A model generated the notes under the pieces. That model saw only the letters and a program-made list of their open reading frames with translations, was not told where the DNA came from and did not search any database. A stretch of 43,304 nucleotides of DNA, from positions 1 through 43,304 of the IMG/VR virus record IMGVR_UViG_3300049847_000423. One strand, 5' to 3'. The stretch is from a virus. Lineage: Duplodnaviria; Caudoviricetes. Below, piece after piece: positions 1 through 43,304 of the stretch. Position 1 is the stretch's first letter; every line of letters starts with the position of its first letter. The translations under genes and the position numbers were made by a program.

Positions 1-127
1 TATCAAAAACGACCATGATTTATTACTGCCAAATTATGAATTGTTTGTAACAAATTATGAAAGTATTGGTAAAGTGTCAGATAAAGATTTTGATTTGATT
101 ATTTGTGATGAAGCACATTGTTTAGGT
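1..127. repeat. 127-bp terminal direct repeat (identical to 43178-43304); circular assembly overlap
   Basis: Exact identity of the first and last 127 nt; the helicase ORF reads in frame across the junction. Confidence 0.97.
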
Positions 128-1096
128 CAGTTTCCTCAACCTGCAGAACGAACAAAACAACTCAAAGAGTTATGTAAAGGAAAGCCAATAATTTATTTAA
201 GTGGCACTCCAACACCTGAAAGCTATAGCCAAATTTACCACCAGTTTTGGATAAGCGATTACTCCCCTTTTGCAGATTACACAACTTTTTATAAGTGGGC
301 TAATGAGTTTGTAAATAAGAAAAAACGCTACTTCTACAACAGAGAAGTAAACGATTACAGTAACGCAAAGAAAAACGAAATAGATAAATTTTGTAAGCAT
401 TTATTTATGAGCTACACACAAGCAGAAGCTGGTTTTATTCAAGATGTAAAAGAAGAAGTGCTACTAGTAAAAATGAAAGAGGAAACCTACAATCTTGCTG
501 AAAAGATGCGTAAAAAAAGGGTTCACATAGGTAATGATGGTGCAGAAATATTGGCTGATACCGAAGTAAAACTAATGCAAAAGCTGCATCAAATTTATAG
601 CGGTACAGTTAAGGCTGAAAATGGCGAAGCGATTGTATTTGATACCTCAAAAATAGAAGCTATTAAGCAAAAGTTTACAGGAAAAAAAATAGCCATTTTT
701 TACAAATTTATTGCTGAGGGAGAAATGCTTAAAAAGAATTTTAAAACAACTGGTGATGCCGATTTTTTTAATAGGTATGTGTATGGAGATTATAACGATA
801 TGGTATATATATCGCAGGTGCAAAGTGGGCGTGAGGGAATTGATTTAAGCACCGCCGATTGCTTAATAATGTACAATATTGATTTTGCAGCAGTAAGCTA
901 CCAACAAGCTCGGGCCCGTATTCAAAGCAAAGATAAAATTAAAGAATGCTTACTGTATTGGATTTTTTCGGAAGGTGGTATTGAACAAAAAATTTATGAA
1001 TCAGTGATTGGAAAACAGGATTACACTTTATCCTACTTCAAACGAGATTTTAAAATTAAAAGCTATGAGTCTGCAAGAGTTGATAAAGTTGGTTGA
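1..1096 (+). CDS. SNF2/SF2-type phage helicase, C-terminal part (gene starts at 42969 and crosses the circular junction, about 434 aa)
   Basis: DEAH (ICDEAH), motif III LSGTP, C-terminal GREGIDL and QARARI motifs; frame continuous with 42969-43304. Confidence 0.9.
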   Translation, partial: IKNDHDLLLPNYELFVTNYESIGKVSDKDFDLIICDEAHCLGQFPQPAERTKQLKELCKGKPIIYLSGTPTPESYSQIYHQFWISDYSPFADYTTFYKWANEFVNKKKRYFYNREVNDYSNAKKNEIDKFCKHLFMSYTQAEAGFIQDVKEEVLLVKMKEETYNLAEKMRKKRVHIGNDGAEILADTEVKLMQKLHQIYSGTVKAENGEAIVFDTSKIEAIKQKFTGKKIAIFYKFIAEGEMLKKNFKTTGDADFFNRYVYGDYNDMVYISQVQSGREGIDLSTADCLIMYNIDFAAVSYQQARARIQSKDKIKECLLYWIFSEGGIEQKIYESVIGKQDYTLSYFKRDFKIKSYESARVDKVG

Positions 1097-1178
1097 AGAT
1101 ATGATTAAAGAAAACCCTGATTATACAATCAAGGATTTTATTGAAATCAAAAATGAAATTGATGGGATTACTGGATAA
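1065..1178 (+). CDS. Small hypothetical protein (37 aa, MSLQELIKLVEDMIKENPDYTIKDF...)
   Basis: Manual translation; overlaps the helicase stop and the next start, as expected in an operon. Confidence 0.5.
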   Translation: MSLQELIKLVEDMIKENPDYTIKDFIEIKNEIDGITG

Positions 1179-1584
1179 AATAAAATCTGATTTAAAAAAA
1201 AATGTAAAGGTCTCGAATTCGACACCTTTAATTCCACCGAATTCGGTGGAATTAAAACAAGAGCATCTGCCAATAATTGATGCTATAAATGATGATGACG
1301 TTGTAGAGCAAAAAGAAGAAGTTAACGATGTTCTATTTCCATTTAAAAACAGGAATGAATTAAAAGATAAAGCCACAGAGTTGAGGTTGTTTTTTAAATC
1401 ATTTGCAATACCTGAAAAAAAAACAGTATTTGGAAAAGGAACACAAATAAATAACCCGAAGGAGTTTATAGAAGCCATTTTAAAACTAATGGTTACCTAC
1501 TGGCACGACCAGTTGTATATCCGAGACAGGGTTTGCGACTTGATGTTTTTGAAAGATTGTTTTGAACAAAAAAGAATGAAATAA
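1162..1584 (+). CDS. Hypothetical protein in the replication operon
   Basis: ORF track 1141..1584; ATG at 1162 preferred; stop overlaps the next ATG. Confidence 0.65.
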   Translation: MGLLDKIKSDLKKNVKVSNSTPLIPPNSVELKQEHLPIIDAINDDDVVEQKEEVNDVLFPFKNRNELKDKATELRLFFKSFAIPEKKTVFGKGTQINNPKEFIEAILKLMVTYWHDQLYIRDRVCDLMFLKDCFEQKRMK

Positions 1585-1859
1585 TGAAAGAGGCAGTATT
1601 ACAAGCGAAAATAATTAAGGCTCTTGAGACAGATGGGTGGTTTGTATTAAAACTAATCCAAACAAATAAAAACGGAATACCCGACTTGGAGATTATTAAA
1701 ACAGGTAGGGTTATTTTTTTAGAGATAAAGAGTGATACAGGCAAGGTTAGCGACTTACAACTATACAGAATTGAGCAACTTAAAAAGTTTGATACTGAAG
1801 CCTATTTGATTAAAGGATGGAGTGGCTTTGTTGAATTTAAAAAAATGATACAAGAATGA
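1584..1859 (+). CDS. VRR-NUC domain nuclease (putative Holliday junction resolvase)
   Basis: E..LQ, GIPDL, FLEIK, G.VSDLQ pattern of VRR-NUC PD-(D/E)XK proteins. Confidence 0.88.
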   Translation: MKEAVLQAKIIKALETDGWFVLKLIQTNKNGIPDLEIIKTGRVIFLEIKSDTGKVSDLQLYRIEQLKKFDTEAYLIKGWSGFVEFKKMIQE

Positions 1860-4405
1860 AATTACTTGAACAAGCAAAAAAATATGCAAAACATAAATAT
1901 TCAATAATAGCAACCGATGCCCATAAAAGGCCAATTGGTTTATGGAAAGAATATCAAAGTGAAATAGCGAGTGACGATAAAATTAATGGCATGTTTTCCA
2001 ACAGCCGTGTTAGTGGTATTGCAGTTATTTGTGGAAAGGTAAGTAACTGTTTGGAAGTTATTGATGTGGATTCCAAGCATGATATTACAGGACAACTTTG
2101 GCAAGACTACATACAGGCTATTACTGATGCTAATATTGAACTTGCACAAAAATTACTAATAGCTAAAACAATTAACGGAGGCTACCACATATACTATCGA
2201 TGCGAAGTGGTTGATGGTAATAAAAAATTGGCCAGTAGGGAAACTACCACAGAGGAAAGAGAAAATAACCCACATGAGAAAGTAGTTGTTTTAATTGAAA
2301 CGAGAGGTGAAGGAGGATATGTTATAGCTGCTCCATCTGCCGGGTATGAGTTTATTCAAAATAAGCCTACACAATGCCCTGTTATAACTATTGAAGAAAG
2401 GGATATTTTGCTGGAAACCGCAAGGTCGTTTAATCAATGGCATGAAAAGCCAATTACACATCAGCCATCAGAGCCAAAACAATACAGCCTTTCCCCTTTT
2501 GACGATTATAACGACCGATGCGACATTGTTGCATTGCTTGAAAAACATGGATGGACAGTTGTAAAGGAAACAAACGAAAGGATTGTTTTCAAACGCCCTG
2601 GCAATACAAAAAGCAAAACGAGTGGCGATTTTTTAAAGGCTAAAAAATGGTTTTCAGTATTTACCACATCAAGCCAGTTTGAACCAAATCGGGCTTACCT
2701 ACCCTATGCAGTATATGCTGTTTTGGAGTGCAATAGCGATTTTAGTAAGGCTTCAAAACAATTGCTAAATGATGGGTATGGCAGGATTAGGAAAAAGATT
2801 GAGAAGAAAGCAGAGGATATTATCCGCCGCCTGAAACAAAAGGAAATGGGCGAAGATGAGATTATTGAAGAGTTGATTAAAAAGGCTGATTTGTCGTTGT
2901 CAGATGCCAAAGAAACAATCAAAAACTACAACGAAAATATAGGGCTTAAAATATTGACCTTTTGGGATGTAAATCCCGAAAACATGAAGATTAGTATAGT
3001 GCGGACAAAGTTTGTAAACTTCATTCAAAGTGAAGGTGGATTTGCTCTTTATTACTATGATAAAAATTCAAACCTATTCCGCATCATTCGGGAAGAAGAT
3101 GGATTAATTGAAGAAGCCAGTCCGGAACAGATGAAAAAATTTGTGCAGCAGTACATCCAAACCCTTCCTGCTGTATTTGATAATACGACTAATGAAGATT
3201 TGTTGGAGGTTGTTTACAAAAATCACAACATATTATTTGCTGAAAACTTTTTGGAATTCCTGCATCGTAACGATGTTGATTTTTTAAAAGACACTAAGAA
3301 TGCTGCTTATTTTCCTTTCAAAAATGGAGTTGTTTGTGTTACAAAAGACAAGTACGAATTAAAAACTTATGGGGAGCTAAAGAAAAGTATTTGGAAAAGC
3401 CAGGTGATAAACCATGAAGTGATTTTATACAATGAAAGCGAAGTTGAGCCATCCAATATTGAGTATTACAAATTCATTCAGAAAATATGTAGCGATGATC
3501 CTGAAAGGATAGAATACTGCATGAGTATTATCGGATACTTACTGCATAAGTATAAAGACAAATCAAACACATATAGCGTGGTGCTTACGGAGGAAACGGA
3601 CGATGAGAAAAAAGGCGGCGGCACCGGCAAGGGGATATTTACTTATGCTCTTACGCAACTAATTAATACGGTTCAGGTAGATGGGAAGAATTTCAAGCTG
3701 GATAAAAATTTTGCTTTCCAAAGGGTAAAACTTGATACAAAACTGATTGCAATAAATGACATCCGTAAGCGGATAGATTTTGAGGGTTTTTACTCAATCA
3801 TTACGGAAGGTATAACGATTGAAAAAAAGAATAAGGATGAACTTTATATACCCTATGAAGATGCTCCTAAAATTCTATTCAGCACCAACTATACTATACC
3901 AGCATCGGCCAACCATGCCAAGCGTAGGCTTCGGGTATTAGAATTCAGTCAATACTTTAAGGAGAATTTACCAAAAGACTTTTTTGGGCATCAGCTTTTC
4001 GATGACTGGGATAGAGATGAATGGAACAGATTTTACAACTTAATGTTTTGCTGTGTGCAGATGTATTTACAAAGTGGTATAGTAAACATTCAATTAAGAG
4101 ATAGCACTAAAAGAAAGGAGGTTAAAACGGCATTTGGTGATGAGTTTTTGACATGGTGGGATGATTACCACGAAACACCATTTGGAGGCTATCAGGAGCT
4201 TAAAAAATTGTATGAAGGTTTCTGTAAGATGAATGACTTTGATAAGAAGGACTACAGCCTACGCCGTTTTAAAAAAGCAATAGAAGATGCTTGTGAGTTA
4301 CTTGGTTATGAATTAAAGCAGCAAAAAGACCGACATGGTACCAATGTGAATGAAATTTTGATTAAAAAATTGCCTAATGGCGATAAAAAAGAAACAGAAA
4401 AATAG
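1856..4405 (+). CDS. Bifunctional primase-polymerase fused to a P-loop (SF3/D5-like) helicase
   Basis: N-terminal IDVD, T..GGYHIYY and ETRGEGGYVIAAPS Prim-Pol motifs; C-terminal GGTGKG Walker A, INDI Walker B, STNY motif C. Confidence 0.88.
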   Translation: MKLLEQAKKYAKHKYSIIATDAHKRPIGLWKEYQSEIASDDKINGMFSNSRVSGIAVICGKVSNCLEVIDVDSKHDITGQLWQDYIQAITDANIELAQKLLIAKTINGGYHIYYRCEVVDGNKKLASRETTTEERENNPHEKVVVLIETRGEGGYVIAAPSAGYEFIQNKPTQCPVITIEERDILLETARSFNQWHEKPITHQPSEPKQYSLSPFDDYNDRCDIVALLEKHGWTVVKETNERIVFKRPGNTKSKTSGDFLKAKKWFSVFTTSSQFEPNRAYLPYAVYAVLECNSDFSKASKQLLNDGYGRIRKKIEKKAEDIIRRLKQKEMGEDEIIEELIKKADLSLSDAKETIKNYNENIGLKILTFWDVNPENMKISIVRTKFVNFIQSEGGFALYYYDKNSNLFRIIREEDGLIEEASPEQMKKFVQQYIQTLPAVFDNTTNEDLLEVVYKNHNILFAENFLEFLHRNDVDFLKDTKNAAYFPFKNGVVCVTKDKYELKTYGELKKSIWKSQVINHEVILYNESEVEPSNIEYYKFIQKICSDDPERIEYCMSIIGYLLHKYKDKSNTYSVVLTEETDDEKKGGGTGKGIFTYALTQLINTVQVDGKNFKLDKNFAFQRVKLDTKLIAINDIRKRIDFEGFYSIITEGITIEKKNKDELYIPYEDAPKILFSTNYTIPASANHAKRRLRVLEFSQYFKENLPKDFFGHQLFDDWDRDEWNRFYNLMFCCVQMYLQSGIVNIQLRDSTKRKEVKTAFGDEFLTWWDDYHETPFGGYQELKKLYEGFCKMNDFDKKDYSLRRFKKAIEDACELLGYELKQQKDRHGTNVNEILIKKLPNGDKKETEK

Positions 4406-4454
4406 AAAAATGAAAAATTTTAGAGTAAAGAAATCGGTTTTTGAAATCTTTTTA

Positions 4455-4772
4455 AGTGGCAGTATTAGGCAATATGTGGCAGTATTAGGAAAACGCCCTT
4501 TTTTGCCCTCGTTTTTATGCATTTCCTACTTTCTACACCCCTTTACTATTTTAAAAAACAAAGTGGGTGTCGCCTATAATATAGAAAAAAACGAGGGCAA
4601 GAGGGCAGTCATTGATTATCAACGTTTTAAACGAGGGCAATTACGGGGCATAAAAAGGGCAACGAGGGCAGACGTTGATTATCAAATACTTAAAAAAATA
4701 GCGTAGTGGCAATAAGCGGCAATAAGCGGAAGCACTTCGGAATTAAACTGAAATAAGTGGCAATAACTGACA
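4455..4772. repeat. Putative replication origin: iteron-like direct and inverted repeats
   Basis: ACGAGGGCA at 4591, 4631 and 4662 with inverted TGCCCTCGT at 4504; TTGATTATCAA at 4612 and 4675; 10-bp-periodic GGCARTAW repeats at about 4457-4490 and 4706-4766; lies directly downstream of the primase-helicase. Confidence 0.6.
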
Positions 4773-4782
4773 ATTTATAATT

Positions 4783-5103
4783 ATGGAACCAGTTTTTTTA
4801 ATAGTTGATTTGTTTTGTGGATTTGGTGGCACAACAACAGGCTTTGCAGATGCAATGGTTCATGGCAATAATATTGCCAAAGTGGTAGCCTGTGTAAACC
4901 ATGATCCTAAAGCTATCAAAAGCCATTGGCTTAACCACCCTGATGTTACCCATTACGAAGAAGATATAAGGATATTGGATTTAAGCGGATTGGTAGCATT
5001 AGTTGAGTATTGGAAGTGTATTTACCCCAATGCTTACATCGTACTATGGGCAAGCCTGGAGTGTACTAATTTCAGCAAGGCAGAACTTAAAGCGAAATGG
5101 TAA
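4783..5103 (+). pseudogene. Truncated C5-cytosine DNA methyltransferase (N-terminal 106 aa only)
   Basis: Motif I DLFCGFGG and catalytic-loop ASLECTNFSKA are followed at once by a stop; motifs VI-X are absent. Confidence 0.8.
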
Positions 5104-5314
5104 ACTTGAACCTGCTGATTTACCAGATGAACTGAACCCACAATATTTATTTAGTTTAACACATACCGAACTGCTTTGTGCAATAGTAAATGGCAAGATA
5201 GATGCAAAGGAATTAGCCTGGAAGGAGCTACGAAACCGTGGATGTGATGCTAAAGGTAGTTGGGTTGGCTTTGACGGCTTTATAAAAGGAAAGACAGTTA
5301 AGAAGCCATTTTAA
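5084..5314 (+). pseudogene. 5'-truncated remnant or small hypothetical protein (…DELNPQYLFSLTHTELL…WVGF…)
   Basis: ORF track 5003..5314 has no in-frame ATG; protein-like sequence begins only after the methyltransferase break point. Confidence 0.45.
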
Positions 5315-5337
5315 TAAAAAATGTCCGCATTTGTCCT

Positions 5338-5383
5338 AAAAATACTCTAAATGATAAAAATATTATCTTTTAGAGTATTTTTG
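5338..5383 (+). promoter_or_regulatory. Palindromic operator overlapping a Bacteroidota -7 box (late promoter 1)
   Basis: 14-bp perfect inverted repeat AAAAATACTCTAAA/TTTAGAGTATTTTT; TATTTTTG at 5376-5383, 4 nt before ATG 5388. Confidence 0.7.
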
Positions 5384-5387
5384 TATT

Positions 5388-6725
5388 ATGGCAAAAGTAA
5401 AGCTGAAATGGCATACCGAACAGCGAAAGGTATCAGAACTGATTGGGTGGGATAAAAACCCACACGTAATGACCGATACAGAAAAGGGCAACCTTTCTAA
5501 ATCATTGGACAAATTTGACTATGTAGAGGTAGTTATTATCAATACAGATAACAGGCTTATTGGCGGCCATCAGCGTAGGAACGATTTTATTGCCAAAGGA
5601 AAGCATGATGAGCTTATTGATGTTCGAGTGCCTAATAGGAAATTGACTGATAAGGAGTTTGAGGAACTGGCAATTAGATTAAACAAAAATAGAGGACATG
5701 ATGATGAGGGACTATTGAAACAATTCTTTGCAGTGGATGATTTGAAAGATTGGGGGTTTGATGAGCAGGAACTTAACGACATTTTCGATATTGAAGTTGA
5801 ATTGAAAGAGGACAATTTTAACCTTGAAGAAGAACTGGCGAAAATAGAAAAGCCGGTAACAAAAAAATGTGATTTGTACTTATTGGGTAATCATAAGCTG
5901 CTGTGTGGAGATAGCACAAATGCTAATGATTTGGAGAAATTGGAATCCTTACAAATAGCTTCAGTAATATATTGCGACCCTCCTTACAATATCGGACTTT
6001 CATACCACAAGGGAATAAAAGGGAACAGCAACAAGAAAACATATACCAATAATGTATTCAGCGACAATATGAAGGATGCCGATTACCTTGAATGGGTAAA
6101 AAAAACAATTGCCTGTGCATTGCTTGTAAGTAAAAAAGATGTTCATATATTCTACTGGTGCGACCCTAAATATATAGGCTTAATACAAGCCGCTTTTCAA
6201 CAATCTAAAATTAAAAATAAGAGTGTTTGCTTTTGGCTAAAAAATCAATTCAACCCAGTTATTCAAATGGCGTTTAACAGGGTTATTGAGCCTTGCGTTT
6301 ATGGTACAATTGGTAAGCCACGATTGAATACAAATATTACCAATCTTTCCGAAATACTCAATCAAGATGTAAGCGGCAGAAATATACACGAAAGCGTTTT
6401 GGATATTACCGACCTGTGGTTAGCACACAGAGATAAAACCAACGACTATGTACACCCCACTCAAAAGCCAATAACATTACACGAAAAGCCGTTAAAGCGA
6501 TGCTCTGCACCTGGTGATACTGTTGTGGATTTGTTCGGTGGCAGTGGTAGCACTTTAATATCATGTGAGCAACTTGGCAGGAAAGCATTATTGATAGAAA
6601 GAGACCCTGTTTTTTGCGATGTGATAGTAAAAAGATGGGAAGCATTAACAGGGAAAAAAGCAACAAAAATTTCAACTAATGGCAAAAAAGAAGACAATAA
6701 AAAGTGTGGTTCAAAATCCGCCTGA
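5388..6725 (+). CDS. ParB-like N-terminal domain fused to an N6-adenine/N4-cytosine DNA methyltransferase
   Basis: N-terminal LIGGHQR (ParB/Srx-like); DPPY catalytic motif before HPTQKP and DLFGGSGS (beta-class order). Confidence 0.9.
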   Translation: MAKVKLKWHTEQRKVSELIGWDKNPHVMTDTEKGNLSKSLDKFDYVEVVIINTDNRLIGGHQRRNDFIAKGKHDELIDVRVPNRKLTDKEFEELAIRLNKNRGHDDEGLLKQFFAVDDLKDWGFDEQELNDIFDIEVELKEDNFNLEEELAKIEKPVTKKCDLYLLGNHKLLCGDSTNANDLEKLESLQIASVIYCDPPYNIGLSYHKGIKGNSNKKTYTNNVFSDNMKDADYLEWVKKTIACALLVSKKDVHIFYWCDPKYIGLIQAAFQQSKIKNKSVCFWLKNQFNPVIQMAFNRVIEPCVYGTIGKPRLNTNITNLSEILNQDVSGRNIHESVLDITDLWLAHRDKTNDYVHPTQKPITLHEKPLKRCSAPGDTVVDLFGGSGSTLISCEQLGRKALLIERDPVFCDVIVKRWEALTGKKATKISTNGKKEDNKKCGSKSA

Positions 6726-7095
6726 AGAAGATGAGGTATTTGAAAAAAGGCAGAAGGATTGGGAGATAAATCACGAGCTGATTTGTGAGTCTTTCTTTTC
6801 TTTTGTGCTAAAAAATAAGAAATACCCAACCTATTCCACACTTGCAAAGCAAACAAACCTAAATGAACGCACAATAAGGCGGCACTTGCAAGACACTGAC
6901 ATATTCGGTGATTTAAAATTGAAACTTAAAGCCATGAGTGAGCGTTCGCTAATTACCATAGGTATTAAAGCTGTAAAAGGTGAATCGGTGGCATGGAGTA
7001 AGTTGTTTCATGAGATAGTGGACGGTGTAGGCGGAGATAAAGAGCAATCAATAACAATCAACATAAACGGAAATCGTGTAGGTGCCAACAATTAA
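6679..7095 (+). CDS. Terminase small subunit (HTH)
   Basis: HTH-like YSTLAKQTNLNERTIRRH; directly upstream of and overlapping the large terminase. Confidence 0.65.
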   Translation: MAKKKTIKSVVQNPPEEDEVFEKRQKDWEINHELICESFFSFVLKNKKYPTYSTLAKQTNLNERTIRRHLQDTDIFGDLKLKLKAMSERSLITIGIKAVKGESVAWSKLFHEIVDGVGGDKEQSITININGNRVGANN

Positions 7096-8422
7096 CCTAA
7101 ATATTGACTATGACAGCGTTTTTTTACCTGTATATAAGCCACTTCAAACTACCGCCGCAAGATTAAAATTCATTTACGGTGGCAGAGATAGTGGTAAGAG
7201 TAGAGATATTGCCCAACGCAAAATAATTGACTGTCTTAGTAAATCATACTTCAGGTGCATACTTATCAAAAAGACATTCAACTCAATTAAGGATAGCCAA
7301 TGGCAGCTAATCAAAGACATTTGCGAAGAGTGGAATATTGACAGTTTATTTGAATTTAAAACAAGCCCCTTGGAGATAAAATGTAAAGTAAACGGTAACC
7401 GTTTTATCTGTCGTGGTATGGATGATCCCGCAAAAATTAAATCTATTAGTGAGCCGTCCGATGCTTGGATTGAAGAGGGTAATCAGTTGGTATTGGAGGA
7501 TTGGATTTACATCATTACTACCCTGCGTTCTAATAAGGGAGCGGTTGGTATTGAAATGAGCTTTAATACAGAAACAAAAGGCGACTTTGAGGATTTTTGG
7601 TTGTACAAAGAATACTTTAGCCACACTACCGAAAAATCATTTAGCCATAGTAAAACTATAAAATTTGGTACAGAAACAGTAAGTATCCCATACATAGCAA
7701 TTCACACTACATACCGAGACAATCCATTTGTAAGTACAGAGCGTAAGGCATACCATGAGGGATTGCAAACATTAAATTATTATTGGTATCGGGTATTTAC
7801 TTTAGGGGAATGGGGCAATGAGGAAAACAATAGTCCTTGGTTGTTTGCCTTTGATAGAAAAAAACACGTTTTCTCAACAGAACTTTTTGCTAAAAAATCG
7901 GAAATACTATATTTATCTTGGGACTTTAATAGAAACCCTACTGTTTGTACGATTATGCAATGGCCACAACAAAAAGAATTGCAAATAATTGAAGTCTTTA
8001 AAATACCCAATGTTGGAACAGAAGGTATATGCGAAATGGTAAAGCAAAAGTATTCAGGGTATTTATATATGGTAACTGGAGACTACTCCGGCGATACAGT
8101 AAGTTCTATTTTTAAAGAGCAGGTTACCAATTACACAGTTATCAAAAAAGAGTTGTTATTAAACGAGGGGCAGATAAAAATAACACCAAATCCACCATTA
8201 AAAAACAATAGGACTTTGGTAAATAATATATTTTCATCATTCCCTGTGAAAATATGTCCTGTGAAAGCCAAACCAGCCATCTATGACGCTGAAAATGTGA
8301 GAATGATTGCAGACGGTAGTATTGAAAAAAGAGACAGGAAAGACCCGGCACAACAGGCAGACGTTCTCGATACAATTCGATATTGGTGCAATATGTTTAT
8401 GGGTTGGTACACTAAGATTTAA
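7082..8422 (+). CDS. terL: Terminase large subunit (PBSX/SPP1-like)
   Basis: YGGRDSGKS Walker A, WIEEG Walker B, SFN coupling motif, TTYRDNPF, LSWDFN nuclease Asp, C-terminal DVLDTIRY. Confidence 0.93.
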   Translation: MPTINLNIDYDSVFLPVYKPLQTTAARLKFIYGGRDSGKSRDIAQRKIIDCLSKSYFRCILIKKTFNSIKDSQWQLIKDICEEWNIDSLFEFKTSPLEIKCKVNGNRFICRGMDDPAKIKSISEPSDAWIEEGNQLVLEDWIYIITTLRSNKGAVGIEMSFNTETKGDFEDFWLYKEYFSHTTEKSFSHSKTIKFGTETVSIPYIAIHTTYRDNPFVSTERKAYHEGLQTLNYYWYRVFTLGEWGNEENNSPWLFAFDRKKHVFSTELFAKKSEILYLSWDFNRNPTVCTIMQWPQQKELQIIEVFKIPNVGTEGICEMVKQKYSGYLYMVTGDYSGDTVSSIFKEQVTNYTVIKKELLLNEGQIKITPNPPLKNNRTLVNNIFSSFPVKICPVKAKPAIYDAENVRMIADGSIEKRDRKDPAQQADVLDTIRYWCNMFMGWYTKI

Positions 8423-8625
8423 AGCTCATTACCTGCTACATCTGTTGTGGTTAAAATTGGCTGAATTTGATTACATAGGGTTTCAAAGTCTATCAGGGAG
8501 CTTATTGTAGTTCCCGATATTGTAATTAAAGATGAACCCTTATCACTGGGGCCGATTGTTTCAATTCTATCTAAATTAACTAGCTTAATTCCCTCTCCCT
8601 CTATGGGCAGTTTTATCCAATTCAT
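8419..8625 (-). CDS. Small hypothetical protein (68 aa), divergent from late promoter 2
   Basis: ATG start; fills the gap between terL and the structural genes; TATCTTTA -7-like box upstream on the minus strand. Confidence 0.65.
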   Translation of the reverse strand: MNWIKLPIEGEGIKLVNLDRIETIGPSDKGSSLITISGTTISSLIDFETLCNQIQPILTTTDVAGNEL

Positions 8626-8641
8626 AAAATATTTTTATCAT

Positions 8642-8675
8642 AAAGATAATATTTTTATCAATTAGAGTATATTTG
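8642..8675 (+). promoter_or_regulatory. Second copy of the palindromic operator plus -7 box (late promoter 2)
   Basis: 8642-8670 is the reverse complement of 5342-5370 with 1 mismatch in 29 nt; TATATTTG at 8668-8675. Confidence 0.7.
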
Positions 8676-8692
8676 TTAAAAATTTTGTGTAA

Positions 8693-9292
8693 ATGAGTTG
8701 CAACAATGGTTGTTTTGAGGCTATAATTAGTTGCTGCGATAATATCGTGGTTAAAGCTGCTTTACCAGCTAACTATGGCATCTATTGGGTAATTCAAAAA
8801 GTGGGTAGTAGCAATATTTATCAAAAACTAACCCAAACAAATGCACAGGGAGATTTACTAATTAATAAATCTGATTTGCCATCAGGATTTTTAGAAAAAG
8901 GAAGCAATATAAAAATTCAATTAAAGAATGGTTCAAACTACTTACAACCAATAACATTTGTATTTGGAAGTAAAAACTATTCGTGTGCTTTAGCTAAGCT
9001 TTCAAATTTCAAAAAAGATGTTGGCGATACTAGTGGTGTAAACGTCATACAGTTCACAGATGCTGTTATTCCGCAAAATAATAGTAGTACATCAAATGAT
9101 AGTATTGTAGTTCCTTTTGTAAATCAAACATCAATTACTTACAATCATAATTTAGGTAGAGTTGTTGATGTAACAATATATGATTTATCAGGCAATTTAA
9201 TTATTGCCACCGTTACGGAAGATACCGTAAATCACAATTTTATAACTGTATCATTCACATCTTCTACAAGTGGTAGATTATTGATTGATTAA
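8693..9292 (+). CDS. Putative virion structural protein
   Basis: First gene of the structural block; C-terminal HNLGRVVDVTIYD beta-rich motif resembles that of the next gene. Confidence 0.55.
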   Translation: MSCNNGCFEAIISCCDNIVVKAALPANYGIYWVIQKVGSSNIYQKLTQTNAQGDLLINKSDLPSGFLEKGSNIKIQLKNGSNYLQPITFVFGSKNYSCALAKLSNFKKDVGDTSGVNVIQFTDAVIPQNNSSTSNDSIVVPFVNQTSITYNHNLGRVVDVTIYDLSGNLIIATVTEDTVNHNFITVSFTSSTSGRLLID

Positions 9293-9303
9293 AACTATTT
9301 TAA

Positions 9304-10101
9304 ATGGCACAACAAGTAAAAACAACTTTAGATTTTGTTAACGAAGGTAAAATTGTTAACCTACCCGATGGTGTAAACCCACAAGATGCAGCAACCGTTG
9401 CACAACTAAATGCAGCTATAGAAGGTTTATCACCTAAAGATAGTTGCCGTGTAGCTACGGTCAGTAACATCTCTATTGCATCACCAGGAGCAACAATAGA
9501 TGGTATTACAATGGTTGCAGGTGATCGTGTTTTGGTAAAGAACCAAACAACTGGAAGCGAAAATGGTATTTACATTTGGAATGGTGCAGCCGTAGCAATG
9601 ACTCGTTCACTAGACGCAAATACTGCCAATGAATTAGAAGCTGCAATTGTTGCAGTAGAAGAAGGTACTAATGCAAATACTACATGGAGACAAACTACTG
9701 TAAACTTTGTTTTAGGAACTGGTTCTCCGGCTTGGGTGCAATTTGGTGTAGCTGCTTCGCCAGCAAGTGAGACAACTGCAGGTATTGCACAAGTAGCTAC
9801 ACAAGCAGAGACAGATGCAGGTGTTATAGACACTGATATGGTAACACCATTGAAGTTGAAAAACTCCACATTGATTGCTAAAATGGCAAGTGGTTTAATT
9901 GGAGATGGCACTGCAACTCAATATGATGTAGTGCATAATTTCAACACTCGTAAAGTTGTTGTTTGTGTACGCCGTAATAGTTCGCCGTGGGATGAGGTAC
10001 AAACCGATAAAGAATGCCCTGATGCAAATACAGTACGTATTCGCTTTAATGTGGCACCGTCTTCAAACCAATTTGAGGTAACAATATTTGCTAGGTCGTA
10101 A
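9304..10101 (+). CDS. Putative fibre or decoration protein
   Basis: DAATVAQL stalk motif, IDG..GDRVLVKNQT..ENGIY domain, ASETTAGIAQVATQAE tail-fibre repeat. Confidence 0.7.
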   Translation: MAQQVKTTLDFVNEGKIVNLPDGVNPQDAATVAQLNAAIEGLSPKDSCRVATVSNISIASPGATIDGITMVAGDRVLVKNQTTGSENGIYIWNGAAVAMTRSLDANTANELEAAIVAVEEGTNANTTWRQTTVNFVLGTGSPAWVQFGVAASPASETTAGIAQVATQAETDAGVIDTDMVTPLKLKNSTLIAKMASGLIGDGTATQYDVVHNFNTRKVVVCVRRNSSPWDEVQTDKECPDANTVRIRFNVAPSSNQFEVTIFARS

Positions 10102-10640
10102 TGGAAGATTTTAGCACACCAATAGAAACAAGAGGAAGACCATTGATTGTTCAATCACTGGTCTTAAATGCTGCATATACTACACCAATCGGAACGGCAA
10201 ATGTATTGAAGCAATTATTTAACACACCTGCAAATGGTACATTTAATGCTAGGGCAGCTACAACTTATTTCTTTGAGTGTTATTTTGATTTATCGGCAAT
10301 GACTGCAACAAGTGGTTCTATTGGTTTTGGTTTTGCTGGTACAGCTACAATTACTTCATTAAAGTTTGATACTATTGGAAATAAAGCTGCTTTAGTTACG
10401 GCTGCCGCACCACAATGCACAGCAGGTAATACAGCAACAAATACAACAGTAGTTACAGCTAATGTTAATACAGTTGGCTGGGTAAAAGTAAATGGAGTTA
10501 TAAGAATAAATGCCGCAGGAACACTAATACCATCGTTTAGTTTAGGTGTTGCAGCAGCAGCTGTAGTAGGCATTAATTCATATTTTAAAATATATCAGAT
10601 TGGAATAAATACTATTACAAACACAGGATTTTTTAGTTAA
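10101..10640 (+). CDS. Putative fibre tip or structural protein (Ala/Thr/Gly-rich beta protein)
   Basis: Composition; translationally coupled to the fibre gene. Confidence 0.55.
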   Translation: MEDFSTPIETRGRPLIVQSLVLNAAYTTPIGTANVLKQLFNTPANGTFNARAATTYFFECYFDLSAMTATSGSIGFGFAGTATITSLKFDTIGNKAALVTAAAPQCTAGNTATNTTVVTANVNTVGWVKVNGVIRINAAGTLIPSFSLGVAAAAVVGINSYFKIYQIGINTITNTGFFS

Positions 10641-10642
10641 TA

Positions 10643-10942
10643 ATGTTAGAAAAGGCAATTACCATATCGTTACAAATAACAGCAATTTATGTGCTGTTTC
10701 AACAAGGAAGCCTGTTAGGTGGTGTACGAATATGGGCGGCTAATTTGATTGACAAACACTTTGACAAAATCAAAAGCATTTACATTCAAAAGCCATTATG
10801 GGATTGCCTTTGTTGCATGAGTAGCTTTTGGACTATTGTATTAACATGGAGCTTTGACATAAGATTGTTGCTATGTGTGTGCGGAGTCAATTGTATCATC
10901 TATAATTTATTTTTTACAGATGAGACAGGTATTAGAGAGTAA
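10643..10942 (+). CDS. Small membrane protein with a CxCC motif
   Basis: Hydrophobic segments; PLWDCLCCMSSFW. Confidence 0.6.
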   Translation: MLEKAITISLQITAIYVLFQQGSLLGGVRIWAANLIDKHFDKIKSIYIQKPLWDCLCCMSSFWTIVLTWSFDIRLLLCVCGVNCIIYNLFFTDETGIRE

Positions 10943-11138
10943 AGGGTGGGTAATGTATTATGAATGTGTAGTGCCATGTGGGCATAAACAGTATTTCAAT
11001 CATCCTGAAAAACATGGGTATGAAATACGGACGAAAGTAAAAAATAATACATTCAGTATCTTACTTAACAACATGGTAATTGCTGGGCCGTTTTGGGGAT
11101 TTGAAATTGAAGAAAAATTATTAAAGTATGCAAACTAA
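10920..11138 (+). CDS. Hypothetical protein
   Basis: ORF track 10875..11138; ATG at 10920 preferred. Confidence 0.6.
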   Translation: MRQVLESKGWVMYYECVVPCGHKQYFNHPEKHGYEIRTKVKNNTFSILLNNMVIAGPFWGFEIEEKLLKYAN

Positions 11139-11763
11139 AATGGAAATATTAACAGGTATTAACCCAAAGGAGTTTTTTCCTGATGCCAAACATATTATTA
11201 CCTATGCTTTTACCATTGGTGATAGACATTATTTCCGTTTTGATGATTTGCTGAATATGAATTATGACCGTGCATTAAAGTGCTTGGTATACTATAAGGA
11301 GTTAGATATGAATTGCGATAGAACATTTTTAAAGGCTCATACACTAGCTTTTGATAATGCCCTAAAACAGCAGCAAATAACTATTGATACTTTGGTTGAG
11401 TTGAAGCATTTGAACGACCAGTTAAAGCAAAGGTTGGAATTGCCAAAAGAGCCTGATTTAATGTTCAAACTGGCATCAGTGGTATTCTTTGACCAAAAAG
11501 AAAACCCGTATGTGTATGAGTACAAATATGGAGAGAATAAAATAAGGTTTTGGAAAAAAAGCACAAGCCTTACTGATTTTTTTTTGCAGAAGCCACTATT
11601 GGAATTGATACCTTATTTGCAGTATGCAGGAGAAAATTTAGAACAGTTTTCGGCGATGACCAAAAAAACAAACCAACAACATTTGGACAAGATGTTAGCC
11701 ATGCTATCGGACGAACAGAAGATGATATTGCAAGGCAAATTAAACTTGTCGCCGGCAGTATAA
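11128..11763 (+). CDS. Tail assembly chaperone (G form); a -1 frameshift gives a GT form ending at 11861
   Basis: Directly upstream of the tape measure gene; T9 run at 11577-11585; the -1 frame is open from 11577 to TAA 11859-11861. Confidence 0.75.
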   Translation: MQTKMEILTGINPKEFFPDAKHIITYAFTIGDRHYFRFDDLLNMNYDRALKCLVYYKELDMNCDRTFLKAHTLAFDNALKQQQITIDTLVELKHLNDQLKQRLELPKEPDLMFKLASVVFFDQKENPYVYEYKYGENKIRFWKKSTSLTDFFLQKPLLELIPYLQYAGENLEQFSAMTKKTNQQHLDKMLAMLSDEQKMILQGKLNLSPAV

Positions 11764-11860
11764 ACGCTGCAATACTTTCTCATTTAACAATCTACGAGTT
11801 TTATTGGGAGCTTGAGGAATTACTAAAGGCTGCCATTAAACAAAAGGCAAAACAAAAGTA

Positions 11861-14800
11861 ATGTCGGCAGAAAATGTAGTAATCAATTTTGTGGGTAAAA
11901 CGGATGAATTAAAGCCAGTTGAAAATGCTTTGGACAATATTATTGCCCAAAGTGGTGAAGTTGGACAGGCTTGGGGAAAGGCTGCATCTGCAATGAACAA
12001 TCAAACAAAAACTTCTACTGAAAGCACTAATAAATTAGCAAAAAGTATAGATGCATTAGCCACAGCAGCAAAGAGTATGGATAAGGCTGTTATAGGCGGT
12101 GCATATAAAGACTACCTTAAACAAATACAGGCACAGTTAGGACTTACAAATAAAGAATTGATTGCCTATATACAAAATGCCCGAAAAGCTGCACAGGAAA
12201 GCATATTTACAGCCCAAACAGATGAGGAAATAAATCAGATTACGCTTTCCATTGAAGCGATGAATGAACAACTAAAACAGTTGGGGGCATGGGAAGATGA
12301 AGCAGGAGACAAAACACAGTCATTACGTTCAAGAATTAAGGAAGCAAAAGAAGAATTGGTTGCTATGGCCGAAGCAGGTTTACAAGGAACTCCGGCATTT
12401 CAGGCTCTGCAAGAAAAAGCAGGTGAACTGGACGACCAAATGAGGGATTTGAACGCTACAGTTAAGGGATTAGGAAGCGACACAAAACACATTGATGGGT
12501 TAATTTCTTTGGCCGGTGGCGTAGCTGGTGGATTTGCAGTAGCACAAGGTGCGGCTGCTTTATTTGGTAGCGAGAATGAAGAGGTGCAAAAGGCATTACT
12601 AAAAGTAAATGCCGCTATGAGCATTTTGCAAGGATTACAAGCTATTCAGAACGTATTACAAAAAGAAAGTGCTGCTTCATTACTATTCAATACAGGTGCA
12701 AGGACTGCACAAACAACAGCAGTAGTTGCAGAGACTGCTGCGGAAGTTGCCAATGTTGCTGCCACTGAAGCCGTGGTAGTAGCTGAAGGGGCACAGGTAG
12801 TTGCTACAGAAGCTGCAACTGTAGCCCAAACAGAATTGAATGTGGCAATGAGCCTTAACCCGATAGGTTTAGTGATTGCTGGTGTAGTTGCTTTGGTTGC
12901 TGCAATTAGCATATTTAGCAGTTCAAGTAGAGATGCAGCGGTTGCACAAAATACTTTCAATGATGCCATGAAAGAGGCAACGGATTACCTCGACATTGAT
13001 TTGAAAGCATTAGAGCATACAACCAGCAAACATGTTGCTTTAGCTAAACAAAGAGGAGCATCGGCGGTTGAATTGACAAGAATAGAGGGTGAAGCAGGTA
13101 ATGCAAGGTTAAAAATTATTGATGATGCACGAGTTGCTACAGCAAAAGCCTTAAACGATGAGAAAGTAAGAAATGAATTAAGTGCAGAAGATTACAAAAA
13201 GCTACTTGATAAAAACCTTGAATTAGATTTTAAGTATCAAGATGAGCGAAATGCACTTGAAGTTAAAAGTATAGAGTTCCGAAAAACTTTAGCAGACAAT
13301 GAACTGAAATCGTTTATTGCATTTCAAGAAGCTAAAGTATTGGCAACACGTAGCGGTTCTATAGCTGAAAAAAATGCACAGATTGCTTCTATTCGTGCCA
13401 CAAGAGATGCAAAGGATAAATTAAACCCTGACCTGACACCTGGCGAAAAGGCTAAAAATGCCGCCGAAGATGCAAGGGCAATATCTGATATTCAGCTACA
13501 GATTTATGCCTATACCTTGAAGTCAATTACTTCAATGGACGAAGCTAATGTTGCTAATAAAAAGAGACAGATTTTACAAAATCAGGTTGACAGCATTGCT
13601 TCTATAAAGGCTGTAACAGATGCTGAAATTGCAGCTATACGTTCAAGAACAAGTGAACAAATAAAATCAAACCCTAATCTTTCTAAAGGAGAACGAGCCA
13701 AAATTGAAGCTGAAGCAAATTTACAGATTGCGGAATTAAGAAGGCAACACGAAACAAAGTTGCTTGAGATAAAGAAAGCTGGTATCAATGCACAGTTGAT
13801 TTTGGCACAAAAAGGAACACAGGATGAATACGATGCCAAAATACAATTCATTGAAGCATCACAGCAGATAGATTTATCAGCCACCGAATTGACCGAACAG
13901 CAGGTATCTGAAATAAAGGCGAAATATCAAAAACAACGTCAAGATGCTTTACGAGCATTTAATGAAGCACAGCTACAAAACCAAATCAGCTATGAAAATG
14001 CCGCATTGGATAAGTTTGGCATAACCGAAAATCAAAAACTTGACATTACACTTTCTCGTTTGGATAAACAACGCCAACTGGAAATTAGTCAGGCAGAAGG
14101 TAATACTGCAAAAATTGCTGAAATAAATGCCAAATATGATAAGCAAACTATTGAGGCAAAAAAGGCTACAATAAAAGCCATATTGGATGATAACCTACGA
14201 ACATTAGAAGTATTTACTTTCAAATCTGCACAGGCAAATCAACGAATTGTAGAATCTCAATTTGCTTCAGGCGATGCAAAAATTAAAGCCCTTGAACAAC
14301 TACAGAAGTTTGAGGATGATAAGTTCGACCTGCAACATAAAGCACTTACAAAGCAGGTTGAAGATGGCTTACTTACTGCACACGAATTTGATGTTGCATA
14401 TCAAGACCTATTAAATAAGCGAAGCGAATCAGAGGAAAAGACACAGAAGCAGATTACAGAAATTTATATAAAGGAAACAGAAAAAAGAGTTGCCTTTTAT
14501 AAAGCTGGATTTGCAATACTGCAAAAAGGATTAGATGCAGTATTGAATACGAGTGCTATTAAAACGGCACTTAATGAGTTCCAAAATGTGTTTGCCACCA
14601 TTACAGAAAGTGTTGGTAAGCTAAAGGCAATACTGGACGATCCTAATATTAGCCCTGCCGAAAAAACACAGGCTCGCCTTACTGCTTTTAAAGAAGAAGC
14701 GGCTGCGGTTATTCAGGCTACCCAAGCCGTGGTTAATCAAATATTTGCTGATAGTGCAGCAGCAAGGCAACAGGCATTAAATGACCAGTTGGCTTTGCTG

Positions 14801-15487
14801 GAGGAACAAAAGCAAAAGGAACTTGACAATAAAAACCTTACTGAACAACAGAAAGCCGACATAGAGGAAAAATACAAGCAACGTGAAAGGCAGGAAAAAA
14901 TAAAGGCTTTTAATGCTGATAAAGAAGCAAAGAAAACACAAGCCGTTATCAATGGTTTATTAGGTATTACTAATGCTTTTGCTACGGCTCCTACTATTAT
15001 TGCCGGAGTAATACTTGCAGCATTGGTGGCGGCATCTACAGCAATTCAGGTAGCTAAAATAAGTAGTACACCTGTTCCACGCTTCAAGTACGGTAAGCAA
15101 AAAGGTGGGTATGAAGGTTTGGGTATCGTAGATGATGGTGGTAAGTTTGAACCTATTTGGCGTAAAGATGGCAGCATAGAAATTGCTACAGGCAGCCCAA
15201 AAGACAGGCTTACTTATCTGCATAGAGATGATATGGTCTTTCCATCAATGGAGGCAATGTATAAGCATTTCTCATTTCCGCAGGTGCCGGAGTTTGTACA
15301 TCCTACCGCAACAAATCAGTCAATAGATTATGACAAGTTAGCCGAAGCTGTGGCAAACAAAATGGCTGGTATTATACCTGCCCCTGCACAAATACACAAC
15401 GCTATTGATGGAGATAGTTTGAAACAATTTATGCTTAGTGGTAATACAAAAACTGAAATCAAAAACAAATACTTCTCAATGACATAA
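11861..15487 (+). CDS. Tail tape measure protein
   Basis: 1208 aa, Ala/Gln/Lys-rich helical protein, NPIGLVIAGVVALVAA hydrophobic segment, follows the chaperone. Confidence 0.9.
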   Translation: MSAENVVINFVGKTDELKPVENALDNIIAQSGEVGQAWGKAASAMNNQTKTSTESTNKLAKSIDALATAAKSMDKAVIGGAYKDYLKQIQAQLGLTNKELIAYIQNARKAAQESIFTAQTDEEINQITLSIEAMNEQLKQLGAWEDEAGDKTQSLRSRIKEAKEELVAMAEAGLQGTPAFQALQEKAGELDDQMRDLNATVKGLGSDTKHIDGLISLAGGVAGGFAVAQGAAALFGSENEEVQKALLKVNAAMSILQGLQAIQNVLQKESAASLLFNTGARTAQTTAVVAETAAEVANVAATEAVVVAEGAQVVATEAATVAQTELNVAMSLNPIGLVIAGVVALVAAISIFSSSSRDAAVAQNTFNDAMKEATDYLDIDLKALEHTTSKHVALAKQRGASAVELTRIEGEAGNARLKIIDDARVATAKALNDEKVRNELSAEDYKKLLDKNLELDFKYQDERNALEVKSIEFRKTLADNELKSFIAFQEAKVLATRSGSIAEKNAQIASIRATRDAKDKLNPDLTPGEKAKNAAEDARAISDIQLQIYAYTLKSITSMDEANVANKKRQILQNQVDSIASIKAVTDAEIAAIRSRTSEQIKSNPNLSKGERAKIEAEANLQIAELRRQHETKLLEIKKAGINAQLILAQKGTQDEYDAKIQFIEASQQIDLSATELTEQQVSEIKAKYQKQRQDALRAFNEAQLQNQISYENAALDKFGITENQKLDITLSRLDKQRQLEISQAEGNTAKIAEINAKYDKQTIEAKKATIKAILDDNLRTLEVFTFKSAQANQRIVESQFASGDAKIKALEQLQKFEDDKFDLQHKALTKQVEDGLLTAHEFDVAYQDLLNKRSESEEKTQKQITEIYIKETEKRVAFYKAGFAILQKGLDAVLNTSAIKTALNEFQNVFATITESVGKLKAILDDPNISPAEKTQARLTAFKEEAAAVIQATQAVVNQIFADSAAARQQALNDQLALLEEQKQKELDNKNLTEQQKADIEEKYKQRERQEKIKAFNADKEAKKTQAVINGLLGITNAFATAPTIIAGVILAALVAASTAIQVAKISSTPVPRFKYGKQKGGYEGLGIVDDGGKFEPIWRKDGSIEIATGSPKDRLTYLHRDDMVFPSMEAMYKHFSFPQVPEFVHPTATNQSIDYDKLAEAVANKMAGIIPAPAQIHNAIDGDSLKQFMLSGNTKTEIKNKYFSMT

Positions 15488-18120
15488 TGCTTTGGAGATT
15501 TACCATATTAGACCGAAATAATGTAACAACTGTAATAGATGAACCTACAGGATGGGATGCTAATGTTTCCGAGATAAAAAGAGACTTGGACTGGCATGGC
15601 ATTGTATTCACTAATCAGGGTGAAACATTTTTATTTGATGGGAAAGCAAAAAAGCTACTAAAAGACGAATACGATACTTATGGCGTACAGGGTGAAATGA
15701 CGTTGATAATGGAGGAAGATTGCGGCAATGGATATGAGGAATTTAGCCGAGGCAAATTTATGTTCAAAGATTTTGAGTTTGTATGTGGCGACGATTGTTA
15801 TGTAAAAGTTCCTGTTGAAACTACAAAAGAAACAAAGGACTTACGCAATAGGTTAAATCAAAAAGTAAATCTTGAAACATCTGTAGCCTTTGACGAAACA
15901 ACAGTATTACCTACTTATGCAGCTTTGCCGTTTGAAATGGAGTTACCAAGCAAGGGAATATTTATAAAAGACCACTCCATCAATGAAACAAATATTGATG
16001 AAGAGTTCAATGGCGGATTACAAGCACCTTTCAATACAGGATGGAATTTAACCTATGGGCAACTGGAATTTGCAATGACAATAAAAGCTGCTGAAATTGG
16101 AGGATTCTCATTTAATCCTGTACAAAAAGTAGGCACTACATATCATGGCCATACAATGGATTTGGCTTCGCAAAATAGCAATACAGCTAACTTATTCCCT
16201 GATACAAGCACCCAAAATACAGGGCATCCGTTTCCAATGTCGGGGTTATGGCCATTGAATTTAAGCCCTATTGTAAATTATTATGCAGATAGTCCCAATT
16301 ATGGGCAAATAAGCAATCCTGTACAGTTAGGATTATTGTTTAATGGACAAATTGAAGTATTGAATACAGTTGTTAGCACAACAGCATTTTACCTACTTAG
16401 ATTGCCAAGCAGACCTAATTTATTAACCAATGGAGAGTTGCTTTCGCATTATGAAATTGTTTATCGTAATGTATTGTACGATCCTTCAAACTATTTCCCT
16501 AACCCTGGTACTGGTGGAGTTGGATTGCAACCGGGTTCTGTATTAAATATAGGGGCCACTTTTGTTGACAATAATTTTATTCTTAATGAGGGCGATAGGC
16601 TGTATATGTTCATAACCATAACAGAGCGGAAAAATCAATCAATGATTAACGCTATAAACAATGGTGCCAAGGCTTTTAAACTTACTATCAATCAAAATAG
16701 TTTTTTCAAAATATCTAACCTTTCGCATACTCCAGCAACCACCTCAAAAGTATTTGCTGTAAACGAAGCGTTGAGCCGTATTTCGGAAAGTATTACCAAT
16801 GATAATTTAAGGGCATATAGTGAATACTTTGGGCGTACAGATAGCCAACCATACAGCCATGCTGTGGATGGTTGTGGCGGATTGGAAGTTATCACAGACG
16901 GCATAAGAATTCGTAAACAGGAAAACAGGATACCAAACAAACCAAGTCTATTTTCACTAAGTCTTCAGGACATTTTTGAGGGGTTAAACCCTATACATAA
17001 TATCGGAATGGGCGTTGAAACAGACCCTAACAGGGCTGGATATAATCGTTTACGTGTAGAGCCATGGCAACACTTCTATAACAACAATATTATTTTAAGT
17101 TGCACAGATGTAGGCAAGGTAACTCGTAAGATGTACGAGAAGGAAGTATTCAGCACCTTTCAATTTGGATATGCTAAGTGGGAAGCTGAGGAATACACCG
17201 GCTTGGATGAATTTCTTACCAAACGTACCTACCGTACAACATTAAATCAGGTAAAGAATGATTTGGTAAAGTTGAGCAAGTTTATTGCTTCGGGGTATGC
17301 TTTGGAAATTACGAGGCGTAAAGGTGATAACAACAGTAAGGATTGGCGATATGACAAGGAAAGTTTTATTATTTGTGCTACAAGAGTGCCTCATTTCAGG
17401 GTTATTTTTAATGCTGCAAATAATACAATAAAGGTTTTTACCAATCAGCAAAACCAATCGTACTTTTTAGGGTCTGCAACAATAACAGTCGCTGGTACTG
17501 TAAATAATAATGCTACTTACAATATTATTTCAGCAACTACTACCAGCTTTGATTATGTGCTTTATCAGGTAACTCAAAATATTGTTTTTGATGAAGAATG
17601 TTTTATTGCCACATTTCCAAGTATAGTATTCCCTTCAGGTCTGTATGTAGAGCTTGGCAATGTGCTTAATCCGCAAAACATTATTGACCCTGCAACACTT
17701 TACAACTATCGTATTAGTCCTATCCGTAACGCTATGCGTTGGATGAATAGGGTATTTGAGAGTTACAAACAGTTTGCAAGTGCAAAAATCATCTTCACGG
17801 ATGGCGATGCCAATTACTACGCACAGGGCGAAATGGAAGACCCGAACTGCAAATTGGAAAATGGTTCATTGATTGAAAATGATACAATTGATTTAACTAT
17901 TTACGCAGACCAAAATAATGCGAAACCATTTTTAAGCTCTGAAAGAGTAACGTTTGATTATCCAATGAGTAGCAAGGATTACAAGCTGATTGAAGCTAAT
18001 CCGTATGGGCTAATTCACTTTTCAAGCGATTGTGAAGATGGATTTGGCTGGATTGAAAGCATTCAATACAAGCCCGAAGAAGGTAAGGGAACATTTACAT
18101 TAATTCCAAAAACAAACTAA
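15487..18120 (+). CDS. Tail tip/hub protein
   Basis: 877 aa directly after the tape measure gene; N-terminal EPTGWD motif; position. Confidence 0.65.
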   Translation: MLWRFTILDRNNVTTVIDEPTGWDANVSEIKRDLDWHGIVFTNQGETFLFDGKAKKLLKDEYDTYGVQGEMTLIMEEDCGNGYEEFSRGKFMFKDFEFVCGDDCYVKVPVETTKETKDLRNRLNQKVNLETSVAFDETTVLPTYAALPFEMELPSKGIFIKDHSINETNIDEEFNGGLQAPFNTGWNLTYGQLEFAMTIKAAEIGGFSFNPVQKVGTTYHGHTMDLASQNSNTANLFPDTSTQNTGHPFPMSGLWPLNLSPIVNYYADSPNYGQISNPVQLGLLFNGQIEVLNTVVSTTAFYLLRLPSRPNLLTNGELLSHYEIVYRNVLYDPSNYFPNPGTGGVGLQPGSVLNIGATFVDNNFILNEGDRLYMFITITERKNQSMINAINNGAKAFKLTINQNSFFKISNLSHTPATTSKVFAVNEALSRISESITNDNLRAYSEYFGRTDSQPYSHAVDGCGGLEVITDGIRIRKQENRIPNKPSLFSLSLQDIFEGLNPIHNIGMGVETDPNRAGYNRLRVEPWQHFYNNNIILSCTDVGKVTRKMYEKEVFSTFQFGYAKWEAEEYTGLDEFLTKRTYRTTLNQVKNDLVKLSKFIASGYALEITRRKGDNNSKDWRYDKESFIICATRVPHFRVIFNAANNTIKVFTNQQNQSYFLGSATITVAGTVNNNATYNIISATTTSFDYVLYQVTQNIVFDEECFIATFPSIVFPSGLYVELGNVLNPQNIIDPATLYNYRISPIRNAMRWMNRVFESYKQFASAKIIFTDGDANYYAQGEMEDPNCKLENGSLIENDTIDLTIYADQNNAKPFLSSERVTFDYPMSSKDYKLIEANPYGLIHFSSDCEDGFGWIESIQYKPEEGKGTFTLIPKTN

Positions 18121-19925
18121 TGGCAGCAATTAATATTATATCGCCAAAATACAGTTTTGTAAACTTCAATCCGGCAAATAGTACCGCTAACTGTTGCATT
18201 GGAGAGAATGAAGTTTGTTTGCCGGTATGTGCTGAAACAGATTTGATTTTTCAATTCAATATTACTACTGCCAATATTCAGGATGCAAACGACTTAATGA
18301 ATAATGCAGTATCTGATATACAATTATTGCTTTTAGATGTTAATGGAAATCTTGTACATAATTGGACTGCAACAGACAATCTGTTATTTGAAAGATACCG
18401 AACTGGTGCCACACAGGTAACTTACTTGTGGAGAAATACCCTATTAGGATTGATTGGATTAATTCAGTACAATCAATGCTTTAGTTTTAAAATATACGCT
18501 TCAACAGCTATCAATTCAAACATAGAAACAAAGGAAGCATTCAGCAATTGTTTTATCCTAAAAAGCCATGATTGTTTTACTTCTGTTTTAGATTATGCCA
18601 ATAATGAAAACTATGCAGATTTTCAATACTGCAATATCACAAACCCTATAAACAGGGTAAGGCTTTATATGTACTTGTCGCAGCCGAAATCTATTGAAGA
18701 TAAAGCCGTATATCGTAAAAGCAATGGTGTTATCAGGCAAACTAGGTCATTGATAACAAAAGAGTATACAGCTCAAACAGAACATTTTAATGAGTTGCTT
18801 CATGATAAAATCGTTATTGCCTTGGCACATGACTTAGTAAATATTTCAACGGGTAACTACAATGGTGGCATTAGTAAAACTGGCGAATATGATATAGATT
18901 GGACAGACAATATTTGTATAGCACCTGCAAAATTTAAAGTATTAGCAACACCTTATGCAATCAGAAATAATAATTGTGCAGATTGCCAACCTGTTGATTT
19001 AAACATACCTGCTTGTCCATTAATTACCAACATACAAGCCTCGGTAGTAAACAATAACGATGGTACAGAAACAATTACAATTACTTGGAATTTTTTAAAT
19101 CCAATAGTTACACAACTACATACAGCAGGTTACATTGCACCAGCTACAACAGGGATACCTGCATTTAGTGACAATATTTCACCAAATGTACCTTATGTAA
19201 AGACTGTACCAATAGGGGTGTATAACATTGGATTTTGGAGTGCATCTTTAATAAATGAATGCACTTTTGCTGGCCCTGCATTTATCAACAATGTTGGTAT
19301 TGGTGCAGGTGGTTGTATTCCTGTGGGTATTATTGGTAATCCAAATTTACCTAACGGCACAGTAGGCACTGCTTACAATTACTCATTTAATCTTAGCGGA
19401 GATGCTCCGTTTGCGTTAGCAAACATAAATAAGCCATCTTGGATGAATATTGCTATATCAGGTAGTAGTGTTGTATTCAGTGGTACACCGAATGCAATAG
19501 GAACTAATATACCTGTATCGTTCAATATTACTAACTGTGCTGGGGTTAATTCGGTTGCATTTTCAGATACATTAAATATAAGCGGTGCAGCACAGCCTGG
19601 CGACATAACAATGGATTGTAACGTTGGCTCACAAGACCCAATACCTTTTGGCGTAGCAGGAACGTACAATTTTTATGGAATGGGAATTACCGTCAATACA
19701 CCTGGAACAGTTATATTGACCGCCTATAACGACCAAGCAGGAATCCTTAATGGGTATAGTATGTACAAGCAGCAGACTGTAAATATTACCGCAGGGCAAA
19801 CATTTATTGACTTTGCAGTTGATTACGATGGAGGTGGCGTACACACAATTTTTGAAATGTTTTTTTCAGTAACAGATTTATCCGGAACACAGCTATGTAG
19901 TGGTAGTTTCTGGTCATTCATTTAA
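18120..19925 (+). CDS. Tail protein with C-terminal Ig-like domains
   Basis: LPNGTVGTAYNYSF...PSWMNI...SGTP putative Ig repeat; Cys-rich N-terminal part. Confidence 0.65.
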   Translation: MAAINIISPKYSFVNFNPANSTANCCIGENEVCLPVCAETDLIFQFNITTANIQDANDLMNNAVSDIQLLLLDVNGNLVHNWTATDNLLFERYRTGATQVTYLWRNTLLGLIGLIQYNQCFSFKIYASTAINSNIETKEAFSNCFILKSHDCFTSVLDYANNENYADFQYCNITNPINRVRLYMYLSQPKSIEDKAVYRKSNGVIRQTRSLITKEYTAQTEHFNELLHDKIVIALAHDLVNISTGNYNGGISKTGEYDIDWTDNICIAPAKFKVLATPYAIRNNNCADCQPVDLNIPACPLITNIQASVVNNNDGTETITITWNFLNPIVTQLHTAGYIAPATTGIPAFSDNISPNVPYVKTVPIGVYNIGFWSASLINECTFAGPAFINNVGIGAGGCIPVGIIGNPNLPNGTVGTAYNYSFNLSGDAPFALANINKPSWMNIAISGSSVVFSGTPNAIGTNIPVSFNITNCAGVNSVAFSDTLNISGAAQPGDITMDCNVGSQDPIPFGVAGTYNFYGMGITVNTPGTVILTAYNDQAGILNGYSMYKQQTVNITAGQTFIDFAVDYDGGGVHTIFEMFFSVTDLSGTQLCSGSFWSFI

Positions 19926-19937
19926 ACAAAATTATTT

Positions 19938-20804
19938 ATGACAAAAGGAATAGTTATATACGCATTAGGACACGAAAATTATTATCGTATGGCCGAAAAT
20001 TTAGCTGCATCATTGATAGCTAACGGATCGGATGACAGTGGCATTAAAATATGCCTTATTTGTGATGATGAAAACAAGTTGGTGTATCCGCATTTGTTTG
20101 ATGATTTTGTAAAATTGGAAGCAGAAAAATTTACGGTTAATGGCAAAATAGTGTTCAATAATGCCACGGTGCTTGTATATGAAATTTCTCCTTATGATGT
20201 TAGCATAAAGCTGGATGCCGACATGATTTGGATTGAAGGTAGAAAAGTATCAGAACTATTTGCAGAATTGGATAAAACAGATATTACTTTCTCAAATCGT
20301 GGTTTTGGCTGGGATAAGCAGAATAGTGTTTGGGCTGAAGAAGAAGACATCAAAAAGGCTTACAAACTTAGTGGTGATGAAAAGCTGTACAAAATATTTG
20401 GTGAATTTCTATACTTCAAAAAAACCGCATCAAACAAAAAATATTTTGCTAAAGTAAATTCTGTTTACAAAAAGCCTAATGTGGTTTGTCGTGGTTTCGC
20501 CAACGGCACAATGACGGATGAACTGGCCATACAAATTGCCTGTATGTTAACAGGTGTTTACCCTCATCAGGATAATTACACACCAATATTCAACGGATTT
20601 TTAGGACTGCCAAATTTAAACAGGAAATATCCTTATGAGTTGGTTGGCTTTTATGGGTATAGCATTGGCGGCAACTATACGAACGATTTTGTAAAGTATA
20701 ATTACAACATACTGGCGAAGCACTACTTCGCAAAACTTGGCTTATCAAATCCCTATCAGGTGGTAGATAAGCGAACCTTTTTACCTGAAAGAAAAAGTTT
20801 ATAA
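19938..20804 (+). CDS. Putative GT-A fold glycosyltransferase
   Basis: GIVIYALG N-terminal strand, SPYDVSIKLDADM (DxD motif), DELAI. Confidence 0.7.
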   Translation: MTKGIVIYALGHENYYRMAENLAASLIANGSDDSGIKICLICDDENKLVYPHLFDDFVKLEAEKFTVNGKIVFNNATVLVYEISPYDVSIKLDADMIWIEGRKVSELFAELDKTDITFSNRGFGWDKQNSVWAEEEDIKKAYKLSGDEKLYKIFGEFLYFKKTASNKKYFAKVNSVYKKPNVVCRGFANGTMTDELAIQIACMLTGVYPHQDNYTPIFNGFLGLPNLNRKYPYELVGFYGYSIGGNYTNDFVKYNYNILAKHYFAKLGLSNPYQVVDKRTFLPERKSL

Positions 20805-20806
20805 CA

Positions 20807-22621
20807 ATGCCTAAAATTAGTAATGATAAGTTGCAAATGTACTTTACCAGTAATGGTATTTACTATCCGCTTTTTACTGAAAGTGTAAAATTGTATGATA
20901 GCCTTCGCATCCATGCAGATGGTGAGTTCCCTGGAACGATGATTAAAGAACGCCGACCAAGTGAAACGGAGGATATACTGGAGTACAGGCAAATAACCTA
21001 TAAGCCAATTACAAAACTGCCAATTAGCAAAGTGGTAACAAGTTTTAGTAAAATAAGGCGTAGCCCCGACTGGTGCATTGATTACCCTAAAACAAAGACC
21101 GCCAAAATTGTTGAGGATGAAACTTTGCAAAAGTATTGCTCTAATAATCTACCTGCTTATGGTAGCATAACCAACTGGTTATTTGGTTTGTTGTTAAAGC
21201 AAAATTTAATTGATGCCAATGCAGTGGTTGCGGTAATTCCTTTGGAAGCCATACAAGAAGATAGATACACTAAGCCGGTGCCCATTGTTTTCAACAGCAA
21301 TCAGGTTATTGAATTTAATGAGAAAGAAAAATTTGCAATACTTCATAGTAAGCGTAAAACGAGTTACATACTTGATGGAAATAACTATCAAACAGGTGAT
21401 ATTTTTTATTACATAGACGATAAGGAAATAATCATTTATGAGCAAGGCAAAGACGGATTTGTTGCAGCATTTCAGCAGCCTAACATTATCGGGCAATTTC
21501 CTCTGTTTAAGGTTAAAGCTGAAGCATACAAGCAGTACGATAACCTGAATTTGAGCCGTAGCCGTATTGATGCTATGGTTCCGTTCCTTGATGAAGCGGC
21601 TTGTGAGTACAGCGATTTAAAGGGCAGTAAAATACAACATTTGTACCCTTTGTTTTGGTACTATCAAAACAAGAATTGCAACGCTTGTGGCGGTGCTGGT
21701 AATAAACCAACCGACAACGGCCCTGTACAATGTACAAGTTGCGGTGGTAGCGGCAAGGTTAAATTTTCGCCATTTGCACATTTGCAAATAGACCCTGCCG
21801 AATTTGGCAAACAAGCTAATCCAATGCCACCTGCTGGGTATATTACAAGGGATACAGCCATATTAGAATTGCAAGAGAAAAGCGTTGAAAAGAACAATTA
21901 CAAGGCTCTTGCTGCTATTAATATGCAGTTCCTTGACCAAACGCCATTGAGCATTAGCGGAGATGCAAAACAGGTAGATAGAGAGGAATTGAATAACACC
22001 GTTTACAATTTCGCAGAAGATTTGGTGTATTCAGCAGATAAAGTAATTTATTTTATCAACGAGTGGAGGTATTTCTTTTTAGTGCCAGATGCAAAAAAAA
22101 GAATGGAAATGTTGCCCAACATTCCAGTTCCGCAAAACTTTGATTTGTTGCCCGAAGATTATTTGATGAAAGAGGTTACAGATGCAAGGTCGGCAAAAAT
22201 TAACCCTCTGTTGATTGCAACATTAGAGCAGCAGTTAGCGGCTAAAAAGTTTTACAATCAGCCAAATTTGGCAAACAATATTAAGCTGTATTTTGACTTA
22301 GACCCATTGCCTGGTGTATCTACCGATGAGAAGTTAAGTATGCTATCCAATAAAGGATGTACACTTACCGATTACATTATTAGTAACTACATGGCTTCGT
22401 TTATCAAAAGGGCTTTAAGGGATGATGAAAAGTTCGGCGAAAAAAATTACGATGAGCAAATGCAAGTATTAACAAAATATGCCGATGAAAAGATAAAAGC
22501 CAATGATGCAGCCTCTCAAATGGTGGATGCACAAAAACAGCAGGTTATAGCAGAGATGCAGCAACAGCAACAGCCGTCAGCACAGCAACAAAATACCAAA
22601 CCGAATAGTCAGGCGGCGTAG
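20807..22621 (+). CDS. Portal protein with an inserted DnaJ-type zinc finger
   Basis: 604 aa upstream of MuF, scaffold and capsid genes; CNACGGAG...CTSCGGSG; SGDAKQVD portal-like motif. Confidence 0.75.
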   Translation: MPKISNDKLQMYFTSNGIYYPLFTESVKLYDSLRIHADGEFPGTMIKERRPSETEDILEYRQITYKPITKLPISKVVTSFSKIRRSPDWCIDYPKTKTAKIVEDETLQKYCSNNLPAYGSITNWLFGLLLKQNLIDANAVVAVIPLEAIQEDRYTKPVPIVFNSNQVIEFNEKEKFAILHSKRKTSYILDGNNYQTGDIFYYIDDKEIIIYEQGKDGFVAAFQQPNIIGQFPLFKVKAEAYKQYDNLNLSRSRIDAMVPFLDEAACEYSDLKGSKIQHLYPLFWYYQNKNCNACGGAGNKPTDNGPVQCTSCGGSGKVKFSPFAHLQIDPAEFGKQANPMPPAGYITRDTAILELQEKSVEKNNYKALAAINMQFLDQTPLSISGDAKQVDREELNNTVYNFAEDLVYSADKVIYFINEWRYFFLVPDAKKRMEMLPNIPVPQNFDLLPEDYLMKEVTDARSAKINPLLIATLEQQLAAKKFYNQPNLANNIKLYFDLDPLPGVSTDEKLSMLSNKGCTLTDYIISNYMASFIKRALRDDEKFGEKNYDEQMQVLTKYADEKIKANDAASQMVDAQKQQVIAEMQQQQQPSAQQQNTKPNSQAA

Positions 22622-22709
22622 AAAATGATTTACCACACCCCTCACAGAGCGTTGGGCTATCATCCTGCATACCAAATTTATTAGCACATGATTTACAAAA
22701 TTCAGACAT
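22545..22709 (-). CDS. Small zinc-ribbon membrane protein (54 aa), antisense to the portal 3' end
   Basis: MSEFCKSC...LCEGC followed by hydrophobic VWYFVAVLTAVAVAASLL; TACTTTTA box 4 nt before the ATG. Confidence 0.6.
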   Translation of the reverse strand: MSEFCKSCANKFGMQDDSPTLCEGCGKSFSTPPDYSVWYFVAVLTAVAVAASLL

Positions 22710-22726
22710 AGAGTAAAAGTACAAAA

Positions 22727-24223
22727 TTGGAACAATCAATTAAAACCATATTATCCACTATTGACGATGCTATTGCACAGTTTCAGGATACTATACCTGG
22801 CATTCAAAAGCTGGTGTATGAGGAGTTGCAGCCTATTGTTAAAGAATTGCAGGTAAAGAATGGCAAGTTGCTTAATAATATTGAGAACCTAAAGTTGATT
22901 GGCACATTACAAAACAAGCTGGAGAAGATAATAATCAGTGCGGAATACAAAAAATCAGTTCAAAGTTTCATCGATAGTTTTACAACGGTTAGCAATTTAA
23001 ACAATGAATATTTTAGCCAGTTCAACAAAAAGTATAAACCAAAAAACACACTTCCAATCATTAAGCAATTGGCAGTTGAGAGTACTATAAATGATTTAGT
23101 TGGGCAGGGTTTAAGTAGTAACATCATTGCACCAATTCAAAAGATATTACAGCAAAATATTACCACAGGTGGCAGCTATGCCAAGTTTCAAGAACAACTA
23201 CAAAATCACATTTTACAAAATGAAACTGGAGAGGGGAATTTACAGCGATATACCAAGCAAATAACTACCGATGCAATTAACCAGTACAATGCCCAATATA
23301 GTGAAACAGTTGCACAGGATTTACAATTTAATTGGGGTAGATATGTTGGGAGCAATATCACTACCACAAGAGAGTTTTGTACACTATTGACTGAAAAGCA
23401 ATGGGTGCATAAATCAGAATTGCCCGAAATAATTAAGGGACATATAGATGGAACTGATTGCAAGTTGAGTAAAACAACAGGGCTACCACTTGGTATAATC
23501 CCTGATACAAATGCCGATAATTTCAAAGTACGCCGAGGTGGGTATAACTGCGGACATCAATTCTTTTGGGTGCCGGATAGTATAGTACCATTAGATATTA
23601 AAGCAATGTTTGAGAATAAAGGAAAATTCATCGTTACTACTGCGGATGTTAAAGAGCTGAATAATAGTTCTGTGTTTACATCTGCTTTTGCCGAGTTTGA
23701 AAGTGAAATGAAGTTATTTAAAACAACGGGGCAAACAAGTAGCATAGTTGATATTTCGGGTATAGTAAAAAATAACTTATCCCACGAAGAGGCTAAACTG
23801 ATATTTGCTTATACAACTCATGCACACGATGAAATTAATACTGAATTATACTTAGGCAATCCATCCCCTGCTATAAGTAAGTTTGAAGGTTTATTGAACG
23901 ATGTATTGGAGAAAATGCCCATCCATACAGGAACAGTATTAAGAGACTACACTCCAAGAATTCCAGTACAAGAATACTTAAAAGAATTTTCTGAATTAGT
24001 TGGAACTGAAAAATTAAAAGTTTTCAAAGGTTTCTTATCTACATCAAAAAATCCAAGACACGATTGGGGTTCTAAAGTTAAGTTTAACATTCAATCAAAA
24101 ACTGGTAGGCTTATAGAAAATATATCATCCCATGCACCAGAACAAGAAGTATTATTTCAAAGCATGAGTGCCTTTAAAGTAACTAAAGTGGATGGGAATA
24201 CAATTTACTTGGAAGAGTTTTGA
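22727..24223 (+). CDS. MuF/SPP1 gp7-like minor head protein fused to an ADP-ribosyltransferase toxin domain
   Basis: YVGS..TTREFC and GGYNCGH MuF motifs; C-terminal AYT, IN..L, VLR, FLSTS, EQEVLF (R-S-E clade ART). Confidence 0.85.
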   Translation: MEQSIKTILSTIDDAIAQFQDTIPGIQKLVYEELQPIVKELQVKNGKLLNNIENLKLIGTLQNKLEKIIISAEYKKSVQSFIDSFTTVSNLNNEYFSQFNKKYKPKNTLPIIKQLAVESTINDLVGQGLSSNIIAPIQKILQQNITTGGSYAKFQEQLQNHILQNETGEGNLQRYTKQITTDAINQYNAQYSETVAQDLQFNWGRYVGSNITTTREFCTLLTEKQWVHKSELPEIIKGHIDGTDCKLSKTTGLPLGIIPDTNADNFKVRRGGYNCGHQFFWVPDSIVPLDIKAMFENKGKFIVTTADVKELNNSSVFTSAFAEFESEMKLFKTTGQTSSIVDISGIVKNNLSHEEAKLIFAYTTHAHDEINTELYLGNPSPAISKFEGLLNDVLEKMPIHTGTVLRDYTPRIPVQEYLKEFSELVGTEKLKVFKGFLSTSKNPRHDWGSKVKFNIQSKTGRLIENISSHAPEQEVLFQSMSAFKVTKVDGNTIYLEEF

Positions 24224-24384
24224 CGGGCTTTCTTTTTTTCACGGAGAGCTTTTAGTTCAGCGACTGTTACAGTATCTCCATCACCAACACTTTGAAATTT
24301 GCTAATCATATTATCAATAGTTTCTTTTGGCATAGGTATTTCTTTGCCTTTTTTAGTATCAGTATTTATAACGCCATCTTTCAT
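24205..24384 (-). CDS. Small protein (59 aa), candidate immunity protein for the MuF-ART toxin
   Basis: Manual translation MKDGVINTDTKKGKEIPMPKETIDNM...; overlaps the toxin 3' end; TAATTTTG -7 box at 24389-24396. Confidence 0.55.
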   Translation of the reverse strand: MKDGVINTDTKKGKEIPMPKETIDNMISKFQSVGDGDTVTVAELKALREKKKARQNSSK

Positions 24385-24399
24385 AATGCAAAATTACAT

Positions 24400-24648
24400 T
24401 TATTTTAATTCCCCTGTATCGCTGTCAATTATATCATCAAAACCCAAAAGGCTGCCGTCATTTTCACGATGATAGATGCATCCAAAATACTCTTCAGTCC
24501 AAAAAGCCCCATCATCGCTTGTACAGGTTTTGCCATCAATGGCAATTTTCATTTCAACGCCAACATTGTTACAAATGCCAAAGTTATTGCCACTTATCCG
24601 TGTGGCAACTTTCGTCCAGCTTACGCAATTTTGGCAAAATTTACTCAT
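24400..24648 (-). CDS. Small Cys-rich putative metal-binding protein (82 aa)
   Basis: CQNC...GIC...FGCIYH pattern and an acidic tail. Confidence 0.65.
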   Translation of the reverse strand: MSKFCQNCVSWTKVATRISGNNFGICNNVGVEMKIAIDGKTCTSDDGAFWTEEYFGCIYHRENDGSLLGFDDIIDSDTGELK

Positions 24649-24650
24649 AG

Positions 24651-24803
24651 TTATTTTTTGATATAAGCCTCTTTCAGTAATCGTTCTACTGTTTTTTCCA
24701 AACTAACAATCCTGCCTTTCTCTTTCTTAAATTCGGCTTGTTTATCTATAATCAAATCTACTACTTTTTTGTCAATATTATCCGTATTTAACTTAATAGT
24801 CAT
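24651..24803 (-). CDS. Putative ribbon-helix-helix DNA-binding protein (50 aa)
   Basis: Manual translation MTIKLNTDNIDKKVVDLIIDKQAEFKKEKGRIVSLEKTVERLLKEAYIKK; strand-helix-helix pattern; TACCTTTG box at 24820-24827 (minus strand). Confidence 0.6.
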   Translation of the reverse strand: MTIKLNTDNIDKKVVDLIIDKQAEFKKEKGRIVSLEKTVERLLKEAYIKK

Positions 24804-24836
24804 TTAGTGCATTTTACCACAAAGGTACAACAATTT

Positions 24837-24877
24837 TACTCTAATTGATAAATATTTTATCTTTAAGAGTATTTTTA
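24837..24877 (+). promoter_or_regulatory. Third copy of the palindromic operator (late promoter 3)
   Basis: TACTCTAATTGATAAATATTTTATCTTTAAGAGTA matches the copies at 5343 and 8642; TATTTTTA -7-like box. Confidence 0.68.
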
Positions 24878-24887
24878 CAAAATAAAT

Positions 24888-24960
24888 CGTGGAGTAGAGC
24901 AGTCGGTAGCTCGGAAGTCTCATAAACTTCAGTTCGGCGGTTCGAGTCCGCCCTCCGCAA
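24888..24960 (+). tRNA. tRNA with CAT anticodon (Met, initiator-like)
   Basis: Cloverleaf: CGTGGAG/CTCCGCA acceptor, GAGC/GCTC D stem, GAAGT-CTCATAA-ACTTC anticodon arm, GGCGG-TTCGAGT-CCGCC T arm; no encoded CCA. Confidence 0.9.
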
Positions 24961-24974
24961 CAAAAAGCAGTATT

Positions 24975-25400
24975 ATGGAAAAAGTTTTAGTTATCAGAAA
25001 AACAGACAAAACCATTCACAAAGTTCCTTTGTCAAACAAAGCCAGCCTTATGGCTTACAATAACCTGCAACCCGAAGGAAAAAAATGGAAGTTTGAGGAA
25101 ATGGACGAAGACGAAGCTGCAAAATTGCCTTTCATTGATGAAAGCTATGTAACTGCTGCCGAAGCACAGGACAAGGCAAAAGAACTGGAAAATGTGGTTG
25201 GGGAGAAAGATGCAAGGATTGCGGAGTTGGAAGCATTATTGGCTGCAAAAAATGCACCACAAGAAAAGGCAGAACTGGTTATTGAAAAAATTAATGCTTG
25301 TAAAAATGCAGATGATGTAAATGCTTTGATTGTTGGCGAATCAAGAAAAACAGTTTTAGATGCTGCTGCTAAAAAAATTGCATCATTTGAAGTAAAATAA
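24975..25400 (+). CDS. Hypothetical head-module protein
   Basis: ORF; charged helical protein with a C-terminal ESRKTVLDAA motif. Confidence 0.65.
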   Translation: MEKVLVIRKTDKTIHKVPLSNKASLMAYNNLQPEGKKWKFEEMDEDEAAKLPFIDESYVTAAEAQDKAKELENVVGEKDARIAELEALLAAKNAPQEKAELVIEKINACKNADDVNALIVGESRKTVLDAAAKKIASFEVK

Positions 25401-25408
25401 TTTAACCT

Positions 25409-26272
25409 ATGGCAAAAATCGGCACATTATTAGAAAAACTTTTTAAGAAAGCAGGTATTGATACTTCTAATGAAGAATTAAAGCCACTATTTGAATTGGA
25501 TAATGAAGTAGCTGATGAAACTGTCGGTAAGGTTGATAAATCATTGTTGACTTTAGATGCCGCAAAAAGCAATAGCGAAGTCATTAAAGCCATAAAAGCA
25601 ACAACATTAAGCGGTGCAGATAGCAAGTTGGATGAATTGATTACTGAACTTGGATTGCAACCTAGTGAAGAGTTCACTACAAATAAGAACACCTATGAAA
25701 AAATAGCTTTAGTTACCAAACTTGCCCATGAAGCTGGTAAAAAAGCAAGTGGTGCAACTAACAAACAATCTGCTGATGATTTCACTAAAAAAGAAGCTGA
25801 ATACAATAGGCAATTAAAAGAACTAAAAGACAGCTTAGTTGCTAAAGAAAACGAATTTAAAACTGCAAGGGAAAACGATTTAACAACGTTTGAACTTAAA
25901 ACAATATTGTCAGGTAAAAATTACATATTTCCTGATGAAATGGATACCAATCTTAAACTTTCAACAGCTTTAGGTGCGGTTCAACAAGAACTTTCAAAAA
26001 ATGGACTAAGCGTTAAAAGGAATGCTGCTGGACAACTTGAAATAGTTGACAAAGACGGCAATCCAGCTTATAATCCAAAAGACAATGTGGCTTACGAGCC
26101 AAACACTTTCATAGATGGGGCATTAGCCCAAAACAAGTTGTTGAAAATTAATGATGCAAATCAACAACATTCCGCAGCATCAAACGGAACGCAAACCATT
26201 CCTTCTAACAACACACAAGGCAATAGTAGCATTGTGGCTGAAATAGAAGCACAGTTGGCAGAATTCAAATAA
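25409..26272 (+). CDS. Capsid scaffolding protein
   Basis: Charged coiled-coil protein directly upstream of the major capsid gene. Confidence 0.65.
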   Translation: MAKIGTLLEKLFKKAGIDTSNEELKPLFELDNEVADETVGKVDKSLLTLDAAKSNSEVIKAIKATTLSGADSKLDELITELGLQPSEEFTTNKNTYEKIALVTKLAHEAGKKASGATNKQSADDFTKKEAEYNRQLKELKDSLVAKENEFKTARENDLTTFELKTILSGKNYIFPDEMDTNLKLSTALGAVQQELSKNGLSVKRNAAGQLEIVDKDGNPAYNPKDNVAYEPNTFIDGALAQNKLLKINDANQQHSAASNGTQTIPSNNTQGNSSIVAEIEAQLAEFK

Positions 26273-26313
26273 GCGTTCAATACTTATTCTTTTACTTTTT
26301 AATTTCTAATACA

Positions 26314-27426
26314 ATGGGAAAAGGTTTAGCCAATGCCCTACTGATATCTTCTCGTGAAGCTTTCAGAGGTGCTACGCCAATTGATAAATTAACCACACCT
26401 GGCTTTTTACAATATTTGTTGGGCAACAATAAGCCCGATATTATCAGCCAAGGAAAAGATGATGGCAGCGGATATATCCGTGACGTTAAAATCAGATATC
26501 GCACTCGTGGAGTGCCGGGTAAATCTGTTACAGTTGATAACTGTACCGTTCAAGTAAAACCTGCTTACAAAGAGTTTACCGTACCTGCAACAAGCTACAG
26601 AGCTTTAGGTTTAGTTTTTGAAGACGACCAAATTGCCAAATTTGAAAAGGATGCTTTGGCACAAGTAAGTGCCGGAACACCGACAATGACTGGTATAATG
26701 AAAGACATTTACGAAGCCATCATTGAACAAGCTAATGGTTTATTTGCAGATATAAACAATGACTTGCTTGGACTACAAGTTGCCAATTTCGGTAAGAATG
26801 TAGTTACAGGTAGTAATGCAGCCAAAACAATAAATTTTGTTTTGAATGGCACAACAAACCCTCTTAATCAAGGTATGACAGAGGTTATGAGCGATGCTAT
26901 GCTAAACGAAATGCGTATTGCTAATGCAACAATTGTTGGTAGTGGTTTAATAAACAACTACTATATGCAACAAGTGGCTAAAAGTGCCGACCAAAGCGGT
27001 GTTAATACAAACCAATTAGCATTACCTAAATTTTACTTTGATCCTTACGCTCAAGGAGCTTGGGGTGCAAATAAATTCGGGTTGTTTGAAAAAGATGCAG
27101 TTCAGTTTGTAAATGTATGCCGTTTCCGTGGCCCTAAAGCAGGTCAAAAAGGTAGCGATTTCTTTATGACTTTGCGTTTACCTGTAATGGATAGCTTAGG
27201 ACAAGGTGCTATGGCTGCTTTTGAATTTGATGTACAGCTTACTTACCGCACATGCCCTGGCGATGTGATAATCGGCGGTGCTGCTCCTGTAGCATTGGGC
27301 AGAGGTTGGAATATCATTTTAAGCTGTGCATACCAAACTGTAAACATTCCGTTAGATAGCTACGAAGCTACTGACAGATTGTTTGGCAACAATGGTACTT
27401 ATTTGTACACCGCAACAAACGCATAA
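26314..27426 (+). CDS. Major capsid protein
   Basis: 370 aa; position after the scaffold; codon usage consistent with high expression; no diagnostic motif verified. Confidence 0.72.
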   Translation: MGKGLANALLISSREAFRGATPIDKLTTPGFLQYLLGNNKPDIISQGKDDGSGYIRDVKIRYRTRGVPGKSVTVDNCTVQVKPAYKEFTVPATSYRALGLVFEDDQIAKFEKDALAQVSAGTPTMTGIMKDIYEAIIEQANGLFADINNDLLGLQVANFGKNVVTGSNAAKTINFVLNGTTNPLNQGMTEVMSDAMLNEMRIANATIVGSGLINNYYMQQVAKSADQSGVNTNQLALPKFYFDPYAQGAWGANKFGLFEKDAVQFVNVCRFRGPKAGQKGSDFFMTLRLPVMDSLGQGAMAAFEFDVQLTYRTCPGDVIIGGAAPVALGRGWNIILSCAYQTVNIPLDSYEATDRLFGNNGTYLYTATNA

Positions 27427-27431
27427 TTGTT

Positions 27432-27953
27432 ATGCTTTGTTTAGCAAATAGAATTGGTATTAAAGGTTGTGGAGTTAGCTATGAAACTGCTCCACAGCTT
27501 TATATTAATTCTTTGCCCGGTGTTACTTTAGAAATGATTGATGTATTAGCTAATGATGAACAGGAAACGTTTATAGGTCTTTGGAATGATGTTGTTTTAC
27601 GAACAATGAAAAAGTTTGAAATATTGGTAAAAGCAAAACTTAACCAATGTTACAAATTAACAGATAAAACGGTTGTTGAATGCCTTATATGCGAAAAAAA
27701 GGAACTGTTTGATGTAGCTCTTTGGTATTTACATGGTGCCGAATTAATGATTGAACGAACAAGCTCAGATGAAATGAGCAGGTACACAACTATTGATTTG
27801 GAAAAAGCCGAAAATCTAAAAATAGAGTTCTACAGAGAGTTTGAACAGGCTTTAGATGATGCCATAAGTAGTATGCAGCCAAATGATAGTGATTGTTTAA
27901 AAGGATGCCTTGAATGCAATGATAGCGTAAAATGGGTAATGCAAACTCCTTAA
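27432..27953 (+). CDS. Putative head-tail adaptor
   Basis: Position after the capsid gene; helical. Confidence 0.5.
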   Translation: MLCLANRIGIKGCGVSYETAPQLYINSLPGVTLEMIDVLANDEQETFIGLWNDVVLRTMKKFEILVKAKLNQCYKLTDKTVVECLICEKKELFDVALWYLHGAELMIERTSSDEMSRYTTIDLEKAENLKIEFYREFEQALDDAISSMQPNDSDCLKGCLECNDSVKWVMQTP

Positions 27954-27954
27954 T

Positions 27955-28575
27955 ATGTTAAGTGTAAACACAAATATTGGTGTTGTTATAAAAGCGAAAT
28001 TGGAACAAATTCAGGCATTGAAAAACAATCCAGACCCAATTCTTAGAACTGTAGCAATGGCGATTTTGCCCGAAATGAAACGTAGGGTTCATGTTGATGG
28101 TAAAGACAGTAGTGGCAATCAAATTGGTAAGTATTCAAGTGGTTACATGGTTGTTAGAACTGGTAATTACCGAGACGCAGCAAAAAATGTAAAAGGTGAA
28201 AAAGTAGGACAGTTCAAAGAAAAAAAGAAAGCTGGCGAAGCAGGTAAATATGTGGACAGGATAAGGCTTTCAAATAAGGAGTACGGCACTTTTACAGGTT
28301 ATGTGAAAACAGGCACTAACCGACCTGTTTATAATCGTACAACCGACACAAAAGTTATCCTTTCGCTTACAAGGCAAATGGAAAACGATATGAATGTTGT
28401 GCCTTCAGGGAATGGATATGGGATAGTTTACTTGAATCCTGACAATTATAAAAAAGCTATTTGGTGCGAAGCAACTTATAACAAGAAGATACTCACCAAA
28501 CTAACAAAGGAAGAAATTGAATTAGCTAAACAAACAGCTATTGAGTTTTTACCTGAATACTTAAAAACAATTTAG
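27955..28575 (+). CDS. Putative neck/virion morphogenesis protein
   Basis: Basic protein; RVHVDGKDSSG..IGKYS and V.LSLTRQM patterns; position. Confidence 0.5.
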   Translation: MLSVNTNIGVVIKAKLEQIQALKNNPDPILRTVAMAILPEMKRRVHVDGKDSSGNQIGKYSSGYMVVRTGNYRDAAKNVKGEKVGQFKEKKKAGEAGKYVDRIRLSNKEYGTFTGYVKTGTNRPVYNRTTDTKVILSLTRQMENDMNVVPSGNGYGIVYLNPDNYKKAIWCEATYNKKILTKLTKEEIELAKQTAIEFLPEYLKTI

Positions 28576-29178
28576 ATGCCTTTTTTAAATCAGATAGTAG
28601 GATTTATTAATGATGAATTAAAGACTGGCTCTTTGAATAAAGAAAAATTGCAACCGGCTAAGTTTTATGGCTTGATTACAATTGTAGCAAGAAGCCCAAA
28701 GGGAACTGCACAAAATCAAATAGAACTTTTGCCAGCAATTGTTACCGCCGATGGTAAAGCAACTCCTATAACACCTGATAGCAAACAAGCTATTCAAATT
28801 TACCACAAGCTGCAAACAAATGTTTACAGCAAGGAAAAAAACAGTTATGGCGATGCGTATTTTATCAAAAGCGTTAGCGAACTAACCATGGTGGTATTTA
28901 CCAACAGCAAGATTACTGGCAAGACAAAAGATGCTCTTGAACCGGTTGTGCTGCATGGAATGCCCCAAAGATTAAGTACAGCCTTGATGGCTGACTTAAA
29001 AATAAATAGTTGTCTGATTATTCCTGTGAGTTCTAACATGAACCACATAGAAGTATTTAGGCAAGAATATCCGCAATCGGATTATTTCTTAAACGAGCAG
29101 ATGAGCATGTTCGCCATCCGCTACAAAATTGAAATGAGTTTTTCACAGGCTTGCGTTGAGCAATGTTTGTGCGAATGA
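28576..29178 (+). CDS. Putative tail completion/terminator protein
   Basis: Position immediately before the tail tube gene. Confidence 0.45.
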   Translation: MPFLNQIVGFINDELKTGSLNKEKLQPAKFYGLITIVARSPKGTAQNQIELLPAIVTADGKATPITPDSKQAIQIYHKLQTNVYSKEKNSYGDAYFIKSVSELTMVVFTNSKITGKTKDALEPVVLHGMPQRLSTALMADLKINSCLIIPVSSNMNHIEVFRQEYPQSDYFLNEQMSMFAIRYKIEMSFSQACVEQCLCE

Positions 29179-29203
29179 TTTATTAACATTAAAAATTTTA
29201 AAA

Positions 29204-29770
29204 ATGAGTTCATACGCATATTTATATGGCTGCGGACAGAATGAAGCAGTACATACTTGCCACGATTGCCCTGAAGGAAGGGTGATTGAGTTTGCTGGAG
29301 CAAGGCAATCAGGCTTCATTAAAGAAGCATATTTGCCTACTTTATTGGCTTCACCTACTACTTTGGCGACTTGGCAAACAGGTATTACAAACGGTAGTAT
29401 CATAATGATACCTCAAACAAGAGGAAGCTATGATCCTAGTGACCCTAAAGAATTAAAAGGGTATGGTAACAGGAAATTCAGTTATGGCCAGCGTACTATG
29501 AAGCTGACAATTAACGACCCTGATTATATTGACAACTACCACTTTTACAATGAAATCAGCAAAAGAACGGATTTAGTGCCATTTTTCTGTACCAGTTCAT
29601 TGGTAAGGATTTTTGATACCGTTGCTTCTATCAAAGCTAAAGACCCTGTTGTGGAAGATATTGAAGAAGTAATTGACTGGCAAGTAGAAAGCCAGGTGGT
29701 AAGCACCAACTTGCCTATCATGGTTAAAAAGGCAACCATAGCATCAATCTTTACTTGCCCAAAGTTTTAG
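29204..29770 (+). CDS. Putative major tail (tube) protein; a -1 frameshift extends it to 29829
   Basis: 188 aa from ATG 29204; position after the neck genes; C CCA AAG slippery heptamer at 29758-29764. Confidence 0.65.
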   Translation: MSSYAYLYGCGQNEAVHTCHDCPEGRVIEFAGARQSGFIKEAYLPTLLASPTTLATWQTGITNGSIIMIPQTRGSYDPSDPKELKGYGNRKFSYGQRTMKLTINDPDYIDNYHFYNEISKRTDLVPFFCTSSLVRIFDTVASIKAKDPVVEDIEEVIDWQVESQVVSTNLPIMVKKATIASIFTCPKF

Positions 29771-29847
29771 GGGATTCGGAAAACCTACTAACCGAATTTT
29801 CAGATGAGTTTTCAGATGAATTTAATTAACAATTTCAAATATTAAAA

Positions 29848-30768
29848 ATGGGTAGCATAACCGCATTAAAAACTTTAGTTACAGATAATATAACACAACA
29901 AGGTAACACAGATAGGATAACTGGTTTAGAAGTTAGACAGGTTGTAAATTCTGTTATCGATTTTGTAGCAATGGAATATGCATTTAATAGTGCAATACCT
30001 TTTAGTTCTCTAAATGGTAAAATGGCAAGCCATACAGTTGCTGCTCCACTTGCTTTTACAATTTACAATAACAACTTAACACCTATGGCAGCTACATTAG
30101 TAAGACTAATTGCCGATGGGGTTAATGTTCCGGATTTTAGTGAATTTAAAATCAGCACTAATAGCTCTACTTATGTTAACATAAATGGAACGGTAAATTG
30201 CATATTGTTTTTTTATGATGGAGTTGATTATTGGGTTAATATGTGGCAAGAAAAAAGTTTAAATTTTGTCGATGTAGTTTTTGATGATTTGGATTTGGAT
30301 GTTAGTTTTGATACGGCTACAAAAGTTTTAACAAGTAATACAGGAGGCAATGGCGCTTACGTTAGTACCTCCTACACAATGACAAATGACTTTGAGTTAG
30401 TTTATGAACTTTTGTCAACTGGTTGCATTCTTGCAATTAGCAACGTAAATGACGGCATCTTTACTTGGCCAACCAGCCAAAATATTATAGCTGGCATGTA
30501 TCAATATATAGGCCCAGGCTTTCCAAATGGGATATACTTAGCAGAAACAGTTAGTGGGAATGGTGCAAATGTTACAGCTCCAATTGTAGCAGGTAGTTTT
30601 GTTAAAATGAAAAAGGTAGGCAATGATTTGATTTTTAGTTCAAGTAATGACGGAATTGTTTATACGACGTTTTATACGCTACCTAATAAGTTAATAGGAG
30701 TAACAAATTTTTATGTTAAAGCAATAATGACAGAGCCTGGTTCATTAAAAGCTAAAATCAAATTGTAA
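29848..30768 (+). CDS. Putative virion appendage/receptor-binding protein
   Basis: N-terminal helical anchor (NITQQGNTDRITGLEVRQVVNSVID) followed by beta-rich domains. Confidence 0.5.
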   Translation: MGSITALKTLVTDNITQQGNTDRITGLEVRQVVNSVIDFVAMEYAFNSAIPFSSLNGKMASHTVAAPLAFTIYNNNLTPMAATLVRLIADGVNVPDFSEFKISTNSSTYVNINGTVNCILFFYDGVDYWVNMWQEKSLNFVDVVFDDLDLDVSFDTATKVLTSNTGGNGAYVSTSYTMTNDFELVYELLSTGCILAISNVNDGIFTWPTSQNIIAGMYQYIGPGFPNGIYLAETVSGNGANVTAPIVAGSFVKMKKVGNDLIFSSSNDGIVYTTFYTLPNKLIGVTNFYVKAIMTEPGSLKAKIKL

Positions 30769-31559
30769 TGAATTTAATAAATCTACTTGGTAAGCATGAA
30801 AGCTTTATAACAAATACATTACAACCATTACTAATAGTTTTTGGGGGTGAAAGTAATAGTGGCGGTATAGCCAATAATTCAAGTGCTACAACATTTGAAT
30901 TGGCACCAAGAAACTTAAAGATTTTAAACAACACCACTTTAGCTAGTTTTGACAATTTGCATATTGGAAACAACAACCAATTTGGTCATAAAGGATTAGA
31001 ATTTGCTTTTAGCACAGGACATGGATTTGAATTAGAATTGGCTAATAAATATGATCAGGGAGTATTTGGTCAAAGGCAAGTGTTTTTGTGCAAAGCTGGC
31101 CAAGGTGGTACAGTAATAGAAAATTGGGTTGATGGTGTTTTATACAACACAATTGACCCCTATTCTTTGTTTATAACAAGAGTGCAAGCAGCTATTAATT
31201 TAATTAAAACCCAAACTCAACAAACACCAATTGTTGTAATGTTTTGGTCACAAGGGATAAACGATGGCGGAAATAACGTTCCTTTATGGAAAACAAAAAC
31301 AAAAAGCCTTTTTGCATCGCTTCGGCAAGATTTAGGCATTACATTACCAATATACTCAACTCAATTTCAAGGAATGGGATTTAGTTCGACTGATACTGCA
31401 ATTGCAGAAATTGAAAGCGAGATATCAAACTTTAAAGCAATAAATACTGCAGGTGCTGAAACGTCAGATGTAGTTGCCGGTGTTGGTATTCATTGGGGGT
31501 ACTTAGGAATGAAGCAAGTAACAAATTCTTTAATCAATTCTTTAATAACAAATTTGTAG
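30768..31559 (+). CDS. SGNH/sialate O-acetylesterase-like carbohydrate esterase
   Basis: GESNS (GQSN-like), KAGQGGT, WSQGIND, C-terminal IHWG. Confidence 0.7.
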   Translation: MNLINLLGKHESFITNTLQPLLIVFGGESNSGGIANNSSATTFELAPRNLKILNNTTLASFDNLHIGNNNQFGHKGLEFAFSTGHGFELELANKYDQGVFGQRQVFLCKAGQGGTVIENWVDGVLYNTIDPYSLFITRVQAAINLIKTQTQQTPIVVMFWSQGINDGGNNVPLWKTKTKSLFASLRQDLGITLPIYSTQFQGMGFSSTDTAIAEIESEISNFKAINTAGAETSDVVAGVGIHWGYLGMKQVTNSLINSLITNL

Positions 31560-31850
31560 ATGTTTATAAAAAACTTTTTTTTAGAGGTAACAAGTACTGG
31601 GTTTATAATACCAGGATGGGCTGAAAAAATTTCGGTTCTAGCAATACTAGCTGGTTTGGTTTATTACTTTAGTAAACAACTCGACCAGATGAAGGAGTTA
31701 CGTGAAGAAGATAGAAAAGAGTTTGAGCTCAAGAGAGAAGCCGACCGTAAAGAGATGGTGGCTATGCATGACAAGGCAATTGAAAGTATTAACAACAATA
31801 CAAATGTTATGCAACGCCTAATTGACAAAATTGATAATCAAAAAAACTAA
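31560..31850 (+). CDS. Putative holin
   Basis: One transmembrane segment plus a charged coiled-coil tail; first gene of the lysis cassette. Confidence 0.55.
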   Translation: MFIKNFFLEVTSTGFIIPGWAEKISVLAILAGLVYYFSKQLDQMKELREEDRKEFELKREADRKEMVAMHDKAIESINNNTNVMQRLIDKIDNQKN

Positions 31851-31852
31851 GT

Positions 31853-32434
31853 ATGGAAAATTCTGTAAACTACAAAAGCTATCATACTAAGATAATTGTT
31901 TTAGTTGCTATTTTTTTTGCATTGCTTTTTTTGAGCAGCTGTTCACGTCCAAAATATAATAAGTCAACCAGCACTAATGTAAAAATTGACAGTGTATTTA
32001 TTAAACAAATAGATCGAGTTGAAGTACTTATAAAAGACACTGTTATTACCACACAATTAGATAGTGTATTAGTAGTTTTAGATACTTTGTTTTTGGACAA
32101 AGATTGCCCAACTGTAAAAGATAAATCAATAGAGCGTTATTCAAACAGCGGTAACACTAAGGCAACTATTAGCCTAAAAAATGGCTTGTTATCGGTACGT
32201 TGTGATAGTGATAGCTTAAAGATTGTAGTAACAAATTTAAGGCAAATAATAAGCTACAAGGAAAATGAACTTTCAAAAGCAAAGTTGAGTGCCACAACTA
32301 TTACAGTTGAAAAGCCAGTTCCAAAAATTAAGTATAAGGTGCCGGTATGGGCTTGGATATGCCTAGCATATACTTTAGCGTCATTGATATACATTTTTAG
32401 AAACCCAATTATTTCACTTGTAAAAAAAAATTAG
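31853..32434 (+). CDS. Putative unimolecular spanin (lipoprotein with a C-terminal TM)
   Basis: Lipobox LSSC after a hydrophobic signal; C-terminal VWAWICLAYTLASLIYIF TM; lysis context. Confidence 0.65.
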   Translation: MENSVNYKSYHTKIIVLVAIFFALLFLSSCSRPKYNKSTSTNVKIDSVFIKQIDRVEVLIKDTVITTQLDSVLVVLDTLFLDKDCPTVKDKSIERYSNSGNTKATISLKNGLLSVRCDSDSLKIVVTNLRQIISYKENELSKAKLSATTITVEKPVPKIKYKVPVWAWICLAYTLASLIYIFRNPIISLVKKN

Positions 32435-32435
32435 T

Positions 32436-32969
32436 ATGATTTTTATCAGTGCCGGCCACCACCTCAAAGATAGTGGAGCCATCGGACCAACAGGGAGACA
32501 GGAAAATAAGGAAGCTATAGAGTTTAGAGATATAGTTTGCAATATGCTTACAAAACGTGCTGTTAAATTTATTAAAGACGACGATAAAGAAACTCTACCC
32601 GAGTATTTAAAAAGAATTGAAACTGGTAGTGGTAGTGTTGTTATTGAATTTCATTTTGATTCTTATAATGGTAAAGCATCCGGTACGACAGCTTTAGTTG
32701 GTAATTATGCCGACAGGTTAGATAAGGCATTTGCAAAAGAAATAGTTGATATTACTGCTACAGCCTTATCTATACCAAATAGAGGTGTTAAAACGGAAGC
32801 ACAAAGCAATAGAGGACGTTTGGGCTTAATGAGAGAGCAAGGTGTAGTTTGTTTGCTTGAACTTGCTTTTATTGATAATGTTAACGATATGGCAGCTTAT
32901 GACTTTAGCAAGGAATATCTTGCTAATAAGATAGCCGATATAATTATTAGGTACGAAAGTTTACTGTAA
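32436..32969 (+). CDS. N-acetylmuramoyl-L-alanine amidase (Amidase_3) endolysin
   Basis: ISAGH, E..EA, EFHFDS, LLELAFIDN zinc-amidase motifs. Confidence 0.9.
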   Translation: MIFISAGHHLKDSGAIGPTGRQENKEAIEFRDIVCNMLTKRAVKFIKDDDKETLPEYLKRIETGSGSVVIEFHFDSYNGKASGTTALVGNYADRLDKAFAKEIVDITATALSIPNRGVKTEAQSNRGRLGLMREQGVVCLLELAFIDNVNDMAAYDFSKEYLANKIADIIIRYESLL

Positions 32970-32976
32970 TTTCTTT

Positions 32977-33505
32977 ATGTATAAATTAAAATCTCTAGTA
33001 GTATTGCTGATTACAGCTTTCGCTATTAGCGTTGGAACGGCCACCGAAAACCGACAAACTGCAACAAAGCTACACTTCACAAATTGTTGTTAGGGAAACC
33101 ACTGGCCATAACGATGGGAAAGCCGTTGAAATGTATTTACAAACAGTTGGGCTTACAAAAGGCTATCCGTGGTGTGCGGCTTTCGTTAAGTGGAATTTGT
33201 TACAGGCAGGTATTGTAGATGCCAACCGAATTAATGGTATGGCTTTAAGTTGCCACAATTCAGATAATATTGTTTGGTTTAAAAACAGTTTTTCAAAAGC
33301 CTTGCAGCCTGGCGATGTGTTTACTTTATACTATCCAAAACTTAGGCGAATAGGGCATACAGGCTTTTATGACAAGCGAATAAACTCATCAGTTTACCGA
33401 AGTGTAGAGGGCAATACAAACGAAGCCGGAAGCCGTGAGGGCGATGGCGTTTATTATAAATACCGAAGTTTCAGAGCAACCTACAGTATTACCCGATGGG
33501 TATAG
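32977..33505 (+). pseudogene. CHAP-domain peptidoglycan hydrolase whose signal peptide is out of frame
   Basis: PWCAAFV, GHTG and VEGNT in ORF 33032..33505; the signal-peptide-like ORF from ATG 32977 is in a different frame. Confidence 0.65.
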
Positions 33506-33526
33506 TAAGTATCATTCAATATCGTA

Positions 33527-33556
33527 AAAATGCACCTTTGAATATAGGTGCATTTT
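33527..33556. terminator. Bidirectional intrinsic terminator between the lysis genes and the integrase
   Basis: AAAATGCACCT-8nt-AGGTGCATTTT inverted repeat between convergent genes. Confidence 0.75.
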
Positions 33557-33559
33557 CAT

Positions 33560-34777
33560 TTACATCACATTACCAAGTTTGTCAGCTTCAATCCTCAATT
33601 TATCATTTTTTAAGTGTAGGTATGTTTCAATAGTCTTTTTTGACCTAACGCCAAACATTGCCATTGCTGGTTTTATCTCTATACCAGCATCAACAATAAA
33701 GCCACCCATTGTATGCCTACCTACATGAGAAGTAAGGTTAATACTTAATCCTGCGGCGGCAGCTAATATTTTTAAGTGAATATTAAAGGTTGTGCGAAAG
33801 CTCTTAGCATCGGTTGCTGGTAATTTATTAGCTAAGGTGGTTTCAAAGTACCTACGCTGACGTTCGGTTATAATGGGGATTTGTGCTGTGTTTTGATGCC
33901 TCCTTGTTTTATGCGGAGTAAATAGTAAATCCCCAGCATCGTTAAAAAAACAATCGTCAAGCATCATTGCATCGCTTATACGCATCCCTGATACACACAT
34001 GGAAAGAAACCGCCAACCAATTTTTTTTGTTAGCTCCGAGATATTTGCGTTTGTTAATAATTCCTGTTCGATTATTTCAACTTCAGATAATTCTAAATAT
34101 TTAATTTTTGTGAGGTTCTCTTTATAAGTGCCAACCTTGAATTGTTTAAATGGATTCCCATCAGGTAGGATAATTTCATTCCTTATAGCTTCATTGTACA
34201 CCATACGGATAAATCCTAATGCTTTCCAAATGCTGTTATGCTCTAATTTTGTTTTGTCTTTTTTTACATAAACATTTTGAAGCCATTGCTTATAATCAAT
34301 AAGGAATGTTACACCGACCTGGTTAAAATGCAACTCTGCTTTAAATTGCATCATACGTTTAATTTCATCCCTGTAACGGCGTTTACTATCCTCTGTATAA
34401 GGTTTGCCATCCTTCAATTTTTTTTCATTGATTACCTTTTCTGCATACTCATAAAAATTCTCGTATGCACTATTTGAAAGCAGGTATTGCTTTATTATTT
34501 CTTTGGTGAGAGGCAATCCAAATGTTTGTCGTTTAAGGATAAAGTTTTTGTGTCGATTAAGAGAGTTTTCCAACAATGAATTTAGTAATGCCGAATTAGG
34601 GCATTTGCTTTTTACTCTCTTGGTTTCAAAATCCCAAAATTCAGGCTTTACTTTTTGACCGAGATTATGAGTACAAATGTGGGTTCTTTTAAAGTCAAAC
34701 CGAATGACAATTGGTGCGTAACCCTGTTTGTTAATCCGATGCGTTACCAGTTCGGGATAAATGTTTACTGCTTCCAT
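33560..34777 (-). CDS. int: Tyrosine integrase (Bacteroidota type with an arm-binding domain)
   Basis: SGMRISD (R), HKT (K), SHVGRHT (HxxR), TIETY (Y); ATG 34777 preferred over 34846. Confidence 0.93.
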   Translation of the reverse strand: MEAVNIYPELVTHRINKQGYAPIVIRFDFKRTHICTHNLGQKVKPEFWDFETKRVKSKCPNSALLNSLLENSLNRHKNFILKRQTFGLPLTKEIIKQYLLSNSAYENFYEYAEKVINEKKLKDGKPYTEDSKRRYRDEIKRMMQFKAELHFNQVGVTFLIDYKQWLQNVYVKKDKTKLEHNSIWKALGFIRMVYNEAIRNEIILPDGNPFKQFKVGTYKENLTKIKYLELSEVEIIEQELLTNANISELTKKIGWRFLSMCVSGMRISDAMMLDDCFFNDAGDLLFTPHKTRRHQNTAQIPIITERQRRYFETTLANKLPATDAKSFRTTFNIHLKILAAAAGLSINLTSHVGRHTMGGFIVDAGIEIKPAMAMFGVRSKKTIETYLHLKNDKLRIEADKLGNVM

Positions 34778-34793
34778 GTTTTTAGTTTTAAAA

Positions 34794-35024
34794 TGTTGGA
34801 GCAACGTTGGAGTATTGTTGGAGCAAATGCCGCCATTTACTGCCAAATACTGCCATTTATTGCCGCTAAAAATATGGGGGAGTACTTCCCTTAAACGCAG
34901 AAAGTCAGTGATTTACACTGACTTTCAACTAATTGCCAAAACAATTTTGGCGGACCGGACGGGTCGTAAAACACCACATTTATTTAGCTGAAAATCAAAT
35001 TATTAAGAACTATTGTTGGAGCAA
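34794..35024. other. attP region: arm-type repeats flanking a core that matches a tRNA-Asp 3' end (34948-34963)
   Basis: TGTTGGAGCAA-type 11-mers at 34794, 34805, 34816 and 35014; minus-strand CCCGTCCGGTCCGCCA core. Confidence 0.78.
34900..34926 (-). terminator. Hairpin downstream of the att core (replacement terminator for the target tRNA)
   Basis: GAAAGTCAGTG-ATTTA-CACTGACTTTC, 11-bp perfect stem. Confidence 0.7.
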
Positions 35025-35029
35025 ATAAG

Positions 35030-35416
35030 TTATTTTTTTGCTCGTTTAGGTTTAAGATTAAGCGATACTTCTATTTGTCTAACACTATCTTCTAATTCAT
35101 TCATTCTAATTTCTAAAGCCTGATAAGCGTTGTATAGATGCTCATCGGCATACATATTTCCACCTCCAGTTATCAACCATAATGGAGAAATTTTATAATG
35201 ATGACAAAGCCTACCAATGGCTTCTACTGTAACAAAATTTTTCCCAGTATTATCTCTTAATCGCAGTATGTTGCTACTTTTAATTCCGACAATTTCACCA
35301 AAGGCTTGTGCCGTAACTTTTCCAATTGCCCGATTACCCAATATCCTATCCATCGCAAACAAAAAACGTTGCGTAATTTCACTACTGAAAAATTTTTTAT
35401 CGGTTATATCAAGCAT
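35030..35416 (-). CDS. XRE/CI-like HTH protein with a coiled-coil tail
   Basis: AQAFGEIVGIKSSNI HTH and ISPLWLITGGGNM motif. Confidence 0.8.
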   Translation of the reverse strand: MLDITDKKFFSSEITQRFLFAMDRILGNRAIGKVTAQAFGEIVGIKSSNILRLRDNTGKNFVTVEAIGRLCHHYKISPLWLITGGGNMYADEHLYNAYQALEIRMNELEDSVRQIEVSLNLKPKRAKK

Positions 35417-35616
35417 TACTGTTTCTTATACGTTTTTTGACAACCTGGAGTGCTTATAGAATTTACATAGCCCTGTATTTCGCTTTCAGTTTTATCGCAT
35501 TCTGATTGCAATGCACTACCGGTGCAATCAATGATTTGCCAGCATGATTTCGCACTTTCTTTTTTGCATGAAAGAAAAGCAATGGTTACTATTAATATGA
35601 ATAAATATTTTTTCAT
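35416..35616 (-). CDS. Small Cys-containing lipoprotein
   Basis: MKKYLFILIVTIAFLSC lipobox. Confidence 0.75.
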   Translation of the reverse strand: MKKYLFILIVTIAFLSCKKESAKSCWQIIDCTGSALQSECDKTESEIQGYVNSISTPGCQKTYKKQ

Positions 35617-35617
35617 T

Positions 35618-35890
35618 CTACTTCGTTGTTAGAGTTTTTGCAAAAAAAACAGGGTCATGCCCTTTTTCTTTACAGAATTGAATTAGTTTATCATAAGTTA
35701 AATTAGGGTCGGAATTGGGATTATACAATTCCCCTTCTTTTGCCGTCATGCCTCGTAGTTTCATCTCAACTCCAACAGAAGCATTGTGCAATGTGATTTG
35801 CAATTCAATAACCTTCTTTTCCTTTTCTGTTATCCCCGAACTGCATGATATAAAAAATGCAATTAGCAGGAATGAAAAAAAATGTTTCAT
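35618..35890 (-). CDS. Small lipoprotein
   Basis: MKHFFSFLLIAFFISC lipobox. Confidence 0.75.
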   Translation of the reverse strand: MKHFFSFLLIAFFISCSSGITEKEKKVIELQITLHNASVGVEMKLRGMTAKEGELYNPNSDPNLTYDKLIQFCKEKGHDPVFFAKTLTTK

Positions 35891-35892
35891 AA

Positions 35893-36531
35893 TTAGTTTC
35901 TTTTATTTATCCATCCGTGAATAAGCCAAATGCTTTTTATCTTGATTTTAGGCAACTCGAAATCGTCATACTCTTGGTTTTCTGATCTAAGCAAAAAGTT
36001 TGCTTTTGGATTTTCTTTGTCCTTTCTTATATACTTCAAGTATTTACGCTTATCAGTACACACGATGCCATATATCTGACCGTATTCCAAGTGGCTTTGC
36101 CAATCTTCAACCCTTGTTCCAAATAGAATAGACCCGCTTTTTATGGCAGGTTCCATACTATCTCCGTAAGTCCTAAATGCCGTGCACCCAGCGAATTCAG
36201 GAATGTCCATTTCATAAGCCGGAGTTATGCTATTAGTATCATCGTAAAATTCAATATCCCCTGCGGCAAAATCTACATCATAAAACTTTACAAGACCTAC
36301 TCCAACCTTTTTACCAAAACGACCATTTGGAGCTTTAATAATACCTATTTGAATACTTTTGTTTTCATTTATAAATTCCTGCAACTTAGTAAAATCATCC
36401 AGTTTTGGTTTAGTACCTCGTTGCTCCCAAGCATTAATCCTCCCTTTAGGAATACCGATTTTATCAGCTAATTCCTGTTGGCTAAGGCCAAGCTCTTCAC
36501 GGAGCTTCTTTATGTTGACGTTTGTATCCAT
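35893..36531 (-). CDS. cI: CI-like repressor (HTH plus S24 autopeptidase)
   Basis: LREELGLSQQELADKIGIPKGRINAWE HTH; AAG cleavage-site region, GDSMEP catalytic Ser, YLKY Lys. Confidence 0.9.
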   Translation of the reverse strand: MDTNVNIKKLREELGLSQQELADKIGIPKGRINAWEQRGTKPKLDDFTKLQEFINENKSIQIGIIKAPNGRFGKKVGVGLVKFYDVDFAAGDIEFYDDTNSITPAYEMDIPEFAGCTAFRTYGDSMEPAIKSGSILFGTRVEDWQSHLEYGQIYGIVCTDKRKYLKYIRKDKENPKANFLLRSENQEYDDFELPKIKIKSIWLIHGWINKRN

Positions 36532-36539
36532 GTGGATAA

Positions 36540-36600
36540 CTATGTGAATAAAAATGTTTTCAAAAAATACATTTTGAATACAAATGTTCTTATTTTTGTT
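36540..36600. promoter_or_regulatory. Divergent lysis/lysogeny switch region
   Basis: Between divergent cI and the early operon; TATTTTTG at 36591; imperfect repeats GAATAAAAATGTTTTC (36546) and GAATACAAATGTTC (36576). Confidence 0.55.
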
Positions 36601-36627
36601 CTATAATTTACGAATTGATAAAAACAA

Positions 36628-36969
36628 ATGAAAAAAATAGAAAACAAAAGTATAGCAAAAAATTTAAACAAAGCCAAATCTGTGGTGGATTTTTTTGAAT
36701 TGAATAATAATGTTATTACCTGCTATTGTTACTCACCTGAAAACGAAACAGAGGAAAACTATACTCCAATAGATGTAACTCTTAATGAGTTTGAATTGTG
36801 GTTGGATGATGAAGGTTTTTTAAAAGGAGACTATGAACGCATCGTTTGCCCACACGAAATGATTACAACAATTGATACGTGGAGTTACACCATTGATGAA
36901 TTTATGAGTGGTGAGAACCACCATTGGAATATATCTGATTTACTAACCAAATTCTTAAACAAAAACTAA
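36628..36969 (+). CDS. Acidic hypothetical early protein
   Basis: ORF; first gene of the rightward operon. Confidence 0.65.
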   Translation: MKKIENKSIAKNLNKAKSVVDFFELNNNVITCYCYSPENETEENYTPIDVTLNEFELWLDDEGFLKGDYERIVCPHEMITTIDTWSYTIDEFMSGENHHWNISDLLTKFLNKN

Positions 36970-36976
36970 AAAGACA

Positions 36977-37261
36977 ATGGCATTCTTAACTAAAACGTAT
37001 GTGGCGGAATTGCGTAAGATGAATTTGATAGAGAGAACTGATTTTACCAAGATGGCCTTACTAAGTAAAAAAGCTGGACTAAAAAACGGCAGAGGTTATA
37101 CAAGACCAACATTTAGCAATGTGATAAATAAGTATCTCACAACAACTGATGAAGTAGTTGAACTCATAAAAACCTTTTATGATGACAAGGCTAAGGGTGT
37201 GAAACAGCTACATGATAGCTTAAAAGTTATGAAGGAAAATTTATCGGCTGCTGCCATCTAA
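36977..37261 (+). CDS. Putative Cro-like DNA-binding protein
   Basis: Basic protein, YTRPTFSNVIN HTH-like segment, divergent from cI. Confidence 0.45.
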   Translation: MAFLTKTYVAELRKMNLIERTDFTKMALLSKKAGLKNGRGYTRPTFSNVINKYLTTTDEVVELIKTFYDDKAKGVKQLHDSLKVMKENLSAAAI

Positions 37262-37266
37262 AAAAT

Positions 37267-37295
37267 AAAGCCACTCACGGCGAATGAATGGCTTT
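37267..37295 (+). terminator. Hairpin, possible early terminator or attenuator
   Basis: AAAGCCA...TGGCTTT inverted repeat after the stop codon. Confidence 0.4.
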
Positions 37296-37337
37296 AATAA
37301 CCTAAAAAAGATTATTCACAAACACAAAGATATAAAA

Positions 37338-37559
37338 ATGAAAGTGCAAATCAAACTTCAAAAATTAAATATGCAGTTAGCACTTAACTGGCTTAACATA
37401 ATTGAAATATGCGACCATAACATTTCAATTGGTTTTGAAACGACATTCTACAAAGAGAAAAGAGATACTGCCGTAAAAGCCTATGCGGATGTAATGACAA
37501 GTATAGTAAAAGATGCCATTGAGCTATCAAATATTAACCTTGAAAATATTGCAGCATGA
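37338..37559 (+). CDS. Hypothetical protein
   Basis: ORF track 37284..37559; ATG 37338 preferred. Confidence 0.55.
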   Translation: MKVQIKLQKLNMQLALNWLNIIEICDHNISIGFETTFYKEKRDTAVKAYADVMTSIVKDAIELSNINLENIAA

Positions 37560-37831
37560 CCGAGGCTACTTACGAAAAGCTATATCGGGAGCAAAGCCGT
37601 AGGCTTGAATTTATAGAGCAATCGTTAAAGGTGCTTACACTTAATAACGGCGTGAGTAAGTGGATTACCGAAGATGAAGCGGTATTAATTACAGGATTAA
37701 GCAAACGTAGCCTAAGGGAGAAAAGAAAGAACGGCATATTCAATTGGAGTTCGGCAACAGGAAGGAAGGTCAAGTATTTGAGGAAGGATGTTGAAAACTA
37801 CATAAATAATAATAGCACTTTAAAAAAATAG
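37556..37831 (+). CDS. Excisionase-like HTH protein
   Basis: WITEDEAVLITGLSKRSL...GRKVKYLRKDV, a MerR/Xis-type winged HTH. Confidence 0.8.
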   Translation: MTEATYEKLYREQSRRLEFIEQSLKVLTLNNGVSKWITEDEAVLITGLSKRSLREKRKNGIFNWSSATGRKVKYLRKDVENYINNNSTLKK

Positions 37832-37838
37832 AAGCCGA

Positions 37839-37961
37839 GTGAAAAAGCTATTTGAAATACTATACTTCGTTATTGTATGTGTTCCACTCGCAATGATGGT
37901 TTATATAATGATTTCACTGGTATTCTTTATAAAATCAATTTATGAAAGAGCAGGATTATAA
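37839..37961 (+). CDS. Small membrane peptide (40 aa)
   Basis: Manual translation from GTG: MKKLFEILYFVIVCVPLAMMVYIMISLVFFIKSIYERAGL. Confidence 0.5.
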   Translation: MKKLFEILYFVIVCVPLAMMVYIMISLVFFIKSIYERAGL

Positions 37962-38118
37962 CTGGATAAAAAAATGTATTGATAGCTGCACTAATGAGTG
38001 GCAACTATTTACAGCCTGGGAGTTGATACTACTCTTTGAAAGGAAGTATAGCAACTGTGAAGAAATGGAACTATTAAACAGTTGCTATTTAAACAAACAA
38101 ACATTTCTCAATATTTAA
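37942..38118 (+). CDS. Small hypothetical protein (58 aa)
   Basis: Manual translation MKEQDYNWIKKCIDSCTNEWQL...; fills the gap in the operon. Confidence 0.55.
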   Translation: MKEQDYNWIKKCIDSCTNEWQLFTAWELILLFERKYSNCEEMELLNSCYLNKQTFLNI

Positions 38119-38140
38119 TAACAACTAAAATTTAAAAAAA

Positions 38141-38767
38141 ATGGGCTTAGAAAACAACAGCAATGCCATTTACCTAACAATTAGTAACGGCAAAATTTGC
38201 AGACAAGTTCAGTCAAAAACTGACAAATCAATTGAACGAACCAACAAAAACGGCAAGTTGGTAAACGAAGAATTCTACGACCGCATAAGCGGAACGCTTA
38301 CTGATATTAAAGTAAGGCAGGTAGAAATTGCCGGGCAGCAACTAAAGTTTTGGGAACTGAAAATTGAGGACGATGGGAAGTTGTACCAATTACAGTTCCA
38401 GTACAGCAGCGGCTATGCTAATGGGTTTCTTAAATCAATCCAAAACGCTGATTTAAGTAAGCGTATGTCATTAATTCCTTTCTGCAAAGAAGAAGAAGGG
38501 AAAAAGAAAACAACACTTTTCATTAACCAAGGTGATGGTGCTTTAAAGCATTTTTACACAAAAGACAACCCAAACGGATTGCCCCAATTGGTTAAAACCA
38601 AATTTAAAGGCAAAGACGTGTGGGATGACACCGAAATGATGAATTTCCTTGAAGAAATGATTAATAGCAAGATTAAACCACAGCTAAAAGGAGCTACAGT
38701 AACTAAAGCCGAACCTGCGATGGCGAATGCAGGTTCAGCAGAAGAAGATGGCGAAATGCCATTTTAA
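38141..38767 (+). CDS. Putative single-stranded DNA-binding protein
   Basis: Beta-rich core with an acidic C-terminus ending EEDGEMPF; adjacent to the exonuclease. Confidence 0.6.
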   Translation: MGLENNSNAIYLTISNGKICRQVQSKTDKSIERTNKNGKLVNEEFYDRISGTLTDIKVRQVEIAGQQLKFWELKIEDDGKLYQLQFQYSSGYANGFLKSIQNADLSKRMSLIPFCKEEEGKKKTTLFINQGDGALKHFYTKDNPNGLPQLVKTKFKGKDVWDDTEMMNFLEEMINSKIKPQLKGATVTKAEPAMANAGSAEEDGEMPF

Positions 38768-38882
38768 AGGCAGCACACGCCTACGGCCACAGCTGGCTTG
38801 GCAAATAGAAAAGTTGTGTAAGGCGAGCCCTAAGCCAACCGGGTAAGAGTTGGCAATTTTTAACCTTTTTAAATTATTCACA

Positions 38883-39677
38883 ATGGCGATTATTCACAAA
38901 GGCGACATCCAACGCATTGATTTTTTGGATGAAAGATTTTACACCAAAGACGGTGTAACATTCTATCCATCGGTAACAACAGTATTAGAAGCACTACCGA
39001 AAGGGTTTGGCTATAGCCAATGGTTAAAAGATTTAGGCAGTAATGCCGATGAAGTAATGAGACGTGCCGGAGAAAGCGGAAGCCGTGTACACGGAGCTAT
39101 TGAGCAATACCTATTAGGCAATGAAGTAGTATGGGCAGATGATAATGGCAATGGATACTACGACTTTCAGGAGTGGCAAATGATTAATAAGTTCGTTGAG
39201 TTTTGGCAAACACATAAGCCTGAATTATTAGGTGCTGAAATAAATTTTGTTAGCGATACTTTGAGGCTTGGTGGTACAATGGATATTATCTGCCGTATTA
39301 ATGGCGAACTATGGTTAATTGATACCAAAACAAGCAACAACATCTACGACAGCCATGCATTGCAATTGGCAGCTTACGCAACGATGTGGAACGAATTTAA
39401 TCCCAATAACAAAGTGCAACGTTTTGGCATAATGTGGTTGAAAGCATTAACTCGTGGTGCAGATAAAAAAGGCGAAAAAATACAAGGATTAGGGTGGCAG
39501 CTAAAAGAGTTTGACGAACCGCTAACAGACTTATGGAATTCGTTTTGCGATGTACGCAGAATTTGGGATAGGCAAAATTCGAACTACAAACCCAAAAACC
39601 TAACACTCCCCGATAGGTTAAAACTGGATGATGTAAAACCAGTAAGAACACCAGAACCAGTTTCAGAAACAATTTAA
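38883..39677 (+). CDS. PD-(D/E)XK exonuclease (RecB/Cas4-like phage exonuclease)
   Basis: YPSVTTVL, GSRVH, GGTMDII, LIDTKTS, QLAAY motifs. Confidence 0.88.
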   Translation: MAIIHKGDIQRIDFLDERFYTKDGVTFYPSVTTVLEALPKGFGYSQWLKDLGSNADEVMRRAGESGSRVHGAIEQYLLGNEVVWADDNGNGYYDFQEWQMINKFVEFWQTHKPELLGAEINFVSDTLRLGGTMDIICRINGELWLIDTKTSNNIYDSHALQLAAYATMWNEFNPNNKVQRFGIMWLKALTRGADKKGEKIQGLGWQLKEFDEPLTDLWNSFCDVRRIWDRQNSNYKPKNLTLPDRLKLDDVKPVRTPEPVSETI

Positions 39678-39698
39678 TCACTTCTAAAATTTTATATT

Positions 39699-40313
39699 AT
39701 GGCTTACGAAATATTTATTGAACCTGAATTACAGGACTTACAAGATGCAGACAATGCCACAGAATGGCAATTGATTTGCGAAGATTTGGGGCTAAAAGGA
39801 CAGTTAAACCTTTCAGAAAAAAGTCCCGAAAGTAAAGCACCGCCTTATATGGCTATTGATCCAAAGACAGCAAGGATAATAAGAGTGCTTTGTCCGTGCA
39901 AAACAAAAATTGGCGAATACAAACAATCAACCATTCCATTGGAAGTATTGAAAGAGGTACACAATGCTCAGCAACATGGATGGTTTAAAAGCATCTATGT
40001 TTTTTCGGACGACAAAACACCCGACCCATTTGTTGTTGGCTTTCTACACAGTGAATACGAATGGAATGCACCAGCAATGCTTATAGCCAGGTGGGGTGCT
40101 GAAATGATACCTTTTGAATTGTTGGAATTAAAAGCAGTTGAAAGGCTACGCAACTATGCCAAAGATGCATTAATTGAGATGAAGTCTTATGTAGAGAATG
40201 CTGGGCAAAACATTGAATCATTTATTCAAAAAAGCCTTGGTGGAAAGGAGTTACCAAGAATTGATTTTAATACCCCCGATTTGCACGGTAGTTCATCAAG
40301 CCTACCTTTTTAA
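39699..40313 (+). CDS. Hypothetical protein directly upstream of the DGR targets
   Basis: ORF; IPLEVL, PDPFVVG and IARWG motifs; function unknown. Confidence 0.7.
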   Translation: MAYEIFIEPELQDLQDADNATEWQLICEDLGLKGQLNLSEKSPESKAPPYMAIDPKTARIIRVLCPCKTKIGEYKQSTIPLEVLKEVHNAQQHGWFKSIYVFSDDKTPDPFVVGFLHSEYEWNAPAMLIARWGAEMIPFELLELKAVERLRNYAKDALIEMKSYVENAGQNIESFIQKSLGGKELPRIDFNTPDLHGSSSSLPF

Positions 40314-40336
40314 TAATCATAAAAACAATAATAAAA

Positions 40337-40741
40337 ATGCAAACAATTTATGAGGCAAAAGCCTCAACCACTTCGCAACCCATTATTGAAAGGGTTAAAA
40401 CATTTGACGATGCCTGTAAAGTATTAGGATTAGACAAAGTACAAGTAGGTTTAATAGGATTAGATGATGATACTAATTCTATTGTAGCCTACACCAAACT
40501 TGTAATAATTGCCAAGGCATTAAACGAAGGCTGGAAGCCCGATTGGACGGATAGTGACCAACGCAAATATGTTCCTTGGTTTGAACTAAAAGCGGGTTTC
40601 GGGCTGGCGTACTACGACTTCGATGACTGGTTTGCGTATACGAATGTCGGCTCTCGCCTTTGCTTTAAAACAGCCGAATTGGCTAAGTATGCAGCCACAC
40701 AATTTGCAGACATCTACAACGATTTTTTAACCACTAAATAG
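40337..40741 (+). CDS. DGR target protein 1 (134 aa)
   Basis: Contains VR1; paralogue of the next gene. Confidence 0.9.
   Translation: MQTIYEAKASTTSQPIIERVKTFDDACKVLGLDKVQVGLIGLDDDTNSIVAYTKLVIIAKALNEGWKPDWTDSDQRKYVPWFELKAGFGLAYYDFDDWFAYTNVGSRLCFKTAELAKYAATQFADIYNDFLTTK
40595..40663 (+). repeat. DGR variable repeat VR1
   Basis: 69 nt; 11 mismatches to the TR, all at TR adenines. Confidence 0.95.
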
Positions 40742-40747
40742 TAAATA

Positions 40748-41125
40748 ATGAAAGCAGTAAAAACTTTTGACGAAGCCTATTTGGCTTTAGGTTATGATGC
40801 AAGTATTCCAGCATTTGAGAATGCACGCGAAAAGCATCGTAAAGCATTATTAGCTCACTACAAGCTAATAATTATTGTAGAAGCAATTAATGACGGATGG
40901 ACACCTGATTGGAGCAATACCGATGAATACAAATATGGGTTGTTCCATGATATTGTAAAAGACGAAACTAAACCATCGGGTTTCGGGCTGGCGTACGACG
41001 TCTGCGTTAGCTGGGCTACGTATACGGCTGTCGGCTCTCGCCTTTGCTTCCAAAGCAGGGATGCAGCCAAACATTGCTTTGATACATTTAAAGATTTGTG
41101 GGAAGATTATTTTTTAATTGGATAA
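40748..41125 (+). CDS. DGR target protein 2 (125 aa)
   Basis: Contains VR2; shares VKTFD, GWxPDW and VGSRLCF with target 1. Confidence 0.9.
   Translation: MKAVKTFDEAYLALGYDASIPAFENAREKHRKALLAHYKLIIIVEAINDGWTPDWSNTDEYKYGLFHDIVKDETKPSGFGLAYDVCVSWATYTAVGSRLCFQSRDAAKHCFDTFKDLWEDYFLIG
40979..41047 (+). repeat. DGR variable repeat VR2
   Basis: 69 nt; 14 mismatches to the TR, all at TR adenines. Confidence 0.95.
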
Positions 41126-41133
41126 ATAAAAAT

Positions 41134-41325
41134 GGTTGTATGCTGCATGGGTTGGTTTTGTTCGTTGTCAGGTTTCAGGCTGGCGTACAACGACTACGAT
41201 AACTGGAATACGAATACGAATGTCAGCTCTCACCTATGCTAAAATATGGCAGCATAAACTATGCCTCTTGGCAAAAAACAAATCATTTATAAAGTGCCTT
41301 AGTAGCGAAAGCGAAAGGGCATTTT
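41134..41325 (+). ncRNA. Predicted DGR template RNA (TR with paired flanks and a structured spacer)
   Basis: TATGCTGC 41139-46 pairs with GCAGCATA 41249-56; TGCC-TCTT-GGCA hairpin; 10-bp stem with an AGUA/GAA internal loop and GAAA tetraloop at 41291-41325. Confidence 0.7.
41171..41239 (+). repeat. DGR template repeat TR
   Basis: AAC/AAT-rich intergenic copy of the VRs with 20 adenines; in-frame TAA follows. Confidence 0.95.
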
Positions 41326-41337
41326 TAAAGCAAAGGA

Positions 41338-42291
41338 ATGAAAAGAATAGGTAACATATATAATCAAATTTATAGCATTGAAAACTTGCAGCTTGCCGAT
41401 GCAAAAGCAAGTAGAGGCAAGAGCAAACAATACGGTGTTATAGTACATCAAAAAAATGCAGATGAAAATTTATTAATGCTTCAAGAAATGCTGAAGAGTA
41501 AGACCTACAAGACTTCTCCTTACACAACATTTAAGGTATATGAACCAAAGGAACGTGAAGTTTTCAGATTGCCATATTATCCTGATAGAATTACACATCA
41601 TGCAGTAATGAACATATTGGAGCCAGTTTTTGTGAGTTGCTTTACTGCCAACTCATATAGCTGCATCAAAGGCAAGGGAATTCATGCAGCGGCTAACGAT
41701 GTAAAACGAGCATTGAAGGATGTCGCAGGAACACAGTATTGTTTAAAATTGGATATTAAAAAATTCTATCCAAATATCAACCATGATATTTTAAAACAAC
41801 TGCTTCGCCGAAAAATAAAAGATAATGATTTATTATGGTTGCTGGATGAAATTATTGATAGTGCAGATGGATTGCCTATTGGCAATTATCTAAGTCAATA
41901 TTTCGCAAACTTTTACCTCACATATTTTGACCATTGGATAAAAGAGGAGAAGGCTGTAAAATATTATTTCCGATATGCTGATGACATCGTTATTCTAAAT
42001 AGCAACAAAGCATACTTACATAATTTACTGGGAGAAATAACCAACTACTTATACGTTAATCTTGATTTAAAAGTAAAAGAAAACTATCAAGTATTTCCAG
42101 TTGCAGCCCGAAGTATTGATTTTGTTGGTTACCGATTTTACCACACTCATACGCTTTTGAGAAAAAGTATAAAACAGCGATTTGCAAGGATGCTACGGAA
42201 AAGAAAAAACGATGCTTCTATAGCCTCCTATTATGGTTGGGCGAAGCATTGTAATTCAAAAAATTTATTGAAAAAATTATTACATGAATAG
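41338..42291 (+). CDS. DGR reverse transcriptase
   Basis: EPKER, DRITHHA, KLDIKKFY, GLPIGNYLSQ (SQ motif), RYADD, IDFVGY; 317 aa with no endonuclease domain. Confidence 0.96.
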   Translation: MKRIGNIYNQIYSIENLQLADAKASRGKSKQYGVIVHQKNADENLLMLQEMLKSKTYKTSPYTTFKVYEPKEREVFRLPYYPDRITHHAVMNILEPVFVSCFTANSYSCIKGKGIHAAANDVKRALKDVAGTQYCLKLDIKKFYPNINHDILKQLLRRKIKDNDLLWLLDEIIDSADGLPIGNYLSQYFANFYLTYFDHWIKEEKAVKYYFRYADDIVILNSNKAYLHNLLGEITNYLYVNLDLKVKENYQVFPVAARSIDFVGYRFYHTHTLLRKSIKQRFARMLRKRKNDASIASYYGWAKHCNSKNLLKKLLHE

Positions 42292-42583
42292 TTTTAAAGA
42301 CTTCGGCATAAAGCCACAAAGCAAAAGTTTTGAGGGTAACAAAATAAAAATTGATAGGATACTCAACAAACAAATAACTGTTGAAGCTTACAAGATTGAG
42401 GTTTCAAAATATGATAAAGGAACTGGTAAATGCCTTTACATACAAGTATTGGTTGATGGTAGTAAACGAGTATTATTTACAGGTTCTGCTAATCTAATGG
42501 ATATGATTGAACAAGTGCCAAAGGATAAATTTCCTTTTAAAACTACCATTATAAAAGAGAATGAGCGATTTGAATTTACATAA
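42284..42583 (+). CDS. Small beta-rich protein overlapping the RT stop; candidate DGR accessory factor
   Basis: 99 aa; 8-nt overlap with the RT gene; function unknown. Confidence 0.65.
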   Translation: MNSFKDFGIKPQSKSFEGNKIKIDRILNKQITVEAYKIEVSKYDKGTGKCLYIQVLVDGSKRVLFTGSANLMDMIEQVPKDKFPFKTTIIKENERFEFT

Positions 42584-42609
42584 TTTTTAAACAAATAAAA
42601 ACAAAAAAA

Positions 42610-42969
42610 ATGGAAGTATTAAAAAATTCTGAAGAACGTTATTTACGCTATGATTTTACAGCTGTTGAAGTTTATGACTTAAGCTTAAAATTAGCAAATA
42701 AAACACAAGACATGGCAAGTACTGAAAACGAAAAAAAGTCTATTACAAGCCAGTTGAAAAGTAAATTAGATGGAATTAAAGCAGATGTATCAAGCCTATC
42801 AAATAAAGTAGCTAATGGGTATGAAATGCGTAAAGTAGAATGCGAAGTAAAATACCATAAACCAAAGCAAGGCGAAAAAACAATAATACGAACTGATACA
42901 AAGGAAGTGATTATTGAAAAAATGACAAGCGAGGAATGGAATTTGTTTAATCAAGAAAGCCAAGACTAA
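42610..42969 (+). CDS. Hypothetical coiled-coil protein
   Basis: ORF; stop overlaps the helicase ATG. Confidence 0.7.
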   Translation: MEVLKNSEERYLRYDFTAVEVYDLSLKLANKTQDMASTENEKKSITSQLKSKLDGIKADVSSLSNKVANGYEMRKVECEVKYHKPKQGEKTIIRTDTKEVIIEKMTSEEWNLFNQESQD

Positions 42970-43304
42970 TGTTAAAGCTAAGAGATTATCAAATTGCAAT
43001 TTCCGACAAAGCTTGTTTGCTACTGCAACAATACAAAATTGCTTATTTATCTATGCAAGTACGCACAGGCAAAACATTAACAGCTTTGTCAACTGCTGAT
43101 AAGTATATACAAGCATTACCAACCATTTGTGGAGAACGATTTGTTTTGTTCTTAACCAAAAAAAAAGCAATAAGCAGTATCAAAAACGACCATGATTTAT
43201 TACTGCCAAATTATGAATTGTTTGTAACAAATTATGAAAGTATTGGTAAAGTGTCAGATAAAGATTTTGATTTGATTATTTGTGATGAAGCACATTGTTT
43301 AGGT
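42969..43304 (+). CDS. SNF2/SF2-type helicase, N-terminal part (continues at position 128 of the window)
   Basis: Manual translation MLKLRDYQ...MQVRTGKT (Q motif and Walker A), in frame with the ORF at 41..1096. Confidence 0.9.
   Translation, partial: MLKLRDYQIAISDKACLLLQQYKIAYLSMQVRTGKTLTALSTADKYIQALPTICGERFVLFLTKKKAISSIKNDHDLLLPNYELFVTNYESIGKVSDKDFDLIICDEAHCLG
43178..43304. repeat. 127-bp terminal direct repeat (copy of 1-127)
   Basis: Exact identity. Confidence 0.97.

Follow-up and report, generated by a model that had tools for sequence, protein, structure and literature searches.

Organisation of the locus

The window, that is the whole 43,304-nt stretch of the IMG/VR virus record IMGVR_UViG_3300049847_000423, carries a diversity-generating retroelement (DGR) with two small adjacent target genes, each containing a variable repeat (VR), a template repeat (TR), a reverse transcriptase (RT) gene and a gene encoding a basic protein of 99 residues (Table 1). 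The record has a 127-nt terminal repeat, the junction of which is traversed by a helicase reading frame, and its CheckV estimate is 77%. Pfam and PHROG searches identified an integrase, a cI-like repressor, an exonuclease, a helicase, a primase, a terminase, a portal protein and lysins, a gene set which identifies the phage as temperate. Among genomic sequences, target A has its closest copies in metagenome-assembled genomes of Parafilimonas, Bacteroidota and Ferruginibacter (86%, 86% and 68%, respectively), and the host is presumably Chitinophagaceae-like.

Table 1. Features of the DGR cassette and its context in the window.
Feature	Position	Strand	Remarks
cI-like repressor	35893..36531	-	context; cassette on divergent rightward early strand
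PD-(D/E)XK exonuclease	38850..39677	+	context; upstream, in the same gene run as the cassette
Target A	40337..40741	+	134 aa, phrog_11581, pI 4.8; first-position paralogue class
VR1	40592..40664	+	target A residues 87-109 plus one codon 5'; 7 variable-site changes plus fixed flank changes
Target B	40748..41125	+	125 aa, phrog_11581, pI 5.3; last-position paralogue class
VR2	40976..41048	+	target B residues 78-100 plus one codon 5'; 10 variable-site changes plus fixed flank changes
Predicted TR-RNA	41126..41337	+	flank stem around TR, then small and long hairpin before RT start
Template repeat	41168..41240	+	16 mutable adenines at 41187-41220
Fixed flank adenines of TR	41170, 41177, 41225, 41232, 41236	+	
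DGR reverse transcriptase	41338..42291	+	Pfam RVT_1 E 5e-19; phrog_1423 E 3e-124
99-aa basic gene	42284..42583	+	pI 9.35; overlaps RT stop; predicted OB/SSB-like fold; candidate accessory factor

A preliminary description of this DNA had placed the targets among SSB, exonuclease and helicase genes and more than 9 kb from any tail gene. The exonuclease (660 bp upstream) and the helicase (386 bp past the cassette) were indeed found as neighbours; the open reading frame at 38141-38767, previously named SSB, has no named library match and belongs to phrog_19605, a family of unknown function. The distance had been overestimated, as the nearest late-operon reading frame lies 8.8 kb away on the upstream side and terL follows 7.7 kb downstream on the circle.

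Template and variable repeats

Ungapped alignment of the TR (41171-41239) with VR1 (40595-40663) and VR2 (40979-41047) reproduced the 11 and 14 differences described before, and all of them (11/11 and 14/14) are located at TR adenines (chance P 9e-8 and 2.5e-10, respectively). Among the remaining 49 TR positions, none is changed in the VRs, and the homology reaches 3 nt further 5' (TR 41168-41240). A codon check confirmed that stop codons are unreachable by mutation from any of the TR adenine codons. A search of both strands of the window yielded no third repeat copy. A 72-aa reading frame with a TTG start which spans the TR has no Pfam family match and was treated as spurious.

The TR contains 20 adenines, for which a diversity of 4^20 (about 1e12) DNA variants per target had been calculated. 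This value was rejected. The adenines in the codons AGG, AGC, CAC and CTA show an identical change in both VRs of the window and in 97-100% of related VRs, and are therefore regarded as fixed flank differences. AGC is changed to GGC in 97% of 232 and CAC to CGC in 100% of 221 cases, and two changes are silent (CTA to CTT in 100% of 173 and TCA to TCG in 98% of 96 cases). The counts come from 255 anchored TR/VR pairs; anchoring failed for the other 40 of 295. As the silent sites are beyond the reach of protein selection, these positions presumably lie outside of the tract that is replaced, similar to the IMH/IMH* boundaries of phage BPP-1. The central TR adenines, by comparison, are replaced by all four bases in VRs. 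With 4 of the 20 adenines fixed, 16 vary (4^16), which corresponds to 4.3e9 DNA and 3.1e9 protein variants per target. The rewritten loop comprises 13 codons in each of the two targets.

The adenine-specific variation expected of a DGR was found among close relatives. Three close relatives (L128, L201 and L202) share the TR of the window with 0-2 changes; their VRs differ from those of the window at 11-15 of the 20 adenine sites and at 0-1 of the 49 other sites, and their target genes are 11-28% different outside the VRs. A constant TR combined with diverged adenine sites indicates that the DGR was active recently in evolutionary terms. Comparison with four sequencing runs covered their assembled contigs, and one contig of the possible source run is identical to the window over its full length. 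The two VRs of one cassette carry the same base at 39% of 1,600 sites as compared to 30% expected, and thus vary largely independently. In VR codons derived from AAY, tyrosine, glycine and leucine are enriched and proline, cysteine and valine are depleted relative to the base-frequency expectation.

Reverse transcriptase and TR-RNA

The RT gene adjoins the TR and is intact, and its 317-aa product has the motifs GNYLSQ and YADD, in agreement with the preliminary description. The predicted TR-RNA of the window folds with a z-score of -2.49. A stem enclosing the TR is part of the minimum-energy fold of 93 of 115 cassettes, with a median z of only -1.2 in the 60 tested. No Avd-like Pfam or PHROG match was obtained in the 43 and 42 window reading frames scanned, which included all those of the cassette. 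Two related loci (L201:10780-11100 and L002:6945-7322) have lost most of the RT gene and retain the TR, the two targets and the 99-aa gene; these are DGRs which are switched off, with the targets preserved.

The DGR of Bordetella phage BPP-1 is organised as mtd-avd-TR-brt. The window cassette resembles it in the adenine-specific relation of TR to VR, in the RT motifs and in fixed 3' differences which resemble IMH/IMH*. In contrast to BPP-1, it has neither Avd nor a tail-fibre target; its two targets are located in the early operon, they are single-domain proteins of 125-134 aa, and 25 further residues, as previously noted, follow each VR on the C-terminal side.

Relation to catalogued DGRs

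Neither the cassette nor its target family is novel, since both are contained in the collections of Wu 2018, Roux 2021, Benler 2021 and Dahlman 2025. The cassette is a further member of a catalogued class. Wu 2018 (PMC5758913) lists the entries t120 (Galbibacter sp. ck-I2-15, TG-TG-TR-RT) and t121 (Pedobacter arcticus A12) in Lineage 3, with VR class CLec3, the remark 'aligns poorly' and category f4. In the parts of that paper covered, Lineage 3 is devoid of avd, and four other Lineage 3 entries have non-adjacent targets at a distance of 36-40 kb. The window has the TG-TG-TR-RT order without avd of this category, and both entries share with it the architecture, a short TR (69-73 nt), two small targets and the lack of avd; window target B is 35% identical to the t121 target (E 2e-21). 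The early-operon context, the pairing of A and B and the fold are not described for t120 and t121 in the parts covered. The Pedobacter arcticus A12 locus analysed here (L243) has a target with exactly the sequence of the t121 target. Upstream of it lies another family member (L243:9920-10378), which is absent from the t121 entry.

In Roux 2021 (PMC8144416), t120 is placed in target cluster PC_00007, which is classified as 'Phage_other' (non-structural/unknown) and occurs on 208 RT OTUs of RT cluster REF_DGR_[t122]. The window targets appear to belong to PC_00007, as t120 is a member and the t120 targets agree with the family consensus on visual comparison. The parts of that study covered give no function, context or structure for PC_00007. 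They report annotated VRs to reside systematically in C-type lectin folds; for the model of target A obtained here, no C-type lectin was among the matches listed.

Distal second targets near counter-defence genes are described in the covered parts of Benler 2021 (PMC8008677) and Dahlman 2025 (PMC12629997). The LoVEphage protein QVQ57199.1 is a homologue (30% identity, 87% coverage) and a remote VR target on the opposite strand near methyltransferases and RtcB. As far as Van Espen 2021 was covered, LoVEphage is linked to the prophage of Quimbyvirus, both matching CP011531. QVQ57199.1 is thus probably the second target ORF 84 of Quimbyvirus, the description of which it fits. LoVEphage differs from the window in having a single target gene of 194 aa served by a 112-nt TR shared with the tail fibre, whereas the window DGR with its 73-nt TR serves only two adjacent small targets. 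The tgt2 proteins of Baykov's nd4 and nd12, considered as possible members of the same family, were dismissed because they are, according to the parts covered, DUF6273 proteins of 234-294 aa. No function for the target family was found in the covered parts of PMC8143477, PMC10743442, PMC10053308, PMC13596623 and the Macadangdang preprint, and the literature search, which covered mostly open-access papers, returned no functional study of phrog_11581-type targets.

A conserved gene downstream of the reverse transcriptase

The 99-aa gene is a conserved part of the cassette which had been overlooked before. It is located 3' of the RT gene in 90 of 103 cassettes, and its best 80 viral matches all directly follow an RT gene (80/80). 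It also follows the RT gene in the archaeal viruses ANMV-1 (L353:5986-6282) and vir525 (L354:5989-6276), the DGR targets of which are tail-type; the gene therefore tracks the RT rather than the targets. It is not universal, as it is missing in 13 of the 103 cassettes and was undetected at E<0.01 next to the RT genes of the gut phages cr52_1, cr56_1, Versailles and LoVEphage. A similar domain appears to be fused to the C-terminus of the RT in BT-TP2 (L046:4005-5300, E 1e-6). The last RT fragment of LoVEphage (L043:33826-34410) also appears to carry such a C-terminal domain, judged by eye only.

The structural model of the 99-aa protein (pLDDT 89.8) is a beta-barrel, whose top matches are mostly OB/SSB proteins with Z-scores of up to 6.7, below the value of 8. 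They include a RuvBL2 fragment (Z 6.7), Rim1 SSB (Z 5.8) and bacterial SSBs (Z 5.0-5.6), and the superposition with OB folds gave rmsd values of 2.2-3.2 over 63-69 aligned residues. Foldseek returned nothing at E<=0.001, the search against PDB sequences gave no match (E 0.23), and Pfam indicated no consistent family. In the look-alike cluster of this protein in the Atlas, Phi29 SSB is assigned to 44% of the members with a score of 0.93. As Lineage 3 lacks avd, the predicted OB-fold protein is a candidate substitute of Avd. It is likely identical with PAG1 of Wu 2018, to which it corresponds by eye in length class and motifs and which occurs in the same Avd-less lineage (t117, t118 and t122). 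In the parts covered, however, Wu placed PAG1 upstream of the TR and on the tenuous basis of three DGRs, while the gene studied here follows the RT in the large majority of cassettes; ANMV-1 is listed there without an accessory gene. We found no paper tying an SSB or OB-fold gene to DGRs in the mostly open-access literature covered. If the OB-fold protein replaces Avd, this would account for the Avd-independent homing left open by Wu 2018, and the cassette, with a size of about 2.2 kb, would be a compact DGR for use in engineering.

The targets form a family of paired paralogues

The sizes reported for the two targets are correct, and a hydropathy check confirmed that both are devoid of a hydrophobic stretch. 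Their only Pfam or PHROG match is phrog_11581, a family of unknown function. The family includes 1,768 near-length homologues, and grouping at 50% identity divides it into 5,114 clusters. An RT gene is present in 147 of the 218 distinct target loci compared, viral and genomic ones together, and 295 of the 298 family members in these RT-bearing loci have a VR. In the 295 VRs, 3,951 of 6,096 adenines are changed as compared to 131 of 17,100 other bases; both the detection of VRs and these counts were obtained with a scoring that favours adenine mismatches. A TM-like stretch occurs in just two of the 298 targets.

Two targets are present in 66 of 86 distinct viral cassettes with enough flanking sequence, three in 15 and one in 5. 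Nearly all first-position targets (63 of 66) group in a single clade (SH-aLRT 99), and last-position targets fall mostly outside of it. Position labels change 13 times on this tree as compared to 59.5 times after shuffling; it is a quick-search tree of 182 rows and 139 columns, made from proteins trimmed to their last 135 residues and containing long branches. Profile scoring assigned members of both classes to 116 of 131 cassettes, with the plain order A-B in 93, a test which is partly circular, as 94 of these cassettes had been used to make the profiles. At the protein level, 14 two-domain fusions were found, of which eight score as A-then-B, five as A-A and one as a tie. By these sequence comparisons, A and B are an old pair of paralogues which also exists in fused form. 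The conserved pairing together with the natural fusions suggests two cooperating subunits and makes a heteromer plausible. Alternatively, the retention of the pair may only mirror joint inheritance of the cassette, in line with the five A-A fusions and the existence of single-gene versions.

The AlphaFold model of target A (pLDDT 80.7, pTM 0.77) is mostly helical, and its best structural match has a Z-score of 3.4 (rmsd 3.6, 71 aligned residues). The VR loop is modelled at low confidence (pLDDT 50-68). No PDB fold matched at E<=0.001, and the C-type lectin fold, which the preliminary description had suggested in a minimal form, was not among the matches listed. Comparison of the targets with PDB sequences gave no match (best E 0.079), the matches in BFVD were confined to uncharacterised phage proteins and those of target A in the Atlas to unnamed clusters, and Pfam yielded no consistent family across 95 family members. 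If the fold is not that of a C-type lectin, the targets would represent a new scaffold for DGR diversity.

Early-region location and remote targets in gut phages

The preliminary description was borne out in that the DGR is genuine and its non-tail targets lie in the early operon, and this location is kept across relatives. The 147 RT-bearing loci were compared by means of labels given to their 72 most frequent neighbour clusters. Early or replication genes are closer to the target than structural ones in 61 loci and are the sole labelled type in 57; for structural genes, the corresponding numbers are 5 and 12, and 12 loci have no label. Hence, 17 of the 135 annotated loci are closest to structural genes, several of them adjoining terS or terL. 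No tail-fibre or tape-measure family occurs among the 72 commonest neighbour clusters. The backbones include 41 with MuB, several primase types, primase-helicase, DnaB/DnaC and DNA polymerase phages, and in 30 of the 147 loci a cI gene is found upstream in opposite orientation. The early-region location thus holds across unrelated Bacteroidota phages.

Family members were also identified as remote VR targets in all five gut phages tested, crAss-like phages included. All differences between the remote VRs and the respective TR are at adenines (adenine/other changes: LoVEphage 19/0, cr56_1 16/0, cr52_1 12/0, Versailles 14/0, BT-TP2 13/0). The TR which serves the remote target in LoVEphage, cr56_1, cr52_1 and Versailles acts on an annotated tail protein as well. 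These results overturned the assumption that the crAss-like and Versailles homologues lack a DGR, since their remote VRs match the TR of the tail cassette. The second targets of the crAss-like Buchavirus phages cr56_1 (L356:4071-4478) and cr52_1 (L358:3525-3929) reside among small genes about 55 kb away from the tail-targeting cassette. The label 'tail protein' of the Versailles homologue was discarded, as the PHROG match spans only the VR; it probably stems from a VR sequence common to tail proteins.

A TR shared with tail proteins in four gut phages means that the loop is compatible with surface adhesion. The targets could accordingly belong to the virion as minor constituents, or be small adhesins, with their genes placed outside of the structural operon and the DGR tuning receptor binding as in BPP-1. 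No other DGR target was found in the window, some cassettes adjoin terminase genes, and an adhesin role was proposed for other short targets (DUF6273) in the covered part of Baykov 2023. We nevertheless regard this explanation as unlikely. Location on the early strand prevails, and the head genes close to the cassette in Mu-like phages are mainly encoded on the other strand. Longer family forms (77 among 7,999 candidates) contain the domain twice or are fused to various other domains, and no fibre, shaft or Ig domain was present in the 30 of them scanned. Furthermore, the 'tail protein' match is confined to the VR, and the classifier of Roux 2021 predicts only 1.6% of PC_00007 to be structural, with the caution, in the parts covered, that such clusters may be unrecognised structural proteins.

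The occurrence of the cassette in unrelated phage backbones and the RT-deleted copies L201 and L002 would also fit a mobile cassette whose targets are passengers of low value, with a variable loop that is tolerated rather than selected. This is very improbable given that the scaffold is conserved across more than 5,000 clusters at 50% identity, that both paralogue classes are kept, that the family is targeted over tens of kilobases in phages already having a tail target, and that the amino acid use in VRs is biased.

Proposed function of the variable proteins

We favour, with moderate confidence, that the early-region A and B proteins of this Bacteroidota temperate phage act as intracellular variable binders of host proteins. 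The cassette would be transcribed together with the early operon. The RT would copy the structured TR-RNA and introduce errors at the 16 adenines, probably with the help of the OB-fold protein in place of Avd, and the mutated cDNA would replace the central part of the VRs, independently in each of them. Soluble A and B would probably pair and display two independently variable loops. Most likely, the ligands would be cytoplasmic host proteins which vary between strains, e.g. components of defence systems or targets of host takeover.

Nearly all cassette hosts are temperate, as indicated by integrase, Mu transposase and cI. The targets might be encoded by the prophage to sense or block competing phages; they would be produced in the lysogen or soon after induction, and their loops would bind proteins of superinfecting phages. 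A variable binder would fit a diverse viral ligand, and DGR-based cytosolic recognition was floated as an idea in the part of PMC10053308 covered. However, the genes are on the lytic strand divergent from cI, with a promoter scan at chance level (27 signals versus 25.1 in shuffled sequences); the targets contain no effector domain and have no PADLOC match, and the family is also targeted in crAss-like phages. Such a role thus seems improbable to us.

Binding of host proteins by the A and B pair, our preferred reading, can be extended to an antibody-like intracellular arms race of Bacteroidota phages, crAss-like gut phages included, in which a helical, non-lectin heterodimer of A and B with two independent variable loops is directed against host defence proteins and an SSB-like protein is the partner of an Avd-less RT. 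This extended version is put forward tentatively, as a possibility which we consider rather doubtful in its entirety. If true, the SSB-like OB-fold partner would constitute a second biochemical route to mutagenic retrohoming.

In the literature covered, tail adhesins are the only phage DGR targets with a tested function. The family described here is large and nearly always targeted by a DGR, and the same cassette is carried by cultured hosts, e.g. Pedobacter arcticus A12 (L243), L227, L229 and L264. As cultured hosts exist and no tail target confounds the analysis in this phage, the function of the targets is directly testable. New leads are provided by the A/B pair, the possibly non-lectin scaffold and the OB-fold accessory protein.

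Other genes and repeats of the phage

Several further features were observed in the window. The gene at 22727-24223 resembles a head maturation protease (phrog_595) and encodes a C-terminal ADP-ribosyltransferase domain (Pfam ADPrib_exo_Tox, E 1e-6); its product is possibly a host-takeover enzyme delivered by the virion. At the end of the late operon, a carbohydrate esterase of the SASA family is encoded (30768-31559, E 1.5e-12), which is not targeted by the DGR and may be the protein that actually binds the receptor or degrades the capsule. Two lysins, an Amidase_3 and a CHAP protein, are encoded side by side at 32436-33505. Finally, a 40-nt AT-rich and partly palindromic repeat occurs three times (5343-5382, 8635-8674 and 24837-24876) upstream of late or modification genes, and these copies are possible regulatory sites.
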